Assembly (NCBI GenBank): GCA_963805855.1
Contig: CAWDVW010000005.1
Coordinates: 864,001 to 928,000, forward strand
Length of the DNA stretch: 64,000 nt
Source of the DNA: Candidatus Dadabacteria bacterium
GTDB taxonomy: Bacteria; Desulfobacterota_D; UBA1144; Nemesobacterales; CSP1-2
Direction: 5' to 3'
Below, in pieces: positions 1 to 64,000 of this stretch. How positions within the stretch are numbered: position 1 is the first letter of the stretch; each line of letters opens with the position of its first letter. Made by a program: the position numbers and the translations under genes. Under the pieces are notes generated by a model. It saw only the letters and a list, made by a program, of their open reading frames with translations. It did no database searches and was not told where the DNA came from.

Positions 1-1212
1 CAGTATAGCATTCTCATTCACTGTGGGTATACGACCCAGCTTTTGAATCAACACTCCTCCAATCGTATCGGCATTTAAATCAGACAGTTCAATTTCCAGT
101 TTTTTTTCAACTTCGTCAACGGTGCAAGCGGCATCAACCTCAAAACTGTCGGCCCCTACCTTCATTATCGATGGCGCTTCAGTATCAAATTCATCCTGTA
201 TAGGTCCTACCAGCTCTTCAAGCACGTTTTCAATAGTAATCATTCCCGATACAACACCATATTCATCAACAAGGATGGCCAAAGCGGTGTGCTTTTTTTG
301 AAACTCGCGAAGTAGTGCATCCAGGGTAACGGTTTCGGGAAGGAAGGTAGGTTTGCGTGCAACATCGACAAGAGCCTTAATCTCTTCCCCCATTGCAAGA
401 GCCTGAAAAATATCCTTAACATGTACGATTCCAATGATATGATCAAGATCATCATCGCAAAGTGGCAGGCGTGTATGGCCGGATTCCGATGCTATTCGTA
501 GCTTTTCCTCCATCGTGTCATTCTTATCCAAATACACTATCTGGTTCCTGGGCAGCATATATCGACGAGCAATCTTATTTTCCAAATCCAGCACATTTTC
601 CATGATCAGGCGTTCGCCCGGGGTGAGGTGGCCCACCGCAGCCGATTCAAGAAGGATAGCCCTTACCTCATCCTCCGTATGTACTTCACCATGCTCAGAC
701 ATGATTTGGATGCCAATAACCCTCAGCATCAAGTTACTTATTGTGTTGAGGACCCAAATGAAAGGTTTGAAAATCTTATAAAAAATGACTAAGGGCATTG
801 AGATGAAATACGCGGTGGGTCTATGCTTCTTTATGGCTAATATCTTAGGTACCTGCTCACCGGCAGTAATGTGCAGCAGAGTAATTATGATAAAAGCTAT
901 AGGCAATGCTACAAAATGTACATTCTCCTCAGGGATACCTAGTGTGTTAAAAACTGGTTCAATCATTTTCGCTACCACCGGTTCGCCAACCCACCCAAGA
1001 CCTAAACTGGCAAGGGTAATTCCGAGCTGACAAGCCGATAGATAGGCATCCAAATCTCTAACGATCGCCTCAACTAACTTCGCAGTCTTACTTCCCTTGC
1101 GCGCTAAGATTTTTATTTCTTGTATTCTAAGCTTTACAAGGGCGAATTCGGCAGCAACAAAAAACCCATTTGCGGCAACAAGTGACAAGACTAATAATAT
1201 TTTCCAGAACAT
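1..1212 (-). CDS. Hemolysin-family/CNNM (DUF21-CBS-CorC) membrane protein, 3' end runs off the window
   Basis: Not in the ORF track. Manual translation from ATG at 1212 gives MFWKILLVLSLVAANGFFVAAEFALVKLR..., with later LGLGWVGEP, GHTRLPL and VDEYGVVSGMITIENVLEELVGPIQDEFD motifs; GGAG RBS upstream. Confidence 0.9.
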   Translation of the reverse strand, partial: MFWKILLVLSLVAANGFFVAAEFALVKLRIQEIKILARKGSKTAKLVEAIVRDLDAYLSACQLGITLASLGLGWVGEPVVAKMIEPVFNTLGIPEENVHFVALPIAFIIITLLHITAGEQVPKILAIKKHRPTAYFISMPLVIFYKIFKPFIWVLNTISNLMLRVIGIQIMSEHGEVHTEDEVRAILLESAAVGHLTPGERLIMENVLDLENKIARRYMLPRNQIVYLDKNDTMEEKLRIASESGHTRLPLCDDDLDHIIGIVHVKDIFQALAMGEEIKALVDVARKPTFLPETVTLDALLREFQKKHTALAILVDEYGVVSGMITIENVLEELVGPIQDEFDTEAPSIMKVGADSFEVDAACTVDEVEKKLEIELSDLNADTIGGVLIQKLGRIPTVNENAIL

Positions 1213-1791
1213 CTTACTCCTATAAGCTCGACCAATGAAATGAATTCATGGTTTTAAAAAATATAAAACTAAACAATCAAGTGAAAATAATGAATGAATA
1301 GATGGTCACATTTCAATAGTTTAGCATCAATCTGTAGAAATTCTTACCTTTAATGTCCCTTTAACTATTTTGTAAATTTTAAAAATCATCCTTGCTTCAA
1401 TTTCCCCAATAATCTATTCTAAAGAATTTTCACTCTAGCTAAGTCATTAAACCTACAACATTTCCTAAGTCGCAAGAAATATTATTAGACGATATAAAAT
1501 AGTCGAATTAATTTATAAGGTATTTTTGCAAAAGTCGAGGGAATGAACCAAATAACGACCCCAAAATAAATACATTTGCCAGATATGACCAATTTATTAG
1601 TTGACACAAGTCCACTTTGCAAACTCACGGGAAAACTAATGAATGTGGGAAATAAGTGGTAACCCCAATTTCGAGTACTTCTAACAAGAATCTAACTTTT
1701 CCTCAGAAAATATTGTTTTTTCTTATACCCATGACGCATCTATAAAACGCCAGACGGCTCAACGATGCATTGTAAGGTGCCCACGCAATTC

Positions 1792-4700
1792 TCAATTCTT
1801 CTTTATTCTCGGCTTCTTTGCTTTTGATCTTTTTGCTTTTGTAATAAGCCTATTCAGCTCGACTAGGTCAGGATTAAGCAACTCTTTTACACGGTCACTA
1901 TTGACTCCCGCTACAATAATATCGCCAATTTCAGTATTGACCTCGTCATATATGCCCAAAGCTTTCATACCCTTCGTTTGCTTCTGATTATCGTCGGTGG
2001 GGTTAACATAATGTACCGAATCACTTTTATAACGGTGAATCAAAAACAAGTGGATTAATGTCATTAAACGTTTCTTACGAAAATCCTCATCAAATGTATT
2101 TTGATCTCTAACAGAAAGAATATTTTTGCCCCTGAGATCCTGTATGGATCCAAACACAGCATTAGCCACTTTATTTTTCGACTCATCCAAAACACTCAAT
2201 TCCAATAAATCCGAGCCTGCTCTGTGCGGACGTAGTTCAACACGCAATGGCCCTCTAATCTTGTAGTATTCCGCCCAAAGCTCAAGCCAACCTTCCAGAA
2301 GTTTGGGTGGAACCTCTGTCTGGACCAGATGCTGATACTGTGTGGATCCCTTTCCCATGGCCTTTGTCGTTGCCGTACGCCCGGAAGTAGCCATAAGGGC
2401 ACCATCGGCACGGGGGCCACCAACGTAGGTTTGTGGTGTTTTATAGGGTGAATCAACCAACCTGAACTTTCTTTGTAATCGGGCCAGTGCAAGCATTCCA
2501 TCTTCCAGCAGAGCCCTTGAAAATTCTTCAGCAGCCAGTCCGTCTATTTGATGACCTCCGTAGGTGATAAAGTTAAAGACAAACCCGAGTTTTCCCAGCT
2601 CTTTGGGAAAGTTCGCCATTTCTTCATCGGTCATTCCCGTTGTGTCCCAGTTAAATGAAGGTGACAAGTTATAGGCCAACATCTTATCTGGATATACCCT
2701 GTGGATAGCATCAGAAAATTCCTTCGCATCAGCCAGATCAGCCGTTTTTGTCTCCATCCAGAGAATGTCGGCAAAGGGGGCTACAGCAATTGATTTTGCT
2801 ATCGCATATCCGACTCCGCCTTGGATCTGATAATAACCCTCGGGCGTTCTGGACAATTCACAATCCCACGAAGGGTCTATGCCCATCGACCTGGCCTTTT
2901 CACGGGCTTCATGTAATGAAACATTCTTAGCAAATTCGAGCCATTGGTTAATTGTCAAATCGTGTTGTCTTCCTTCTTCGATCTGGAATTCCATCAAATC
3001 TGCTACTGCTTCCCCAAATGTCTTAAGCCCTGACTCGACTTCCCATGTCTCGACGAACTTGGTCGCGACATTATCCAACGGCTTGGTGATGCTCCTTTCC
3101 CTGCCATCCTTTAAAGCTCGTACGTTTTCATCTATGTATGACATTAATCCCACTTGCTCAAACCACTTGTAAGCCTCTTCATATTCGAAATCGGACATCC
3201 TGTATAGCAAGTGACCATTAACATCCTTTATTCCCTTCTCATTAAAAGCCTTCAAAATTGCAAGATAACAATCCTTATAACCGGGTAGATTTGTTTTAGT
3301 AGCACCCAAAATAAAGGGATGATCCCGTTCATCACCCCTTCCGTCCAGTAATGCGGCCGCTTCAGCGTCGGTCCGAGCAACGATGATTCCAGGCACCTTC
3401 ATAACATCAAGTTGAAATCGTGCGGCATTCAGCCTTTTGATTTGTTCATCAACAGGCACGAGAGCCTTACCGCCCTGATGCCCGCATTTCTTTGTGCCCG
3501 GTTTTTGATCTTCGATGTGGTAACCTGCGACACCCGCTTCTACAAATCTCCTGACCAGGTTTCTGACATGGGCGTCACCACCGTGTCCTGTATCGGCATC
3601 TGCTATTATAAAAGGTCTGTAATCAAATTTTGGAGCAGTTTTACGTTCCTTGTCTGTCATTCTAGATCTCATGAATTTCTGATTCTTGTCTGCAGAAAGA
3701 AGGGCTCGAACAAGAGTAGCTGCTTCATCCGGCACCTGACTGAGTGGGTAACTGGCTAAATCGGGACCGGGATCCTCAGTTGTCGACCCTTTAGCGGAAG
3801 TTGCCCAACCTCCCAGATAAATCCCCTTTATACCTGCCCGCTTCAGCATCACTGCTTGGCCAGGAGAATATGGGCCAAATGTTGTAATCTGCTCCGCTTT
3901 TGAGAACAATTCCCTTAAAAGATTATAGAATTCTTCTGATGCCTTCCGTGCAATAGGATAGTCAGTTTCGATCGTTCCGCGCTGTTGCACCACCTGGCGG
4001 GCAGAGTAGAGACGAGTAATGCCCTTGAATCGGTGGCTGCTAACCCATTTTTTTGTTTCCAGAACCTCTTTTTCAAATGATTCCATTTCGTCTTCTGAAA
4101 TGGTCTCAGTTTTTCTGGTGGGGATAAAATCTAAATTCTCAGTAATCCTTGTCCCATCCTCTTTAAATGTATCCATGTACTGTCTAATTCTCCTTTTAGC
4201 TTCATATAAATCATGATTATTTAGATTAATATTCAAAAGGTCAATATACCAGGGTGCTTTGACATCATCTAAAACGTAGGTTTCAACAATCTCTCTGGCA
4301 ATTGGTAGGGTTGTTCCTTTTGAATCGTCGTGAACATCTTTATCTTTTGCATGCAGAAGTTTTTCGTATTCTTCAGCCAGTAACCTTCGAAATATGTCGG
4401 CAGTAAAAACGTCTCCCGCTTTTGACCCCGTTTCCGGATCATCCTCGTTTAGTTTCGCACCCTTGTGGACCCACTCCCACAATATGCTAAGACGAATTTC
4501 TCCTGTGGCCATATCTTCCATCAGATACAAGATGTCATCATTATTGAAAAAGTCGGCTGGCTTTAGCGCCGCTGCCTGAAATCCCTGACCAAACGCATTT
4601 CCATATTGCAAACCAACGCTCAAAAGATTTCGAGCTCCCCTAATCGTTCTGGGCGCCGGTTCGAGAAGCGTTAGACCATCAGCGTCCTCCTGAGTATAGG

Positions 4701-6051
4701 TTAGAGGGGGGAAAACTCTACCGAGCTGGTTGTCCTCTCCAATCCTTTCCCAGACCGGTCGAATAATGTGAACCATCCTCCAATGTGCTACCCATTTACC
4801 ACTTGCACCCTCTTTCTGCTCACGCATAGAACCCTCGACGGCTTTCTTCATACCGCTTGTAACACCCTCTTCCGAACCTACAGGAATGTTGGGTTCCATT
4901 CCACCCTGCCAAAGCGCAAAATTTCCGTTAATATCGGGCGTGTTTACAGCCCTACGGACCCTATCTTCGTAATTTCTCATGTAACCATAAGTCATTGTAA
5001 TAGATTCGATGTTGGGATTGATAAAATCTTTATCCCAGGTCATAGCATCAGCGACGCTGTTAATGTAGTCCCATCTTCCGGTATTGAATCCGACGAAATG
5101 TCTGTCTAAGGCGGCCCTAATTCCCATAAGCTGAAATGTTGCCTCAAGTTGTTCAACAAGAACATAGACCTTGATTGTGCCAACCGGGAGGTCAAGATGT
5201 TCTTCAAGAGCTGATATAATTTCATTCCAAAACGCCGCCTCCTCAGCCGTCTGGATCTTAGGCAGATACAATACTATGGAGGAACCCGCCTTCATTAAAT
5301 TCTTATGGTTGTTCACAACATACAGTGTCATATCGACAATTGAAGCCGAAAGAGCCACACCATTTTCATCACGGATATGTCTATCGTCTAAGTGTAATCC
5401 CCGGCAGCGGAATATCTTTGTTGTAAAATCTAATTGAGTGTTCCAATCTTTTATGATCTTTTTGCCGAAAAACCCTGATGACCATTCGTTCATCTCCCTT
5501 GCAACCTTCTCAGCCACTCGCAAAAAGATTGGGTCTTTTTGTATTGCCAATTTCAAATTTCTTTGATTGTCTAACGACATCGTGTTAATCTGACCAACGG
5601 CGTCTTCCCCATCAAACATCCAGCCATCCGCACCCGAAAGCAATCCATAGGCAACATTCCTTATGCTTTTTTCAATCGGCGAGTTCGGCTTGGCAGCCGG
5701 CCCCGTCCCCTGAATCCACTGTCGCTGCAAATCTTTTGGAATTTCCGGACCGACGAACTTCCCGTCTCTTGCGTCTTGCACCTTTATGTTGGTCCGAGGA
5801 ATATAGTCATTCGGATCCATAAACCTGATTCTGTGTCTATTCCGAGTTCTTTCCGCCCTTCTTTCGATTCTTTTTGCCATGACCATTTTTTGATCCTCAT
5901 TGAATCTAGCCAATGATGCCAAAGCGGTCATAACCTCAGGGGTGTATACATCAGGGTAGGAATTCTCGAGATTGTCTCGAATCTCTAACTCGCCATACCC
6001 ACTGATGACCTTAAAGGATCGATCATTTGATTTACGAACGATAGTCATCAC
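1792..6051 (-). CDS. aceB-aceA: Fused malate synthase (N-terminal) / isocitrate lyase (C-terminal, ICL2-like with extra C-terminal domain)
   Basis: Malate synthase motifs [32 protein letters not shown] motifs [25 protein letters not shown]; single uninterrupted 1419-aa ORF. Confidence 0.92.
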
Positions 6052-6303
6052 CAGTTCTCCTCACTCGTCTTGTATGATTTTTATGCTTTGAATAATAAGG
6101 CCAACAATTATACATATTATGCGTCTTATTTCCAAATAATTGTGTTATTAAGTGTATGTTATGAGAGATTTGTTGGCAAGCAGCAAATCTTTGACGTTGA
6201 CTCATTAATACTATTTTCAGTTGGAACTAGTAGTTATAGATAAAATCGCATATAATAGTTATGCAAATTGTAAACTTAGAAACTGTTGTATAAGGAGATA
6301 AGA

Positions 6304-6660
6304 ATGAATATTTATGTGGGAAATTTATCATATGAGGTCAGCGAAGAGGACTTACGATCGGCTTTCGAAGAATTTGGGCAGGTCTTGTCCGCCTCTATCA
6401 TAAAAGATAAGTACACTGGAGAATCAAAGGGATTTGGATTCGTCGAGATGCCAACTCTGGAGGAGGCTCAAGCTGCTATCAGTGCTCTAAATGGGAAAGA
6501 GCTGAAAGGAAGGGCAATTAACGTGAATGAAGCCCGCCCACGCACAGAAAAACGTGTTGGTGACCGAGGAGGAAGAGGAGGCTTTGGCAAGGGAGGAGGA
6601 GGAAGGGGAGGCTTTGGCAAAGGGGGAGGAGGCAGAGGAGGTGGCCGTAGTAGATACTAA
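6304..6660 (+). CDS. RRM (RNP-1) RNA-binding protein with Gly/Arg-rich tail
   Basis: MNIYVGNL (RNP2) and KGFGFVEM (RNP1); GGRGGFGKGG repeated; AAGGAG RBS before ATG 6304. Confidence 0.93.
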   Translation: MNIYVGNLSYEVSEEDLRSAFEEFGQVLSASIIKDKYTGESKGFGFVEMPTLEEAQAAISALNGKELKGRAINVNEARPRTEKRVGDRGGRGGFGKGGGGRGGFGKGGGGRGGGRSRY

Positions 6661-7255
6661 TCATCTGCTTACAATCTATTTAAAAATATCAAACAAGGCG
6701 ACGCCTAACTAGCCGCTTGAGATTGACCGGAAAGGCTAATTCTCTAACGGTCAACTTAAGTGTATTTACCGTCTCAGATACTCCAGGGGTATGTTAAATG
6801 TCCTCCTTGATATTCATCGCGTGTAGGTGCACAGCAACCCATTTGTGAGACCAGATACCTATTTGGAAGTATCCAAAATTCTTTCTTGAAATAACTAATA
6901 TTTGAAAATTGAACCGTCTTCCATGATATATTATCCAGATTCTAAATCCATATAATTTCGGCCTTAACATTAATTTTGATACTAATTAATGACGGAATGT
7001 TGGAATAGAATTTAATATTGATTGCTTATGGAAGCTATCAATGATATGCAGGAAATGACCGAAGAATAGAGGACGAGATGTTTCCGGGTTTATCCGGCTG
7101 AAATCAAATCCGTGTACAAAACACACAAGCGTTTTGTTTAAGGCTTAATCCCGTCATGTAAGTCTCATATAATATATAGATAATTGACCTACTCATAATT
7201 TAGATTATCAAGATGGGTTTTACTGTTAAACAATTCCTAAGAAGGAGATAGTGAA

Positions 7256-7684
7256 ATGAAAGTGATGACAAAGGCTGAGTATAAAAGGTTTTTGATCCAA
7301 GGGACAAAGACCGGCAAAATCGCTACTGTGAAAACGGATGGTAGTCCGCACGTGGTTCCCATCTGGTTTGATCTTGATCATGGGAATATAGTTTTTACGA
7401 CTGGTGGAAATTCAGTTAAAGCGAAGAATATGAGGCGTGATCCAAGGGTTTGTCTAACAGTGGACGATCAAACCCCGCCATACGCCTTTGTTCAAATTGA
7501 GGGAATAGTTAGCTTTTCAGACGACCTGAAAGAAATGTTGCACTGGGCTACTCGTATTGGCGGGAGATATATGGGTGACGATCAAGCCGAGGTATTTGGT
7601 AAGCGAAATGCCGTAGCGGGCGAACTGTTAGTGAGAATCAGACCTGCTAAGGTCATTGCCTATAAAGATGTAGCTGGCTGGTAG
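7256..7684 (+). CDS. PPOX-class (pyridoxamine 5'-phosphate oxidase-like, putative F420/FMN-binding) oxidoreductase
   Basis: ATVKTDGSPHVVPIWF and KAKNMRRDPRVCLTVD motifs; AAGGAG RBS. Confidence 0.85.
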   Translation: MKVMTKAEYKRFLIQGTKTGKIATVKTDGSPHVVPIWFDLDHGNIVFTTGGNSVKAKNMRRDPRVCLTVDDQTPPYAFVQIEGIVSFSDDLKEMLHWATRIGGRYMGDDQAEVFGKRNAVAGELLVRIRPAKVIAYKDVAGW

Positions 7685-7704
7685 TATTTGTAGTGGGAAT
7701 AAAA

Positions 7705-7800
7705 ATGAGCACTTCTAAGAATGGCCATGTAATAATTGTTGGTGCCGGACCAGTTGGTCTGACGGCGACTCTGGAATACCAAGCCAAAATTAAGCGTTAG
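7705..7800 (+). pseudogene. N-terminal remnant of an FAD-dependent oxidoreductase/monooxygenase
   Basis: Manual translation MSTSKNGHVIIVGAGPVGLTATLEYQAKIKR*: Rossmann GxGxxG followed by an early stop. Confidence 0.6.
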
Positions 7801-7928
7801 ATATTCAACCATATGTTCGATCGCACAAACCGGTTTACGATGTCTCACCGGATTTGTTGAACGTAACAATTTATATACAAACAACTACTTGTTTGAGGTT
7901 ATAAGATGTTACAATAACTACCAATTAA

Positions 7929-8279
7929 ATGGCTTATTACATCGTCAAGGTTTTCATTACGGCAATTTTGGTTGTATTGATATCAGAGATCTCCAAAAGA
8001 AGTTCACTAATCGGAGCGATATTGGCTTCTCTTCCCGTAGTTTCCATACTTGCGTTTATATGGCTTTATATTGATACTAAAAGTGTGGAAAAGATATCGG
8101 AACTCTCTATCGGTATTTTTTGGCTTGTAATCCCTTCCTTGTCGCTTTTCATAGCACTACCGCTTCTACTTAAATCCAAAGTTAACTTCTATGCAAGCCT
8201 GATAATTTCGTGTGCAATCATGGTCCTACTATATTTCACAATGGTTTTCATCCTAAAGAGACTAAACATAAATCTTTAA
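7929..8279 (+). CDS. Small membrane protein, DUF3147-like
   Basis: ISEISKRSSLIGAILASLP motif; about four hydrophobic segments. Confidence 0.75.
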   Translation: MAYYIVKVFITAILVVLISEISKRSSLIGAILASLPVVSILAFIWLYIDTKSVEKISELSIGIFWLVIPSLSLFIALPLLLKSKVNFYASLIISCAIMVLLYFTMVFILKRLNINL

Positions 8280-8648
8280 TTGTCATTTCGGTATTAAAAA
8301 AACCACCCTTGCGATATATGTATATTAGTCATTACGAATCCTGATCTAGATAAGGACGTGCTCGTCTCATCATCTCTTGTCCGCGTTAGATCGTGATACA
8401 GATTTGAAATGACAAATATCAGGCCGAATTAGATTTTTCTGTTCTGAGGTAAGTGAATAATAGGTAATGCTTTGGATAGACTTATGCTTATTTTAGCTCG
8501 AAGGGTTACTTCCTCGGTACTCTCTGATCAACAATGCCCTGACGATTAATCATGATCTGCTCCGCATTACCAAAACGAAGCTAAAACTAAACTATCCGCC
8601 CGTCACCAATATGTTGCTCTCCAACTGATGCGCTCCATAGTATGAGCT

Positions 8649-8810
8649 TTAGTCTAGATGAGAAAAGATCAACCGTTCTACCTCCTCACAGGGCATCCGC
8701 GTCGCTATGCCAACCGCACGCACTGCGCAATCACCACCTGCGTAGCCCTTGAACCCCGCCTCGGCACGCCCTCCATCATCATAGCGGAAAGCACATAAAC
8801 CCTGTCGCAT
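8649..8810 (-). pseudogene. Short/truncated ORF resembling phage-associated hypothetical proteins (DGGR..AGFKG...DC..RA)
   Basis: Manual translation MRQGLCAFRYDDGGRAEAGFKGYAGGDCAVRAVGIATRMPCEEVERLIFSHLD*; AGAGG RBS; locally GC-rich. Family resemblance is from memory. Confidence 0.45.
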
Positions 8811-9080
8811 AAGCAGAGTCCTCTAATTGGCCAAACCGAATTCCGCTACACCTAAGATTATACTGGCAACTACTACGCCAATCCCTAGAAAGATTGGTGA
8901 CAAGTATAGCACCCATCTCCAAAACGATATATTACTCATGTATCCCCTCAACTATACGACAGCATACTTAAGATACAGATTTATGGGACAAATTATCATA
9001 CGGACTTCGACGGTTCGCTCGTGTATATATAGGTTGAATGTTACAATCGCTTTCTTGCTCGATCGAATCCAACAGGTACT

Positions 9081-9168
9081 AGTAGCGCCAACATCTACTC
9101 GGTTACTTCAGGTCCATCTTTGTAAGATTTACCTCAAAATGATTCGCCTGCGAGATGCAGACGCTACT
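9081..9168. repeat. Degenerate inverted pair with GTAG/CTAC ends (REPIN-like)
   Basis: AGTAGCGCCAACATCT (9081-9096) versus AGATGCAGACGCTACT (9153-9168): 13/16 complementary. Confidence 0.45.
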
Positions 9169-9202
9169 TTTTATCCCTAAACGTATTTTTCTCGAATCCT
9201 GA

Positions 9203-9622
9203 TTATACTCTGAACGAGTTCAAATAATCGTCGAATAACGAAAATGCCTTCTCAAGATTCTTATGTGTAAGATCACGTGTTTCCCTTGTAAGCTTATCAG
9301 ACACTTTTCTTACAGCATTTAGATATTCCTTCTGAAAAGCCACGATACGGTCAACTCCGTCATCTAAAGCCTTAGAATTCCCATTTCCAAAAGGATTAAC
9401 TTCCTTTGGCAGGTTTGAATAAAATTCCTTCAAGGATTTCACGTAATCCTTTTCGGCATTGATCAGATAATCACCCTGGGTATTCAAAGACTTGACATTT
9501 TCTTCCCAGAGGGATACGGCAAATTCAAAGCCGTTCAGATAACTTTCTTTCACAAGACCAGTAAGTTCTTTTACCGGATTCGTAACGTCCTTGGATCTTT
9601 GAGTTTCCTTTTTCTCTACCAT
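9203..9622 (-). CDS. Hypothetical alpha-helical protein, possibly phasin-like
   Basis: 139-aa ORF, GGAGG RBS, amphipathic helical pattern; family call is tentative. Confidence 0.55.
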   Translation of the reverse strand: MVEKKETQRSKDVTNPVKELTGLVKESYLNGFEFAVSLWEENVKSLNTQGDYLINAEKDYVKSLKEFYSNLPKEVNPFGNGNSKALDDGVDRIVAFQKEYLNAVRKVSDKLTRETRDLTHKNLEKAFSLFDDYLNSFRV

Positions 9623-9825
9623 TTTACAGCCTCCTAAATAATTGATTTTGAATCTAATATAACAATTCTCAACGAATTGTCAAGGCTTGTTCTTCGCAAA
9701 TGCAAAATAACTTAAGTCTTAATTCTACTGCTATTATTAGGTGGTGAGAGTATGCTTATTGTATAAAGTACGCATATGCTAATTAACTAGCGATCTGAAT
9801 TTAAAGGATATTAAAAGTAAATATT

Positions 9826-10794
9826 TCATAATTTTGAACCTGGCTCGTAATCTAATCTCTCCAACTCATAATCGAGTTCTGTCTTGAGCCCTAGCTTGTG
9901 AAGAGCGTCGTTTGCTTCAGCAAGGCTTCCACATTCAGAGATGGTCCTAGCGGGTTTCGATATCTTCTCAAAGACAACTCTAGGCGACAAATAGAAGGTA
10001 ATAGTGGAAATAACCGATAGAGATACACTTCGCCTGCCGCTTCGGATGGTAGTCCTGTTAAATATTCCCTTTGCAGCTTCTACAGGCAGGCGGCTAGCTT
10101 CGGTAGGCACAATTTCAACTACTTTCTCGAGCTCTTTCAGTGTATCATGTGTGATACCCCAGCTTCCAAGAAGACCACCCTCCCTCGCTATTTTTCTGAT
10201 TGATTTTTCCAATTCGGGCATGGTGAGTTCTCCGTCGCAACCAAATCCAAAAACTCCCATCACCGTAGGCATTCTTTTTTCTAGCTCTGAAAGTGAGGCC
10301 GTCATTATTGCATCCGCCAGTGGACTCATAATCCCCGGCTCATTTCCAAATGCAATTGCGTCGCCACCAACATCAATCCCGACTATCAAATCAGCGTCTA
10401 ACTTATCAACAGCATCCAAGAGTCCCTTAACAACTTCTTTCGCACCACAGTTAATATCAACCAACAAAGTCTCTCTCCCGTAGAATTCCGCTATCCAAGA
10501 CTCTGCGAACCTCACACCAGTGCTCGTGGTTGTCTTTTGGTTTGTATACCAAACTGTATCGTTTATCTTCCTGGCATTTAGAGTTTCATGGAAGTTCCTC
10601 GGCCCCGGAACCGGATCTATAACAGATCTTTCCCAAGAAAGTCCGCCCATAACATTTTCAACTCCGAAGTTTTCTAGCAGTTTGGCGGTAGGAATCGTTC
10701 CAACAATATCTCCGCCACCACCTATACCTAGCAGTATAGCCCTCTTAGAGTTTTTGAATATATTTTCTAGTGTCCTAAATTTGTTCATTCTCAT
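9826..10794 (-). CDS. DUF1152-family protein
   Basis: GIGGGGDIVG, GIDVGGD, SPLAD, GCDGEL and TEAS motifs. Confidence 0.75.
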   Translation of the reverse strand: MRMNKFRTLENIFKNSKRAILLGIGGGGDIVGTIPTAKLLENFGVENVMGGLSWERSVIDPVPGPRNFHETLNARKINDTVWYTNQKTTTSTGVRFAESWIAEFYGRETLLVDINCGAKEVVKGLLDAVDKLDADLIVGIDVGGDAIAFGNEPGIMSPLADAIMTASLSELEKRMPTVMGVFGFGCDGELTMPELEKSIRKIAREGGLLGSWGITHDTLKELEKVVEIVPTEASRLPVEAAKGIFNRTTIRSGRRSVSLSVISTITFYLSPRVVFEKISKPARTISECGSLAEANDALHKLGLKTELDYELERLDYEPGSKL

Positions 10795-11322
10795 CCCTTA
10801 CAATTTCTGCCCTTTCTTACGTGGACCACATTCCTACTACATAGTCAAGATTGGGAAAGTATTATACCCCCGCAGCTTGATAACTGAAGAATCATGCAAA
10901 TTATTCTCATCCTTGTCCTTGACGATACTAATATAAGGATTGAGGTCTAACGATCGAAACAATGATTCTGAATCAGGACTTCGGCTTTTCCAAGAGCAAA
11001 AAAAGTATATTATCGGTGAAAGCGGGATCCTTAGTAATGCCTACGCTGATTAAATAGGCAAAAACAATTACCGATAAAATTCTGTTACTCTTCATTGTGA
11101 TCAGGCCTGCTAGAAACAATTTTCCTAAAGTACGGCGTTGGAATTATAATACGATAGAATTTAACTTGCAATCATAACTACCTTTTGCCATTTTATTTTT
11201 TGAAACATTAGATTGATAAGAATTAAAAAAGGATTCGAATTTGAATAAGGCCTATCGATGATTAAGACTAAATATGAAATTTCTTTCAATCAATTCATAT
11301 TGGAAACCAACAGGAGATAACC

Positions 11323-12057
11323 TTGGAAAGATCGATAGAATTAATTTTAATGTTCACGCTGCTACCGGTCATTGCTGTTATTATCGGTGGGATAATTTCT
11401 GCTTATCGACAACCGAGCCAGGCGCTTAGAGTAATTATTCAGCATTTTGCCGCTGGTGTAGTTTTTTCGGCTGTTGCTTTACAGATCTTGCCCGAACTCG
11501 TTCTGAAACTAAAAATTTCCCCGTTGGTTTTTGGGTTTTCGTTTGGAGTAGTTTTCATGATTGGTGCGGAGTGGTTAGTAGAAAAACTAATCGCAGGTAA
11601 TAATGAGGTCGGAGGTAGAGGTTCGGGAGGCCTGGCATTCGCTTCTGGCATCGACATGTTTATTGACGGGCTGCTGTTAGGAGTCAGTTTTGGGATTGGG
11701 AAAAAACAAGGAATAATGATAACAATCGCCCTAACAATTGAGATGCTCTTATTGGGTTTGTCTGTCGCATCGTCAATGGTAAGGGATCGCGTAATCAGGA
11801 GTAGAGTAATAGCAATAACGACTATGTTAGCATTTTGCGTAGTTCTTGGTGCCGCAATAGGCGGTATCTTACTTGAAGGCCTTTCTGGCGCGGGTTTGGT
11901 ATCGGTCCTGGCTTTTGCAACGTCTGCCTTCCTTTATTTAGTGACTGAAGAATTGTTGGTCGAGGCTCATAAAGGACCAGATACCAGATTTGCTACGTCT
12001 ATGTTTTTTGTTGGTTTTCTTTTGATGATGGTAATTGAGACGAGCGTAGCTAAATAA
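11323..12057 (+). CDS. ZIP-family metal transporter (ZupT/GufA-like)
   Basis: QHFAAGVV, DMFIDGLLLG and LYLVTEELLVEAH motifs; multiple TM helices; AGGAG RBS. Confidence 0.85.
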   Translation: MERSIELILMFTLLPVIAVIIGGIISAYRQPSQALRVIIQHFAAGVVFSAVALQILPELVLKLKISPLVFGFSFGVVFMIGAEWLVEKLIAGNNEVGGRGSGGLAFASGIDMFIDGLLLGVSFGIGKKQGIMITIALTIEMLLLGLSVASSMVRDRVIRSRVIAITTMLAFCVVLGAAIGGILLEGLSGAGLVSVLAFATSAFLYLVTEELLVEAHKGPDTRFATSMFFVGFLLMMVIETSVAK

Positions 12058-12176
12058 ATCCTTGGTTTCCAATCAGTTTGACAGATTTTGATGCCAATGA
12101 TGATATTCACTCTAAAACACTAGAGCCTAAATTGAAAGTTATAAAATATTAAGAAAACGCTTGTGGGATAGGTGAC

Positions 12177-12665
12177 ATGGTCATCATTATAATGGGTGTG
12201 GAAGGAACCGGTAAAACGACTATCGGGAAAATGCTCGCTCAAAAGCTCGGATGGAAATTCTATGATGCCGACGATTACCATCCCAAACGCAACATAGAGA
12301 AGATGCGAGGTGGTGTACCACTGAATGATGAAGACAGGTGGCCCTGGCTTAAGGAGGTACGTAAGCTGATCGACTCCTCTTTGAATATTAATGAACCATC
12401 TATCATTGCTTGTTCAGCCTTAAAAAGTTCGTATCGCCAGTACTTAAAACAACAAGAAGAGAAGATAATATTTGTTTATTTAAAGGGCGATAAGAATACA
12501 ATTTTGAAACGGTTGGCTTCGCGTGAAAAACATTTCGCTGGAACTCAACTACTTGAAAGTCAACTACAAACACTCGAGGAACCGGAAGGTGCAATAGCCT
12601 GTGATATTTCAGGAGAACCCGAAGTCATCACCGATTACATAATTGAAAAATTAGAACTTTCATAG
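12177..12665 (+). CDS. gntK: Gluconokinase (GntK/IdnK type)
   Basis: MGVEGTGKTT P-loop, DADDYHP, PLNDEDRWPW, ACSALK, SQLQTLEEP. Confidence 0.9.
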   Translation: MVIIIMGVEGTGKTTIGKMLAQKLGWKFYDADDYHPKRNIEKMRGGVPLNDEDRWPWLKEVRKLIDSSLNINEPSIIACSALKSSYRQYLKQQEEKIIFVYLKGDKNTILKRLASREKHFAGTQLLESQLQTLEEPEGAIACDISGEPEVITDYIIEKLELS

Positions 12666-12851
12666 TCATAAGAATTATCTATGACTCTATAATGAGCGCT
12701 TCCGACTGTACTAACCATTTGTGATCATAGTAATCACTTACTTGTTTCAAGGGCAGAAATCGATATATAATGCTAAATAAAACTGTGCTTATAAATCATC
12801 CTACTCGACCATCGAGTCCTCACATCTTTTGCACGTGGATTGGAGGATCCC

Positions 12852-14258
12852 ATGCCAGACAAACCTGAGAATACCTCTCCGCAATCAATGACATACGAAT
12901 CTGTTTCCCATCGTGCCAAAGTTGGAACCTTAGGAAGATTCCTCGAAGCCGAAAAGAGGAATACCCCTGTACTATTTTGGGCCCTCGTGGTTGGATGCCT
13001 CACTGGGTTGCTAGGCGCCGTATTCCAGATAATACTGACCACAATCGCAACGTGGAAGGCCTCACTCTTAATTTGGGCTCAAAATTATGAGTTCTTATCC
13101 TGGGGTCTCCCGATTTTCTTATCAGCAGTAATGGTTTATGTCGCCCTTCTTATGGTCCGAAGGATCGCGCCGGAAACTGGCGGAAGTGGGATTCAGGAGA
13201 TTGAGGGAGCATTAGACGACGAAAGGCCTCTTCGCTGGAAACGAGTTATTCCGATAAAGTTCCTCAGCGGTATCTTTGCCCTTGGAGCGGGCATGGTTCT
13301 TGGTCGAGAGGGTCCGACGATTCAGATGGGGGGGAACATAGGAAAGATGATCGCGGACCTGTTTAATGTCTCCAAAGATGATCTTCATACATTGGTAGCT
13401 GCAGGAGCCGGTGCCGGCCTTGCTGCCGCATTCAATGCTCCATTGGCAGGGATCCTTTTTGTAATCGAGGAGATGCGACCCCAGTTCAAGTTCACCTTCC
13501 TTTCATTTCAATCAGTTTTGATCGCTTGCGCTGTGTCTGACATTGTACTTCGCAGCCTTATGGGACAGGGACCAGACATCGTGATGTCTCAATTCCCTTC
13601 GCCACAGCTGTCATATCTATGGGTCTTTCTTGTCTTTGGATCGATCTTCGGAATATTCGGATACCTCTTTAACCATCTGTTGATTGTATCCCTTAACTTT
13701 TTCGCCGGATTGCGTGGCTGGTTATATATCTTTACGGGACTTATTGTCGGGGGAATAATAGGTATTTTGGTATGGCTCTTTCCCGACACGGTAGGAGGTG
13801 GTTACGACGTAATTCCTAAAGCATTTCATAACACCTTTGTCCCGATGACCCTCTTGATTCTATTTGTGGCCAGGTTTGGGACTACAGCCTTCAGTTATGG
13901 CTCCGGAGCCCCCGGCGGCATCTTCGCACCGATGCTGGCTTTAGGGACACTCTTTGGCCTGTGGTTTGGCCACTTCACTCATGAGCTGTTTCCGGCCCAC
14001 GTTTTACATCCTGGAATTTTTGCCGTCGCGGGAATGGCCGCGCTATTTTCTGCCACCGTTCGAGCCCCCCTGACAGGAATTGTATTGACTGTTGAGATGA
14101 CACTAAATTATTCTCAAATCCTCCCTCTCATCCTGACTTGCATGTCAGCCACTATCGTCGCCCAGGGTTTAGGAGGAAAACCAATATATACGGTTCTTCT
14201 GCATCGAACCCTGACGCTGGCCAGGTCAAAGACGAAAGAGGTTAAAGAGGGGGAGTAG
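12852..14258 (+). CDS. clcA: H+/Cl- exchange transporter ClcA
   Basis: ClC signatures GSGIQE, GREGP, GIFAP and PIY; GGAGG RBS before ATG 12852. Confidence 0.92.
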   Translation: MPDKPENTSPQSMTYESVSHRAKVGTLGRFLEAEKRNTPVLFWALVVGCLTGLLGAVFQIILTTIATWKASLLIWAQNYEFLSWGLPIFLSAVMVYVALLMVRRIAPETGGSGIQEIEGALDDERPLRWKRVIPIKFLSGIFALGAGMVLGREGPTIQMGGNIGKMIADLFNVSKDDLHTLVAAGAGAGLAAAFNAPLAGILFVIEEMRPQFKFTFLSFQSVLIACAVSDIVLRSLMGQGPDIVMSQFPSPQLSYLWVFLVFGSIFGIFGYLFNHLLIVSLNFFAGLRGWLYIFTGLIVGGIIGILVWLFPDTVGGGYDVIPKAFHNTFVPMTLLILFVARFGTTAFSYGSGAPGGIFAPMLALGTLFGLWFGHFTHELFPAHVLHPGIFAVAGMAALFSATVRAPLTGIVLTVEMTLNYSQILPLILTCMSATIVAQGLGGKPIYTVLLHRTLTLARSKTKEVKEGE

Positions 14259-14464
14259 ATCATTTAGTGCTGAAATGATGTAAGTATTGACACGGTTAAC
14301 ACTGATATAATATAGTTACAAGGGTAAGTGATGTTAAATTAGTAGTTTAAAGTGTAATAATTGGTTTTTGCATTAGATATCTGGCCTAACGATTTGATAT
14401 AGTTAGCGTAACAGAATATTTAATTGCTATTTAAAAAAATCATCCGGTTCCGGGAACGGGAGTA

Positions 14465-15403
14465 ATGAGGAGTAATAATATGATCAACCATAATAAATTC
14501 CTATTTATTAATATTTTGATTTCGTTGATCTTGATAAGTCCGGAAATCAGCTATGGACAGAATCTGGAGAATCGCGTTAGTAAGCTTGAGGCAAGAATCT
14601 CGGCTCAGCAGAAACAATTAGAGGAAGCGTATAAGACGATATCAAAGCTCCAGGAAGAGCTGAATTCATTGAATGCAGACCTGGGCACTTTTCGTAATTT
14701 GAAAGGATATGTGAGGCTAGTCCCTGGAACTATGCAAGGAGTTAGGGGACCAAATTTGATCTTCGAAGGAGTTAATGTTCATATACGCAATAAAAGATCT
14801 TCCACAACAATGGTTGACGGTTTGGGAAATCTAATCATCGGATATAATGAGATTGGCGACGAGGCCGGCTTATTTTATCCTCCACCAGTCAGAAACGGTT
14901 CACACAATCTCATCGTAGGTTCAGGCCACTCATATAGCAGCGCTGGAGGTTTTGTAGCCGGTTACAGAAATACTATAGGAAATAGTTTTTCAACGGTTAC
15001 CGGAGGGTTTTTAAATGTGGCCAACGGAGAGTATTCCTCGGTGTCGGGCGGCCTGCTTAACATAGCCGGTGGAGAGTTCTCGGCAGTATCTGGCGGAATG
15101 CAAAACGATACGGCTAGTTTTGCATCATCAGTCGCTGGAGGGTCGTACAATGAGTCTGAAGTAATGTTATCATCGACTAGCGAAACCTCTGATAATGCTT
15201 TAGACGCTAACAGCAATAACACTGGACCTGAGATAGAACTTACCTTTGAAAACGATGGCACAAAAAATGAGACCAGTGTTAAGAATCGTAGCTCCGAGAA
15301 TGAGACGCGGGCCGATACAGGTAAAGATGTTATCACTGTATTGGATGGTTCTAGGTCTCAGCCGAACTTAACAGATAACACGGACAAGGGTGCCGAAGAT
15401 TAG
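14465..15403 (+). CDS. Exported protein with coiled coil and Gly-rich beta-solenoid-like repeats (adhesin-like)
   Basis: Signal peptide, coiled coil, GLGNLIIGYNE, ~14-aa repeats (STVTGGFLNVANGE / SSVSGGLLNIAGGE / SAVSGGMQN), acidic low-complexity tail. Confidence 0.6.
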   Translation: MRSNNMINHNKFLFINILISLILISPEISYGQNLENRVSKLEARISAQQKQLEEAYKTISKLQEELNSLNADLGTFRNLKGYVRLVPGTMQGVRGPNLIFEGVNVHIRNKRSSTTMVDGLGNLIIGYNEIGDEAGLFYPPPVRNGSHNLIVGSGHSYSSAGGFVAGYRNTIGNSFSTVTGGFLNVANGEYSSVSGGLLNIAGGEFSAVSGGMQNDTASFASSVAGGSYNESEVMLSSTSETSDNALDANSNNTGPEIELTFENDGTKNETSVKNRSSENETRADTGKDVITVLDGSRSQPNLTDNTDKGAED

Positions 15404-15774
15404 AATGGTTTAATTGGTTCCCTAAGCAGAATTGCAATTCGGGCGGCTCTATGAACTATTATGAACTATAATGTAAAGCCCGTGCCAAAAAAGCCTCAGT
15501 CGTTTGACCCAATCTGATGGAGAGAATTTTCTCATAAACGGGATTGTTCGATTTAAATCTGATATAAAAAGAATATTATTTATTTATTATAGTCAAATGA
15601 TATTTCCTATTAGCAATATAACGTACTTGGCTTGCAAACTTCGCGTAGCTTGCTGCGACGAGTTCCATTATTCTTTAATACATATGCGTCAAAAAACGAT
15701 CGCAAAAGTTCCGAACGGACTGGAAAGACTTTATTAAGGTGTTAGAATAAGTCTCGACTGAAATCATAGAGAAA

Positions 15775-16377
15775 ATGTACAGTAAGTGGGTTTCTAGACT
15801 AAAGGGAATTATTTTGTTCCCAACTTTGTTCTACTTGACCGTTTACACACCATTGGTCTTCATTGTATACCTTCCATATTGGTATAAATTCAATTGTAAC
15901 TGGAATGAACGCTGCGATACGATCGGTTATGAAAGGGCCGAAAAAGGAATCGATGATCTGACATCATTTTTTTTGCATAAAGGGGAACTGGTATCATTCT
16001 GGACGAAAAAGGAAAAGTTACATTTAGGTGAGGTCCGTGATATTTTTGATAATATGTTTATTATTGCCGTTTTCTGTGTCATCTGTTTAATACTGACGTT
16101 TGACAGGCTCCGGGTTTCTAAATTTGCGATAGTGAATGCAGCAATTATCTTCGCTTTATTAGTTGTATTACCCTTCTTCACAACTTTTTGGAGGGATATT
16201 TTCCATCCCTTGCTATTTAGCAATCAGCTCTGGATGAATAACAGGTTTGATCTTTCATTCTACATAATGCCCAGACAGTTCTTTAAATATACAACAGTGC
16301 TTTTAGTCGCATCCAGTGTGATACTCAACCTTGCAATCTGGTCGGTATCTCGTAGACGTATCGCGAGCCCTCGATAA
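15775..16377 (+). CDS. DUF1461 / lipoprotein intramolecular transacylase (Lit)-like membrane protein
   Basis: EKLHLGEVRDIF and FHPLLFSNQLW carry the two-His pattern of this family; four TM segments. Confidence 0.6.
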   Translation: MYSKWVSRLKGIILFPTLFYLTVYTPLVFIVYLPYWYKFNCNWNERCDTIGYERAEKGIDDLTSFFLHKGELVSFWTKKEKLHLGEVRDIFDNMFIIAVFCVICLILTFDRLRVSKFAIVNAAIIFALLVVLPFFTTFWRDIFHPLLFSNQLWMNNRFDLSFYIMPRQFFKYTTVLLVASSVILNLAIWSVSRRRIASPR

Positions 16378-16482
16378 TCTTGTTAATTTTCCCTTTTAAA
16401 TTAGACATGTGGCTATAGCTATGGTAGAGTATCGTTTATTACTCGTTACCGAGTTGCAAGCCTTTATTAGCCCGCTTAAATC

Positions 16483-16537
16483 TTGACAAATATACCGGAG
16501 AAGTATAATATATACATTATGGATGTATGATATCCAT
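16483..16537 (+). promoter_or_regulatory. Sigma70-type promoter and candidate Rrf2 operator for the suf operon
   Basis: TTGACA 16483-16488; TATAAT 16504-16509 (15-nt spacer) or TAATAT 16506-16511 (17-nt); imperfect palindrome ATGGAT-N7-ATCCAT 16519-16537. Confidence 0.55.
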
Positions 16538-16560
16538 GATTCCTCTTCAGGTTAGAAAAT

Positions 16561-16977
16561 ATGCAAGTAAGCAGAACATTAGATTATGCTGTGAGGTCGC
16601 TAGCCTATATGGGGAAAAACCCTGTATTAACCTCAAGCATGAAAGAGATATCGCAAAATCAACACATACCGATTAATTACCTTGCTAAGATCATGCGGAG
16701 GCTTGTCAAAAGGGGTCTTATAAGATCGATGGTCGGGCCGGATGGAGGTTATGTTCTACGAAAATCTCCACGAGAGATTAACCTTAGAGAGGTATATGAG
16801 GCTATCGAAGGTGAATTGAGGATTATCGATTGTATGGATAAGGCTGAGATCTGTGCACTTCATCAGTATTGTCCGCAACTCCCGGTATGGGACAGGGTTA
16901 GATTATCTATGATAAAGATACTTGAGGACACGACACTCGACGATATGTTAAAGCAGATTGGAACTGATTTGAGTTGA
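16561..16977 (+). CDS. Rrf2-family transcriptional regulator (three Cys)
   Basis: DYAVRSL, YLAKIMRRL, GPDGGYVL, C-X6-C-X5-C; heads the suf operon. Confidence 0.9.
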   Translation: MQVSRTLDYAVRSLAYMGKNPVLTSSMKEISQNQHIPINYLAKIMRRLVKRGLIRSMVGPDGGYVLRKSPREINLREVYEAIEGELRIIDCMDKAEICALHQYCPQLPVWDRVRLSMIKILEDTTLDDMLKQIGTDLS

Positions 16978-17014
16978 AAAAAATATTGATATACTTAAAC
17001 TTGGAGGCTTTTAA

Positions 17015-18451
17015 ATGAGCGTAGATCTGGAACGGTTGTCAAAACAAGAATACAAATACGGATTCGTTACGAACATCGAGCAGGAAATTGCACCTAAGGG
17101 TTTGAACGAAGATACCATTCGAATGATCTCGGCTAAGAAGAATGAGCCTGAATGGTTGTTGGAGTGGCGTCTAAAAGCTTACAGGCATTGGCTTACAATG
17201 AAGGAGCCAAAATGGCAAAATGTTCATTATCCTCCCATCGATTACAACGATATTAGCTATTATGCCGCGCCTAAACAGGCAAATAAGGCTAAGAGTCTCG
17301 ATGATATAGACCCAGAATTAAGGGCAACCTATCAGAAACTCGGAATTCCTCTCGAAGAACAGATGATGCTTGCAGGTGTGGCCGTAGATGCAGTCTTTGA
17401 CAGTGTTTCGCTGATTACAACATTCAAGGAAAAACTTGCTGAATTAAATATAATATTTTGTTCTATTTCAGACGCTGTGCAGGAATATCCAGAATTGGTA
17501 AAGAAATACATGGGGTTTGTAGTACCCAATAACGACAACTACTTTGCCGCTCTCAACTCTGCCGTGTTTACGGATGGTTCCTTCGTTTACGTTCCAAAGG
17601 GCGTTCGCTGTCCGATGGAATTGTCTACGTATTTCCGTATAAACGCAGAGAATACAGGTCAGTTTGAAAGAACGCTGATCATTGGGGAAGAAGGCAGCTA
17701 CGTCAGCTATCTGGAGGGATGTACTGCGCCAAAACGCGATGAAAACCAGTTACATGCGGCTGTAGTGGAACTCATAGCTCACACTGACGCTACAATCAAG
17801 TATTCTACGATACAGAATTGGTATCCCGGTGACAAGGATGGTAAAGGGGGTATTTACAACTTTGTCACAAAACGGGGAAGATGCCTAGGTAGAAATTCTC
17901 ATATTTCCTGGACCCAAGTCGAGACTGGTTCTGCAATAACATGGAAATATCCGAGCTGTATTCTCGAGGGTGACAATTCGGTCGGTGAATTTTATTCTGT
18001 TGCATTAACTAATAATCGCCAGCAGGCTGATACAGGAACTAAGATGATACATATTGGTAAGAATACCAGTAGCACAATCGTCTCAAAGGGTATATCTGCT
18101 GGCCACGGTCAGAACACATACCGAGGGCTCGTCCAGATTGGTAAAAATGCTACCGGAGCGCGTAACTATACCCAGTGTGACTCAATGCTCATAGGAGATA
18201 AGTGCGGAGCCCACACATTTCCTTACATCGAGGTTAAGAACTCTACGGCCCGGATGGAACATGAAGCTAGTACTTCTAAGATTGGTGACGACCAGATTTT
18301 TTATTGCCAACAAAGGGGTCTTTCCGCGGAGGACGCTGTGTCACTCATAGTCAATGGTTTTTGCAAGAAGGTATTTCGAGAACTGCCATTCGAATTTGCT
18401 GTAGAGGCAGAACGACTATTGAGTGTCAGTCTTGAGGGAAGCGTCGGATAG
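17015..18451 (+). CDS. sufB: Fe-S cluster assembly protein SufB
   Basis: [34 protein letters not shown] motifs. Confidence 0.97.
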
Positions 18452-18522
18452 ACAATCCATACTAAACCTATTACTCATAGTTACGAAAACTACTATTTAT
18501 AAGATAACTATTCGGAGGAATT

Positions 18523-19293
18523 ATGCTTGAGATAAAGAATTTACATGTGAGCATTGAAAACCAAGAGATTCTTAAGGGATTGAATCTATTGATTAATCCC
18601 GGCGAGGTACATTCGATAATGGGACCGAACGGTTCAGGAAAGAGCACTCTTGCTCAGGTACTTGCAGGCCGCGATACGTATGAAGTTACAGAAGGTGAAA
18701 TTCTCTACGAAGGTAGAAACCTGCTGGACATACTTCCTGAGGAGAGGGCGCGAGAGGGTATTTTCATGGCTTTCCAATATCCTGTAGAAATACCGGGCGT
18801 TGCAAATACATACTTCCTCCGGGAAGCGTTGAATGCCATAAGAAAGCACAAGGGACTGGAACCACTTAAGCACGTTGAATTTGTCAAGATGGTAAAACAG
18901 AAGATGAAAGCCCTGGATATGGATGAAAACCTTCTACAACGCTCCGTTAATGAGGGTTTTTCCGGGGGTGAGAAGAAGCGGAATGAGATCTTTCAATTGC
19001 AGGTTCTGGAGCCCAGGCTTGCCATATTAGACGAGACTGATTCGGGGCTAGATATTGATGCCCTTAAGATCGTCGCCAAGGGTGTGAACATGATGCGAAC
19101 AGATGAACGAGCCTTTTTGATAATTACTCATTACCAGAGACTCCTCAACTACATCATTACTGATTTTGTCCACGTCCTCGTAGATGGGAGGATAGTAAAA
19201 TCAGGTGGAAAAGAATTGGCACTAGAGCTAGAAGACAAAGGGTACGCGCGGGTGGGCGATGAATTGACTGACGCCAACGTGGCTCAAAATTAA
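18523..19293 (+). CDS. sufC: Fe-S cluster assembly ATPase SufC
   Basis: GPNGSGKST, FSGGEKKRNE, LDETDSGLDIDAL. Confidence 0.97.
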   Translation: MLEIKNLHVSIENQEILKGLNLLINPGEVHSIMGPNGSGKSTLAQVLAGRDTYEVTEGEILYEGRNLLDILPEERAREGIFMAFQYPVEIPGVANTYFLREALNAIRKHKGLEPLKHVEFVKMVKQKMKALDMDENLLQRSVNEGFSGGEKKRNEIFQLQVLEPRLAILDETDSGLDIDALKIVAKGVNMMRTDERAFLIITHYQRLLNYIITDFVHVLVDGRIVKSGGKELALELEDKGYARVGDELTDANVAQN

Positions 19294-19307
19294 CAGGGTG
19301 ATCGAAA

Positions 19308-20648
19308 ATGGAAATTGAAATGCAGGATATTAATAGCTATCTTGAAGGCTTTTTTAAACACCAGGAGTATTCTCCCGGTAGAGAGATTAAATGGTTTAGG
19401 GAAAATCGAGAAAAAGCCATACATGCATTTAAGAAATTGGGGTTTCCTACAATCCATGACGAGGATTGGAGGTTTACAAGCCTGGCTCCAATTGAACGGA
19501 CTGTCTTCAGATTAATGCCGAATGGGAAACCAAAGCTAACAAGGAATGATATAGCGCCATTTGTCTTTTCTGATTCATTACGAAATCAACTAGTCTTTAT
19601 CGATGGCAGATTTTCGGTTGAACTTTCTTCCCAGGATACTAATGGTGGAGTTAGAATATCAAATCTTACAAAAGCACTGATTGATTATCAGGATTTGTTG
19701 AGCGAGCATCTCACTCGCTATGCTGACTTCGAACATGAAGCTTTGACAGCACTGAATACCGCCTTTATGGAAGATGGCGCATTCGTATTGATACCAAAAG
19801 GTGTCTTGCTTTCTGAACCAATCCATTTGTTATACATATCAACGATCAATGATGTTCCCTCTCTTTCAAATCCCCGTAACTTGATAATTCTTGAAGATAA
19901 CAGTCAGGCTAATATTATCGAACATTACGTCTCACTGGGTAGCAATGTCTATTTTTCTAACGTCGTTACAGAGGTTGTTATTGGTGAGAACAGTACGCTT
20001 GATCATTATATGATTGAGATAGAAAGCGCAAAGGCCTATAACGTTTCTACTCTGCGGGTTGAGCAAAAGCGTAATAGCAGCCTAAATTCCCACTCTTTGC
20101 TGCTTGGTGGATCTCTTGTAAGGAATAATGTTCATCCGGTGCTTGCTGGAGAGGGCTGCCATTCATTTATAAACGGTTTATTCATGTCTAGAGATAGACA
20201 ACACATGGATAATTACATGAAAGTAGAACATGCTAGTCCGAATTGCGACAGTCGACAACTTTATAACGGAGTCTTAGATGGCAAGTCGAGGGGGGTATTC
20301 CACGGCCGAATTATTGTGCATAAAGATGCCCAGAAGACGGATGCCAAACAGACAAATAGAAATCTTCTACTTTCCGATTCAGCACAGATCGATACTAAAC
20401 CCCAACTTGAAATTTATGCCGACGATGTGAAATGCACCCACGGTGCTACGATTGGACAGCTAGATGAAAATGCCATTTTCTATATTCGATCCCGTGGCTT
20501 ATCAGAAGAATCTGCTCGTGAAATGCTACTGCATGCTTTCGCAAGCAAGAGCCTCGAGAGTATGAAAGTAAAAGAAATAAGAGATTATGTTGAAAGGCTT
20601 GTGACAGAGTGGTTTGCGAAAGGGAATTTAGTTCAATTATCAGGCTAG
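19308..20648 (+). CDS. sufD: Fe-S cluster assembly protein SufD
   Basis: EDWRFT, AQKTDAKQ, KPQLEIYADDVKCTHGAT. Confidence 0.95.
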   Translation: MEIEMQDINSYLEGFFKHQEYSPGREIKWFRENREKAIHAFKKLGFPTIHDEDWRFTSLAPIERTVFRLMPNGKPKLTRNDIAPFVFSDSLRNQLVFIDGRFSVELSSQDTNGGVRISNLTKALIDYQDLLSEHLTRYADFEHEALTALNTAFMEDGAFVLIPKGVLLSEPIHLLYISTINDVPSLSNPRNLIILEDNSQANIIEHYVSLGSNVYFSNVVTEVVIGENSTLDHYMIEIESAKAYNVSTLRVEQKRNSSLNSHSLLLGGSLVRNNVHPVLAGEGCHSFINGLFMSRDRQHMDNYMKVEHASPNCDSRQLYNGVLDGKSRGVFHGRIIVHKDAQKTDAKQTNRNLLLSDSAQIDTKPQLEIYADDVKCTHGATIGQLDENAIFYIRSRGLSEESAREMLLHAFASKSLESMKVKEIRDYVERLVTEWFAKGNLVQLSG

Positions 20649-20750
20649 TGTAACAGAAGTGTATTTGCACCTATCCCGTGAGCTCTATTGTTTTGTGAAA
20701 TCCGGATAGGTATTGACGAACGTAATTATTAAATTGAGAACAAATTAAAG

Positions 20751-21137
20751 ATGAACACTGAGCAATTTGATCATATTCTAGATCACTTTAAACACCCAAG
20801 AAACTACAAAAGGCTCAGTGAACCGGATATCTCTCATGAAGAAGGTAATCCTCTGTGCGGTGACGTAATACGATTCGATTTTAAAATTAAGAATAACAAG
20901 GTTAGTGAGACAGGATTTTCTGGTAAAGGATGCGCTATAAGCCAGGCTTCTGCGTCAATATTAACTGAAATGATAGTCCACAAAGATTTGGAATCTATCA
21001 GAGAAATTACTGCGGATGATTTGCTAGAAGCGATTGGGATGAGGATTAGTCCCGTCAGGCTAAAATGTGCACTGTTATCTCTTAAGGTTTTACGATCCGG
21101 ACTATTCGGGAAAAATAACTGGCCCGGAGAAGATTGA
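20751..21137 (+). CDS. sufU: SufU/IscU-like scaffold/sulfur-transfer protein
   Basis: HPRN, NPLCGD, GCAISQASAS, RLKCA. Confidence 0.88.
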   Translation: MNTEQFDHILDHFKHPRNYKRLSEPDISHEEGNPLCGDVIRFDFKIKNNKVSETGFSGKGCAISQASASILTEMIVHKDLESIREITADDLLEAIGMRISPVRLKCALLSLKVLRSGLFGKNNWPGED

Positions 21138-21205
21138 CGCATTTAAGAAACGTAAGACTAAAAGAGTTACAAATCTCTGCAAGGTGAAAACCTAAGAACA
21201 GTTAC

Positions 21206-21520
21206 ATGAATAACGGATTTATCAGGGTTGCTAAAAGGTCTGAAATATTACCTGGGGATGTGAAACCGTTTTTTGTGGATAACGAGAGCATTGCGATTTG
21301 CAATGTTGGTGGAAAGTTTTATGCAATCAAAGACGAATGTACCCACATGGAATTTCCACTTTCAGACGGGGTGTTAGAGAGTGAAACCATCACTTGCGCT
21401 TACCACGGTGCGGAGTTCAATGTGAAGACCGGTGAAGCCCTTTGCATGCCTGCTGTAGAACCAGTGGAAACATATGAATTAAAAGTCGAGGGGGATGATA
21501 TATACATTTTATTTGATTGA
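21206..21520 (+). CDS. Rieske-type [2Fe-2S] ferredoxin subunit
   Basis: CTH...CAYH ligand motif. Confidence 0.9.
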   Translation: MNNGFIRVAKRSEILPGDVKPFFVDNESIAICNVGGKFYAIKDECTHMEFPLSDGVLESETITCAYHGAEFNVKTGEALCMPAVEPVETYELKVEGDDIYILFD

Positions 21521-21544
21521 TAACGGACAAACTCGTGGCTAGTT

Positions 21545-22795
21545 ATGCAAAAGGAATATCTAAATTCTATAAAATTTGAATGTAATGAGATTAGAAAAGA
21601 CTTTCCTATTTTCAAAAGAAAAATAGGAGGCAAACCCCTTATCTATCTTGACAATGCCGCAACAACTCAAAAACCAAGACAGGTGTTAGAGGCCGAGAAA
21701 ATATTTTATGAGACAGCATACGCAAATATTCATCGGGCTGTCCACACGCTCAGTCATGAATCTACTGTCCTATATGAAAACGCCCATAAGCGTGTTGCGA
21801 ATTTCATCGGTGCGAAGAGTTGGAGAGAAATAATATTTACAAGAAATGCCACCGAGGCAATAAACCTCGTAGCATATGCATGGGGACTTCACAGTCTTCG
21901 GAAAGGGGACGAGATCGTAACTACCATTATGGAGCATCACTCAAATATAGTTCCATGGCAAATGCTTAAGGAATTAAAGGGAATTAAACTCAAGTTTTTG
22001 GACGTAGACGATGAAGGCAGATTGAGGTTTGAAGATCTTCAAAAGCTTATTTCAGAAAGGACAAAACTTGTATCCGTAGTTCATGCATCAAACGTTTTGG
22101 GTGTGGTTAATCCCATAAAAGAGATCATTGACGAGGCCAAAAAGGTTGGGGCCTTGGTCTTGGTCGACGCAGCTCAGTCCGTTCCCCATATGCCAGTTGA
22201 TGTTTCGTCGCTCGGTTGTGATTTTCTGGTAGCTTCAGGACATAAGATGTTGGGGCCGACAGGCATCGGTTTTCTCTACGGTCGAAACGAACTTCTTGAA
22301 CAGATGGAACCCTTTAATTATGGCGGAGATATGATAGAGACTGTAACTACTGATAAATCAACATGGAATGAACTACCGTGGAAGTACGAAGCCGGCACGC
22401 CGAATATCGCAGGTGGCATAGGCCTAGGTGCAGCTATCGATTATTTGAATAGGATCGGCTTCGAAGAAATTCAAAACTATGAAAAATCACTCACAAACTA
22501 CACTCTTCAGGGACTGCTGGATCTGCCATGGATTGAGCTTCACGGTCCAAAAGATTTAGATAAGCTCGGAGTATTTACATTTAACATGAAGGATATACAT
22601 CCGCATGATATTTCATGGATACTGGATGGTGAGGGAATCGCAGTACGCTCTGGCCATCACTGCGCACAACCTCTTATGAGGAGACTTAACATAGATAACG
22701 CTGTTAGGGCAAGTTTATACCTTTACAATACTATGGAGGAAATTGATAGGTTAATCGAGGCGCTAAAAAAGGCCCACAATCTGTTTAAAAATTAA
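21545..22795 (+). CDS. sufS: Cysteine desulfurase SufS
   Basis: YLDNAATTQKP, SGHKMLGP, RSGHHCA (class II). Confidence 0.95.
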   Translation: MQKEYLNSIKFECNEIRKDFPIFKRKIGGKPLIYLDNAATTQKPRQVLEAEKIFYETAYANIHRAVHTLSHESTVLYENAHKRVANFIGAKSWREIIFTRNATEAINLVAYAWGLHSLRKGDEIVTTIMEHHSNIVPWQMLKELKGIKLKFLDVDDEGRLRFEDLQKLISERTKLVSVVHASNVLGVVNPIKEIIDEAKKVGALVLVDAAQSVPHMPVDVSSLGCDFLVASGHKMLGPTGIGFLYGRNELLEQMEPFNYGGDMIETVTTDKSTWNELPWKYEAGTPNIAGGIGLGAAIDYLNRIGFEEIQNYEKSLTNYTLQGLLDLPWIELHGPKDLDKLGVFTFNMKDIHPHDISWILDGEGIAVRSGHHCAQPLMRRLNIDNAVRASLYLYNTMEEIDRLIEALKKAHNLFKN

Positions 22796-22843
22796 TATAT
22801 ATATAGTGATGAAGCGGATTCGAATCAATTAAAAAAATAACGA

Positions 22844-24160
22844 TTACTGATTCATAAGATTGAGAAATTCCTTATTAGTTTTGGTACCACTCATTTTGTC
22901 TAAAAGAAATTCCATTGCTTCGGTTGTATTCATGGGACTTAGTATCTTTCTCAGTAGCCATACCCTATTGATAACATCCGCTGGAAGCAATAGTTCTTCT
23001 TTCCTTGTTCCGGATTTTTGAAGATCAATCGCCGGAAAAATTCTCTTATCGGCCAATCTCCTGTCTAAGTAGACCTCCATATTTCCAGTGCCTTTAAATT
23101 CTTCAAAAATGACCTCGTCCATCCTGCTCCCAGTATCTATTAAGGCCGTGGCTATAATTGTAAGGCTGCCACCTTCCTCCGTATTCCTGGCGGCCCCAAA
23201 AAATCTCTTGGGTCTTTGGAGAGCGTTCGCTTCCATGCCTCCGGACAATACTCGTCCACTGGCCGGAGTTACCGTGTTGCTAGCACGCGCGAGCCTCGTG
23301 AGACTGTCGAGAAGAATAACCACGTCTTTCCCGTGTTCAACGAGTCTCTTTGCCTTTTCAAGCACCATATCGGCAACCTGGATATGACGCTGCGCTGGTT
23401 CGTCAAACGTTGAACTGACGACTTCCCCTATTACCGACCTTTCCATATCTGTCACTTCTTCAGGACGCTCATCTATAAGTAGTACTATAAGGACTATTTC
23501 TGGGTTATTCTTTGTGATTGCGTTTGCGATTCTCTGAAGAAGAATGGTTTTCCCAGTTCTTGGCGGCGCTACTAGGACGCCCCTCTGGCCTTTACCCACA
23601 GGTATGAATAGATCCATCACTCTTGAGCAAAATTCATTCGGGTCATACTCCAGGTTGATTTTCTCATCAGGATGAAGCGGGACGAGCCCTTCGAAGGGAA
23701 CCCTATCTTTGCATGATTCAAGTGAATCTTGGTTTACTTGTTCAATTTTCAAAAGCGCAAGGTTCTTCTCCCCCTCCCTAGGAAGGCGAACCTGGCCACC
23801 AACGGTGTCACCTGTCTTGAGATTAAATGAGCGGATCTGTGACTTTGAGACGTAAATGTCATCAGGACCGGGAAGATAACTGTATTTTGGTGATCTTAAA
23901 AAACCGTAACCTTCCGAAAGTATTTCGAGAACACCCTCGGCGTAGATCATCCCCTCCTTCTCGCTCTGGGCTTTTAAGACCGCATATATAAGATCTTGCT
24001 TTGACATTCTAGATGTTTCTTCGATATGTAGCTCCCGTGCCATCTTCATTAATTCTGAAGTTCTCCTATCTCTTAGCTCATTCAAGTTAAGAAAACGAGA
24101 CTCAGATTCTTCTAGCACTTTTTCTTCGGTGGATTGTTGCGCTTTCGAAGCTCTTGCCAT
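22844..24160 (-). CDS. rho: Transcription termination factor Rho
   Basis: [31 protein letters not shown]. Confidence 0.97.
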
Positions 24161-24453
24161 AAATATTTATGTTCTCGATTCAATAATAAATCTTAGGATA
24201 AAAGATCTCGACTCAATATAGAGGAAATAGTTTAACGGTTCATTTAGAGTTGCATTTAGCTATGTGATTAATATTATGCACACTAACAGTACGATTTGTC
24301 AAGTGGAATTTATTCAAAAGTTAAATATTGCTATGCTGAAATTAAGTATAACACAAAACCTTACATTGTTAGAATCAAACTGTAAAAATTGATTTTTTCT
24401 TATAATTATATTATATATAAGACTAAGATTTATTACAATTATCCCATCGAGAA

Positions 24454-25455
24454 TTGATGACAATTAAAACCTATTTATCGACGTATTTGATTTATTTTAC
24501 AGTCTTATTTCTTTCCTCTGTAAGCATAAGGCCGGCTGGTGGCTCTGCGTTTGAGAGTTTAAATAATTTCGACGAAAATAGTACGAAGCAGACCTTACTG
24601 GCCCAAGGAGCAAAAGGTATGGGATCAAATGTGCAAACCCGCTCACGCCTGCTTCTATCAACGGAGATTCTTTTGACCTCAATTTCAGGAGAAATTTATC
24701 TAAATCCAAAGCACATCGGAAGAATCGTATCGATAACACCTCTTGGAACAGGCAATTCTAGTTCAAGTAAACGTGAAATAGAATTCAATCAAAGCAAGGA
24801 CCTCTGGCCAGTAGTTATTGTCCCACAATCCATTTCAAATCTCGAAGGTCTGAACGTCACTGGTGAGGAAGGTAGCATAAGTATATCAAGGTCAGGCGTA
24901 GAAAAGGCTCTTAATCCCGATAATAATGAACTAAAAACCATTACAAAGCCTAAAGTTGCGTTTGGCCAATTAAGCTCAACTATTTTATTCACGGACATGA
25001 ACGTCAATAATCCGAGTAAATTTGAGATAGGCGTATTCGACTTTAAAGATAATAAATTCATAAATGGTGATATAATAGCCCTAACAAAGAATCAGATGGC
25101 GGTAAAGTTCGAGAATTTACCGTCAACGGTAATTAGTAACAAAGGAAAGCTTAGATACAGCCTTAAGGATGAGGATGGTAGTTTCATTAACTCTGAGATG
25201 AATGCTTGGGGTTGTGAATTACTAATTCCCGATACTCAAGTAGGAAAGAATGTTCCCGTAAAGGCCCGGATCTTTGGGCTTACCGATGAAGCTAAGGTCA
25301 AGTTTACCTTTCAGCCATTAGAGGGGCAAAAGTATTCCCTACCTGTAAGCACCCTATCGGTAAGGGAAATTAATTCCGGACAACCTATTACCATGATTTC
25401 TACTTCAATCACCGGAAACCAGCTAATTAGCGTAACTGTTGAAGAGTCTTTATAG
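24454..25455 (+). CDS. Hypothetical exported protein
   Basis: 333-aa ORF with N-terminal signal-like segment; no family recognised. Confidence 0.55.
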   Translation: MMTIKTYLSTYLIYFTVLFLSSVSIRPAGGSAFESLNNFDENSTKQTLLAQGAKGMGSNVQTRSRLLLSTEILLTSISGEIYLNPKHIGRIVSITPLGTGNSSSSKREIEFNQSKDLWPVVIVPQSISNLEGLNVTGEEGSISISRSGVEKALNPDNNELKTITKPKVAFGQLSSTILFTDMNVNNPSKFEIGVFDFKDNKFINGDIIALTKNQMAVKFENLPSTVISNKGKLRYSLKDEDGSFINSEMNAWGCELLIPDTQVGKNVPVKARIFGLTDEAKVKFTFQPLEGQKYSLPVSTLSVREINSGQPITMISTSITGNQLISVTVEESL

Positions 25456-25555
25456 AAATTAAAAATCCCGAAGTAGATATTGCTACTTATTTGGTATTCC
25501 TATAAAATAATTAACTAAAGCAAGATCATTTTAAAGATAGAAGGTGTGAGAACAT

Positions 25556-26302
25556 ATGTCAGGTCATTCCAAATGGGCAAATATAAAACACAGAAAGGCA
25601 GCCGTTGATGCCAAGCGCGGAAAAATTTTCACAAAGTTAATCAGGGAAATCACGATTGCTGCTAGGCAGGGCGGAGGTGATCCCGAATCCAATTCTAGGC
25701 TTAGAGCAGCTATTTCCGCTGCGAGAAACAATAACATGCCTGGCGACACCATAGAACGAGCCGTTAGCCGTGGTGCCGGGAAGGGAGGTTCCGAAGAAAT
25801 TCATGAAACTTATTACGAGGGCTACGGTCCAGGCGGAAGTGCAGTGTATATTCATGTCATGACGGATAATAAAAATCGTACTGTTTCTGAGATTAGAAGG
25901 ATATTCACGAAGTATGGCGGAAGTCTTGGCGAAAGCGGTTGTGTAGCCTGGATATTCGATACGAAGGGGAGGATTTCTTTTGACAAAAAAAGCGTTGATG
26001 AAGATAAGATTTTCGAGATTGCTATAGATGCAGGAGCAGAAGACGTACGGACTGAGGATAGTGAACTAATTGTTATCACGAATACTGAGAATTTTGAAAA
26101 TGTTAAGGACGAAATTGACAAGAAAGGACTCAAGTACTTATCGGCAGAGATTACCATGATACCACAGACTAATGTCAGGATCGAAGGCAAAGATGCTGAG
26201 CAAATGCTGCGTCTCATGGAAGCACTAGATGATAGTGACGACGTTCAAAATGTCTACTCAAATTTTGATATCGAAGATGAACTCTTGGAAGCGTTGGGAT
26301 AA
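25556..26302 (+). CDS. yebC: YebC/PmpR family protein
   Basis: [29 protein letters not shown]; upstream of ruvC. Confidence 0.95.
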
Positions 26303-26304
26303 CA

Positions 26305-26853
26305 TTGATGAGAGTAATTGGCGTAGACCCTGGAACCAGGGTTTGTGGATTCGGGATAGTGGACAGCATAAACGGAAGTTTAACACATGTTACAAGTGGA
26401 GCCATAGTCCCTACGTCTAGCCATTCTATTACTTTTAAATTGAAAACCATTCATGAAGGTCTGGTGCAGGTAATACAGGAATTTGCTCCCGACGCTATGT
26501 CTATCGAAGGTCTTTTTTTCGCCAAAAATGCCAAAAGTGCAATTAAGCTAGGGGAAGCAAGGGGTGTTGCATACCTGGCGGCTGCTTTCTCAGGCTTATC
26601 CGTTCACGAATATGCTCCTACCGAAGTAAAACTTGCCGTCACTGGTCGAGGAAGGGCGAAAAAAATCGAAGTTCAGAAGATGATTTCAACAATTTTCGGA
26701 ATTAATAGATGGGAATGGACAGACGTGTCAGATGCAATCGCAATAGCACTTTGCCACATCAATTTAGCTGAGAAAAAAGAGAGGCTCGGGATTGAAGTTC
26801 TAAGGTCTAGGAGAAGGAGGAGGCGTTTTTCGATAAATGATCTCCCTTCTTAG
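26305..26853 (+). CDS. ruvC: Holliday junction resolvase RuvC
   Basis: IGVDPG, EYAPTEVK, DVSDAIAIA. Confidence 0.95.
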   Translation: MMRVIGVDPGTRVCGFGIVDSINGSLTHVTSGAIVPTSSHSITFKLKTIHEGLVQVIQEFAPDAMSIEGLFFAKNAKSAIKLGEARGVAYLAAAFSGLSVHEYAPTEVKLAVTGRGRAKKIEVQKMISTIFGINRWEWTDVSDAIAIALCHINLAEKKERLGIEVLRSRRRRRRFSINDLPS

Positions 26854-27424
26854 AGGCATAATTGCAGAGAAATCAATTGGAAAGATCATTATAGACATTC
26901 ATGGAGTGGGTTACGGAGTTACAGTCCCACTCTCTACATATTACCGTCTCCCAGACGCGGGTTGTGAGACTGAGTTAAAAATTTACACCCACGTGAAGGA
27001 GGACAGTATAGAGCTTGTCGGTTTTCTCACAGAAGACGAAAAAAGGATCTTCACTTTATTACTGGGCGTTTCTGGTGTAGGACCTAAAGGGGCAACAAAC
27101 ATTCTTTCTAATATTTCTCCTCAGGAGCTGGTTTCAGCAATTTCTTCTGGTGATCTAACAAGAAGAAAGATACATGGCGTTGGACCAAAGCTCGCATCAA
27201 GACTTATAACTGAATTAAAAGATAAGATCTCAAGCCTTAGACTCCTCGAAAAGTATCATCATAATAATGGAAACCTGGATGACGTAATCTCCGCACTCCT
27301 TAATCTAGGATATACAAAGATCGAAATAGATGAGCAGATTATAAAAATTGAAGAGATAGCAGGAAAAGAAAAAGATATAGAAATTGCTTTGAGAGAATCA
27401 TTAAAGGTAATGAGAAAGGAATGA
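26837..27424 (+). CDS. ruvA: Holliday junction branch migration protein RuvA
   Basis: MISLLRG, GVGY, VSGVGPK, ALLNLGY. Confidence 0.95.
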   Translation: MISLLRGIIAEKSIGKIIIDIHGVGYGVTVPLSTYYRLPDAGCETELKIYTHVKEDSIELVGFLTEDEKRIFTLLLGVSGVGPKGATNILSNISPQELVSAISSGDLTRRKIHGVGPKLASRLITELKDKISSLRLLEKYHHNNGNLDDVISALLNLGYTKIEIDEQIIKIEEIAGKEKDIEIALRESLKVMRKE

Positions 27425-27502
27425 CGGCTATTACCGGGTATTAAATTCTTGATCTGTAACTAAGTTCGGACTCAAATAATTTTAACTTTATACATACCAG
27501 AT

Positions 27503-28537
27503 ATGGAAGAACGAATTGTAAATCCAAAAACCCAGGAAGAAGATTCGATCTATGACCCGAATCTCAGACCAAGGTTTTTGAGCGAGTTTCTAGGACAGAG
27601 TAAGGTAAAAGAGAAAGTTGATATTTTCATTGAGGCAGCAAAGCGTAGAAAAGAAGCTCTCGACCATGTTCTTCTCTATGGTCCCCCGGGGCTCGGAAAG
27701 ACAACGCTGGCTCATATTATGGCTAATGAACTGGGTGTAAAAATACATGCAACTTCAGGTCCCGTGATAGAGAGGGTTGCTGATCTCGCATCTATTCTTA
27801 CCAACTTAGATGAAAGAGATGTCTTGTTTATTGATGAAATTCACAGGCTTAACCGTATTGTAGAGGAGTATCTATATTCGGCTATGGAGGATTATAAGAT
27901 TGATCTTATGATCGGGGAAGGACCAACAGCGAGGTCAATGAAAGTCGCTGTTAATAGGTTTACTTTGATAGGCGCCACTACAAGAACCGGTCTTATAACA
28001 TCGCCCCTGAGATCCCGCTTTGGGGTAAACTTGAGGCTTGACTATTATGATCCCGAGGAACTTGGGAGCATAATCAGGAGGTCTGCTGGAATTCTTGGCG
28101 TCGAAACTACGGGTGACGGCGAGTCTGAAATTGCCTGCAGAGCTAGGGGAACACCGAGGATCGCAAACAGACTCTTAAAAAGGGTGAGGGATTATGCAGA
28201 GGTAAGGGCCGACGGAATTATAGATAAGGACGTAGCCAAGAGCGCACTTACTATGTTGGAAGTAGATTCCATCGGACTTGACAGCGTTGACATGACGATA
28301 CTTAGAACTATTATAGAAAAGTTTAGCGGCGGCCCGGTTGGTATCGAAACAATCGCAGCAGCCGTAAGCGAGGATAAGGATACAATCGAAGAGGTTTATG
28401 AACCCTATCTGATCAGGCAGGGTTTTATTGCGAAGACACCCCGGGGACGAGCGGCAACCCCACTTGCCTATTCCCATCTTAATTTACCTTCCCCCATAAG
28501 CAAAACAGTCTCTTTAAAGGCTAGAACAATATTGTAG
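27503..28537 (+). CDS. ruvB: Holliday junction helicase RuvB
   Basis: [30 protein letters not shown]. Confidence 0.97.
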
Positions 28538-28560
28538 GGGCGTTCAACTGAACGCCCCTA
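28534..28560 (+). repeat. REP palindrome copy 1 (GTAG foot)
   Basis: GTAGGGGCGTTCA-AC-TGAACGCCCCTA; perfect 12-bp arms. Confidence 0.85.
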
Positions 28561-29214
28561 TTCTTTAGCATATAACATATCTTGAAATTGACCCCATTTA
28601 CTGTTGTAAGATTGATCTTCGGTGTGATCTGGATTTTCCCTATCAAATTGCCATTGTAACGGATTGCTCACTATATATTCTCGAATGCGGCCTAATACAT
28701 CTTCATTTCTCACAATATGTTCGTAATAATTCCTTTGCCATCCAGGAAAATGATATTTTCTCCTACGACATTGTGCTGTTACAGCGGCTTTGAATGTTCG
28801 GATGATAACGGATAATGTTCCTTGCTTTGGTGAAATTGATTTATAATAATTCGCTGTTGTCAAATCTGGGGCGTTCGATTGAACGCCCCTACAATGGTCT
28901 GTCAAGATGAGAACCCCATGCAGATGATTTGGCATGACAATAAATGCATCTAATTTCACATAAGAAAAATGATCAGGGATTTCCTTCCAAAATTGATGGG
29001 CGATTTCCCCAATTGGTGACAAATCAACATTACCATTTTTGATATCTCCTAGAATGGACTTCCTATCCTTAATGCATATGGTAATGAAATACGCACCTGC
29101 GAGAGAATAGTTATAATCGACTAAACGAATTGAGCGACGGCGATTTTCCCCAGAGCTACTAAATTGTTTCAAATCCTCGATAGACGCCTGTTTAAGTTCT
29201 GAGAGGTACGGCAT
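28558..29214 (-). mobile_element. REP-associated tyrosine transposase (RAYT, IS200-like Y1 HUH)
   Basis: RRRSIRL..YNYS..GAYFITIC, VMPNHLH (HUH), WQRNYYEHIVRNE, EYIVSNP; flanked by REPs. Confidence 0.9.
28868..28892 (-). repeat. REP palindrome copy 2, inside the RAYT CDS
   Basis: Minus strand GTAGGGGCGTTCAATCGAACGCCCC; read in frame as CRGVQSNAP. Confidence 0.85.
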
Positions 29215-29247
29215 CTAAAAAAAATTATACACCCATTCTCTTTTTAT

Positions 29248-29271
29248 GGGCGTTTATTTAAACGCCCCTAC
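29248..29271 (-). repeat. REP palindrome copy 3
   Basis: Minus strand GTAGGGGCGTTTAAATAAACGCCC. Confidence 0.8.
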
Positions 29272-29292
29272 GGGTTATTACGAAATCTGTCG

Positions 29293-29766
29293 TTAGGGGC
29301 GTTCGACTGAACGCCCGTATTTGTTCAAAGGAATCTCCCTGATTAATTCATCCCAGTGTTCTTCGGTAATCAGAGAAATCTCTTTTCTAAAACTTTCATA
29401 ACCGCTCTGACTAGGGAAGAGCTTATTAACGATATTGTCTCTTTCCTTAAGCCACCCGTCTATTGACGCATAGCTTTTGAACCTGACAACCGTCTTATAC
29501 GTCCATTTAGGTTCAAGGGTGTGAAGCCTTTGCGAATACATCTTAATATCTCCGTCGATTAACCCCATTTTATTCATTTCCCTCCAGAATGGATAGACCT
29601 TTTCCTTATAAATTTCTAAAAACTTATCTTGATTCTCAGGACTGACTACATAAAAGGATTCCTCTATAACGGTCTGATACTTGCCTTCTTCAGCGGAGGC
29701 ACCAGGATTGAAAAAAAATAGAGTGATCAATAATTCGGCAACCATGATAGTCATAAATCTTTTCAT
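29293..29766 (-). CDS. Hypothetical secreted protein (possibly dimeric alpha/beta-barrel, NIPSNAP-like)
   Basis: Signal peptide from ATG 29766 (GAGGTG RBS); WTYKTVVRFKSYA and EHWDEL pattern. Confidence 0.6.
   Translation of the reverse strand: MKRFMTIMVAELLITLFFFNPGASAEEGKYQTVIEESFYVVSPENQDKFLEIYKEKVYPFWREMNKMGLIDGDIKMYSQRLHTLEPKWTYKTVVRFKSYASIDGWLKERDNIVNKLFPSQSGYESFRKEISLITEEHWDELIREIPLNKYGRSVERP
29294..29319 (+). repeat. REP palindrome copy 4, overlapping the 3' end of the neighbouring gene
   Basis: TAGGGGCGTTCGACTGAACGCCCGTA. Confidence 0.8.
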
Positions 29767-29921
29767 AAAACACCTCGCTAAAATTGTATTTACACAAGTC
29801 ACTAAATGAACATAAAAATGTTTTCAACAATTTCTCAAAAGTAGCCGTATACTTCCCAATAACCGCGGATTATCCATTGTTCTGTGATCAGCACATAGAT
29901 TCTGTGAGGAGGTCGATAAGC

Positions 29922-30956
29922 ATGAATAAAGAAATGAGTAGGAATCCCATTGAACGTCATATGTTTGATTATAAATCGTTATTTGAACTTTTAATATATA
30001 TTATTTTGGCATCATCAATTTCCTGGGCGTCATCCGCTTCTGCTAATACGATTAACAAGATTCTCATCAATGAAGTTGACTCCGACACGCTTGGAGCTGA
30101 CACGCTCGAATTCGTCGAGTTATACGATGGTGGGTCTGGAAACACGCCACTGGATGGATTGGTAATTGTCTTTTACAACGGGAGTGATGACTCCTCCTAT
30201 GCCGCGCTTCACCTGGACGGTTTCACAACAGATGAAAATGGATACTTTCTGATTGGCCGGAGTGGCGTCTCGCCCACCCCCGACATCATATTCGGCCGTA
30301 TTCAGAATGGTGCCGATGCCGTGGCCCTGTATATCGGCGATGACAGCGACTTTCCGAATGGTACCCCGGTGACAATAGAGTATCTGATCGATGCCATTGT
30401 CTATGACACAGACGATGCAGACGATCCAGGACTATTGATTTTGCTGAACGATAGCCAAGGTCAGGTAAATGAAAATGGCGGTGGCGATAAGGATAATCAA
30501 TCCAATTCACGCTGTCCAAATGGATGGGGTAGAGCTCGCAACACTGACCGCTATGTCCAGACAAGTCCGACCCCCGCCTCGGATAATATTTGTGACTCAG
30601 TTCTAGAAGTAACTGTCGATATAAAACCTGGCTCTGATTGGAATGCAATCAACTGTGGGAATGAGACCGGTGTCATTCCTGTTGCGATTCTATCGACAGA
30701 CGCATTCGACGCAACTTCGGTTGATCACACCACTGTGTCATTCGGAGGTGCATGTGAGACTCATATAAGTAATAAAACTGGGGAGCTCCGGAGACACGAA
30801 GAGGATGTAGACGGAAACGGTTACACCGACTTGGTATTTCATTTGCTAATAGGTGATACCGATTTAGACTGCGATTCCATAGAGGGCAAGATCGTTGGGG
30901 AAACCTTTTCAGGTGAAATCTTTGAAGGATCTGATATGGTTCATATGTTAAAATGA
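29922..30956 (+). CDS. Secreted protein with lamin-tail-like domain and Asp-rich C-terminal module
   Basis: INEVDSD...EFVELYDGG...IQNGADAVALY; C-terminal VDIKPGS..N.IN..GVIPVAILS...EDVDGNGYTDL; GAGGAGG RBS before ATG 29922. Confidence 0.7.
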   Translation: MNKEMSRNPIERHMFDYKSLFELLIYIILASSISWASSASANTINKILINEVDSDTLGADTLEFVELYDGGSGNTPLDGLVIVFYNGSDDSSYAALHLDGFTTDENGYFLIGRSGVSPTPDIIFGRIQNGADAVALYIGDDSDFPNGTPVTIEYLIDAIVYDTDDADDPGLLILLNDSQGQVNENGGGDKDNQSNSRCPNGWGRARNTDRYVQTSPTPASDNICDSVLEVTVDIKPGSDWNAINCGNETGVIPVAILSTDAFDATSVDHTTVSFGGACETHISNKTGELRRHEEDVDGNGYTDLVFHLLIGDTDLDCDSIEGKIVGETFSGEIFEGSDMVHMLK

Positions 30957-31517
30957 TTTCGTCTAGCGTACCCATAGTCCAGGTCTTCAAGCCTAGGATT
31001 AGTCTTTCATCTTTTTTATGGATCCGGAGTCAATCCTGTCCTCGAGGGGTTTACTAGCGAACATTCTGGCGACCACGATGGCATGTTATTAAACCGTCGC
31101 GGCGAAATTAGAGTTTCCAACTAACTGATTTAGACCTTTCCTTACTGAAAGCTATTCAAAAATATTATTGGAACATATGTATATCTCCATAAGTGCGTAG
31201 TAGCACATGATTTCAACCCCTTTATAGGGATTTAATCGCTACCCCGCACTTTGGTTTTGTGTTGCAATCATAAGATGGTCTTCATATCTAGCCTCCCATC
31301 TTATTCTCTTAATTCCAAATAGAAGAAGAGACCCTGAGTATGAAGCCACCTGGTTAGGTAACAGTAAACAAATTAAATATATTGATAGGTATAAATTTGA
31401 TTTTGGTATTTTTGTATGGGAAAATGTATTGAACATGTATGAAATTTCTTGCTTAACATTTCCACCTAATTATCCATGGAAATCCGCTAATCCCTAAAAC
31501 AAGTTGGTAAATAAAAA

Positions 31518-32285
31518 ATGATTAATTGGTTCTATTTTGTGCTGCAGACTGCCGAGGTTGTAGAGATGAAGGAAGTAAGGGTGCTTGGACTCATAACATC
31601 GGCTGGCCCAGTCGTAAAAGTTGTCCTCTTTTTGCTATTGCTAATGTCGATAATCTCCTGGGCAATTATTTTTTCAAAGCATTTTATGCTCAGGAAAGCT
31701 ATGAAAAGATCCGAAAAATTTTTAGATCTTTACAATTCAACTGGAAATTTCAGTAATCTCTACCAGTCAACTAAACACTTAAAAGGTCCTATAGCGAACC
31801 TTTTCAGATCAGGTTATGAAGAGCTCCTTAAGATAAAGAGGTCTGGAACCGGGGGCGCAGTGAGAAACCCAGAATCCCAGAGCAATCCCGAAATGGTATT
31901 TGCGGCGGATCTAGGCGTAGTGGAACTTGTTGAAAGGGTATTAAAAAAGGAAATGTCTGCCGAGGTCTCTAGACTTGAGAGCTCGCTCATTTTTCTTGCA
32001 ACGACTGGGAGTACAGCCCCTTTTATAGGGCTCTTTGGTACCGTATGGGGAATTATGACGGCTTTTATAGGACTTGCCAGCCGTGCAGACGTTCCAACTC
32101 TTCAAGCAGTGGCTCCCGGTATCGCAGAGGCATTGATTGCGACGGCAATTGGTCTTGCTGCTGCAATTCCGGCTGTTGTCGCGTATAATTATTTTATAAA
32201 TAAGGTTAAGAGAATCGACGTCGAAATGGAGAATTTCTCCTCCGAGTTTCTAAACATCGTTGATAGATATCTTAAGAAGATATAG
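31518..32285 (+). CDS. tolQ: Tol-Pal protein TolQ
   Basis: LATTGSTAPFIGLFGTVWGIM, VAPGIAEALIATAIGL; follows ruvB region. Confidence 0.92.
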   Translation: MINWFYFVLQTAEVVEMKEVRVLGLITSAGPVVKVVLFLLLLMSIISWAIIFSKHFMLRKAMKRSEKFLDLYNSTGNFSNLYQSTKHLKGPIANLFRSGYEELLKIKRSGTGGAVRNPESQSNPEMVFAADLGVVELVERVLKKEMSAEVSRLESSLIFLATTGSTAPFIGLFGTVWGIMTAFIGLASRADVPTLQAVAPGIAEALIATAIGLAAAIPAVVAYNYFINKVKRIDVEMENFSSEFLNIVDRYLKKI

Positions 32286-32296
32286 GTTATGAATAT

Positions 32297-32758
32297 ATGG
32301 CTATAAGCGGCAATAACAATGGACGTTCTGTTCTTTCTGAAATAAACGTCACTCCTTTTGTGGACGTTATGCTCGTTCTTCTAGTAATTTTCATGGTTAC
32401 AGCTCCCATTTTGTACCAGGGGGTCGAGATCAATCTCCCAAAGGTTGAATCGAGACCCATGCCCGCGGCTGAAAGGGAAAAAAAGATAATTGTTACCCTG
32501 AACGAGAATAAAGAGATTTACATAGAAAAGAAGAGATACTCGCTCGCTGAATTAAAGCTGGAAATTAGGTCACTTATTAGAAACAAGGGTAAGGAATTGG
32601 AGGAAGAAGATGTATTTCTAAGGGCAGATTCTAATGTACCTTATGGTACGGTCATGGAAGTAATGGCTGAGATAAAAAAGGCTGGTATAAATAAAATAGG
32701 CCTTATTACTGAGCCACCCTCGTCTAATAACTTCCAATTCAGAACAAAATATAAATGA
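32297..32758 (+). CDS. tolR: Tol-Pal protein TolR
   Basis: [35 protein letters not shown]. Confidence 0.92.
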
Positions 32759-33823
32759 GTTTACCTAACGGCGGTAGCAGTGGGGGTATTAATTGGTTTT
32801 GGGGCGTAGTTCTATCCGTAGCATTTCACCTACTAGTCTTTTTATTCGTTATGTTTTGGGGATTTGGCAGTTCTAAATATTCAGCCCAACCGAATTTCAT
32901 CGAGGGAACACTGGTATCTCTTTCAGATTTAGCTGACACGGAGGGCAACAACGAAATCAAAGCCTCTCAAGTAAAGGAGGAAGCTCAAAAAGACCCTAAG
33001 AGAGAAGAAAAAAAAGCAAGTGGAGGAGCCAAAGGCTGAGCCAAATAAAGAAAAGCCGAAAAAGGCCGAGGAGCCAAAGGTTGAACCAAAAAAGGCGGAA
33101 AAGGAAATAAAGCCACCTCCGAAAACTGTAAAAAAAGAAGAAAAGAAGGAAGAACCTAAAAAAGAAGACGAACCGAAAAAAAAGGAGCCTGAGGATAAAA
33201 ATGTGGTAGCATTAGAAACCAAGAAAGAGGTGAAAAAGGCTGAGAAAAAGCCAAAACCGACAAAATCCCCTGAGGTAAAGAAAACACAGGCAACCAAAAA
33301 AAAAGAAAAACCTGATTTAGAGAATGCAAAAACAAGGATATTAAAAGACATTCAAGAAGACGTTAGAGCAGAAGAGAGACAAAGCGTATTAGAGGAAATT
33401 CAGAAAAAACAAGGGGTTACTGATGAAAAGGTAGTGGCAAAAGCCAACACCACCGAAAGACCGGAAAGAAAGTCAAATAGTGGGAGAGGACAATTGGGTA
33501 GAAGTTCACTTGGTGGGGGAACCAACGCAGTAGTGACCAATTTGTTCCTCGAGAGAATTCGTAATGAAATAAGGCAACACTATAAAATTCCCCCAAGTAT
33601 ACCGACGGATGGAAAATTAGAAACGTTTATCTTCTTCAAGATCAACGAGAGTGGGAAGGTTTATGACGTGAGAATCAATGAGTCTTCTGGTAATCCAGCA
33701 TTCGATGATTCATGCATTAAGGCAATCTATAAGGCAGCCCCGCTCACTCCTCCGCCTCCTGAGCTGATGGAGCAGGCGAAAACCGTTGGGTTCTTAATAC
33801 CTTTTACAAACGATCCGTCTTAG
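32755..33823 (+). CDS. tolA: TolA/TonB-like protein, frameshifted at A8 tract 33008-33015
   Basis: ORF 32755-33039 has the TM anchor (SVAFH); ORF 33020-33823 has the Lys/Glu/Pro linker and C-terminal SSGNPAFD domain; removing one A fuses them. Confidence 0.85.
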
Positions 33824-33870
33824 ATGTAAAACTCGCCTGTTATCAATTATAATAATCTCGTAATTACCAT

Positions 33871-34512
33871 TTGAAAGGAGGTTTGAAGACAATAAATCTA
33901 ATTCTTATTCGTCACGGCGAGACAAACTGGAATTTAACTCAAAAATGCCAGGGATTTTCGGACATCGAGCTAAACCAGAACGGAAGAAGACAGATTAAGG
34001 AATTGGCACAGTCACTAAAGAGTGAGGAGATATCCGCTGTCTATTCCAGTGATCTACGAAGGGCTAAAGATACAGCCGTCCAAATAGCTAAATTTCATAA
34101 TCTTTCGATAAATGTCGATCCTGATTTAAGAGAAATGAATCAGGGCAAATTTGAAGGACTCTCATTTATTGAAATTAGGGAATTATATTCAGAATTGCTC
34201 ACCGAATGGCGGAAGGATCCTGAATCTGTAAGAATACCCGGGGGTGAAACGCTCATAGAGGTTCAGGAAAGGGCTTGGAAGAGCGTTCAGAGAATAATTA
34301 AGACACATCATAACGAGAATGTCGTGGCTGTAAGCCATAATTTTACGATTATTACTCTCCTCTGTAAATTCAAGGGAATCGGACTAAGGGACTTTTTTAA
34401 TTTCAAGATTAAAGCCGCATCAAAGAATGTCGTAATTATAAATAAAGGGAGTTTCAAGATCGATCGACAAAATGACACAACTCATCTAAGTCCCCAATCT
34501 CTGACCTTTTAG
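33871..34512 (+). CDS. Histidine phosphatase family protein (GpmB/CobC-like)
   Basis: LIRHGET, YSSDLRRA, LREMNQG, VSH. Confidence 0.9.
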   Translation: MKGGLKTINLILIRHGETNWNLTQKCQGFSDIELNQNGRRQIKELAQSLKSEEISAVYSSDLRRAKDTAVQIAKFHNLSINVDPDLREMNQGKFEGLSFIEIRELYSELLTEWRKDPESVRIPGGETLIEVQERAWKSVQRIIKTHHNENVVAVSHNFTIITLLCKFKGIGLRDFFNFKIKAASKNVVIINKGSFKIDRQNDTTHLSPQSLTF

Positions 34513-34597
34513 TTACTAAATCTTATTTCCGTAGCATTCATTCTACTTCTACCTAAGAATTGTAACTTGCAAATTAAGGTGTATTTTTAAAGAACTA

Positions 34598-36277
34598 ATG
34601 AAAGAGGAAATAAGAGAAGCAGTCCACAAGGCTTTAGATAATCTAGGTTTAGATATCGAGCAGATGGATTGTAGGATAGAGATAGACATACCTAAGAAAA
34701 GGGAATTTGGTGACTTTTCGACCAATATCGCTCTGATATTAGCAAAAAATTTAGGGAAAAACCCACGCGAAGTCGCAGAGCTGATTATTCAAAATCTCCC
34801 TGAAGACCGGAAAAGCCTTTTCAAGAGGGTGGAAATTGCGGGTGCCGGTTTCATAAACTTCTTCATCAAAGAACTTGCAATTATAAGTAAATTGACTGAA
34901 ATCGAGAGGCTTGGAGGAGGCTATGGCCTTTCAACACTGGGCAATGGGGAAAGGGTGCTCGTAGAATTTGTTAGTGCAAATCCCACTGGATATCTTCACA
35001 TGGGTCATGCCAGGAACGCTTGCGTCGGAGATGCAATATCAAACCTCTTAAATGCCATCGGTTATAATGTTACGAGGGAATTTTTCATTAACGATGCCGG
35101 AAGGCAGATTGAGCTACTTGGCCACTCCGTTTATCGAAGATATGAGGAATTATTTGGTATCAAGATTGAGCGCTTAGAGGACGGATACCATGGAGATTAT
35201 ATTAAAGAAATAGCCCTAAGAATAAAAAACGAGAAGGGTGATGCTCTTCTGGCGGATAAATCAAACAGGGAAGATTCTATCGAGTTTTGTAAGGATTATG
35301 CAAAGAGCATACTACTGGAAGAAATAAGGGAAGACCTGGAACTAATTGGCACATCATTTGACACATGGTATAGCGAGAGGGACAAGCTGTATAGTCCGAC
35401 CCGTAACCAAGATAATGAAAATTTGATAGACATAATTCTAAAAAAACTCGATGAGAGAGGAGTGATAAGTCATAGGGATGGCGCTATTTGGTTCGAGGCA
35501 TGTAAATTTGGTGATTCCCAAGACTGGGTTCTCGTAAAGAAAGACGGAAGTTATACATATTTCATTTCTGATATCGCATATCATTATGACAAGATGAAGA
35601 GGGGATTCGTTAAATTGATTAACGTCTGGGGCGCTGATCACCATGGCCATGTGAATCGTATCAAGGCAGCGATGAGGGCTTTAGGGTTTGATGATTCTTA
35701 TCTTAGGGTAGTATTAATCCAGTTTGTTAGACTGTTGACCGCGGGTAAGGAGGCGTCGATGTCAAAACGTTCTGGTAGCTATGTTACCATGCGCGATGTG
35801 GTAAAAGAGGTAGGTCCCGATGTTACAAGGTTCTTTCTACTTATGAGAAGTTCAGACAGTCACCTTGATTTTGATCTTGATTTAGCGAAGAAACAATCCA
35901 GTGAAAATCCGGTTTATTACATTCAATATGCACATGCTCGAATTGGTAGCGTATTTGAAAATGCATTGGCGAGAAGCGTACGCCCTTCAAACGTTTTTTT
36001 GAAACTACTAGTTCATCCTGACGAGGTCGATATAGCAAATAAGCTACTCCAGTTTCCAGAAGTAATAATGGATAGTGCGTTGTCTCTTTCTCCACACAAA
36101 ATTGCTTTTTACCTGCAAAACATAGCCTCCGATTTTCATGTTTATTACAACAAGTGTAGAATAATTACAGATAGTCCGGAGTTAAGTAGTGCCAGATTGT
36201 TTTTTATCGACTGTATCAAGACGGTCCTGTCAAACGGTCTGAGAATGCTAGGAGTCAGCGCGCCTGAGAGAATGTAA
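34598..36277 (+). CDS. argS: Arginine--tRNA ligase
   Basis: VEFVSANPTGYLHMGHAR, MSKRSG, YIQYAHAR, APERM. Confidence 0.97.
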   Translation: MKEEIREAVHKALDNLGLDIEQMDCRIEIDIPKKREFGDFSTNIALILAKNLGKNPREVAELIIQNLPEDRKSLFKRVEIAGAGFINFFIKELAIISKLTEIERLGGGYGLSTLGNGERVLVEFVSANPTGYLHMGHARNACVGDAISNLLNAIGYNVTREFFINDAGRQIELLGHSVYRRYEELFGIKIERLEDGYHGDYIKEIALRIKNEKGDALLADKSNREDSIEFCKDYAKSILLEEIREDLELIGTSFDTWYSERDKLYSPTRNQDNENLIDIILKKLDERGVISHRDGAIWFEACKFGDSQDWVLVKKDGSYTYFISDIAYHYDKMKRGFVKLINVWGADHHGHVNRIKAAMRALGFDDSYLRVVLIQFVRLLTAGKEASMSKRSGSYVTMRDVVKEVGPDVTRFFLLMRSSDSHLDFDLDLAKKQSSENPVYYIQYAHARIGSVFENALARSVRPSNVFLKLLVHPDEVDIANKLLQFPEVIMDSALSLSPHKIAFYLQNIASDFHVYYNKCRIITDSPELSSARLFFIDCIKTVLSNGLRMLGVSAPERM

Positions 36278-36281
36278 TAAT

Positions 36282-37031
36282 ATGAGTAACTTGTCGAAAA
36301 ATCCCGGAAATAAACAGATCATCTTCTTTTTCTTTGGCTTTTTGATCTTTTTTGCCTTTTCCTTCAGTTTAGGTGTAATAGTGGGAAAACAGATAGGTAA
36401 GTCCAGTGATAGCGGTTTCGGTGATGTATCAAAAAATATTGATACAGAATCCGGTCTTGGGGGAATTATAAAAGAGGGTGGTCAAGAAACTTTCCTTTTT
36501 GAGGAAACAGAGACAATTAACGACAATGGAATTGGTACTGAGAACCGCAAGTCACCGAATGAAAAAGAATCTGGAGCCACTAGCAAAGTTGAGGATATAG
36601 AAACGGACCAGCCGACTACGCAGTCAAGCCCCTCTTCAGCAAACGAAATAGATGACAAGGCTGTTGTTGCGGAAGCCGTCGATAATAATCCAACATCGTC
36701 AGACACCCGAGATCAAATAGTGGGTCATACAGCAGAAATTGACAATAGACGTAAGGAATTAACATCGTTACCTCCGATTGATCCGGAAGGGAAATACACC
36801 GTCCAACTAGGTTCATTCCAGGAAGAGAAGACCGCACTGCAAATATTGAACTCCCTAAAATTTAAAAGGTATCCAGCGTTTGTTAAAAAGGTCGAAATAC
36901 CCGGATATGGTGTCAGTTACAGGGTAAGGATAGGCACCTTCGGTACGAGGGAAAAAGCTTATCTCTATGGTGAAAACCTCAAGAGGTTAGAACCCTATAT
37001 TAAATCGGTATATATAACCACGAACGATTAG
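36282..37031 (+). CDS. SPOR-domain cell division protein (FtsN/DedD-like)
   Basis: N-terminal TM, disordered linker, YTVQLGSF...YRVRIG. Confidence 0.85.
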   Translation: MSNLSKNPGNKQIIFFFFGFLIFFAFSFSLGVIVGKQIGKSSDSGFGDVSKNIDTESGLGGIIKEGGQETFLFEETETINDNGIGTENRKSPNEKESGATSKVEDIETDQPTTQSSPSSANEIDDKAVVAEAVDNNPTSSDTRDQIVGHTAEIDNRRKELTSLPPIDPEGKYTVQLGSFQEEKTALQILNSLKFKRYPAFVKKVEIPGYGVSYRVRIGTFGTREKAYLYGENLKRLEPYIKSVYITTND

Positions 37032-37098
37032 CGATATCTCGTATGATTGAAAATTTGCAGAGTTAAACTCTGGTAAAAGTAAAGGGGCCTCTTTTATT

Positions 37099-37782
37099 AT
37101 GTCCGTTCCCGAAGAAGTAGTAGATAGATCAAAGGGTGGAAAAGAACCGGCTTCCACGAGCCTCCTGGGAAGTGGAATTAAGAATTGGTGGATAATTTTG
37201 ATACGCCCAATAGAAGATTATCTTATTGAAAAGAAGATTCACCCAAATGTACTGACGATTACAACTTTGCTGGTTTCAATCCTTACTGGGATATGCTTTC
37301 ATTTCGGTTGGGCCTTAATAGCAGGAATTTTGCTGCTAGCTGGCTCTACATTCGATATTTTTGATGGACGCGTGGCAAGGGCTCAGGGTTTATCCAGTAA
37401 ACACGGTGCTTTTTTCGATTCCTGTCTGGACAGATTTGCTGAGGCCTTTATATACCTCGGTTTGTTGAGTTACTTTCAGGGGACCATTTTTTCCTATGTC
37501 GTTTTCTTCATTCTAGTTTCAACAATGATGGTCAGCTATACACGCGCGAGGGCAGAAGGTCTTGGGATTGAATGTGAGGTCGGGGTAATGCAAAGAACAG
37601 AACGTGTTGTATATTTAGGTCTCTTTTCAATATTAAACTTTTTTGTGAATTTATTTTCCTCGGCGATTGGACACAACCCTCGAGATATCTCATTAAAGCT
37701 TGCATTGATATTGCTATTAGTGTTTTCCTTATATACAGCTATTCAGAGAATGGTTCACGTTATGAAGAAATTAAAAACGTGA
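37099..37782 (+). CDS. CDP-alcohol phosphatidyltransferase (PI/PIP synthase-like)
   Basis: HPNVLT, DIFDGRVAR..G...GAFFDSCLDR, VSYTRARAE, MQRTER. Confidence 0.85.
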   Translation: MSVPEEVVDRSKGGKEPASTSLLGSGIKNWWIILIRPIEDYLIEKKIHPNVLTITTLLVSILTGICFHFGWALIAGILLLAGSTFDIFDGRVARAQGLSSKHGAFFDSCLDRFAEAFIYLGLLSYFQGTIFSYVVFFILVSTMMVSYTRARAEGLGIECEVGVMQRTERVVYLGLFSILNFFVNLFSSAIGHNPRDISLKLALILLLVFSLYTAIQRMVHVMKKLKT

Positions 37783-37911
37783 CGAGGGCATTGCTAGCCG
37801 CAGTCTGGCTCAAATCGATACCGCCTTTCGATTCTTATTTGTTATCAAGGGTCATAAGAAACCAGGTATTAACCTAATACACAATAACATTTGTAAGAAA
37901 ACATAGTCCGA

Positions 37912-38295
37912 CTACTCTTCAGATCGATTATTCGAAACTCTTTTTACTTCAAATGTTGTACTTTCTTTTATTCTGCTTGCTTTTTTCGATCTTCCCCTGA
38001 GATAATAAAGCTTTGCCCGTCTAACCTTTCCCTTTCTTTTGATTTTAATTTTCTCGATAAGCGGAGAATGAAGGGGGAAAATTCTCTCCACACCGACCCC
38101 ATAAGAAACCTTCCGGACTGTAAATGTTTCCCTTAAACCACCTCCCTTTTTTGCAATCACCACACCCTCAAAAATCTGAATTCTTTCCCTTTCGCCTTCT
38201 TTGATTTTGTAATGAACTGCTATTGTGTCTCCGGGGCGAAATTTTGCCAAGTCACCCCTTAACAGTGGCTTTTCAAGTTCATCTATAACGTTCAT
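37912..38295 (-). CDS. rplS: 50S ribosomal protein L19
   Basis: [27 protein letters not shown]. Confidence 0.97.
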
Positions 38296-38316
38296 TTCAA
38301 CTCTCCTTATTGATAT

Positions 38317-39609
38317 CTAGATCGATAGTAATCTATCTAAGACAATTGCTGCAGCGCCCCTCACCGGAAGATGATTGTAATTCGTATAACCTACGATTGG
38401 TTTAAGGACATAATCCGCACTCTCTAAAACTTCTTTAACTATACCCCATCCTGTCCCAAATAGTATTAAATATGGCTCGGTTCCCTTTTGAATTTTTTCT
38501 CTGAGTTCCTGATAACCAATCATAAAATTTCTATGCCTAGCATCCGTTACTACCAATTTCGGTTTCAATCCTTCTTGTTTTTCAATCTGGTCGATGGCTT
38601 CCTCAATCGAACTCTTTATCGAAACTAGTCTTAAAGCATCTGTCCTCGTGGGGTTGAATGAAGAACCCGGCCCTTTGATCCAATGGTTTAGAACCGCTTC
38701 AACTAATTTTTGCTGCTCGTAGACAGGTTGTACTAAATAAAAACCCTTCACACCATAGGTTTTGCATACCCGCGACATATCATGAACATCAAGATTCGTG
38801 AATGCCGTAGTTATCTTTTTAAACGTTTTATTGTATACGGGATAATGAACTAATGCAACGTAGACTTTTGTACGCGGAGGATCTTTATCTATGAGCATCT
38901 CTAATTGCTTTATTTCTTCAAAAGTCAGGTTTGACCTGTCAATAAGATAAGGCTTTCGAGAGAGGGTTCTTTTTATGCTTTCCAGCCGTTTCCACTTTTT
39001 TATTGCCTTATGATTTCCACTGAGAAGAACTCGAGGTGCTCTTTTTCCTCTAAAAACATAAGGCCGGGTATACTGAGGATGTTCGAGCAAGCTTTCATTG
39101 AACGAATCGTGATAAGCGGAATACTTATTTCCTAATACTCCTGTGACAAATCTTGAAATAGCGTCTATTACCACTGACGCGGCATACTCACCTCCTGAAA
39201 GGACGTAATCGCCAATTGATATTTCTCTGTCAACGTACTTTTCCCTTATTCTCTCATCGATGCCTTCATATCTTCCGCATATAATGATTATCTGCTCAAA
39301 CTCAGATACCTCCTTAGCTATCCTGTCTGAGAAAACTTCCCCCTGGGGTGTTGTGAGTATTACAACCGATTTCAAATCTTCATTCTTTATTGATTCTATG
39401 GCTCTGGCCAGAGGGGTCGGCCTGAATACCATCCCACCGCCGCCACCATAGGGTCTGTCATCAACTGACTTTCGCTTATCCCTAGTATAGTTCCTTAGGT
39501 CGTGTGTATTAATTCTTATGATCCCCCTCTCCTGGGCCCTTTTAAGGATTCCGAAGGAAAAGAGCGAATCAAAGAATTGGGGAAAGATTGTAATTACGTC
39601 GAACTCCAT
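38317..39609 (-). CDS. trmD: tRNA (guanine37-N1)-methyltransferase TrmD fused to a second SPOUT-type methyltransferase domain
   Basis: DDRPYGGGGGM, CGRYEGIDER, GDYVLSGGE; C-terminal VALVHYPV..TNLDVHD..FGTGWG..YNHLPVRGA. Confidence 0.92.
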   Translation of the reverse strand: MEFDVITIFPQFFDSLFSFGILKRAQERGIIRINTHDLRNYTRDKRKSVDDRPYGGGGGMVFRPTPLARAIESIKNEDLKSVVILTTPQGEVFSDRIAKEVSEFEQIIIICGRYEGIDERIREKYVDREISIGDYVLSGGEYAASVVIDAISRFVTGVLGNKYSAYHDSFNESLLEHPQYTRPYVFRGKRAPRVLLSGNHKAIKKWKRLESIKRTLSRKPYLIDRSNLTFEEIKQLEMLIDKDPPRTKVYVALVHYPVYNKTFKKITTAFTNLDVHDMSRVCKTYGVKGFYLVQPVYEQQKLVEAVLNHWIKGPGSSFNPTRTDALRLVSIKSSIEEAIDQIEKQEGLKPKLVVTDARHRNFMIGYQELREKIQKGTEPYLILFGTGWGIVKEVLESADYVLKPIVGYTNYNHLPVRGAAAIVLDRLLSI

Positions 39610-39651
39610 CTTTCTCACAGTTGGGACGGGAATTTTAAATAGATCACGGTT

Positions 39652-40164
39652 TTAATCAAAAAGGCCTTCTATAGGTGTGATTATCACTTCCGATTCTTCT
39701 AGCTTAACCCCTTGTATAATAGTATCAACCATCGGTATCAGAAATTCCTTCTTATCATTCTCTACTACTAACAAGGCCTGAGGCGCTCTGTCAACTAAGT
39801 CTTTAACGGTGCCTATAAAGTTCCCTTCTATCGTAACAACGTTAAGTCCAATTAGTTGGAACCAGTAGTATTCGTCTTCTTCTGGTTCAGGGAGGTCGCA
39901 TTTGTCAACCATTACAATCGAACCTCGCAGCTCCGAGGCTTCTTCAATTGTATTAATTCCCTCAAGCCTAATTATGGTTGTTTTATTCTGAACTCTTAAA
40001 TCGGAAATCTTTATTTCTACGGGTTTTTCATCTTCTTTCTTGTAAATAAATAGCCTATTTAGCTTAGTAATGCTATCTGCATTCCCGCTGTATAAAAAAA
40101 CCTTCACCTCACCATGTAAACCGTGAGGTTTCGAAATTTCTCCAAGAGGTAATAGTTCATTCAC
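39652..40164 (-). CDS. rimM: Ribosome maturation factor RimM
   Basis: KPHGLHGEVKV, EDEYYWFQLIG; operon position. Confidence 0.93.
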   Translation of the reverse strand: MNELLPLGEISKPHGLHGEVKVFLYSGNADSITKLNRLFIYKKEDEKPVEIKISDLRVQNKTTIIRLEGINTIEEASELRGSIVMVDKCDLPEPEEDEYYWFQLIGLNVVTIEGNFIGTVKDLVDRAPQALLVVENDKKEFLIPMVDTIIQGVKLEESEVIITPIEGLFD

Positions 40165-40180
40165 ATTGAGGCAACTATTT

Positions 40181-40420
40181 TTATTCTAGAATCTCCAACA
40201 CGGCGCGTTTTCTCAACTTTGCTGCTGCTGCACCAAGTATTGTCCGTATGGCCTTAGCTGTCTTTCCCTGTTTACCAATTATCTTCCCGAGATCCTCTTG
40301 TGCTACTTTCAGTTCCAATACTGCCGTCTGCTCACCAGATACTTCCTTTACTTCTACTTGCTCAGGGAAATCTACAAGTGATTGCGCTATGTGAATGACG
40401 AGCTCCTTAAGTTTATCCAT
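40181..40420 (-). CDS. khpA: KH-domain RNA-binding protein KhpA
   Basis: [26 protein letters not shown] before ATG 40420. Confidence 0.9.
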
Positions 40421-40483
40421 TTCAATTACCTCCTGCTTTTTAGCTGAATTCGTCTCCAAGCTTAACCCTAATAATCACGATCA

Positions 40484-40720
40484 TCACTGCATGAGCTTCG
40501 AAAGTAATTTCTCCACCCTGTTTGTAGGTTTAGCCCCATTGGCTAGCCAATTCTTTACCCTCTCTGTGTTTACCTCTAGGAGATGAGGGGTCTTTCTTGG
40601 ATCGTAAGACCCTAAAATTTCAAGGAATTTTCCGTCCCTTGGTGAACGAGCATCTGCGGCTACTATTCTGTAAAATGGCTTCTTATTTGAACCCAACCTC
40701 ATAAGTCTAATTCTAACCAA
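40484..40720 (-). CDS. rpsP: 30S ribosomal protein S16
   Basis: VRIRL.R.G..KKPFYRIV..D.R.PRDG. Confidence 0.97.
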   Translation of the reverse strand: MVRIRLMRLGSNKKPFYRIVAADARSPRDGKFLEILGSYDPRKTPHLLEVNTERVKNWLANGAKPTNRVEKLLSKLMQ

Positions 40721-40777
40721 ACTTATTAACCTCCTTGAATCATTTAACTTAGGAAAATCTAGGCTAACTGAGTATTT

Positions 40778-42112
40778 TTAAACAACTCTCATTAATCTCT
40801 TAGCAAGACTACCCATCTTACCCATGTTTTTCATCATACTACGCATCTGCATATAATTTTTAATCATCCGGTTTACATCCTCTACACGAGTACCACTACC
40901 CTTTGCAACTCTCTTACGTCTGCTGCCGTTTAGAATTGTATGATTTAGCCTTTCCTTATGTGTCATAGAATTGATAATGGCGATCGTCTTTTTTATTTCC
41001 TTGTCAGCCATTTCCATAGCTCTGGGGTTTCCAGAAATTTTTTTCATTCCAGGAATCATATCAGCCATACTTTCAATCGGTCCCAGCTTACCCATAGCAA
41101 GCATTGCCTCTCTAAAATCCTCAAGTGAGAACTCCTTCTTGAGAATTTTCTTCGCCATCTCTTGAGCCTGCTTCTCCTCAAACGCCGCTTGAGCTTTTTC
41201 AATGAAACTGAGCATATCGCCCATACCCAGGATTCGAGATGCTATTCTTTCAGGATGAAAAACCTCCAGCGCGTCGAGTTTTTCTCCCGTACCAAAATAC
41301 TTTATTGGCTTCCCAGTAACAGATTTGATTGATAATGCGGCCCCGCCCCTTGCGTCACCATCTATCTTTGTAAGAATGGTTCCACTGATATCGAGAGCCT
41401 CATTGAAGCTAGTCGCAACATTTACTGCATCCTGACCCGTCATAGCATCTGCGACGAGCAGAATTTCATGAGGGTTTATCTGAGCCTTGATGTTTTTCAA
41501 CTCCTCCATTAGCTCGGTATCAATATGGAGCCTTCCCGCAGTATCAATTAGTAGTACATCATATCCCCCGTATTGGGCAGCTTTCAGCGCGTCCTTGCAA
41601 ATTTCTACCGGGTTTCCTCCAGGCCGAGTATTGTAAACGCCTGCTCCAACCTGATCAGCGAGGACCTTTAGTTGTTCTATGGCCGCTGGCCTGTACACAT
41701 CTGCAGGAACAAGGTATGGATTTCTTTTTAATTTCTCTTTTAGCGTCTTAGCTAGCTTTGCAATTGAGGTGGTTTTACCCGAGCCTTGCAGCCCCACGAG
41801 CATGACTGTGACAGGCGGTGCTGTTCTAAGGTCTAACTCTGAGCTATGTTCTCCAAGTATTCTTACAAGCTCTTCGTAAACTATTTTTATGAATTGTTGT
41901 CCGGGAGTGAGGCTACCCAGAACCTCCTGCCCCAACGCCCTTGCCTTTACGGACTCGATAAGGTCCCTTACTACTTTGAAATTAACGTCGGCTTCGAGCA
42001 GATTCAGGCGCACTTCGCGTATTGCATCCTGAATATTCTGCTCGCTGAGCTTTCCATAACCTCTGACTTTCTTTAAGGTATGACTTAGCTTTTCTGATAT
42101 ACCCTCGAACAT
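40778..42112 (-). CDS. ffh: Signal recognition particle protein Ffh
   Basis: GLQGSGKTT, DTAGR, DARGGAALS, RILGMGD, M domain. Confidence 0.97.
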   Translation of the reverse strand: MFEGISEKLSHTLKKVRGYGKLSEQNIQDAIREVRLNLLEADVNFKVVRDLIESVKARALGQEVLGSLTPGQQFIKIVYEELVRILGEHSSELDLRTAPPVTVMLVGLQGSGKTTSIAKLAKTLKEKLKRNPYLVPADVYRPAAIEQLKVLADQVGAGVYNTRPGGNPVEICKDALKAAQYGGYDVLLIDTAGRLHIDTELMEELKNIKAQINPHEILLVADAMTGQDAVNVATSFNEALDISGTILTKIDGDARGGAALSIKSVTGKPIKYFGTGEKLDALEVFHPERIASRILGMGDMLSFIEKAQAAFEEKQAQEMAKKILKKEFSLEDFREAMLAMGKLGPIESMADMIPGMKKISGNPRAMEMADKEIKKTIAIINSMTHKERLNHTILNGSRRKRVAKGSGTRVEDVNRMIKNYMQMRSMMKNMGKMGSLAKRLMRVV

Positions 42113-42343
42113 TGACTCTTAGAAAAACCACTTTAATTAAATTAAGCAATAATAGTTAGCATATCATATGGTAAAAGTCAAATACCTAACTATGTTCTAA
42201 CATATTAATAACAATAGAAATATTTTGATTATCGTAATACGAGAACTTAATGTCAGGAATAGATGTTTCCAAAATAGATTAGACTTGAGTAAGATCAAGG
42301 GAAACAGACGATTCCAAGTTCTTTTAAATGGAGGAAGAGTATT

Positions 42344-43258
42344 ATGTTTTCACGCAAGGACACGATATTGGGCATTTCATTATTTCTCACATTATTTTTC
42401 TTCGGTGTACTGGGCAAAGCGCAGGAAATTTATGACTCTAGAGAGTTCAAGGATTATTGGTACGGAGGAGCGGCCGAGATAACAAGTTACGAGTTACAAC
42501 AGGCGCGATATGGCGAATTACACACCGGACATGCTGTGTTGATATTTGTGACCGAGGATTTTTCGTTAAGTAAACAGGTAAAACTCGACAATCCAATACG
42601 TGATAAAAAGGACGCAGTAAAGGTCTTGAAGCTAAACTCAATAAGGAAGTTTAATACCGGAATTTACCAATACTCGATGATGAACTCAATATTCACGCCC
42701 TTGAATATCGCTCCCCACCCTTATTCACTCAAAGAGACTCTATCGGCTCAGGAGTGGTGTGGTAATTGGTTTATGCAATTAAACTTGAGGGACAATAAAT
42801 ATCTGGTTCGTATGAACTCCTATTTTGAAGCGGAAGGTGATACAGAATTTACTTTGGAAAAGGCCTTTCTTGAAGATGAGATCTGGACACGAATAAGGAT
42901 TGAACCCAGCAGTCTTCCACTAGGAGACATAAGAATTATACCTGGCGCTACTGTAGCAAGATTTAAACACGAGAGACTAGAAGTTGAAGACGCAGAGGCT
43001 ACACTTAGCGACTATTCGGATAACATTATGAGTTATCGGCTACACTACAAAAACAAGGGACGGTCGTTGGTTATAAGATTCAACAAGGATTTTCCTTATA
43101 AAATAATTTCTTGGGAAGAATCTTACGGGAGCGGCAAGAGCAACATAGACAGATCTCTGACGACAAAGGCTTCTAGCAAGAAAACGCTTCTGGTGGACTA
43201 TTGGAATAAGAATAAAAATGTTGATCTTGGTATGAGGAAAGAACTAGGTCTGGATTAA
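42344..43258 (+). CDS. Conserved hypothetical secreted protein
   Basis: Signal peptide; YWY.G.AEITSY.L.QARYGE, IFVTEDF, QEWCG motifs of an uncharacterised family. Confidence 0.7.
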   Translation: MFSRKDTILGISLFLTLFFFGVLGKAQEIYDSREFKDYWYGGAAEITSYELQQARYGELHTGHAVLIFVTEDFSLSKQVKLDNPIRDKKDAVKVLKLNSIRKFNTGIYQYSMMNSIFTPLNIAPHPYSLKETLSAQEWCGNWFMQLNLRDNKYLVRMNSYFEAEGDTEFTLEKAFLEDEIWTRIRIEPSSLPLGDIRIIPGATVARFKHERLEVEDAEATLSDYSDNIMSYRLHYKNKGRSLVIRFNKDFPYKIISWEESYGSGKSNIDRSLTTKASSKKTLLVDYWNKNKNVDLGMRKELGLD

Positions 43259-43434
43259 TAATTCACTAGCGAAGATAAATACTTTTACGGATGAACGGCA
43301 AAGAAATGAACACTGAATTAATTGAATTCAAGTGTTTAATTTAATCACTCCTCTCATTGATTTTATCAGATCGATAACTTCAGTTCCAGGTGCTATCTAG
43401 AAAAAATTTCTTAATTAGATAAAAAGCCAGAGCA

Positions 43435-43980
43435 CTAACGATTAATATGTTGAATCAGATTAACTATTTCATCTTTAACCCGTATGTATTTGCTTCTACC
43501 GAATCCGGGATCCTTTGCTCTCCCGGAGACACTGGCATCAGCAATGATTGAACCTGTACTTTTATTTATAAGTTGAATTCCGACGTACATGACGCCTTTC
43601 CCCTTATCATTAATACCAAAGGAATACCATTCACAGTATTTACAACCCCTATCGTAACCAGTAACTGCTCCTTTAACAACAAGTATACTATCTTCCGGAG
43701 AATCATCAGTTTCGTTACGTAGTATCTTGTGAAAATGATTATTCTTCCTCAATTCTTCTGCTACCATATCAGGTATCTCCGAATAAGAGTCATAAGGAAC
43801 CCATTCCAAAGCAGTCTTGTCAAAATCCGGTATCTCCACTACCTGAAAATTGTACGAATCACGTTCAGGTTTTTTATTCATTATGGTTCGAGAAGCACCA
43901 CAACCCGCAAAGGTCAGCAACAAAAAAATAAAGGGTAGGGGGAAAAAACGCGATATAGCTAGTCTATTGAACCTGGACAT
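43435..43980 (-). CDS. Putative lipoprotein (DUF4410-like)
   Basis: Lipobox FAGC; family call tentative. Confidence 0.6.
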   Translation of the reverse strand: MSRFNRLAISRFFPLPFIFLLLTFAGCGASRTIMNKKPERDSYNFQVVEIPDFDKTALEWVPYDSYSEIPDMVAEELRKNNHFHKILRNETDDSPEDSILVVKGAVTGYDRGCKYCEWYSFGINDKGKGVMYVGIQLINKSTGSIIADASVSGRAKDPGFGRSKYIRVKDEIVNLIQHINR

Positions 43981-44401
43981 GTTTTTCCTTAATACAGAAT
44001 AGTAGATAATATATTACACTAATACAATAATACAATGATAATATGGGACATGATTTAATCAATCTATTGCATAGAGCTCCCCAATTGTATCACAAGCCCA
44101 TCTAAACAAGAAATAATCTGAGAGTGCTGCATTATAATTCCTGATTATCTTCACTTTAGATAAAATATGCTTGGAGAAAGATTCAACAAAAGATACCTAA
44201 TTTCCCACCATCAGGCTATAATTCATCACTGAAACTACCAATTAACTAACTTGGTTATACGGATTTACTCCATCCTAACAAAGATAGTGAATTATGATCG
44301 AAATCAACATATAATTTAATTTCATGCATAAATTTGACAACTGTTCAGACAAGTACTAATACTACTATCTCGGTTATCGCGATCGGTTCAAAGGACAATT
44401 T

Positions 44402-45154
44402 ATGAAAGTCTGTACACTAGCTAGTGGAAGTTCCGGTAATTCCCTGTATATCCAAACGGAATCTTCAAAGATCCTAATTGACGCGGGAATAAGCCTAAGA
44501 CAGATAAAAGCCAGGCTTAAGAGGCTCGATGTGGATTTGTCTGACTTAGACGCTGTGATCATTTCACACGAACACTTAGATCATGCAATGTCAATTCCAA
44601 AAATTGAGAATCCCACGTATGTCGCTTCCACGACGATACACCTCTGGAAAGATAAGGCTAAAAACCTCTGTGAATTCAACACCGGTTCTTCCTTTTCAAT
44701 TAAAGATGTCTTGATAACCTCTTTTTCTGTTCCACATGATGCACTGGATCCGGTTGGATTTACAATCGAAACAGATCATACGAAATTAGGGATAGTGACT
44801 GACATCGGAACAGCAACGAGCCTGGTTAAAGAAAGATTGAAGGGATCAAATATTCTGATCATTGAATTCAACCACGATGAAAATATTCTCAGGGAAAGCC
44901 ATTATCCATGGGAAATAAAGCAAAGGATAATGGGCAGGCTGGGTCACCTATCAAATGCTCAAGGTGCAAACCTTTTTGCCAGCTTGTTACACAACGAACT
45001 TTCCCATTTGCTACTCGCACACCTGAGTGAGACCAATAATAGATATGACGTAGCATTAAGAGCAGCCTCATCGGTAATCGACAAATCAGGGGCTGATCAC
45101 ATAGGCATATCGATCGCCCCTAGAAAAAACTTAGGGGAGGTTTTAATAATTTGA
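44402..45154 (+). CDS. MBL-fold metallo-hydrolase (YycJ/WalJ-like)
   Basis: LASGSSGN, SHEHLDH, VPHDA, GHLSN, AHLS. Confidence 0.9.
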   Translation: MKVCTLASGSSGNSLYIQTESSKILIDAGISLRQIKARLKRLDVDLSDLDAVIISHEHLDHAMSIPKIENPTYVASTTIHLWKDKAKNLCEFNTGSSFSIKDVLITSFSVPHDALDPVGFTIETDHTKLGIVTDIGTATSLVKERLKGSNILIIEFNHDENILRESHYPWEIKQRIMGRLGHLSNAQGANLFASLLHNELSHLLLAHLSETNNRYDVALRAASSVIDKSGADHIGISIAPRKNLGEVLII

Positions 45155-46455
45155 TATCGAGATATTCACGTAAGGAAATGTCGAAGATATGGACTGAAGA
45201 AGCCAAATTTCGGCAATGGCTTCGTGTTGAGATTGCGGTTTGCAAAGCTTGGTCGAAATACGGTCGTATTCCAAAAGAGGCAACTAATACAATCAGTAAA
45301 CGTGCTAAAATTGATGTTGAGCGAATACAAGAACTTGAGAAGACCTTAAAGCACGACGTTTTGGCCTTCTTAACGGGTATATCTGAGAATATTGGCGCTA
45401 ATTCGAGATACCTGCATCTTGGGCTTACCTCGTCCGACGTTCTAGACACGGCATTTGCCCTCCAATTAACGGACGCGGCGGCTCTCCTAATCGATGATAT
45501 AAGAATTTTAAAAGGCGTCCTCAAGAGGCTCGCTTTTAGACATAAGATGACTCCTATGATTGGAAGGACTCATGGAATACACGCCGAGCCGACTACCCTG
45601 GGTCTCATTTTCGCCCTTTGGTATGATGAAATGAGCAGAAACCTGGACAGACTAAAAAGGGCTAGGGATGTAATCGGTGTGGGGAAAATCTCCGGCGCCG
45701 TCGGTACTTTTGCCAATGTTCCTCCAGAGGTAGAAAAATATGTATGCAAACTTCTTAAACTAAAGCCAGCCAGCATCTCTACGCAAATAGTTCAACGTGA
45801 TATCCATGCAGATTACTTCCTAACGCTTTCGATCGTGGCAACATCAGTTGAGAAAATAGCGACAAACATCAGGCATTTTCAAAAAACTGAGCTTCAGGAG
45901 CTGGAAGAGCCATTCACCGAAGGCCAGAAGGGTTCTTCGGCAATGCCCCACAAGAGGAATCCAATTCTATCGGAGAACATCTGTGGACTAGCTAGGCTTG
46001 TCCGCTCCTACGGCCTGACTTCTCTTGAAAACGTTCCACTATGGCACGAACGGGACATAAGCCACTCGTCGGTAGAAAGGGTGATAGGACCAGATGCGAC
46101 GATACTTCTTGATTTTATGCTGAATAGACTTACCTACATATTGGACTCCATAAAGATTCACCCCCAAAATATCAAAAGAAACCTGGAGCTAACACGTGGG
46201 CTAATACATTCGCAAAAAGTCCTGTTAAAGCTAGTGGACAAGGGGCTATCAAGAGAAAAGGCTTACGAAATAATCCAAAAAAACGCGGTTAAAACCTGGA
46301 ACGCCAGGTCGCATTTCCGTGAGATCCTCTTAAAGGATAAAGATGTTAAAAATCATCTGTCCGAAGGTGAGTTAGATGAATGCTTTAAAATCGAAAACGA
46401 CTTGAAATATGTCGACCATATATTTAAAAGGGTATTTTCAAAGGATATCCACTAA
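45151..46455 (+). CDS. purB: Adenylosuccinate lyase
   Basis: MISRYS, GRTHG, GSSAMPHKRNP, WHERDISHSS. Confidence 0.97.
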   Translation: MISRYSRKEMSKIWTEEAKFRQWLRVEIAVCKAWSKYGRIPKEATNTISKRAKIDVERIQELEKTLKHDVLAFLTGISENIGANSRYLHLGLTSSDVLDTAFALQLTDAAALLIDDIRILKGVLKRLAFRHKMTPMIGRTHGIHAEPTTLGLIFALWYDEMSRNLDRLKRARDVIGVGKISGAVGTFANVPPEVEKYVCKLLKLKPASISTQIVQRDIHADYFLTLSIVATSVEKIATNIRHFQKTELQELEEPFTEGQKGSSAMPHKRNPILSENICGLARLVRSYGLTSLENVPLWHERDISHSSVERVIGPDATILLDFMLNRLTYILDSIKIHPQNIKRNLELTRGLIHSQKVLLKLVDKGLSREKAYEIIQKNAVKTWNARSHFREILLKDKDVKNHLSEGELDECFKIENDLKYVDHIFKRVFSKDIH

Positions 46456-46556
46456 TAATATGGATTAAAAGCTACCGTTCCTTAATGATCGAACTTTGTT
46501 GATTTATCCTTAAATGGTGTTATATTGCTTCGTTGTGAAATCTTTAGGGGGTAAAA

Positions 46557-47138
46557 ATGCGCCATAAATTTATCGTAACTATGATCGTCATAGCAACCTT
46601 CTTTATATTTATATTTCAACCCAAAATAAATGCCGAGACCATATCGACAAAGGAAGCTAATGAACTTAGAACCTTCCTTAAGGAAAAGATGGGGAATGTT
46701 GTACCGGATGACGCCACAATTGAGGTCAGTGGATATGAAAAAACTGCTCTCAGTGGTTTCAAACAAGGTCAGTTCAAGGTAAAAACCTCGAAGGGATCGG
46801 GAGATGTCCCGTTTCTGATAAGCGACGATGGGAAATACCTTATTTTTGGAGAACCTGTTGATACCAGGACATTTCAAGATCTACCATTTGGAATGAGAGA
46901 GAGAAAGATCCAAATTGGCACGATCCCAATCCCCGTTATGATGACTAAAGACGGTAGGTACCTGATTCTGGGAGAACATGTCGATACTTCAACATTCCAA
47001 GAAGTCCCTTTTGGAATGAAGGAAGGAAATATCCAAACTGGCTCGGGTACCCCGATCCCAATCATCATGACCAAAGACGGAAGGTATCTGATTCTAGGTG
47101 GCGAATTAATCGATTTAAAGGCCAAACCGACAAAATGA
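46557..47138 (+). CDS. Secreted protein with three DsbC-N-like repeats, no CxxC
   Basis: Signal peptide; (S/T)xDG(K/R)YLIxGE three times; paralogous to the N-half of the next gene. Confidence 0.7.
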   Translation: MRHKFIVTMIVIATFFIFIFQPKINAETISTKEANELRTFLKEKMGNVVPDDATIEVSGYEKTALSGFKQGQFKVKTSKGSGDVPFLISDDGKYLIFGEPVDTRTFQDLPFGMRERKIQIGTIPIPVMMTKDGRYLILGEHVDTSTFQEVPFGMKEGNIQTGSGTPIPIIMTKDGRYLILGGELIDLKAKPTK

Positions 47139-47179
47139 TTCATTTACACATACTATAATAAGTGTGAGGAGGCGAAAGA

Positions 47180-48172
47180 ATGCTGTTCAAAAGTCTAATA
47201 TCATCATCATTGTTGCTCTGTTTAGTCATGATTTTCCATCCAGCCGTAAAAGCCGAGCAAATATCGAAGGAGGAAACAGCCAGACTCCAATCTTTCCTCA
47301 AAAAGAGATTGGGATCGCGCATGCCCTTGGATGCAACAATCGAAGTTAAAGGCTACGAAAACAGCCCGATTCAAGGATTTAATCAGGGCAGTTTCTTAAT
47401 CAATTCTTCGAGGGGCTCCGGAGATGTAAATTTCATCATAAGTAATGATGGCCGATACATTATTCTTGGAGAACCAGCGAGTACTAAAGACTTTGAGCAA
47501 TCGCCAATTGAAGGACTCAAGAAAGGAAGCGTACCAATGGGAACTCAAACGTTACCATTACTGATCAGCAAGGATAGTAAATATATTATTCTTGGCGAAA
47601 TAATCGATACTAGTGTAGATCCTTTAAAAGAAACGATGAACAAGATTTCTTTAGAAGATGTTCCAGTAAGAGGTAAAGAGACGGCAAACGTGACGGTGGT
47701 TGAATATTCAGATTTTCAGTGCCCCTTCTGCCAACGAGGCAGCCAAATGCTCCCTCCGATATTACAAGAGTATGACGGGAAAATTAAACTTATGTATAAA
47801 CAGCTTCCCCTTCCAATGCACAATTGGGCTAAGGATGCGGCAATTGCCTCCTTGTGCGCCGGCGAACAGGGAAATGACAAATTCTGGGAATTTCATGACC
47901 TGTTGTTTGAAAATCAAAAAGATATCAAAGTCGAAAACTCGAAAGAAGAGTTCGAGGGATTTGCCAAGAAAATAGGGCTGAACGAAAATGATTTCAACAA
48001 ATGCCTCGGTTCCCCAGATATCGCCAAGCGGCTGCAGGCCGATATAGATGAAGCCCGCTCCATCGGAGTAAGCTCCACTCCTACGTTCGTAGTGAATGGT
48101 ATTATCGTGCCGGGGGCCAATCCAGAAGGGCTAAAATCGGCGATCGAAACAAGCTTATCGGGTGAGCAATAA
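47180..48172 (+). CDS. DsbA/DsbC-family thiol-disulfide oxidoreductase with duplicated N-terminal module
   Basis: EYSDFQCPFC, GVSSTPTF; two DGRY/DSKY-type repeats. Confidence 0.88.
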   Translation: MLFKSLISSSLLLCLVMIFHPAVKAEQISKEETARLQSFLKKRLGSRMPLDATIEVKGYENSPIQGFNQGSFLINSSRGSGDVNFIISNDGRYIILGEPASTKDFEQSPIEGLKKGSVPMGTQTLPLLISKDSKYIILGEIIDTSVDPLKETMNKISLEDVPVRGKETANVTVVEYSDFQCPFCQRGSQMLPPILQEYDGKIKLMYKQLPLPMHNWAKDAAIASLCAGEQGNDKFWEFHDLLFENQKDIKVENSKEEFEGFAKKIGLNENDFNKCLGSPDIAKRLQADIDEARSIGVSSTPTFVVNGIIVPGANPEGLKSAIETSLSGEQ

Positions 48173-48333
48173 CCAAGATCTTTTATAAAAAGAGAAAGCC
48201 GGCTTTATTTGGTTACCAACACCTCTTCCCGACGGATTTTGGTATTAAGGTTGAGACTAAATGGGGTATATCTTTGCCTAAAGACATACTATTTTTAAGT
48301 TTAATCATCATACTAATCCGACTTTCTTGATAG

Positions 48334-49103
48334 ATGAAGTGTCCTAAATGTGGCTTCAATAGCTTTGATTTTCTTGAAAAATGCAAGAAGTGCGGTAGTT
48401 CCACTGGTGTTAAACCGGAGCATGATGCTTTATATAAATCGTATGAACTTTCGAAGAGATATGCCGAGCCTAAAACAAAAAGATCGGCAGAGGATGAGCT
48501 CAGGGAAATAGAAGAAGTTGCTGTTAAACAATCCGAAGAAGAGGAAACGATCAAAAATGCAGAGGAGGTTTTATCATTAGATTACGACACTGGTCCGTCG
48601 AATCATGCTTTAACGCTTGAAACTGATCCCACTATAGTGTACGAAGAGGAAACGCGAAATACGGACAGAGTGAAATCAGATCTAGCGGGCATTTCAACAC
48701 GATCAATTTCCTTATTAATTGATGTAGTGGTGATTTTTTCGATTACAGCCTTGGTTCTTTCAACAGGGTTCTATATTGCCACCGACAATTTTATATTCGA
48801 CACTCACTATTCACTGAATTTCATAGCCGCTATTTTTTTCTCACTTATTATAATTTGTTCGAGTTATTTTGTGTTCCTTGAGGGCTACGGGGGAAAAACA
48901 ATAGGAAAGATGGTTATGGGTATCAAGGTAATAGGAGACGATGGAGGTTCCATCGATATCGTCAAGGCCTTCACGAGATGGGCTTTTTCTTTTTTTCCGC
49001 ATCCTTTTTCTTCGTTGGATTCCTGTGGGCACTTTTTGATACAAAGTCTCAAACATGGCATGATAAAATTGCAGGCACGCTTGTAGTAAAAGAAAAAACC
49101 TAA
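48334..49103 (+). CDS. Zinc-ribbon + RDD-family membrane protein, frameshifted near the C-terminus
   Basis: CPKC..CKKC, R....LID, GKTIGK; adding one T at the T7 tract 48990-48996 restores ...GFLWALFDTKSQTWHDKIAGTLVVKEKT* (stop 49101-49103). Confidence 0.85.
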
Positions 49104-49106
49104 GAT

Positions 49107-50372
49107 ATGGAATTTCTCGATGAAATTAATGAAAGGATCACTGAACGATCAGCCGAAATACAGAGTTGGACAGAACAGCACTCCAATAAAGTTCTTGTAC
49201 CTCTTTATACATCTGTTGATCTAAGAGTATCCAAGTACAAAATCGCGCCTGTTGACACCAATGTCTTTCCAGCCGGCTTTAATAATCTATCCGCATACTG
49301 TAGAATACGCACCGCCAATCTATTCAAACAGCATTTTTCCACTAAATATCCTAAGGTGAGCAAAATACTCATCGTCCCGGAACTCAACACTAGAAATCCA
49401 TACTATTGGGAAAATATACATGTAATCCAATCAATGCTGGAAAACGTAGGGTTCAGTGTGAAGATCGGAATCGTAAGTGAAGAGTTTCATCTAGATCAAG
49501 CCGAGTTTAAAGCGATAAGCGGTAAGCGTCTCACGGCGTATAAAGTTATAAGTGAAGGCCATAAGGCTATCATACCAAACTATGTTCCAGATCTGATCCT
49601 TATTAATAATGATTTCTCATCTAGGTGCCCAAAGACACTGAGGGACATACTGCAGCCCGTTGAGCCTCCGATAGAGATAGGTTGGCATACCAGAAAAAAG
49701 AACGTTCATTTCGAGTTCTATAATAGACTTGTATCTGAACTGGCACAGATCCTGGGACTAGACCCTTGGGTATTCACGATTGAAACAGTTCTCCAAGAGG
49801 GAATAGACTTTGATGAACCACAAGACCGCGAACGGGTCGCAACAAAAGTAGATACAATGAAGAAAGAACTCACAGCGGAATACAGAGAGAGAAGAATTGA
49901 TCAAGATCCGTTCTTTTTCGTAAAGAGTAATTCTGGAACCTATGGAATGGCCGTAATCAATGTTTCGAACGGAGATGATCTGAGAAAGCTAAACGCTGAA
50001 GGAAGAAAGAGAATGAAAGTTACAAAAGGAGGTAAGCCAGTAAGGGATGTGGTAATCCAGGAGGGAATTCCAACATCTTTTGTAGTCGAATCAAAATTTG
50101 TTGGAGAGACAGTGCTTTATCTTGTAGCCGCGAAAATGGCTGGAGCCTTTATAAGACTGAATAAAACTAAAAATGAATTTGAGAATCTTAATACGAAAGG
50201 AATGGAGTTCATAAGCTTACCGTTGGTGAAAAACGGTGAAAACATTAAACACGAACGTGAGTGTCTGCTACCACCGGTGTACCAGGTAATAGGAAGTACT
50301 GCGAGCATAGCTGCGGCATATGAAATTGAGAAGATCATCAAAGAAGGGGGATGCGAGGAAGAGGTCGCCTGA
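49107..50372 (+). CDS. gshA: Glutamate--cysteine ligase, ATP-grasp (Acidithiobacillus ferrooxidans) type
   Basis: YTSVDLR...KIAPVDTNVFPAGFNNL, NNDFS, GWH.R.K, GTYGMA, QEG, ENLN. Confidence 0.82.
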   Translation: MEFLDEINERITERSAEIQSWTEQHSNKVLVPLYTSVDLRVSKYKIAPVDTNVFPAGFNNLSAYCRIRTANLFKQHFSTKYPKVSKILIVPELNTRNPYYWENIHVIQSMLENVGFSVKIGIVSEEFHLDQAEFKAISGKRLTAYKVISEGHKAIIPNYVPDLILINNDFSSRCPKTLRDILQPVEPPIEIGWHTRKKNVHFEFYNRLVSELAQILGLDPWVFTIETVLQEGIDFDEPQDRERVATKVDTMKKELTAEYRERRIDQDPFFFVKSNSGTYGMAVINVSNGDDLRKLNAEGRKRMKVTKGGKPVRDVVIQEGIPTSFVVESKFVGETVLYLVAAKMAGAFIRLNKTKNEFENLNTKGMEFISLPLVKNGENIKHERECLLPPVYQVIGSTASIAAAYEIEKIIKEGGCEEEVA

Positions 50373-50677
50373 CTTATTTCTCATTTGTCTATTCTTAATA
50401 GGCTAGCATCAAGAGCCATTCGAAAAGCAATATTAAAATAATAGCCCGGCGTTCCTCAACCTATTGCAGATGACGAGGGTTTCTGTTCTAATAAAAACAT
50501 TCTGAGTTTGTTTGTACCTGATGTCAAACTATTTTTGATTATGTCTGAGTCAGAGACCACCTGTTATGCGCTCATAAACCCCATCGCTCACCTATCATTT
50601 GGTTTGACAGGTACCTGTTTTCATGTTAGAAGATTAGGCTTTTTAGATTTACTACCCCGAGGTTACATTAATAGCAG

Positions 50678-51964
50678 ATGAGCTTAGATGAAGCAGGTTC
50701 ATTTCCAGTGGAGAAGTTCCTTCTCGCATTCGCAATAGTTCTTGTCACTTCCAAGGTATTTGGAGAAATTGCAGAGAGAATCAAGCAACCTGCGGTACTA
50801 GGCGAGTTAACGGCCGGAATAGTCATTGGAGGGAGCGTCCTAGCACTGATTCCCTCAATTCCTAGCGAGGCAGGATATATAACATTCCACCTTCTTGCAG
50901 AAGTTGGAGTTGCGATACTACTATTTGAAATTGGTCTTGAGACCGACCTCAATGATTTACTCAGATTAGGTGTAACCTCAAGCGTCGTCGCACTCGTGGG
51001 AGTCGTAGTCCCTTTTGTCCTTGGATTTATAAGCGTTCTTGCATTCGAAAGGGCTGGGCTTCTTGGTGAGATCAATCCAATGTTTACTACGGTCATAGCG
51101 ATAACCGCCGGAGCAACCCTTACAGCGACCAGCGTGGGAATCACCGCGAGGGTGCTATCCGATTTAAATCGCTTACAGACTGAAGAGGCACGTATAATAC
51201 TGGGAGCCGCCGTAATCGATGATATTCTCGGCTTGATTATCCTAGGAATCGTAAGTGGACTCATTGAAACTACCAAAGAAGGATTGGATACCGGAATATC
51301 TGTCGCCAGCCTTCTTATTGCTACACTAAAATCATTTGGGTTTCTTTTCGTCGCTATATTAATCGGCAATCTAGCTTCAGGTAAGCTATTTAATCTAATA
51401 GAAAAGATGCAGGTTCGTGGAGTACTCCTGTTAAGTGCGCTTTCCTTCGCCTTTATATTTGCAGTCTTGGCCAGCCTGGTAGGACTTGCGCCGATCGTAG
51501 GGGCATTCGCAGCGGGATTGGTTCTTGCAAAAACAAACCAGTTCAAAACCATTGAAGATCGCCTGAAACCTGTTTCCGATGTATTCACTCCTATTTTCTT
51601 CATTATGGTTGGCGCGGCTGTAGATGTTCGCATTTTTAATCCATTTGTTAAAGCCAATCTACCGATTTTATTGATTGCGCTGGTACTATTCACAGTGGCG
51701 GTATTTGGGAAATTCGTAAGCGGTTGGACGGTGTTCAAGAAAGGCATAAAAAAAAGTGTAATAGGCATTGGCATGATTCCCAGGGGAGAGGTTGGACTCA
51801 TATTTGCTCAGATGGGTCTTGTATCCGGCGTTTTCGATACAAGGCTTTTTTCTGCGGTCACAGTCATGGTCATGCTCACAACTTTTATTGCTCCTCCACT
51901 ACTTAAAATCGCATTCTCTGAGAAGGAAAAACCATCTCAGAAAGCTAATCCAAATACTGTATGA
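50678..51964 (+). CDS. Cation:proton antiporter (CPA2 family)
   Basis: QPAVLGE, LFEIGLE, ATSVGIT, GAAVIDD, GMIPRGEVG. Confidence 0.92.
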   Translation: MSLDEAGSFPVEKFLLAFAIVLVTSKVFGEIAERIKQPAVLGELTAGIVIGGSVLALIPSIPSEAGYITFHLLAEVGVAILLFEIGLETDLNDLLRLGVTSSVVALVGVVVPFVLGFISVLAFERAGLLGEINPMFTTVIAITAGATLTATSVGITARVLSDLNRLQTEEARIILGAAVIDDILGLIILGIVSGLIETTKEGLDTGISVASLLIATLKSFGFLFVAILIGNLASGKLFNLIEKMQVRGVLLLSALSFAFIFAVLASLVGLAPIVGAFAAGLVLAKTNQFKTIEDRLKPVSDVFTPIFFIMVGAAVDVRIFNPFVKANLPILLIALVLFTVAVFGKFVSGWTVFKKGIKKSVIGIGMIPRGEVGLIFAQMGLVSGVFDTRLFSAVTVMVMLTTFIAPPLLKIAFSEKEKPSQKANPNTV

Positions 51965-51974
51965 GGGTTACAAA

Positions 51975-52481
51975 TTGAAAAAGATTAAATTGATTATATT
52001 CCTAGTTTCTATCGTATTCCAGATTACTTACACAGATGCAATCGCAGCCGAGGATATACTGAAAATTGACAAAATCGTTATATTCCAAATAGTTATTTTT
52101 GTAGCAGCCATCTTCATTTTGAACTCCATTCTATTCAAGCCACTTTTTCAGCTTGTTGATAAACGAGAACAACTAACTACCGGGGCCATCAAAGAGGCAA
52201 ACGAGCTGAGAAAAAGAATAGACCAGATAATAGATGAATATAACGCTAAGCTAGATGAGGCAAGGTCAGAAGCCTCGGAGGAAAGGAATAAAATCAGGAA
52301 TGATGCCAATAAAGCAGCAGATGAAATTATAAAGAAGGCCAGGGATCAAGCTCAAAAGCTGCTAAACGAAGCAAAGAATAAGCTAGAATCGGAAAAGTTA
52401 GAGAAGGAGAGGAGTATTGAGCCTGAGATAAAATCCCTCGGGAGGAACGTGGCCTCACGAATCCTGGAAAAGGAGCTATAA
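51975..52481 (+). CDS. ATP synthase F0 subunit b'
   Basis: TM FQIVIF..LN..LFKP then coiled coil; TTG start at 51975 after GAGGG; precedes atpF. Confidence 0.85.
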   Translation: MKKIKLIIFLVSIVFQITYTDAIAAEDILKIDKIVIFQIVIFVAAIFILNSILFKPLFQLVDKREQLTTGAIKEANELRKRIDQIIDEYNAKLDEARSEASEERNKIRNDANKAADEIIKKARDQAQKLLNEAKNKLESEKLEKERSIEPEIKSLGRNVASRILEKEL

Positions 52482-52486
52482 ATTTT

Positions 52487-53041
52487 ATGCACATTGATTT
52501 ACTCAATTTAATAATTACGGTTGCAACTGATGAAGTGCATACTTTTAATTGGAGGGATGTAACTTATCAAGCAGTCAACCTAACCATTTTACTTTTAGTC
52601 CTTGTCTATTACCTTAAACAACCCGTAAAGAATTTCCTGATTGAAAGAAGAGGCATCATAGGAAATGAAATTGATGATGCACAAAAGGCAATCGCTGAGG
52701 CAAAAAAGATTCATGCCGAATACGAAGAGAAATTAAAACGTTTGGATGCAGAAATTAAATCATTAAAAGAATCGATTCAAGAACAAGGGGAGGTTGAGAG
52801 GAAAGAAATATTAAAGCAGGCGGCGTTAGCATCTGAGAAGATCAGGGCAGAAGCCCGAGAATCCATAGAGCTCGAATCTGCCAGAGCACGACGCGCGATT
52901 CAATCCGAAGCAATTAAATTGGCCCTTGATATTGCCAAAGACTTGATAAAACAGCACTTAAGCCCTTCAGACAAGGATAAAATCATCGAAAATTTTGTAA
53001 AGAGGATGGACGAAGAAAAATGGCATCAGTCGCAACATTAA
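52487..53041 (+). CDS. atpF: ATP synthase F0 subunit b
   Basis: TM plus coiled coil; operon position. Confidence 0.88.
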   Translation: MHIDLLNLIITVATDEVHTFNWRDVTYQAVNLTILLLVLVYYLKQPVKNFLIERRGIIGNEIDDAQKAIAEAKKIHAEYEEKLKRLDAEIKSLKESIQEQGEVERKEILKQAALASEKIRAEARESIELESARARRAIQSEAIKLALDIAKDLIKQHLSPSDKDKIIENFVKRMDEEKWHQSQH

Positions 53042-53562
53042 GGGATCTAGTCGAAGCATTGATTGAAACAGCAGAGGGAGAGAACAAGACCAAAAAAGTG
53101 ACAAATGATATGGTATCGTTTTATAATATAATAGCTGCTGACGAGACGCTGAAAAAGATCTTGGGAAGTTCAGCTTATGAGACTTCGGAAAGAATCGCAA
53201 TTATAGATGATCTCGGCGAAAAGGCCGGATTCGATAAACTCGTCACGAATTTTGTAAGTCTGGCTATCGAGTTAGATAAATTCAAAACACTTTTGAAATC
53301 AAAACAGTCAATCGAGAGAAGACTTAGGAAGGCCTCCGGGACAAGCCGAGCTGAAATAACATTTGGGGAAAATCCATCAGATTCGGATTTAAAAAAAATC
53401 ACGGAAGGTTTGGAAAAGTTAACCGGCGAAGAGATCGAAATAGAGGTCAAAATCGATCCCACTATAATAGGTGGGATTATTGTGAAGGTTGAAGATAGGG
53501 TGTTTGATGGTAGCATTAAGACCCAGCTAGAGAGAATACGAGAAGTCCTAACATTACCGTGA
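53020..53562 (+). CDS. atpH: ATP synthase F1 subunit delta
   Basis: DPTIIGGIIVKV.D.V.DGS. Confidence 0.9.
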   Translation: MASVATLRDLVEALIETAEGENKTKKVTNDMVSFYNIIAADETLKKILGSSAYETSERIAIIDDLGEKAGFDKLVTNFVSLAIELDKFKTLLKSKQSIERRLRKASGTSRAEITFGENPSDSDLKKITEGLEKLTGEEIEIEVKIDPTIIGGIIVKVEDRVFDGSIKTQLERIREVLTLP

Positions 53563-53591
53563 GGATCGTTAGTAGTTAAGGAGCAAGAGAG

Positions 53592-55109
53592 ATGGAAGAA
53601 TTAAGGATAGAAGACATTGGGGAAATATTAAGAAGCAGGCTGAAGGGGTATGAGAAGAGAATAGAAACCTCCGAAGTGGGAACTATAATTTCCGTAGGTG
53701 ATGGCATAGCCCGAGCCTACGGGCTAGATCAAGCCATGGCCGGGGAACTAGTGGAATTCCAAAGTGGGATGATGGGTCTTGTATTAAACCTCGAAGAAGA
53801 CAATGTCGGTATAGCGATTTTTGGAGAGGATACCGAAGTTAGTGAAGGCCAAATTGTAAGGCGTACTGGTAGGGTTGCCGACGTTCCGGTAGGTGAAGAT
53901 ATGAAGGGCAGAGTTGTAAATGCCCTCGGTCAGCCAATAGATGGAAAAGGAGAGATCCAATCTGAAGAGAATAGACACGTAGAACTAAAAGCCCCGGGTG
54001 TTGTCTATCGCCAGTCTGTCCGAGAGCCATTGCAAACGGGTCTCAAAGCAATTGATTCAATGATCCCAATAGGAAGAGGCCAGAGGGAATTAATACTCGG
54101 AGACCGACAAACCGGGAAAACAGCCATTGCTGTAGATACCATAATTAACCAAAAGGGCGAGGATGTTTATTGCATTTATGTCGCGATTGGACAGAAACAG
54201 TCAACCGTTGCCCAGGTTGTGGACAAATTAAAGGAGCATGGCGCTATGGCGTATACAACCGTAGTTGCGGCGACAGCAAGCGACCCAGCACCATTTCAGT
54301 TCATCGCACCGTATACAGGCTGCGCCCTTGGCGAGCACTTCCGCGACAATGGAAAGCATGCGCTGGTAATATACGACGATCTGACTAAACATGCATGGGC
54401 TTACAGACAGATCTCGCTTCTTCTGAGACGACCACCTGGCAGAGAGGCTTACCCGGGTGATGTTTTTTATCTTCATTCAAGGCTGCTTGAACGGGCCGCA
54501 AAAATGAGAGATGAGAATGGAGGCGGCTCTCTCACCGCCCTTCCAGTAATCGAGACTCAGGCCGGAGATGTTTCCGCCTACATTCCAACAAATGTAATAT
54601 CAATTACCGACGGGCAGATTTACCTTGAGAGTGATCTATTCTATTCAGGTGTCAGACCGGCTATCAATGTGGGGCTCTCGGTCTCGCGTGTAGGGGGTTC
54701 GGCTCAAATTCGTGCCATGAAACGAGTTGCTGGAACCCTAAGATTAGAGCTCGCCCAATTCAGGGAGGTCGAAGCATTCTCTCAGTTCGCTTCCGATCTC
54801 GACAAAATTACACAAGCTCAACTTGCGCGCGGTAGCAGGCTTGTAGAGGCTTTAAAGCAAGGTCAGTATGATCCTTTGCCGGTTGAAAAACAGATACTTA
54901 TTATTTATGCGGTAACTAATGGTTTTGTTGACGATTACCCTGTGGAAAAGGTTAAGGATTATGAAAAAGAGCTGTACATATTCATGGAAACAAAACACAA
55001 GGACATCCTGGAAGCGATAAAGAAAACGAAGGAAATTAACGATGATCTCGCGGATAAGATCAAAAAGGCACTGCAGCAATTAAGAGATCAACTAGGAGAA
55101 TTTAAATAG
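53592..55109 (+). CDS. atpA: ATP synthase F1 subunit alpha
   Basis: [29 protein letters not shown]. Confidence 0.98.
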
Positions 55110-55156
55110 TGTTCTGGGAAGATTTTTCATTCGTTCTCGAAAAAGGATAAATTTCA

Positions 55157-57464
<2,308 letters not shown>

Positions 57465-57609
57465 TTCAAAGGTTATGATTCACAGACACAGTTACTGGGG
57501 ATCCAGATTTTAAAGAAGTAATTGTACCCGACTAATGAATTCGGTAATTGCTATTATGCACACATGTCTATGTTTACTGACTGGATGAGTTTGAAGGGAG
57601 ATATTTAAA

Positions 57610-58014
57610 TTGGCAGACACACTAAATCTCAGGGTGATCACCCCTTCAAAGCTGGTAATAGATGAAGAGGTGGATGAGGTTGTTGCCCCTGGTGATTCAG
57701 GGGAGTTCGGAGTACTCCCAGGACACTGTCCTTTTATAACCACACTGATGCCAGGGGAGCTTACCTACAAAATTAATGGAGCGGGAAAATCTATGATCAT
57801 TGACAGTGGAATAGCAGAGGTATCAGACGATAGGGTCAATGTGTTAACAGATAATGTCTTAAAATCCGAAGAAATCGATCCCGAGGCGGCAAGAAGAGAA
57901 GCCGAATCCATTTTAGAGGAACTCAAAGACTTTGGTGGTGGCAATAAGGAATTCAAGGAGATAGAAAGAAGGCTGAAATTAGCAGAGGTGAAGGCAAACG
58001 TCAAGAGAGCCTAA
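57610..58014 (+). CDS. atpC: ATP synthase F1 subunit epsilon
   Basis: LRVITP, GEFGVLPGH. Confidence 0.95.
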   Translation: MADTLNLRVITPSKLVIDEEVDEVVAPGDSGEFGVLPGHCPFITTLMPGELTYKINGAGKSMIIDSGIAEVSDDRVNVLTDNVLKSEEIDPEAARREAESILEELKDFGGGNKEFKEIERRLKLAEVKANVKRA

Positions 58015-58124
58015 GAATCAACCCCCCTAACGCCCGAGGATATACGCCCTCTTTTAAGAAATGGGAGTTTTGAAAAAATAGTCTATCTGTTGAAATGCCG
58101 CTTCTAGCTATTTCTGATGCTGGG

Positions 58125-58913
58125 CTATCCCAAGGATCCCTTGTCGACCCACACACGGGTAACCTTAATCTGCCGTATTAGTGGTTTAATCATGGATACA
58201 AGGAAAAGTGTAAATTCTTTCTCAGCCCTTATTAAGTTGGCTCTTGGAGGAAAGTGCTCTTTCCTTAGGACTCGGGTTATCTCTCGCAATTTCTTCTCAG
58301 AATAATAGCCATTTTCTCTAAGAACTGATTGTATTTGTTTCTTTGTAGCCTTCTGAGCATCACAGTGTGTGGGAAAAGCCTCTAAGAACTGCAGAGACAC
58401 AATACAAGATATATCATTGAATAGATTGAGGGCCTGTGGAAAATATTGTCGCAGAGAATCTCTGAGCTGATTCGATAGTTTCGTCTTAAGTTCAACGAGT
58501 GATTCTCTATCCCTTAGAACGATTCCGAGCTCTTGGGTGAGTTGATCGTCTGCAGTGACTGCATTCAAAGTACTTATGTCTGTGCGCAAGACATTTGCTA
58601 TAACAAATGCGTCGAAACTATCGCTTTTTACACCTGAAGTCTTATACCTCTTTCTGAACTTATCCATAGAGTTGGAATTTATTAGATAGACCTTGTAGTC
58701 GTAGCTGATTAAAAAGTCTATAACCCTTTGATTAGAGGTCTCAATGGCGAAGATGATCTCGTGCTCTTTACACAGGTGACGAATAGTGGAAAGGGCATAC
58801 ATGAAGCCATCGAGATCATTGTTGATTACAAAATCTTTAATCGGATTACCTTTGTCATCTATGATGAACAAAGTTAATTGCTCCCAAGACCAGTCAATAC
58901 CACAGTAAAGCAT
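58125..58913 (-). pseudogene. IS110-family recombinase/transposase, C-terminally truncated
   Basis: DEDD RuvC-like residues in GIDWS, FAIE and KSDSFD; L..LRDR..L....T...NQLR..L..YFP coiled coil; resemblance ends at about QIK (~58162) and the C-terminal Tnp domain is absent; AAGGAGG RBS. Confidence 0.88.
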
Positions 58914-58949
58914 ATCTATGCCTCCTTATTAATTAGATTTTAAATGACC

Positions 58950-59090
58950 TCGATGCTCTGTTATTCTTATATGGGTTCTCCAGGAACGTAACACTATGGA
59001 ACTTAGAGCATGATTAGCTTGGAGAGGGACATAACTACCCAAAGTGGTCAGGCCACAAGCCCACCAGGGTCCTCTCTCCAAGTTGGTCTT
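58950..59090 (-). ncRNA. Predicted IS110 bridge RNA (target-binding loop followed by donor-binding loop)
   Basis: Two stem/internal-loop/stem hairpins (59018-59082 and 58953-59011); loop segments match the element's left junction (59057-59067 = 59108-59118; 58966-58973 is the reverse complement of 59103-59110). Ends approximate. Confidence 0.8.
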
Positions 59091-59095
59091 TGGGA

Positions 59096-59104
59096 AGCAT
59101 AACA
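59096..59104 (-). promoter_or_regulatory. Extended -10 element (TGnTATGCT) just inside the IS110 left end
   Basis: Minus strand TGTTATGCT, hexamer 7 nt from the core and upstream of the predicted RNA; no -35 in the linear form. Confidence 0.55.
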
Positions 59105-59108
59105 TATA

Positions 59109-59132
59109 AGCCCACCAGTCTTGCTGGTGGGT
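59109..59132. repeat. REP-like palindrome interrupted by the IS110 insertion
   Basis: CCCACCAG-TCTTG-CTGGTGGG perfect 8-bp stem abutting the core. Confidence 0.7.
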
Positions 59133-59162
59133 ATAAAGGGTATTGAGTACTATCACATAGAT

Positions 59163-59308
59163 GTAGTGGAGAACTCCAGTCCTCCAAAAACGACGACCAA
59201 AAGGTCGCCGATGCATTTGGACTAGATTTAATCGGGACTGGAAAGTCCCGACTATCCATGATAAATAATATTGTCATCAATTACGATAGGCGGGGTTTTC
59301 CAACCCGG
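59163..59308. repeat. Cluster of GTAG/GATAG-footed REP-like hairpins
   Basis: GTAG-TGGAGAACT-CC-AGTCCTCCA (59163-59186); TCGGGACT-GGAA-AGTCCCGA-CTATC (59232-59256); GATAG-GCGGGGTT-TTCC-AACCCGG (59285-59308). Confidence 0.6.
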
Positions 59309-59507
59309 TATCGACAAAACATTTGGAATTGGAAACCTGAATGTTTACACAGCAATTACGGTAAACCATCAGTCCCTGTCCTGGGCCGTTGCACAGGGCT
59401 TACGACAGGCTTAGGCGAAGGGTTGCTGGTGGGATGATCTATGGTCACGAGCAAGCCTGTCCTTGTATATTAATAAGTGGATCGTGACGACCTAACCAGT
59501 CAAAAAT

Positions 59508-60858
59508 TCACATGAGGTTATAATAGTCGAGCCCAAGGTGGGTAATTAACTCCTCGCCCTTGAGATAGCGGAGGGTATTTTTTAACTTCATGAGCTGTAT
59601 AAACAGGTCATGCTCGGGATAGAGGTTTTCCCCGACCATAGGACTCTTGAAATAAAAAGAGAGCCATTCCTGAATGCCGTATAAATACGCTCTTTGAGCA
59701 AGATCCATAAAGAGCACTAAATCAAGGACTATAGGGGCAGCGAGGATACTGTCACGACAAAGAAAATTGACCTTAATCTGCATTGGATACCCAAGCCATC
59801 CAAATATATCTATATTATCCCAAGCCTCTTTCTCGTCGCCTCTCGGCGGATAGTAATTGATTCTTACCTTATGGTAGTAGTCTGAATACAGATCAGGGTA
59901 TAATTCCGGTTGAAGAATGTACTCTAGTACACCCAGTTTGCTGACCTCTTTAGTCTTAAATGAGTAGGGATCATCGAGAACCTCACCGTCTCTATTTCCG
60001 AGTATATTGGTTGAAAACCAACCGTTAACGCCTATCATTCTACTCTTGAGCCCTGGTGCCAAGATCGTCTTCATTAGAGTTTGGCCTGTTTTGAAGTCCT
60101 TGCCAGCTATAGGAACCTTCTTTACTTTTGCAAGCTCAATCAGCGCCGGTATGTCCGCCGAAAGGTTTGGAGCCCCATTTGCATATGGCACGCCACTTTT
60201 TATTGCCGCGTATGCATAAATCATGCTAGGGGCTATATGCGGATGATTATCCTTTAACCCCATTTCAAAACTCCTGATAGATTGATGAACCGCAGAAGAC
60301 TCAATATATGTTTCGGTGCTACCACACCATACCATTACCATCCGATCGAGCTTATTCAGCTTACTAAAATTTGATATATCTTCTATGATTTGTTCGGCAA
60401 GATCCATTTTGGTCTTCCCCTTCTTTAAGTTCTTGCCGTTGAGTCTCTTAACAAACTTCTTATCGAACACTGCCGGCATAGGCTCAATATCCTCTAGAAC
60501 TGCTCGCAAGTCATCTAGAAGGCCCGACCTCAAGCACGCCCGCTTTAATTGCTGCTTCGTATATGTTGTCGTTGAATATGTCCCATCCACCGAATGCTAT
60601 ATTAGATATATCTGCTAAAGGGATGAATTCTTTGATGAGAGGAACCTTCCTTTCAGTCCTCTTACCGAGTCTTATCGTTCCTAATTGAGTGAGTGAACCT
60701 ATTGGCTTTCCAATTCCCCTTTTTATTGCTTCAATCCCGGCAATAAAGGTAGTACTTACAGCACCACCCATACCGGGGAGCAAAACCCCGAGTCTCCCAT
60801 TGGGAGAGCCAATGACCTTTTTCTTCTTAAGTCTGGTATTCCGGCTTTTGGTTGGCAA
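59508..60858 (-). CDS. ino1: myo-inositol-1-phosphate synthase, single-base frameshift at ~60522-60530
   Basis: GMGGAVSTT and FGGWD in the first ORF; WCGSTE, NGAPN, GKDFKTGQT, NILGNRDG, CRDSILAAP, SFYFKSP in the second; deleting one G joins them. Confidence 0.88.
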
Positions 60859-60866
60859 TGGAGGAA

Positions 60867-61259
60867 CTACCTCTTAGAGAACTGCTGACCTCTCCGTGCC
60901 TTTCGCTTACCATATTTTTTTCTTTCGACCATTCTGGGATCTCTTCGCAGAAGACCTGCAGACTTCAGTGGCTTTTTCAAAGAGTCACCGACCTGGATTA
61001 GAGCCCTGGCAATACCATGTCTCACGGCACCAGCCTGACCGGTGAGTCCGCCACCCTTCACATCCACCAGAACATCATATTTGTCGAGTGTTTGCGTTAA
61101 TTGCAGGGGTTCCAAAACGTTACTTCTCCAGGCATCTCTCGGAAAGTATTCATCAAATGGCTTGTCGTTAACCAAAATTTTCCCCTCTCCGGAACGTAGC
61201 CATACCCTGGCCACCGATGTTTTTCTTCTCCCAGTTCCATGATAGTTAATTTCAGCCAT
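60867..61259 (-). CDS. rpsI: 30S ribosomal protein S9
   Basis: [37 protein letters not shown]. Confidence 0.97.
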
Positions 61260-61266
61260 CTGTTAT

Positions 61267-61695
61267 TTATACCTCCAACACTTCAGGCTCCTGAGCTTTA
61301 TGTGGATGAGCGTTTCCCGTATAGATTTTCAACCTCTTTATTAACCTGTCCTGCCACTTATTTTTCGGAAGCATACCCCATACAGCCTTTCTGATTATTT
61401 CCTCGGGCTTCATTTTTAGTAAATTTTCTGCTGTGATTGATTTAAGACCACCTGGATAACCACTGTGCCTGTAATACGTTTTTTGATTCCATTTTTTTCC
61501 GGTAAAATTCACCTTTTCCGCATTTACCACAATTACGAAATCTCCACTATCAGCGTGGGGTGTGAACTGTGGTTTGTCCTTACCCATCAGGGTCATAGCC
61601 ACCTTTGTTGCGAGCCTGCCGACAGTTTTTCCATCAGCATCAACAATATGCCATTTCTTTTTAATATCCACATCCCTTGCCATATATGTTTTCAT
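61267..61695 (-). CDS. rplM: 50S ribosomal protein L13
   Basis: MKTY..., W.IVDA....GRLA, FTPH.D.GD, HSGYPGGL; ATG at 61695. Confidence 0.97.
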   Translation of the reverse strand: MKTYMARDVDIKKKWHIVDADGKTVGRLATKVAMTLMGKDKPQFTPHADSGDFVIVVNAEKVNFTGKKWNQKTYYRHSGYPGGLKSITAENLLKMKPEEIIRKAVWGMLPKNKWQDRLIKRLKIYTGNAHPHKAQEPEVLEV

Positions 61696-61773
61696 TCGCA
61701 ACAATCCCCGGAAAAAATGCAAAGGTGAAATTCTACCAAACACCCCTTGATTGTCAAGACAAAATCCATATAG

Positions 61774-62355
61774 CTAATTTGAAAACTTAGCTATAATAGA
61801 CCTGTAGGTTACAACGCTCTGGACACCGTGAACCCTAAAGTCATTGAAGACAACTGTGGGTACCCCCAGCACGTCAATCTTTTGAGCATCCCTTCTATAG
61901 GACCCAAGAATTTTTGCCATTTCTCCATTTTTCAGATTAATCTCCAATTCATCCCTGTCAATTCCAACCTTAGTGCCTATTTCGAGTACGGTATCTTTGT
62001 CTCCTATATTTTTTCTTTCAAGGAAATAAGACTCATAACACAGGTTGTGAAACTCGATAAACTTACCCTTTGTTTTTGAAAACTCTGCCGCCTCAAGACA
62101 AAGCCTGGAGTTAGTTATAAACCCAGGAAGTTTAAATTTTATCGCTTCCTCCTCCATCACGCTTTGTAAAGACTCTGCCGTCCTTATGGCCCTTAATGTC
62201 TGTCGTCGTTTTCTCCCCTGAGGAGAGTACTCCGGGTGGATTTCATAACCCTTCCATTCTACTTCTATGCCGTATTCCGCTCCAATTTGTTGCATCCGCT
62301 TCGAGCCAACAAACGAGAAGGGGCAGATATAATCGTAGAAAACCGTTATCTTCAT
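61774..62355 (-). CDS. DsbA/FrnE-like thioredoxin-fold protein (CxxS)
   Basis: FYDYICPFSF, EIHPE, GVPT. Confidence 0.85.
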   Translation of the reverse strand: MKITVFYDYICPFSFVGSKRMQQIGAEYGIEVEWKGYEIHPEYSPQGRKRRQTLRAIRTAESLQSVMEEEAIKFKLPGFITNSRLCLEAAEFSKTKGKFIEFHNLCYESYFLERKNIGDKDTVLEIGTKVGIDRDELEINLKNGEMAKILGSYRRDAQKIDVLGVPTVVFNDFRVHGVQSVVTYRSIIAKFSN

Positions 62356-62601
62356 CGATTTATTTCACAATAGAAATCTTCTTAGCTGAAAATATAAAAA
62401 GTAAACCCGATAAAATCAACTATAGAAACAACGAAACTCCCTTCAGCAAGCTGCAGGGCATCATAATAGAAACTGAGAATCTCAGCTGCCATTGCTGTAG
62501 ATGTTAGATAATTCGGGGGCAGTATCTGAGATTTTAAATGGGCATTCAAAAAATTGCCAAAATCAATTCCGGAAGCGTTAAAAAAAGTGACAATCATTCC
62601 T

Positions 62602-63009
62602 GTCATCTCGAAGGAATACTTCGACGTAGCTCAGTACAGCCTCCGTGACTGAGAGAACTAATTATAGTACTAGACATCTCGTATTCGCTCGATACGAAAG
62701 CGTTTATTGTCAGCCCTTGATTTTTGTTTCTTTGTATCAAGACAAAGAAAATAAAAAATTAAACAATGGATCCCCGATTAAGCTTGTCCCCGCATGATTA
62801 TGACGGGGGAACATTCGAGGATGACGGATGAGTAAATTTCCAGAAAATCTATTATTTTTTGGATTTTGTCCACGAAATCCAAAACATCTACAATTGCGAG
62901 AGACTTAAAAAGTCTCGAAGCAATCTCCTTCGGCATTGGCAGAGCGTTTGATTATCCATTCCATTATAGGATTAACCCAGCAGATTGCCTCGCTAACGCT
63001 CGCAATGAC
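62602..63009. repeat. Cluster of degenerate GTCAT...ATGAC-type palindromic (MITE/RPE-like) repeats
   Basis: ATTGCGAG..CGAAGCAATCT (62893-62926) pairs with AGATTGCCTCG..CTCGCAATGAC (62982-63009); TGGATCCCCG..CGAGGATGAC (62767-62825); GTCATCTCG..CTTCGAC..GCTCAG (from 62602). Confidence 0.55.
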
Positions 63010-63143
63010 GGGTAACGGGAAACCCAGTAGCAAGCTACAGGGAATTCACTGATTAAAGTAGACTTCGTCTTTTTTCTATTTAATTGGTTTAGTTATGCGG
63101 TCGGTTAATATAATATTAGGAAGATCAAAGAGGATAAGATTCA

Positions 63144-63503
63144 ATGATAGAATTAATTCCTACCAATGCAGACAATCTCATCGGTTGCAGGATAGATGGC
63201 AAGATAAACACCGAAGATATAGAAAGGATTGCAAACTATATCGAAGATAAGTTTGTAAAAAATAAAAAACTAAGAATCTATGTCGAAGTAATAAAGCTGG
63301 AGGGAATTTCTCTAGAAGCCTTATTTAAAGACCTTAAATTGGGAATCAAACACTTTAGCGATTTTGACAAAAAGGCCGTCGTTACAGACAAGGAATGGAT
63401 GAAAAAGGTTGCCGCTCTTGCGGATAGAATATTTCCGAACATTGAGGTAAGGTGCTTTTCTTTTGAAGATCAGGAAAAGGCGTTAGAATGGGCGAAGTCT
63501 TAA
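63144..63503 (+). CDS. SpoIIAA-like (STAS/SEC14) protein
   Basis: IDGKINTED, ALFKDLKLG, KAVVTDKEW, A.EW. Confidence 0.8.
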   Translation: MIELIPTNADNLIGCRIDGKINTEDIERIANYIEDKFVKNKKLRIYVEVIKLEGISLEALFKDLKLGIKHFSDFDKKAVVTDKEWMKKVAALADRIFPNIEVRCFSFEDQEKALEWAKS

Positions 63504-63514
63504 AATAAAGGCTA

Positions 63515-64000
63515 TTAAAACTCTACAAGCTCTACTCTTCTATTCTTTGCTCTACCCTCTTCCGTCCGGTTTGAAGCAACGGGAGCAAGAAATCCAAGCC
63601 CTTCGGGTGTAAGCCTCGAGGGTTCAATTCCATGATCATTTATTAACCTGCTTACAACCGATTTTGCTCGCTTCTTAGACAGATTTATGTTGTATTCCAA
63701 ACTGCCCTCATTGTCAGTATGCCCAACGATAAATACCTTGAGATCCGGCTCCTTTTTTAAAAATTTTGCAATTTCTGCGATTGTGGGTTCAGACTCGGGT
63801 TTTATGTCAGCTTTATCAAAGTCAAAATAGATACCATAGATTGACACACTGCCAGACGACATAATCTCTTTCGCCATTTCCTCTGCATCAATCTTAACCA
63901 TCTGTTCCTGCATAGGCACTAGCTCGATGACGTCTACCTGAGTATAAATGTAATTTTTAGTTCGGCCTCCACCAGTCGTGTTCTTGATTACATAAACAGA
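63515..64000 (-). CDS. OmpA-family peptidoglycan-binding protein, 5' part outside the window
   Basis: IYFDFDKA, VGHTD, LSKKRA, NRRVEL; frame stays open to position 64000. Confidence 0.9.
   Translation of the reverse strand, partial: SVYVIKNTTGGGRTKNYIYTQVDVIELVPMQEQMVKIDAEEMAKEIMSSGSVSIYGIYFDFDKADIKPESEPTIAEIAKFLKKEPDLKVFIVGHTDNEGSLEYNINLSKKRAKSVVSRLINDHGIEPSRLTPEGLGFLAPVASNRTEEGRAKNRRVELVEF

Follow-up and report, generated by a model that had tools for sequence, protein, structure and literature searches.

A probable partial IS110-group element with a predicted bridge RNA in the genome of an uncultured salt-marsh bacterium

Bridge-RNA systems and the locus in the window

Earlier work on the class of bridge-RNA recombinases reportedly includes that of Hiraizumi et al. 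in 2024. The class has been known since that year (Durrant et al. 2024, PMC11208160), and the element described here is a further example of it. In IS621, the left target and left donor guides (LTG and LDG) pair with the bottom DNA strand; the top strand is bound by the right target and right donor guides (RTG and RDG), and each of the four pairings includes the core (PMC11208160). The circular forms of IS110 elements carry a promoter that is formed across the circle junction, while the RNA is encoded in the long left end; bridge RNAs were predicted for 85.7% of the IS110-group elements in ISfinder, and REP-like repeats are the classic target type of these elements (PMC11208160). In addition, two further reports describe partial circles with one canonical donor end, together with reinserted fragments and their matching empty sites (10.64898/2026.08.14.744561), and half-match recombination (10.64898/2026.08.31.748434).

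The window analysed here, that is, the whole stretch of 64,000 nt of genomic DNA, contains on its minus strand, in this order, a GC-rich hairpin, a CT dinucleotide, TATATG, two hairpins with internal loops, a ribosome-binding site and an ORF (58913–58125). The 948-bp segment between 59108 and 58161 is very probably a partial copy of an IS110-group element that encodes a bridge RNA, with four guides matching the insertion site and the element's own ends; the predicted bridge RNA gene is complete in it. The neighbouring genes, atpC on the plus strand and that for inositol-1-phosphate synthase on the minus strand, place the element in a convergent intergenic region, which is rich in hairpin repeats. 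The features of the locus are as follows:

57610–58014, plus strand: atpC, the neighbouring gene, accompanied by atpG and atpD
58125–58913, minus strand: truncated recombinase ORF of 262 aa, residues 1–251 as in the intact 409-aa protein, followed by an unrelated tail
58156–58160, minus strand: right target (RT) ACCCG, abutting the insert; the empty-site joint in runs X1 and X2 goes from 58160 to 59109
58161–58162, minus strand: TT, the last two bases of the insert, where the intact copy has an internal CT
59096–59101, minus strand: -10-like hexamer TATGCT, 17 nt after the right-end TTGACA in the circular form (counted spacing)
59103–59108, minus strand: right donor (RD) TATATG, with which the left end of the element opens; the right loop of hairpin B contains core plus RD in reverse-complement form
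59109–59110, minus strand: CT core, left copy; the identity between the two element copies and the free sites stops here, and the empty-site joint is at 59109
59118–59111, minus strand: left target (LT), the 3′ arm of the REP-like hairpin
59111–59131, minus strand: REP-like host-repeat hairpin CCCACCAG-caaga-CTGGTGGG, also listed as terminator-like
59508–60590, minus strand: gene for inositol-1-phosphate synthase

The element resembles IS621 (from E. coli, IS110 group; 8wt6 and others) in that the long left end contains the RNA and is followed by the gene for a recombinase with DEDD and Transposase_20 domains. The loop that binds the target precedes the one that binds the donor, the left guides being copies of the top strand and the right guides its complement. 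A CT core, a REP-type target and a putative promoter split across the circle junction, here counted from the sequence, are also common to both. Unlike in IS621, no 5′ stem-loop precedes the target loop, and a 4-bp closing helix brackets the two hairpins. There is hardly any right end: the last codons and the stop serve as the -35 box and also begin the left donor. The protein is only distantly related to that of IS621 (phmmer finds the C-terminal domain alone, E 3e-7) and is longer, with 409 aa versus the 328 of the solved IS621 chain; the left target match, when set beside that of IS621, covers 10 nt including the core. The element is a natural bridge system in which recombinase, RNA, a 14–17-bp target and donor are all specified, from a lineage far from that of IS621, and its compact RNA of about 143 nt, which lacks the 5′ stem-loop, could be an orthogonal candidate for bridge editing.

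Fold and guides of the predicted bridge RNA

The bridge RNA region corresponds to approximately the first 160 nt of the element, and the predicted RNA is about 143 nt in length. Its parts, all on the minus strand, are:

58946–59088: predicted bridge RNA body, two hairpins inside a closing helix, supported by covariation
59088–59085 (GACC) with 58949–58946 (GGTC): closing helix (helix 1), 95.7% of the cells paired and both-side changes in two of the four pairs
59018–59082: target-binding hairpin (A), formed by helices 2 and 3
59082–59069 with 59030–59018: outer stem of hairpin A, with one bulged A
59068–59057, 59056–59044 and 59043–59031: left loop, inner stem-loop and right loop of hairpin A
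58953–59011: donor-binding hairpin (B), formed by helices 4 and 5
59011–59005 with 58959–58953: outer stem of hairpin B
59004–58988, 58987–58975 and 58974–58960: left loop, inner stem-loop and right loop of hairpin B
LTG: 5′ loop strand of hairpin A (59068–59057), CTGGTGGGCT(T), with CTGGTGGGCT at 59067–59058, equal to the left target plus the core over 10–11 nt
RTG: 3′ loop strand of hairpin A (59043–59031), with TGGGTAG at 59041–59035, the reverse complement of CT-ACCCA (7 nt)
LDG: 5′ loop strand of hairpin B (59004–58988), with CATAGTGTTAC at 58998–58988, the same 11 nt as the element's right end together with the first base of the core
RDG: 3′ loop strand of hairpin B (58974–58960), with CATATAAG at 58973–58966, the reverse complement of CT-TATATG (8 nt)

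The presence of two hairpins with internal loops on the minus strand (59082–58953) had been proposed in an earlier, sequence-only reading of this DNA, and each of the stems, loops and repeats listed there lies at the position it was given. The check by folding, which that reading also suggested, had a mixed outcome: both hairpins are in the sequence and the fold covaries, but the folding energy is ordinary and the minimum-energy fold draws the loop of hairpin A differently. With a z of -0.78, and 41 of 200 shuffled sequences folding equally well, the energy of the single sequence is unremarkable, and the fold therefore rests on covariation and not on energy. A search of positions 57000–60500 with the Rfam covariance models, accepting E values up to 10, returned only unrelated families (E 3.9 and 6.1).

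The relatives used to examine covariation came mostly from metagenomes. A single protein query of the genome collection found one locus only, at 26% identity, and a phylum-wide genome search found, besides the genome's own two copies, only relatives with 28% identity or less, one of which (L014) was used, as a covariance-model hit. Protein relatives in metagenomes numbered 114 at E ≤1e-10, the closest being 93%, 70%, 68% and 66% identical, and the DNA of 80 metagenome loci was compared. The closest relative compared at the DNA level, L043 (67% amino-acid and about 70% nucleotide identity), keeps both hairpins, with two stem pairs changed compensatorily. A covariance model built from two sequences, those of this element and of L043, gave seven matches at E <0.001 among 88 sources, located upstream of recombinases that are 24–35% identical. 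In the seven-sequence alignment, 96.2% of the cells are paired and 26 of the 32 pairs show changes on both sides, values that are favoured by the alignment having been fitted to the structure of the model. None of 500 shuffles reached the observed result, and sliding the partner by 1–3 columns left 36–44% of the cells paired. The conservation of the two-loop fold, on which the sequence-only reading had made itself dependent, was thus observed: relatives keep the fold with compensatory changes.

All four loop strands have a match, and their order is the one that had been anticipated (LTG, RTG, LDG, RDG). The 11-nt direct repeat CTGGTGGGCTT is exact, at 59118–59108 and again at 59067–59057, as is the 8-nt inverted repeat formed by CATATAAG (58973–58966) and its reverse complement CTTATATG (59110–59103). 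The target is CTGGTGGG-CT-ACCC(A) and the donor is CATAGTGTTA-CT-TATATG. The 10-nt and 7-nt matches of the first loop agree with the free sites and with the empty allele, and the 11-nt and 8-nt matches of the second loop agree with the ends of the intact copy. Two of the initial assignments needed correction. The right target guide does contain the proposed ACCC, but it also takes in the core plus one more base (CTACCCA). As for the donor, initially given as CATAGTG-CT-TATATG, its CT-TATATG half stands, while the left half is really CATAGTGTTA, which abuts CT and is three bases longer. At 200000 random boundaries in the genome, taken as a chance control, an 11-nt direct copy within 160 nt was found in 126 cases, the following 8 nt recurred in inverted form in 785, and both repeats (the direct copy at 10 nt) were present in one. 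The control leaves aside the two guide matches to the other end of the element, which are additional.

The loops were also compared with the flanks of each relative, using fixed registers anchored at the conserved inner hairpin. Among 81 loci, 32 start with CT-TATAYRT, and the 49 without this motif were left out; removal of two loci lacking the N-terminus and of two with short flanks left 28, and excluding two duplicate left ends left 26. For these 26 distinct left ends, the LTG agreed with the element's own left flank at a mean of 6.23 of 9 positions, versus 3.68 of 9 for the flanks of the others. For the RTG, assayed in the 20 elements with a recognisable right end (TTGACA, 8 nt, CT), the values were 6.6 of 9 for the own right flank and 4.0 of 9 for those of others. 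In both cases none of 20000 permutations, which ignore the relatedness among elements, reached the observed sum. The loops therefore follow each element's own flanks (28 of the 81 loci), which is what the check proposed at the outset was to look for. This, together with the four guide matches and the covarying fold, supports the original assignment to the RNA-guided recombinases.

L043 illustrates this behaviour. The LTG of this relative is TGGAGCGGCT, in step with AGGAGCGG-CT in its own flank; CATAGTGATA is found in its LDG as well as at its right end, and its RDG and left end share one change (TATATAAG versus CT-TATATA). Donor guide and end change together in L074 as well. The agreement between the RTG of L043 and its own right flank is weaker, at 6 of 9 positions, and four relatives score 5 of 9 in the guide–flank match. 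Relatives L044–L098, from soil and sediment and about 35% identical, share with the present element the start of the left end (CT-TATAYRTTA), the right end (TTGACA, 8 nt, CT), the inner hairpins and the register of the guides. They differ in that their left ends carry two additional 5′ stem-loops and are some 40 nt longer, the left target guides usually have CA where the core has CT, and their targets are rich in T and C, as opposed to the foot of a GC hairpin targeted here. The right end TTGACA, 8 nt, CT was present in 21 of the 28 relatives examined. Distant relatives had no right end within 160 nt of the stop codon; theirs were located 200–960 nt downstream of it.

Intact copy, unoccupied targets and the origin of the truncated copy

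The genome contains a second copy of the element on contig C7, with 100% identity over 973 nt. This copy (locus L002) is 1432 bp long, encodes a 409-aa recombinase and provides the right end that is absent from the window copy. Its left junction reads CTGGTGGG-CT/TATATG, with the core at 1522–1523, and its right end TTGACA-TAGTGTTA-CT/ACCCATTT (2940–2959). The intact element has a 195-nt left end and practically no right end (7 nt after the stop codon), the final codons TTG ACA TAG (L002:2940–2955) doubling as a -35-like box and as the start of the left donor. An overlap of this type between stop codon, -35-like box and left donor is common to L043 and L044. The junctions are LT-CT-RD and LD-CT-RT, without terminal inverted repeats, and only the 2-bp core flanks the insertion. 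The boundaries of this copy bear on the sequence-only reading, which had singled out boundaries lying elsewhere in other copies as evidence against itself: the left boundary is shared, and the right end matches the two remaining loop strands.

The protein of the intact copy contains the domains PF01548 (E 3.3e-31) and PF02371 (Transposase_20, 62.6 bits), and reaches 171.8 bits against the NCBIfam model NF033542 ('IS110 family RNA-guided transposase'; cut-off 140). The S of its KSSG motif is nearly invariant across 41 relatives. In its domains, its serine and its long left and short right ends this copy conforms to the IS110 group, and the nearest solved structures are the ISCro4 and IS621 transposases. 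Residues 208–367 of the ORF (L002:1719–2945) also showed a weak match to the NCBIfam TIGR-Tas RNA-guided endonuclease model (28 bits, cut-off 100), which probably reflects no more than remote similarity. The C7 copy lies between two genes (L002:220–1347 and L002:3073–3942) whose products have long linkers of Pro-Thr repeats; one of these proteins bears a CxxCH haem-binding motif.

The 14-mer of the target, CTGGTGGGCTACCC, has five exact unoccupied copies in the genome (0.02 expected), and ten more copies with one mismatch (0.97 expected). The unoccupied sites, and likewise the empty allele seen at the locus in two public runs (see below), read exactly CTGGTGGG-CT-ACCC, so that the target claimed in the sequence-only reading, with its CT-ACCC, was correct. 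The same hairpin precedes four of the five exact free sites; these four are the 3′ end of a unit of about 60 nt that has GGGTAGG at its start and CTACCC at its end. This target-bearing unit is a REP-like repeat. As reported for ISPpu10 of Pseudomonas putida (10.64898/2026.03.19.712850), insertion is into an intergenic repeat that has a GC-rich stem-loop 5′ of the insertion point; in comparison with ISPpu10, the left target is here itself the 3′ arm of the hairpin. The target repeat was found in both a short-loop and a long-loop form. Several hairpin repeat modules are present at 59132–59507 of the window, including a terminator-like hairpin (59210–59191); the motif GGAAAACCCCGCC, found within these modules, occurs beside the metagenome relative L043 and the free site L004 as well.

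Two public DNA runs from salt marsh (X1 and X2) were compared with the window by aligning their Logan contigs to it. One contig in each run joins position 58160 to 59109, skipping 948 bp, and thus represents an empty allele; on the minus strand the joint reads CTGGTGGG-CT-ACCCG, the unoccupied target at the same locus. The shorter side of the joint measures 23 and 26 nt and lies within the repeat, while the other side extends over 138–261 nt of unique flank. Both runs also contain the continuation of the intact copy at 58163, and X2 contains in addition the left flank of the C7 copy. No contig bridging the truncated junction (58160–58163) was present among the X1 and X2 matches listed, so this junction is known from the assembly alone. 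A metatranscriptome run (X19) provided two 151-nt contigs with a depth of 2, both in the ORF and none on the guide RNA, a coverage that speaks neither for the bridge RNA nor against it. In run X20, whose label as RNA is a guess, a variant with three differences in 58895–59045 was seen, all of them outside the hairpins and too few to carry weight.

The ORF of the window copy has the DEDD_Tnp_IS110 domain only (PF01548, E 1.3e-31), lacking the C-terminal Transposase_20 (PF02371), and scores 76.7 bits against NF033542, below the cut-off of 140. The neighbouring gene had been taken for an IS110 recombinase, which holds for its N-terminal domain, but in the window the gene is cut after about residue 250. 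With a recombinase reduced to its DEDD domain and the right end missing, the window copy cannot act alone; it has neither the catalytic C-terminal domain nor the left donor, and is thus non-autonomous and probably immobile. The window copy and the C7 copy, which could supply the enzyme, have identical RNA genes, so that the window copy might at best contribute guides for the C7 recombinase. The 'intergenic' hairpins of this locus, together with its 262-aa ORF, are best annotated as a partial IS110 element with a guide RNA.

Identity to the intact copy stops at CAGATTAAGG (58163) and is followed by TT and then by ACCCG, which shows that the insert comprises exactly the initial 948 nt of the element, with LT-CT on one side and RT on the other. 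At its right junction the window copy has AAGG-TT-ACCCG; the sequence of the parent there is AAGG-CT-TACG, which places the breakpoint at an internal CT. Three explanations for this junction were considered and rejected. A core-to-core exchange predicts CT where the junction has TT, and neither a TTAC microhomology nor a variant target CT-TACCC, such as that at L004, reproduces AAGG-TT-ACCCG exactly.

The likeliest origin of the partial copy, at about even odds, is through the recombinase itself, either by reinsertion of a partial circle having only the right donor end, or by recombination in place between the internal site and the right junction; the two routes give the same product. The first route taken by itself is a tentative and rather unlikely proposal: a partial circle of 948 bp, with no more than the bridge RNA gene, the right donor end and half a recombinase gene, would have been mobilised by the intact copy in trans, only one donor half being recognised, and reinserted in nature. 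If it were true, the TT at the right junction would record the resolution of a mismatched or non-canonical core. The partial IS110 fragments described in 10.64898/2026.08.14.744561 are similar in having one canonical terminus (here the right donor), an internal end, a canonical target and a matching empty allele; compared with the partial circles reported there, the window copy is known from an integrated sequence, and its right junction has TT instead of CT. A single natural population, that of an uncultured salt-marsh bacterium, thus has the intact element, a partial copy, free targets and an empty allele at the same locus, a set of states that bears on how IS110 elements make and reinsert partial products.

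The main competing explanation accepts the bridge RNA gene as real and sees in the window copy a dead fossil, untranscribed and unused, truncated by an ordinary deletion unrelated to the recombinase. Its chances fall somewhat short of even. It fits the truncated recombinase, the loss of the right end and the absence of the circle-junction -35 box, as well as the TT found where core exchange would give CT; further, the internal endpoint agrees neither with the left donor guide (4 of 10 positions by eye) nor with the left target guide. An ordinary deletion does not account so readily for an outer endpoint situated exactly at the boundary between element and right target, for an insert bounded by LT-CT and RT, for an internal endpoint at a CT of the parent copy, or for an empty allele that is the exact target. 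The 100% identity to the intact copy over 973 nt indicates that the insert is recent, and similar partial fragments with one canonical end, reinserted beside empty sites, are described in 10.64898/2026.08.14.744561. As to silence, the RNA could still be transcribed by read-through, since the gene upstream has the same orientation.

It is improbable that the truncated copy is an assembly artefact, with the true locus being empty and the only real element being that on C7. The locus is indeed the empty allele in X1 and X2, and no contig covers 58160–58163 among the matches listed; against this, the interior of the element and the right flank share 5 nt at most, which is not enough for a misjoin in the graph, the contig around the copy measures 1.09 Mb, and the public runs contain up to 0.82 of the sampled words of the stretch. 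Even if it were an artefact, the identity of the RNA would not change, since the C7 copy has the same RNA sequence.

That the structure is instead a leader or end region of the transposase gene, serving translation control or as a protein-binding end, with loop matches that are non-guiding leftovers, either of a former target copy or of subterminal repeats inside the element, is hardly credible: the RNA does lie directly upstream of the ribosome-binding site and start codon of the recombinase ORF, a promoter-like site does overlap the 3′ side of hairpin B (the region holds two such sites, versus 1.7 expected) and X19 has no contig on the guide RNA, but an old copy of the target would explain one direct repeat at most, not four matches in canonical order and strand sense that flank two conserved inner hairpins on either side, and loops that vary with each element's flanks while the stems still pair would be left unexplained.

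Proposed mechanism and other IS110-family elements in the genome

For the partial IS110-group copy and its intact parent, a mechanism can be proposed by analogy with IS621. The element would excise as a circle, in which the junction between right and left ends, CATAGTGTTA-CT-TATATG, would bring TTGACA to 17 nt upstream of TATGCT. This layout was obtained by counting, and the positions of the hexamers are conserved in relatives; it suggests a putative promoter that would exist only at the junction of the circle. Once the element is integrated, target sequence takes the place of the -35 box, so the window copy may be silent. From the circle, the RNA would be transcribed starting at about 59089 and, as in IS621, would bind the DEDD/serine recombinase. 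One loop would then pair with the donor junction and the other with the foot of the repeat, holding donor circle and target together, and strand exchange would take place at the CT core. We infer transcription of the RNA, its binding by the recombinase and the guided recombination from this analogy.

The genome also contains a second, unrelated IS110-family element, present in three copies of about 1.44 kb that are 99.7–99.8% identical (L008:727–2164, L009:723–2168 and, on the reverse strand, L007). It has a short left end of some 84 nt and a long right end of about 290 nt, an IS1111-like layout in which, judging from the arrangement of the ends, the guide RNA would lie after the gene. Finally, locus L010 (G000:C2:80569–80820 match), which shows no DNA similarity to this three-copy element, contains a 360-aa IS110-family ORF with a match to Transposase_20.

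What the first reader, a model, noticed from the sequence alone, without database searches (positions are those of the whole stretch)
59103..59132. The IS110 element appears to target a GTAG-footed REP palindrome
Seen: the left flank is a perfect hairpin, CCCACCAG-N5-CTGGTGGG, ending at the core. The right target guide GGGTAG (59035-59040) predicts that the empty site continues CTACCC. The rebuilt empty site reads GTAG-CCCACCAG-TCTTG-CTGGTGGG on the plus strand, the GTAG-plus-hairpin layout of REPs. Established: IS621 inserts into E. coli REPs. Inference: RNA-programmed targeting of a multi-copy intergenic repeat as a safe harbour, with the core inside the CTAC foot.
Basis: partly seen in the sequence, partly recalled or inferred. 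Interest (0 to 1): 0.7.

Follow-up and report, generated by a model that had tools for sequence, protein, structure and literature searches.

The report
IS110 element inserted in a REP palindrome

Summary
Window 59111-59131 is a perfect 8-bp/5-nt-loop hairpin that abuts the left end of an IS110-family element on the minus strand.

- **Repeat family.** The hairpin has 16 copies with 3 or fewer mismatches in this genome. Of the 14 unoccupied copies, 9 are preceded by GGGTAG. All 16 are extragenic.
- **Both junctions.** A full-length copy on contig C7 reads hairpin-CT-[1430 bp]-CT-ACCC.
- **Empty allele.** The atpC-ino1 locus reads GGGTAG|CCCACCAG in a congener and in contigs of two metagenome runs.
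- **Bridge RNA.** The 195-nt left end folds into two internal loops. CUGGUGGGCU and GGGUAG match the target. CAUAGUGUUAC and CAUAUAAG match the element's own ends.
- **Independent insertion.** A metagenome contig shows another insertion next to a variant hairpin.

It lacks the catalytic C-terminal domain and the right end.

REP targeting by IS110 elements is well documented for IS621, ISPpu9 and ISPpu10. This is a new member of a known kind, here in a Dadabacteria-lineage genome.

The parts
59111..59131 (.). REP hairpin CCCACCAG-TCTTG-CTGGTGGG. This is the left half of the target. On the element strand its 3' arm, CTGGTGGG, is the left target.
   Evidence: There are 16 copies with 3 or fewer mismatches in the genome, all extragenic.
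59109..59110 (-). Core dinucleotide CT (AG on the plus strand) at the left junction.
   Evidence: CT on both sides of the full-length copy. The joint runs 58160->59109.
58914..59108 (-). Left end of the IS (195 nt), encoding the bridge RNA upstream of the transposase start codon.
   Evidence: Identical in the C7 copy.
59019..59081 (-). Target-binding loop: outer stem UUGGAGAGAGGAC/GUCCCUCUCCAA enclosing an internal loop and the inner hairpin GUGG-CCUGA-CCAC.
   Evidence: Constrained and unconstrained folds; coordinates.
59058..59067 (-). Left target guide CUGGUGGGCU. It is identical to the 8 nt of left target plus the CT core.
   Evidence: The 10-mer appears in 8e-5 of 200,000 shuffles of the left end.
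59035..59040 (-). Right target guide GGGUAG, complementary to CT+ACCC (the GGGTAG foot of the REP).
   Evidence: 0.034 of shuffles. The foot is seen.
58953..59011 (-). Donor-binding loop: outer stem AUGCUCU/AGAGCAU with the inner hairpin GUUC-CUGGA-GAAC.
58988..58998 (-). Left donor guide CAUAGUGUUAC. It is identical to the last 10 nt of the full-length element's right end plus the C of the core.
   Evidence: 9e-5 of shuffles. The right end ...CATAGTGTTA-CT was read.
58966..58973 (-). Right donor guide CAUAUAAG, complementary to CT+TATATG (core plus the first bases of the left end).
   Evidence: 0.005 of shuffles.
58125..58913 (-). Truncated transposase frame (262 aa). It has the DEDD/RuvC-like domain only. 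It follows the full-length protein to about residue 250, then reads out of the element into flanking DNA.
   Evidence: PF01548 only; the full-length copy has PF02371 at 267-351.
58157..58163 (.). Truncation junction. The REP foot remnant GGGTA(A) is joined to internal IS sequence. About 480 bp of the element, including its right end, are missing.
   Evidence: The empty allele ends GGGTAG here. This junction is seen only in the window assembly.

Best explanation
An IS110-family element carrying a 5' bridge RNA inserted site-specifically at the CT that separates the GGGTAG foot from the stem of a REP-type palindrome (GGGTAG-CCCACCAG-TCTTG-CTGGTGGG).

The RNA made from the element's 195-nt left end has two internal loops.

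- The first loop carries CUGGUGGGCU, the same sequence as the left target plus core. It also carries GGGUAG, the complement of core plus ACCC. This loop selects the REP.
- The second loop carries CAUAGUGUUAC and CAUAUAAG. These match the joined right and left ends of the element and select the donor.

The recombinase has a DEDD domain plus a serine-bearing C-terminal domain. It exchanges strands at the CT of donor and target and leaves CT on both sides.

The copy in the window kept the left junction and an intact bridge-RNA region. It later lost about 480 bp: the C-terminal domain and the right end. It cannot move by itself. The intact 1430-bp copy is on contig C7.

**Shown:** the junctions, the empty alleles, the repeat family, the guide matches, and the domain content.
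**Inferred from the IS621 and ISPpu10 literature:** that the RNA is made and guides the reaction.
For: - **Shared sequence.** The two copies in the genome share window 58159-59131 at 99.9% identity, ending exactly at the hairpin.
- **Full-length copy.** It reads hairpin-CT-TATATG...CATAGTGTTA-CT-ACCC and has a 409-aa ORF.
- **Transposase family.** PF01548 plus PF02371. NF033542 'IS110 family RNA-guided transposase' scores 171.8 bits against a cut-off of 140. There are distant matches to the ISCro4 and IS621 transposase structures.
- **Hairpin copies in this genome.** 16 copies; 9 of the 14 unoccupied ones are preceded by GGGTAG.
- **Hairpin copies elsewhere.** 25 loci in four other assemblies: 20 continue ACCC and 1 continues into the IS.
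- **Empty allele at the same locus.** Congener G001 reads CACACAAGGGTAG|CCCACCAG...TATAAACGG, and another G001 contig shows the occupied form with the same right flank. One contig each in DNA runs X1 and X2 joins 58160 to 59109 with zero mismatches in the 138-261 nt of left flank.
- **Independent insertion.** Metagenome contig L057 has the insertion next to the variant hairpin TCCACCAG-CAAGA-CTGGTGGA-CT.
- **Guides.** All four guide strings lie on the expected sides of two stem-bounded internal loops. Their shuffle frequencies are 8e-5, 0.034, 9e-5 and 0.005.
- **Published behaviour.** IS110 elements insert into REPs under bridge-RNA guidance (PMC11208160, passages read; PMC1525189, abstract read).
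Against: - No RNA evidence for the bridge RNA. The one RNA run laid (X20) has contigs only over the transposase region, and these could be DNA carry-over.
- Rfam has no match in the region.
- No covariation test was possible. Only three near-identical left ends are available (G000, a G001 fragment, L057), and their differences lie in loops and linkers.
- The unconstrained minimum-energy fold pairs the left target guide with neighbouring bases.
- The sigma-70 pattern scan found 3 promoter-like sites against a shuffle mean of 3.1.
- The number of independent insertions is small: the window locus, the C7 locus and L057. The G001 occupied allele is at the window's locus.
- L057's guide matches its own site at only 8 of 10 left positions.
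Confidence: 0.9

Rival explanations
1. The hairpin is a terminal structure of the element itself, carried along when it moves, and not a pre-existing target.
For: The identity between the two copies in this genome runs through the hairpin and stops exactly at its far end.
Against: - There are 14 hairpin copies without any IS in this genome.
- 24 of the 25 loci in four other assemblies have no IS.
- Only 2 of the 31 related genomes searched hold the IS at all.
- The same locus exists with an uninterrupted GGGTAG-hairpin in G001 and in runs X1 and X2.
- L057 has a variant hairpin next to the same left end.
Confidence: 0.02
2. The recombinase finds the site mainly through the DNA stem-loop or through protein-DNA contacts. 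The RNA matches would then be secondary or coincidental.
For: All insertions lie beside a stem-loop. A 2026 preprint reports that the target stem-loop is an added specificity determinant for ISPpu10 (10.64898/2026.03.19.712850; abstract and section 7 read). L057 tolerates two left-guide mismatches while keeping the hairpin.
Against: The four guide strings sit in the positions expected from IS621. The joint chance of this is tiny. No copy sits next to the sister hairpin GGGTAG-GTCACGAG, which shares the foot, the loop and the shape but not the left-target sequence.
Confidence: 0.05
3. The association arose the other way round: a REP or REPIN, mobilised by a RAYT, landed next to IS ends.
For: The genome has two RAYT genes and several GTAG-tagged REP families.
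Against: The IS splits the foot from the stem of one REP. The two halves rejoin to the consensus REP. The empty form of the same locus carries the whole REP.
Confidence: 0.02

Closest known systems
IS621 of Escherichia coli (IS110 family; bridge RNA; inserts in REPs)
   Same: - Two-domain recombinase.
- Bridge RNA in the left end with a target loop and a donor loop.
- CT core.
- Insertion into the CTAC end of a REP. The E. coli REP queries printed in PMC11208160 end ...GGCCTAC.
- A right target guide of core plus 4 nt.
   Different: - The protein is only distantly related: E 3e-7 to 8wt6, over the C-terminal part only. It is 409 aa against the 328-aa chain.
- The REP sequence is different.
- The host is a Dadabacteria-lineage MAG, not a gammaproteobacterium.
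ISPpu10 and ISPpu9 of Pseudomonas putida (IS110 family, REP-specific)
   Same: Insertions map to copies of one intergenic REP. In that REP the sequence 5' of the left target is complementary to it, so the left target is the 3' arm of a stem-loop (10.64898/2026.03.19.712850, section 7). The geometry here is the same. REP targets there are extragenic and often in convergent pairs. ISPpu9's insertion into REPs is known to me from the search listing only.
   Different: The stem here is 8 bp with a 5-nt loop, against roughly 5 bp there. The copy number of the target is far lower: 16 copies in this genome, as counted. No experimental data exist for this element.
GTAG-tagged REP super-family, REPINs and RAYTs
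   Same: A short palindrome with an unpaired GTAG tag at one end, multi-copy, extragenic, and partly in inverted doublets. PMC3733652: abstract and passages read. The REPIN concept comes from the PMC3337134 search listing.
   Different: No RAYT gene was found flanked by this particular family. The two RAYTs in the genome are flanked by another GTAG family.

Membership tests
IS110 family (IS110 group, bridge RNA 5' of the recombinase gene) | N-terminal DEDD/RuvC-like domain (PF01548) | tested here: met
   Window copy: E 1.3e-31. Full-length copy: 3.3e-31.
IS110 family (IS110 group, bridge RNA 5' of the recombinase gene) | C-terminal domain with the conserved serine (PF02371) | tested here: met
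   Met in the full-length C7 copy: residues 267-351, E 4.7e-17. The stretch ...ITKSSGN... is present; that this motif holds the catalytic serine is my recollection. It is NOT met in the window copy, which has PF01548 only.
IS110 family (IS110 group, bridge RNA 5' of the recombinase gene) | Whole-protein match to the curated family model | tested here: met
   NF033542 'IS110 family RNA-guided transposase': 171.8 bits, cut-off 140.
IS110 family (IS110 group, bridge RNA 5' of the recombinase gene) | A 2-nt core (CT) on both sides of the element and no terminal inverted repeats | tested here: met
   C7 copy: GGTGGG-CT-TATATGTTATGC...GACATAGTGTTA-CT-ACCC. By direct reading the two ends are not inverted repeats. 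The window copy has only the left junction.
IS110 family (IS110 group, bridge RNA 5' of the recombinase gene) | Non-coding end encoding an RNA with two internal loops whose sides match target and donor | tested here: met
   Sequence matches and fold only; expression was not shown.
IS110 family (IS110 group, bridge RNA 5' of the recombinase gene) | Circular intermediate and scarless excision | not testable with these tools
   Empty and occupied alleles coexist. That is equally explained by insertion polymorphism.
REP (GTAG-tagged repetitive extragenic palindrome) | Short imperfect or perfect palindrome, 20-40 bp | tested here: met
   A 21-nt hairpin plus a 4-6-nt foot.
REP (GTAG-tagged repetitive extragenic palindrome) | Unpaired GTAG tag at one end | tested here: met
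   - 9 of 14 unoccupied copies have GGGTAG. The other 5 read GGGCAG, GGTAAG, CGGTGA, GTCTCC and GGTTAG.
- 20 of 25 loci in other assemblies continue ACCC.
- Genome-wide, GTAG followed by a perfect 7-bp stem gives 246 raw hits. Other 4-mers give 19-98, and the reversed genome gives 46. Some hairpins are counted more than once, by the same rule in all counts.
REP (GTAG-tagged repetitive extragenic palindrome) | Multi-copy and extragenic | tested here: met
   There are 16 copies here. For all 16, the longest frame spanning the copy is 129 aa or less. For 500 random sites the median is 366 aa, and 79% are 150 aa or more. The copy number is modest for a REP.
REP (GTAG-tagged repetitive extragenic palindrome) | Association with a RAYT (REP-associated tyrosine transposase) flanked by the same REP | tested here: inconclusive
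   There are ten PF01797 hits. Two ORFs pass NF047646 (94 and 99 bits, cut-off 80), but both are flanked by a different GTAG family. One copy of this hairpin lies about 200 nt upstream of one of them. The other 8 Y1 loci have no such flanks. The genome is 93.8% complete.

The most novel reading that the evidence does not exclude
The REP stem-loop acts as a structural gate in addition to RNA pairing, as proposed for ISPpu10, in a phylum far from Pseudomonas. The element uses only one arm type (CCCACCAG) of an inverted REP doublet whose sister arm (GTCACGAG) shares the foot and the loop. The truncated window copy persists as a recombinase-less locus that could still supply a bridge RNA in trans to the intact copy.
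Probability: 0.2. Interest if true: 0.45.

Novelty: new member of a known kind. Interest (0 to 1): 0.3.

Why it matters
It extends bridge-RNA-guided REP targeting to an uncultured Dadabacteria/Desulfobacterota-lineage organism from salt-marsh-type metagenomes. The natural target and donor guides are fully readable and the empty allele is known. That makes the element a ready candidate for testing guide rules and the role of the target stem-loop outside Proteobacteria. It does not change what is known about how IS110 elements work.

Tried and rejected
- **Rfam.** An E-value search of 57400-59600 found no family.
- **Relatives of the 409-aa transposase.** The search for related loci in genome contigs found no relative.
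- **Right junction of L057.** The attempt to reach it through the genome search returned an error because the record is not held. I did not pursue it.
- **RNA run X20.** Contigs lie over 58266-58410 and 58500-58650 only. Nothing is listed over the bridge-RNA region, so this says nothing about expression.
- **Truncation junction.** The junction at 58160/58163 was not bridged by any listed contig of X1-X3. This is no proof of absence, because 22 pieces were not shown.
- **Promoter scan.** It gave no more sites than shuffles.
- **Covariation test of the bridge RNA.** Not possible: only three near-identical left ends are available.
- **RAYT for this REP family.** None was found.
- **Choi et al. 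2003 (IS621 in REPs).** The paper could not be read because it is not held. I saw only its title, in the reference list of PMC11208160.
- **Recombinase-made deletion at an internal pseudo-site.** I considered whether the truncation arose at the internal sequence AAGG-CT-TAC. By eye, that site matches the donor and target guides poorly, and the junction needs one extra base change in any scenario. I leave this open.

Full report
**1. What is at the coordinates**

The window is G000:C5:864001-928000. On the plus strand, 59111-59131 reads CCCACCAG-TCTTG-CTGGTGGG, a perfect 8-bp stem with a 5-nt loop.

Immediately to its left is a minus-strand element. Its only long frame (58125..58913, 262 aa) matches the IS110 DEDD domain PF01548 (E 1.3e-31) and nothing else. 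The element sits between the 3' ends of two convergent genes: atpC (57610..58014, +) and a myo-inositol-1-phosphate synthase gene (59508.., -).

**2. The window copy is truncated; a full-length copy is elsewhere**

BLAST against the laid genome gives one other copy, C7:605071-606044. It is 99.9% identical over window 58159-59131. The shared part ends exactly at the outer end of the hairpin.

On C7 the element continues. The sequence reads hairpin, CT, a 1430-bp body (605094-606523), CT, then ACCC.

Its ORF is 409 aa, with these matches:
- PF01548 plus PF02371.
- NF033542 'IS110 family RNA-guided transposase', 171.8 bits against a cut-off of 140.
- Distant matches to the solved ISCro4 and IS621 transposases, E 1e-8 and 3e-7.

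The window copy follows this protein to about residue 250. It then joins the REP-foot flank as ...CAGATTAAGG-TTACCCGTGTG. About 480 bp are missing, including the whole PF02371 domain and the right end.

The junction cannot be produced from a full-length insertion by one simple event:
- A deletion at the shared TAC would give AAGGCTTACCCGTG, one C more than observed.
- An exchange between two CT dinucleotides would give AAGG-CT-ACCC, one substitution away.

The same assembly carries a +1-nt difference in ino1 relative to three relatives. The missing C may therefore be an assembly indel. No listed contig of three DNA runs bridges this junction. I treat its exact form as unverified.

**3. The hairpin is a repeated, extragenic, GTAG-tagged palindrome**

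In this genome:
- The 21-mer occurs 16 times with 3 or fewer mismatches. Two copies are IS-occupied.
- Of the 14 unoccupied copies, 9 are preceded by GGGTAG. The other 5 are preceded by GGGCAG, GGTAAG, CGGTGA, GTCTCC or GGTTAG.
- By my reading, five of the 14 are followed about 10 nt later by an inverted sister hairpin, GTCACGAG-CAAGA-CTCGTGAC-CTACCC. That is a REPIN-like doublet.
- All 16 lie outside long open frames. The longest spanning frame is 129 aa or less, against a median of 366 aa for 500 random sites.

In other assemblies, a scan of one genome per species for the hairpin plus CT found 25 loci in four MAG assemblies. The records title them Candidatus Dadabacteria, Thermodesulfobacteriota, Desulfobacterota and Deltaproteobacteria. 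Of the 25, 20 continue ACCC, 4 continue ACAC, ATCC, ATCC or AGCC, and 1 continues into the IS left end.

The genome as a whole is rich in GTAG-footed hairpins of several families:
- There are 246 raw hits, against 19-98 for other tetramers and 46 in the reversed genome. Some hairpins are counted more than once, in every count alike.
- It encodes two proteins passing the REP-associated tyrosine transposase model. Both are flanked by a different GTAG family.
- No RAYT was found for the family discussed here.

This layout matches the GTAG-tagged REP super-family described in PMC3733652 (abstract and passages).

**4. The empty site**

Four lines of evidence agree.

- (a) The two flanks of the full-length C7 copy rejoin to GGGTAG-CCCACCAG... 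with one CT.
- (b) In congener G001, one contig runs from atpC through ...CACACAAGGGTAG|CCCACCAGTCTTGCTGGTGGGTATAAACGG. A second contig starts inside the IS left end and runs through the same hairpin and the same right flank into ino1. Both alleles of this very locus are therefore in that assembly. The two matching loci are not counted again.
- (c) In DNA runs X1 and X2, one contig each joins window 58160 to 59109, skipping 948 bases. There are no mismatches in the 138 and 261 nt of left flank. The right sides are only 26 and 23 nt because the contigs end in the repeat.
- (d) Congener G002 has a 211-bp spacer with neither hairpin nor IS. The REP cluster is therefore itself a lineage-specific addition.

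**5. More insertions**

Among 31 related genomes, the IS is found only in G000 and as a 144-nt contig-end fragment in G001.

An unbiased scan of metagenome contigs with the first 24 nt of the left end gave one locus, L057. There the left end is preceded by ttCCACCAG-CAAGA-CTGGTGGA-CT, a variant of the same hairpin in a different flank.

That makes three independent sites, all with the left end against the hairpin.

**6. The guide RNA**

On the element strand, the 195-nt left end contains the following, in order (coordinates):

| Feature | Sequence | Window coordinates |
|---|---|---|
| First loop, outer stem | UUGGAGAGAGGAC...GUCCCUCUCCAA | within 59019-59081 |
| First loop, 5' side | CUGGUGGGCU | 59058-59067 |
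| First loop, inner hairpin | GUGG-CCUGA-CCAC | 59044-59056 |
| First loop, 3' side | GGGUAG | 59035-59040 |
| Second loop, outer stem | AUGCUCU...AGAGCAU | within 58953-59011 |
| Second loop, 5' side | CAUAGUGUUAC | 58988-58998 |
| Second loop, inner hairpin | GUUC-CUGGA-GAAC | 58975-58987 |
| Second loop, 3' side | CAUAUAAG | 58966-58973 |

What each string matches:
- CUGGUGGGCU equals the 8 nt of left target plus CT.
- GGGUAG is the complement of CT-ACCC.
- CAUAGUGUUAC equals the last 10 nt of the right end plus C.
- CAUAUAAG is the complement of CT-TATATG, the start of the left end.

In 200,000 shuffles of the left end, the four strings appear at frequencies 8e-5, 0.034, 9e-5 and 0.005.

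Both outer stems and both inner hairpins appear in the unconstrained fold. The full two-loop shape appears when the four strings are kept unpaired.

This is the arrangement reported for IS621 (PMC11208160, passages). My assignment of which side pairs with which strand is recalled from that paper's figures and was not read in the passages.

G001 and L057 differ from G000 only in loops and linkers, plus the first base of the left target guide in L057. No covariation test was possible. Expression is not shown.

**7. Comparison with what is known**

- Insertion of IS110-family elements into REPs is long established. Sources: Tobes and Pareja 2006, PMC1525189, abstract; PMC11208160; ISPpu9, from the search listing only.
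- The preprint on ISPpu10 describes the same geometry, with the left target forming the 3' arm of a target stem-loop, and reports that the stem-loop adds specificity (10.64898/2026.03.19.712850; abstract and section 7).
- A preprint on 'half-match' recombination (abstract only) offers a frame for off-target or aberrant events. I could not tie the truncation to it.

**8. Verdict**

The element is a new member of a known kind in an unusual host lineage.

The live copy is on another contig.

Noticed in passing
window 60511-60858 and 59508-60590 (minus strand), break near 60535: The myo-inositol-1-phosphate synthase gene is split into two overlapping frames. The window has one extra base relative to G001, G002 and G007, whose frames are intact (454 and 465 aa in the first two). 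This is either a frameshifted gene or an assembly indel.
   Followed up: partly
window 59231-59346: A roughly 116-nt repeat (AATCGGGACTGGAAAGTCCCGAC...GGCGGGGTTTTCCAACCC...) has dozens of copies at 73-94% identity on contigs C2, C5, C6 and C7, and in congeners G001 and G002. It is a MITE-like or composite repeat and was not characterised.
   Followed up: no
window 59163-59215: A degenerate doublet of another GTAG family (GTAGTGGAGAACTCCAGTCCTCC ... GACGACCAAAAGGTCGCC) lies next to the target hairpin. The same family (GTAGCGGAGGACTTTAGTCCTCC and its variants; 76 regex hits) flanks two RAYT genes at G000:C2:679520-680092 and C2:684600-685076.
   Followed up: partly
window 59417-59460: A second, partial unit of the same REP family (GGGTTGCTGGTGGG-ATGATCTATG-GTCACGAGCAAGCCTGTCC). 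Only this part of the spacer is conserved in congener G002.
   Followed up: partly
G000:C2:116675-117112, C7:152424-152861, C7:641182-641619 (L012-L014): A second IS110-family element is present in three near-identical copies of about 1.4 kb, with different flanks. A 23-nt stretch near its right end (CCCTTGACTTTTTACATAACAGC) also occurs in the atpC-ino1 spacer of G002. It may be a solo remnant or part of that element's target.
   Followed up: no
G000 genome-wide: There are at least six distinct GTAG-footed palindrome families. Examples are GTAGAGACGCAAAATTTTGCGTCTCTAC, GTAGGGAACGCATATATGCGTTCCCTAC and GTAGGCACGAACTTGTTCGTGC. There are also ten Y1-transposase hits in a 3.1-Mb genome.
   Followed up: partly
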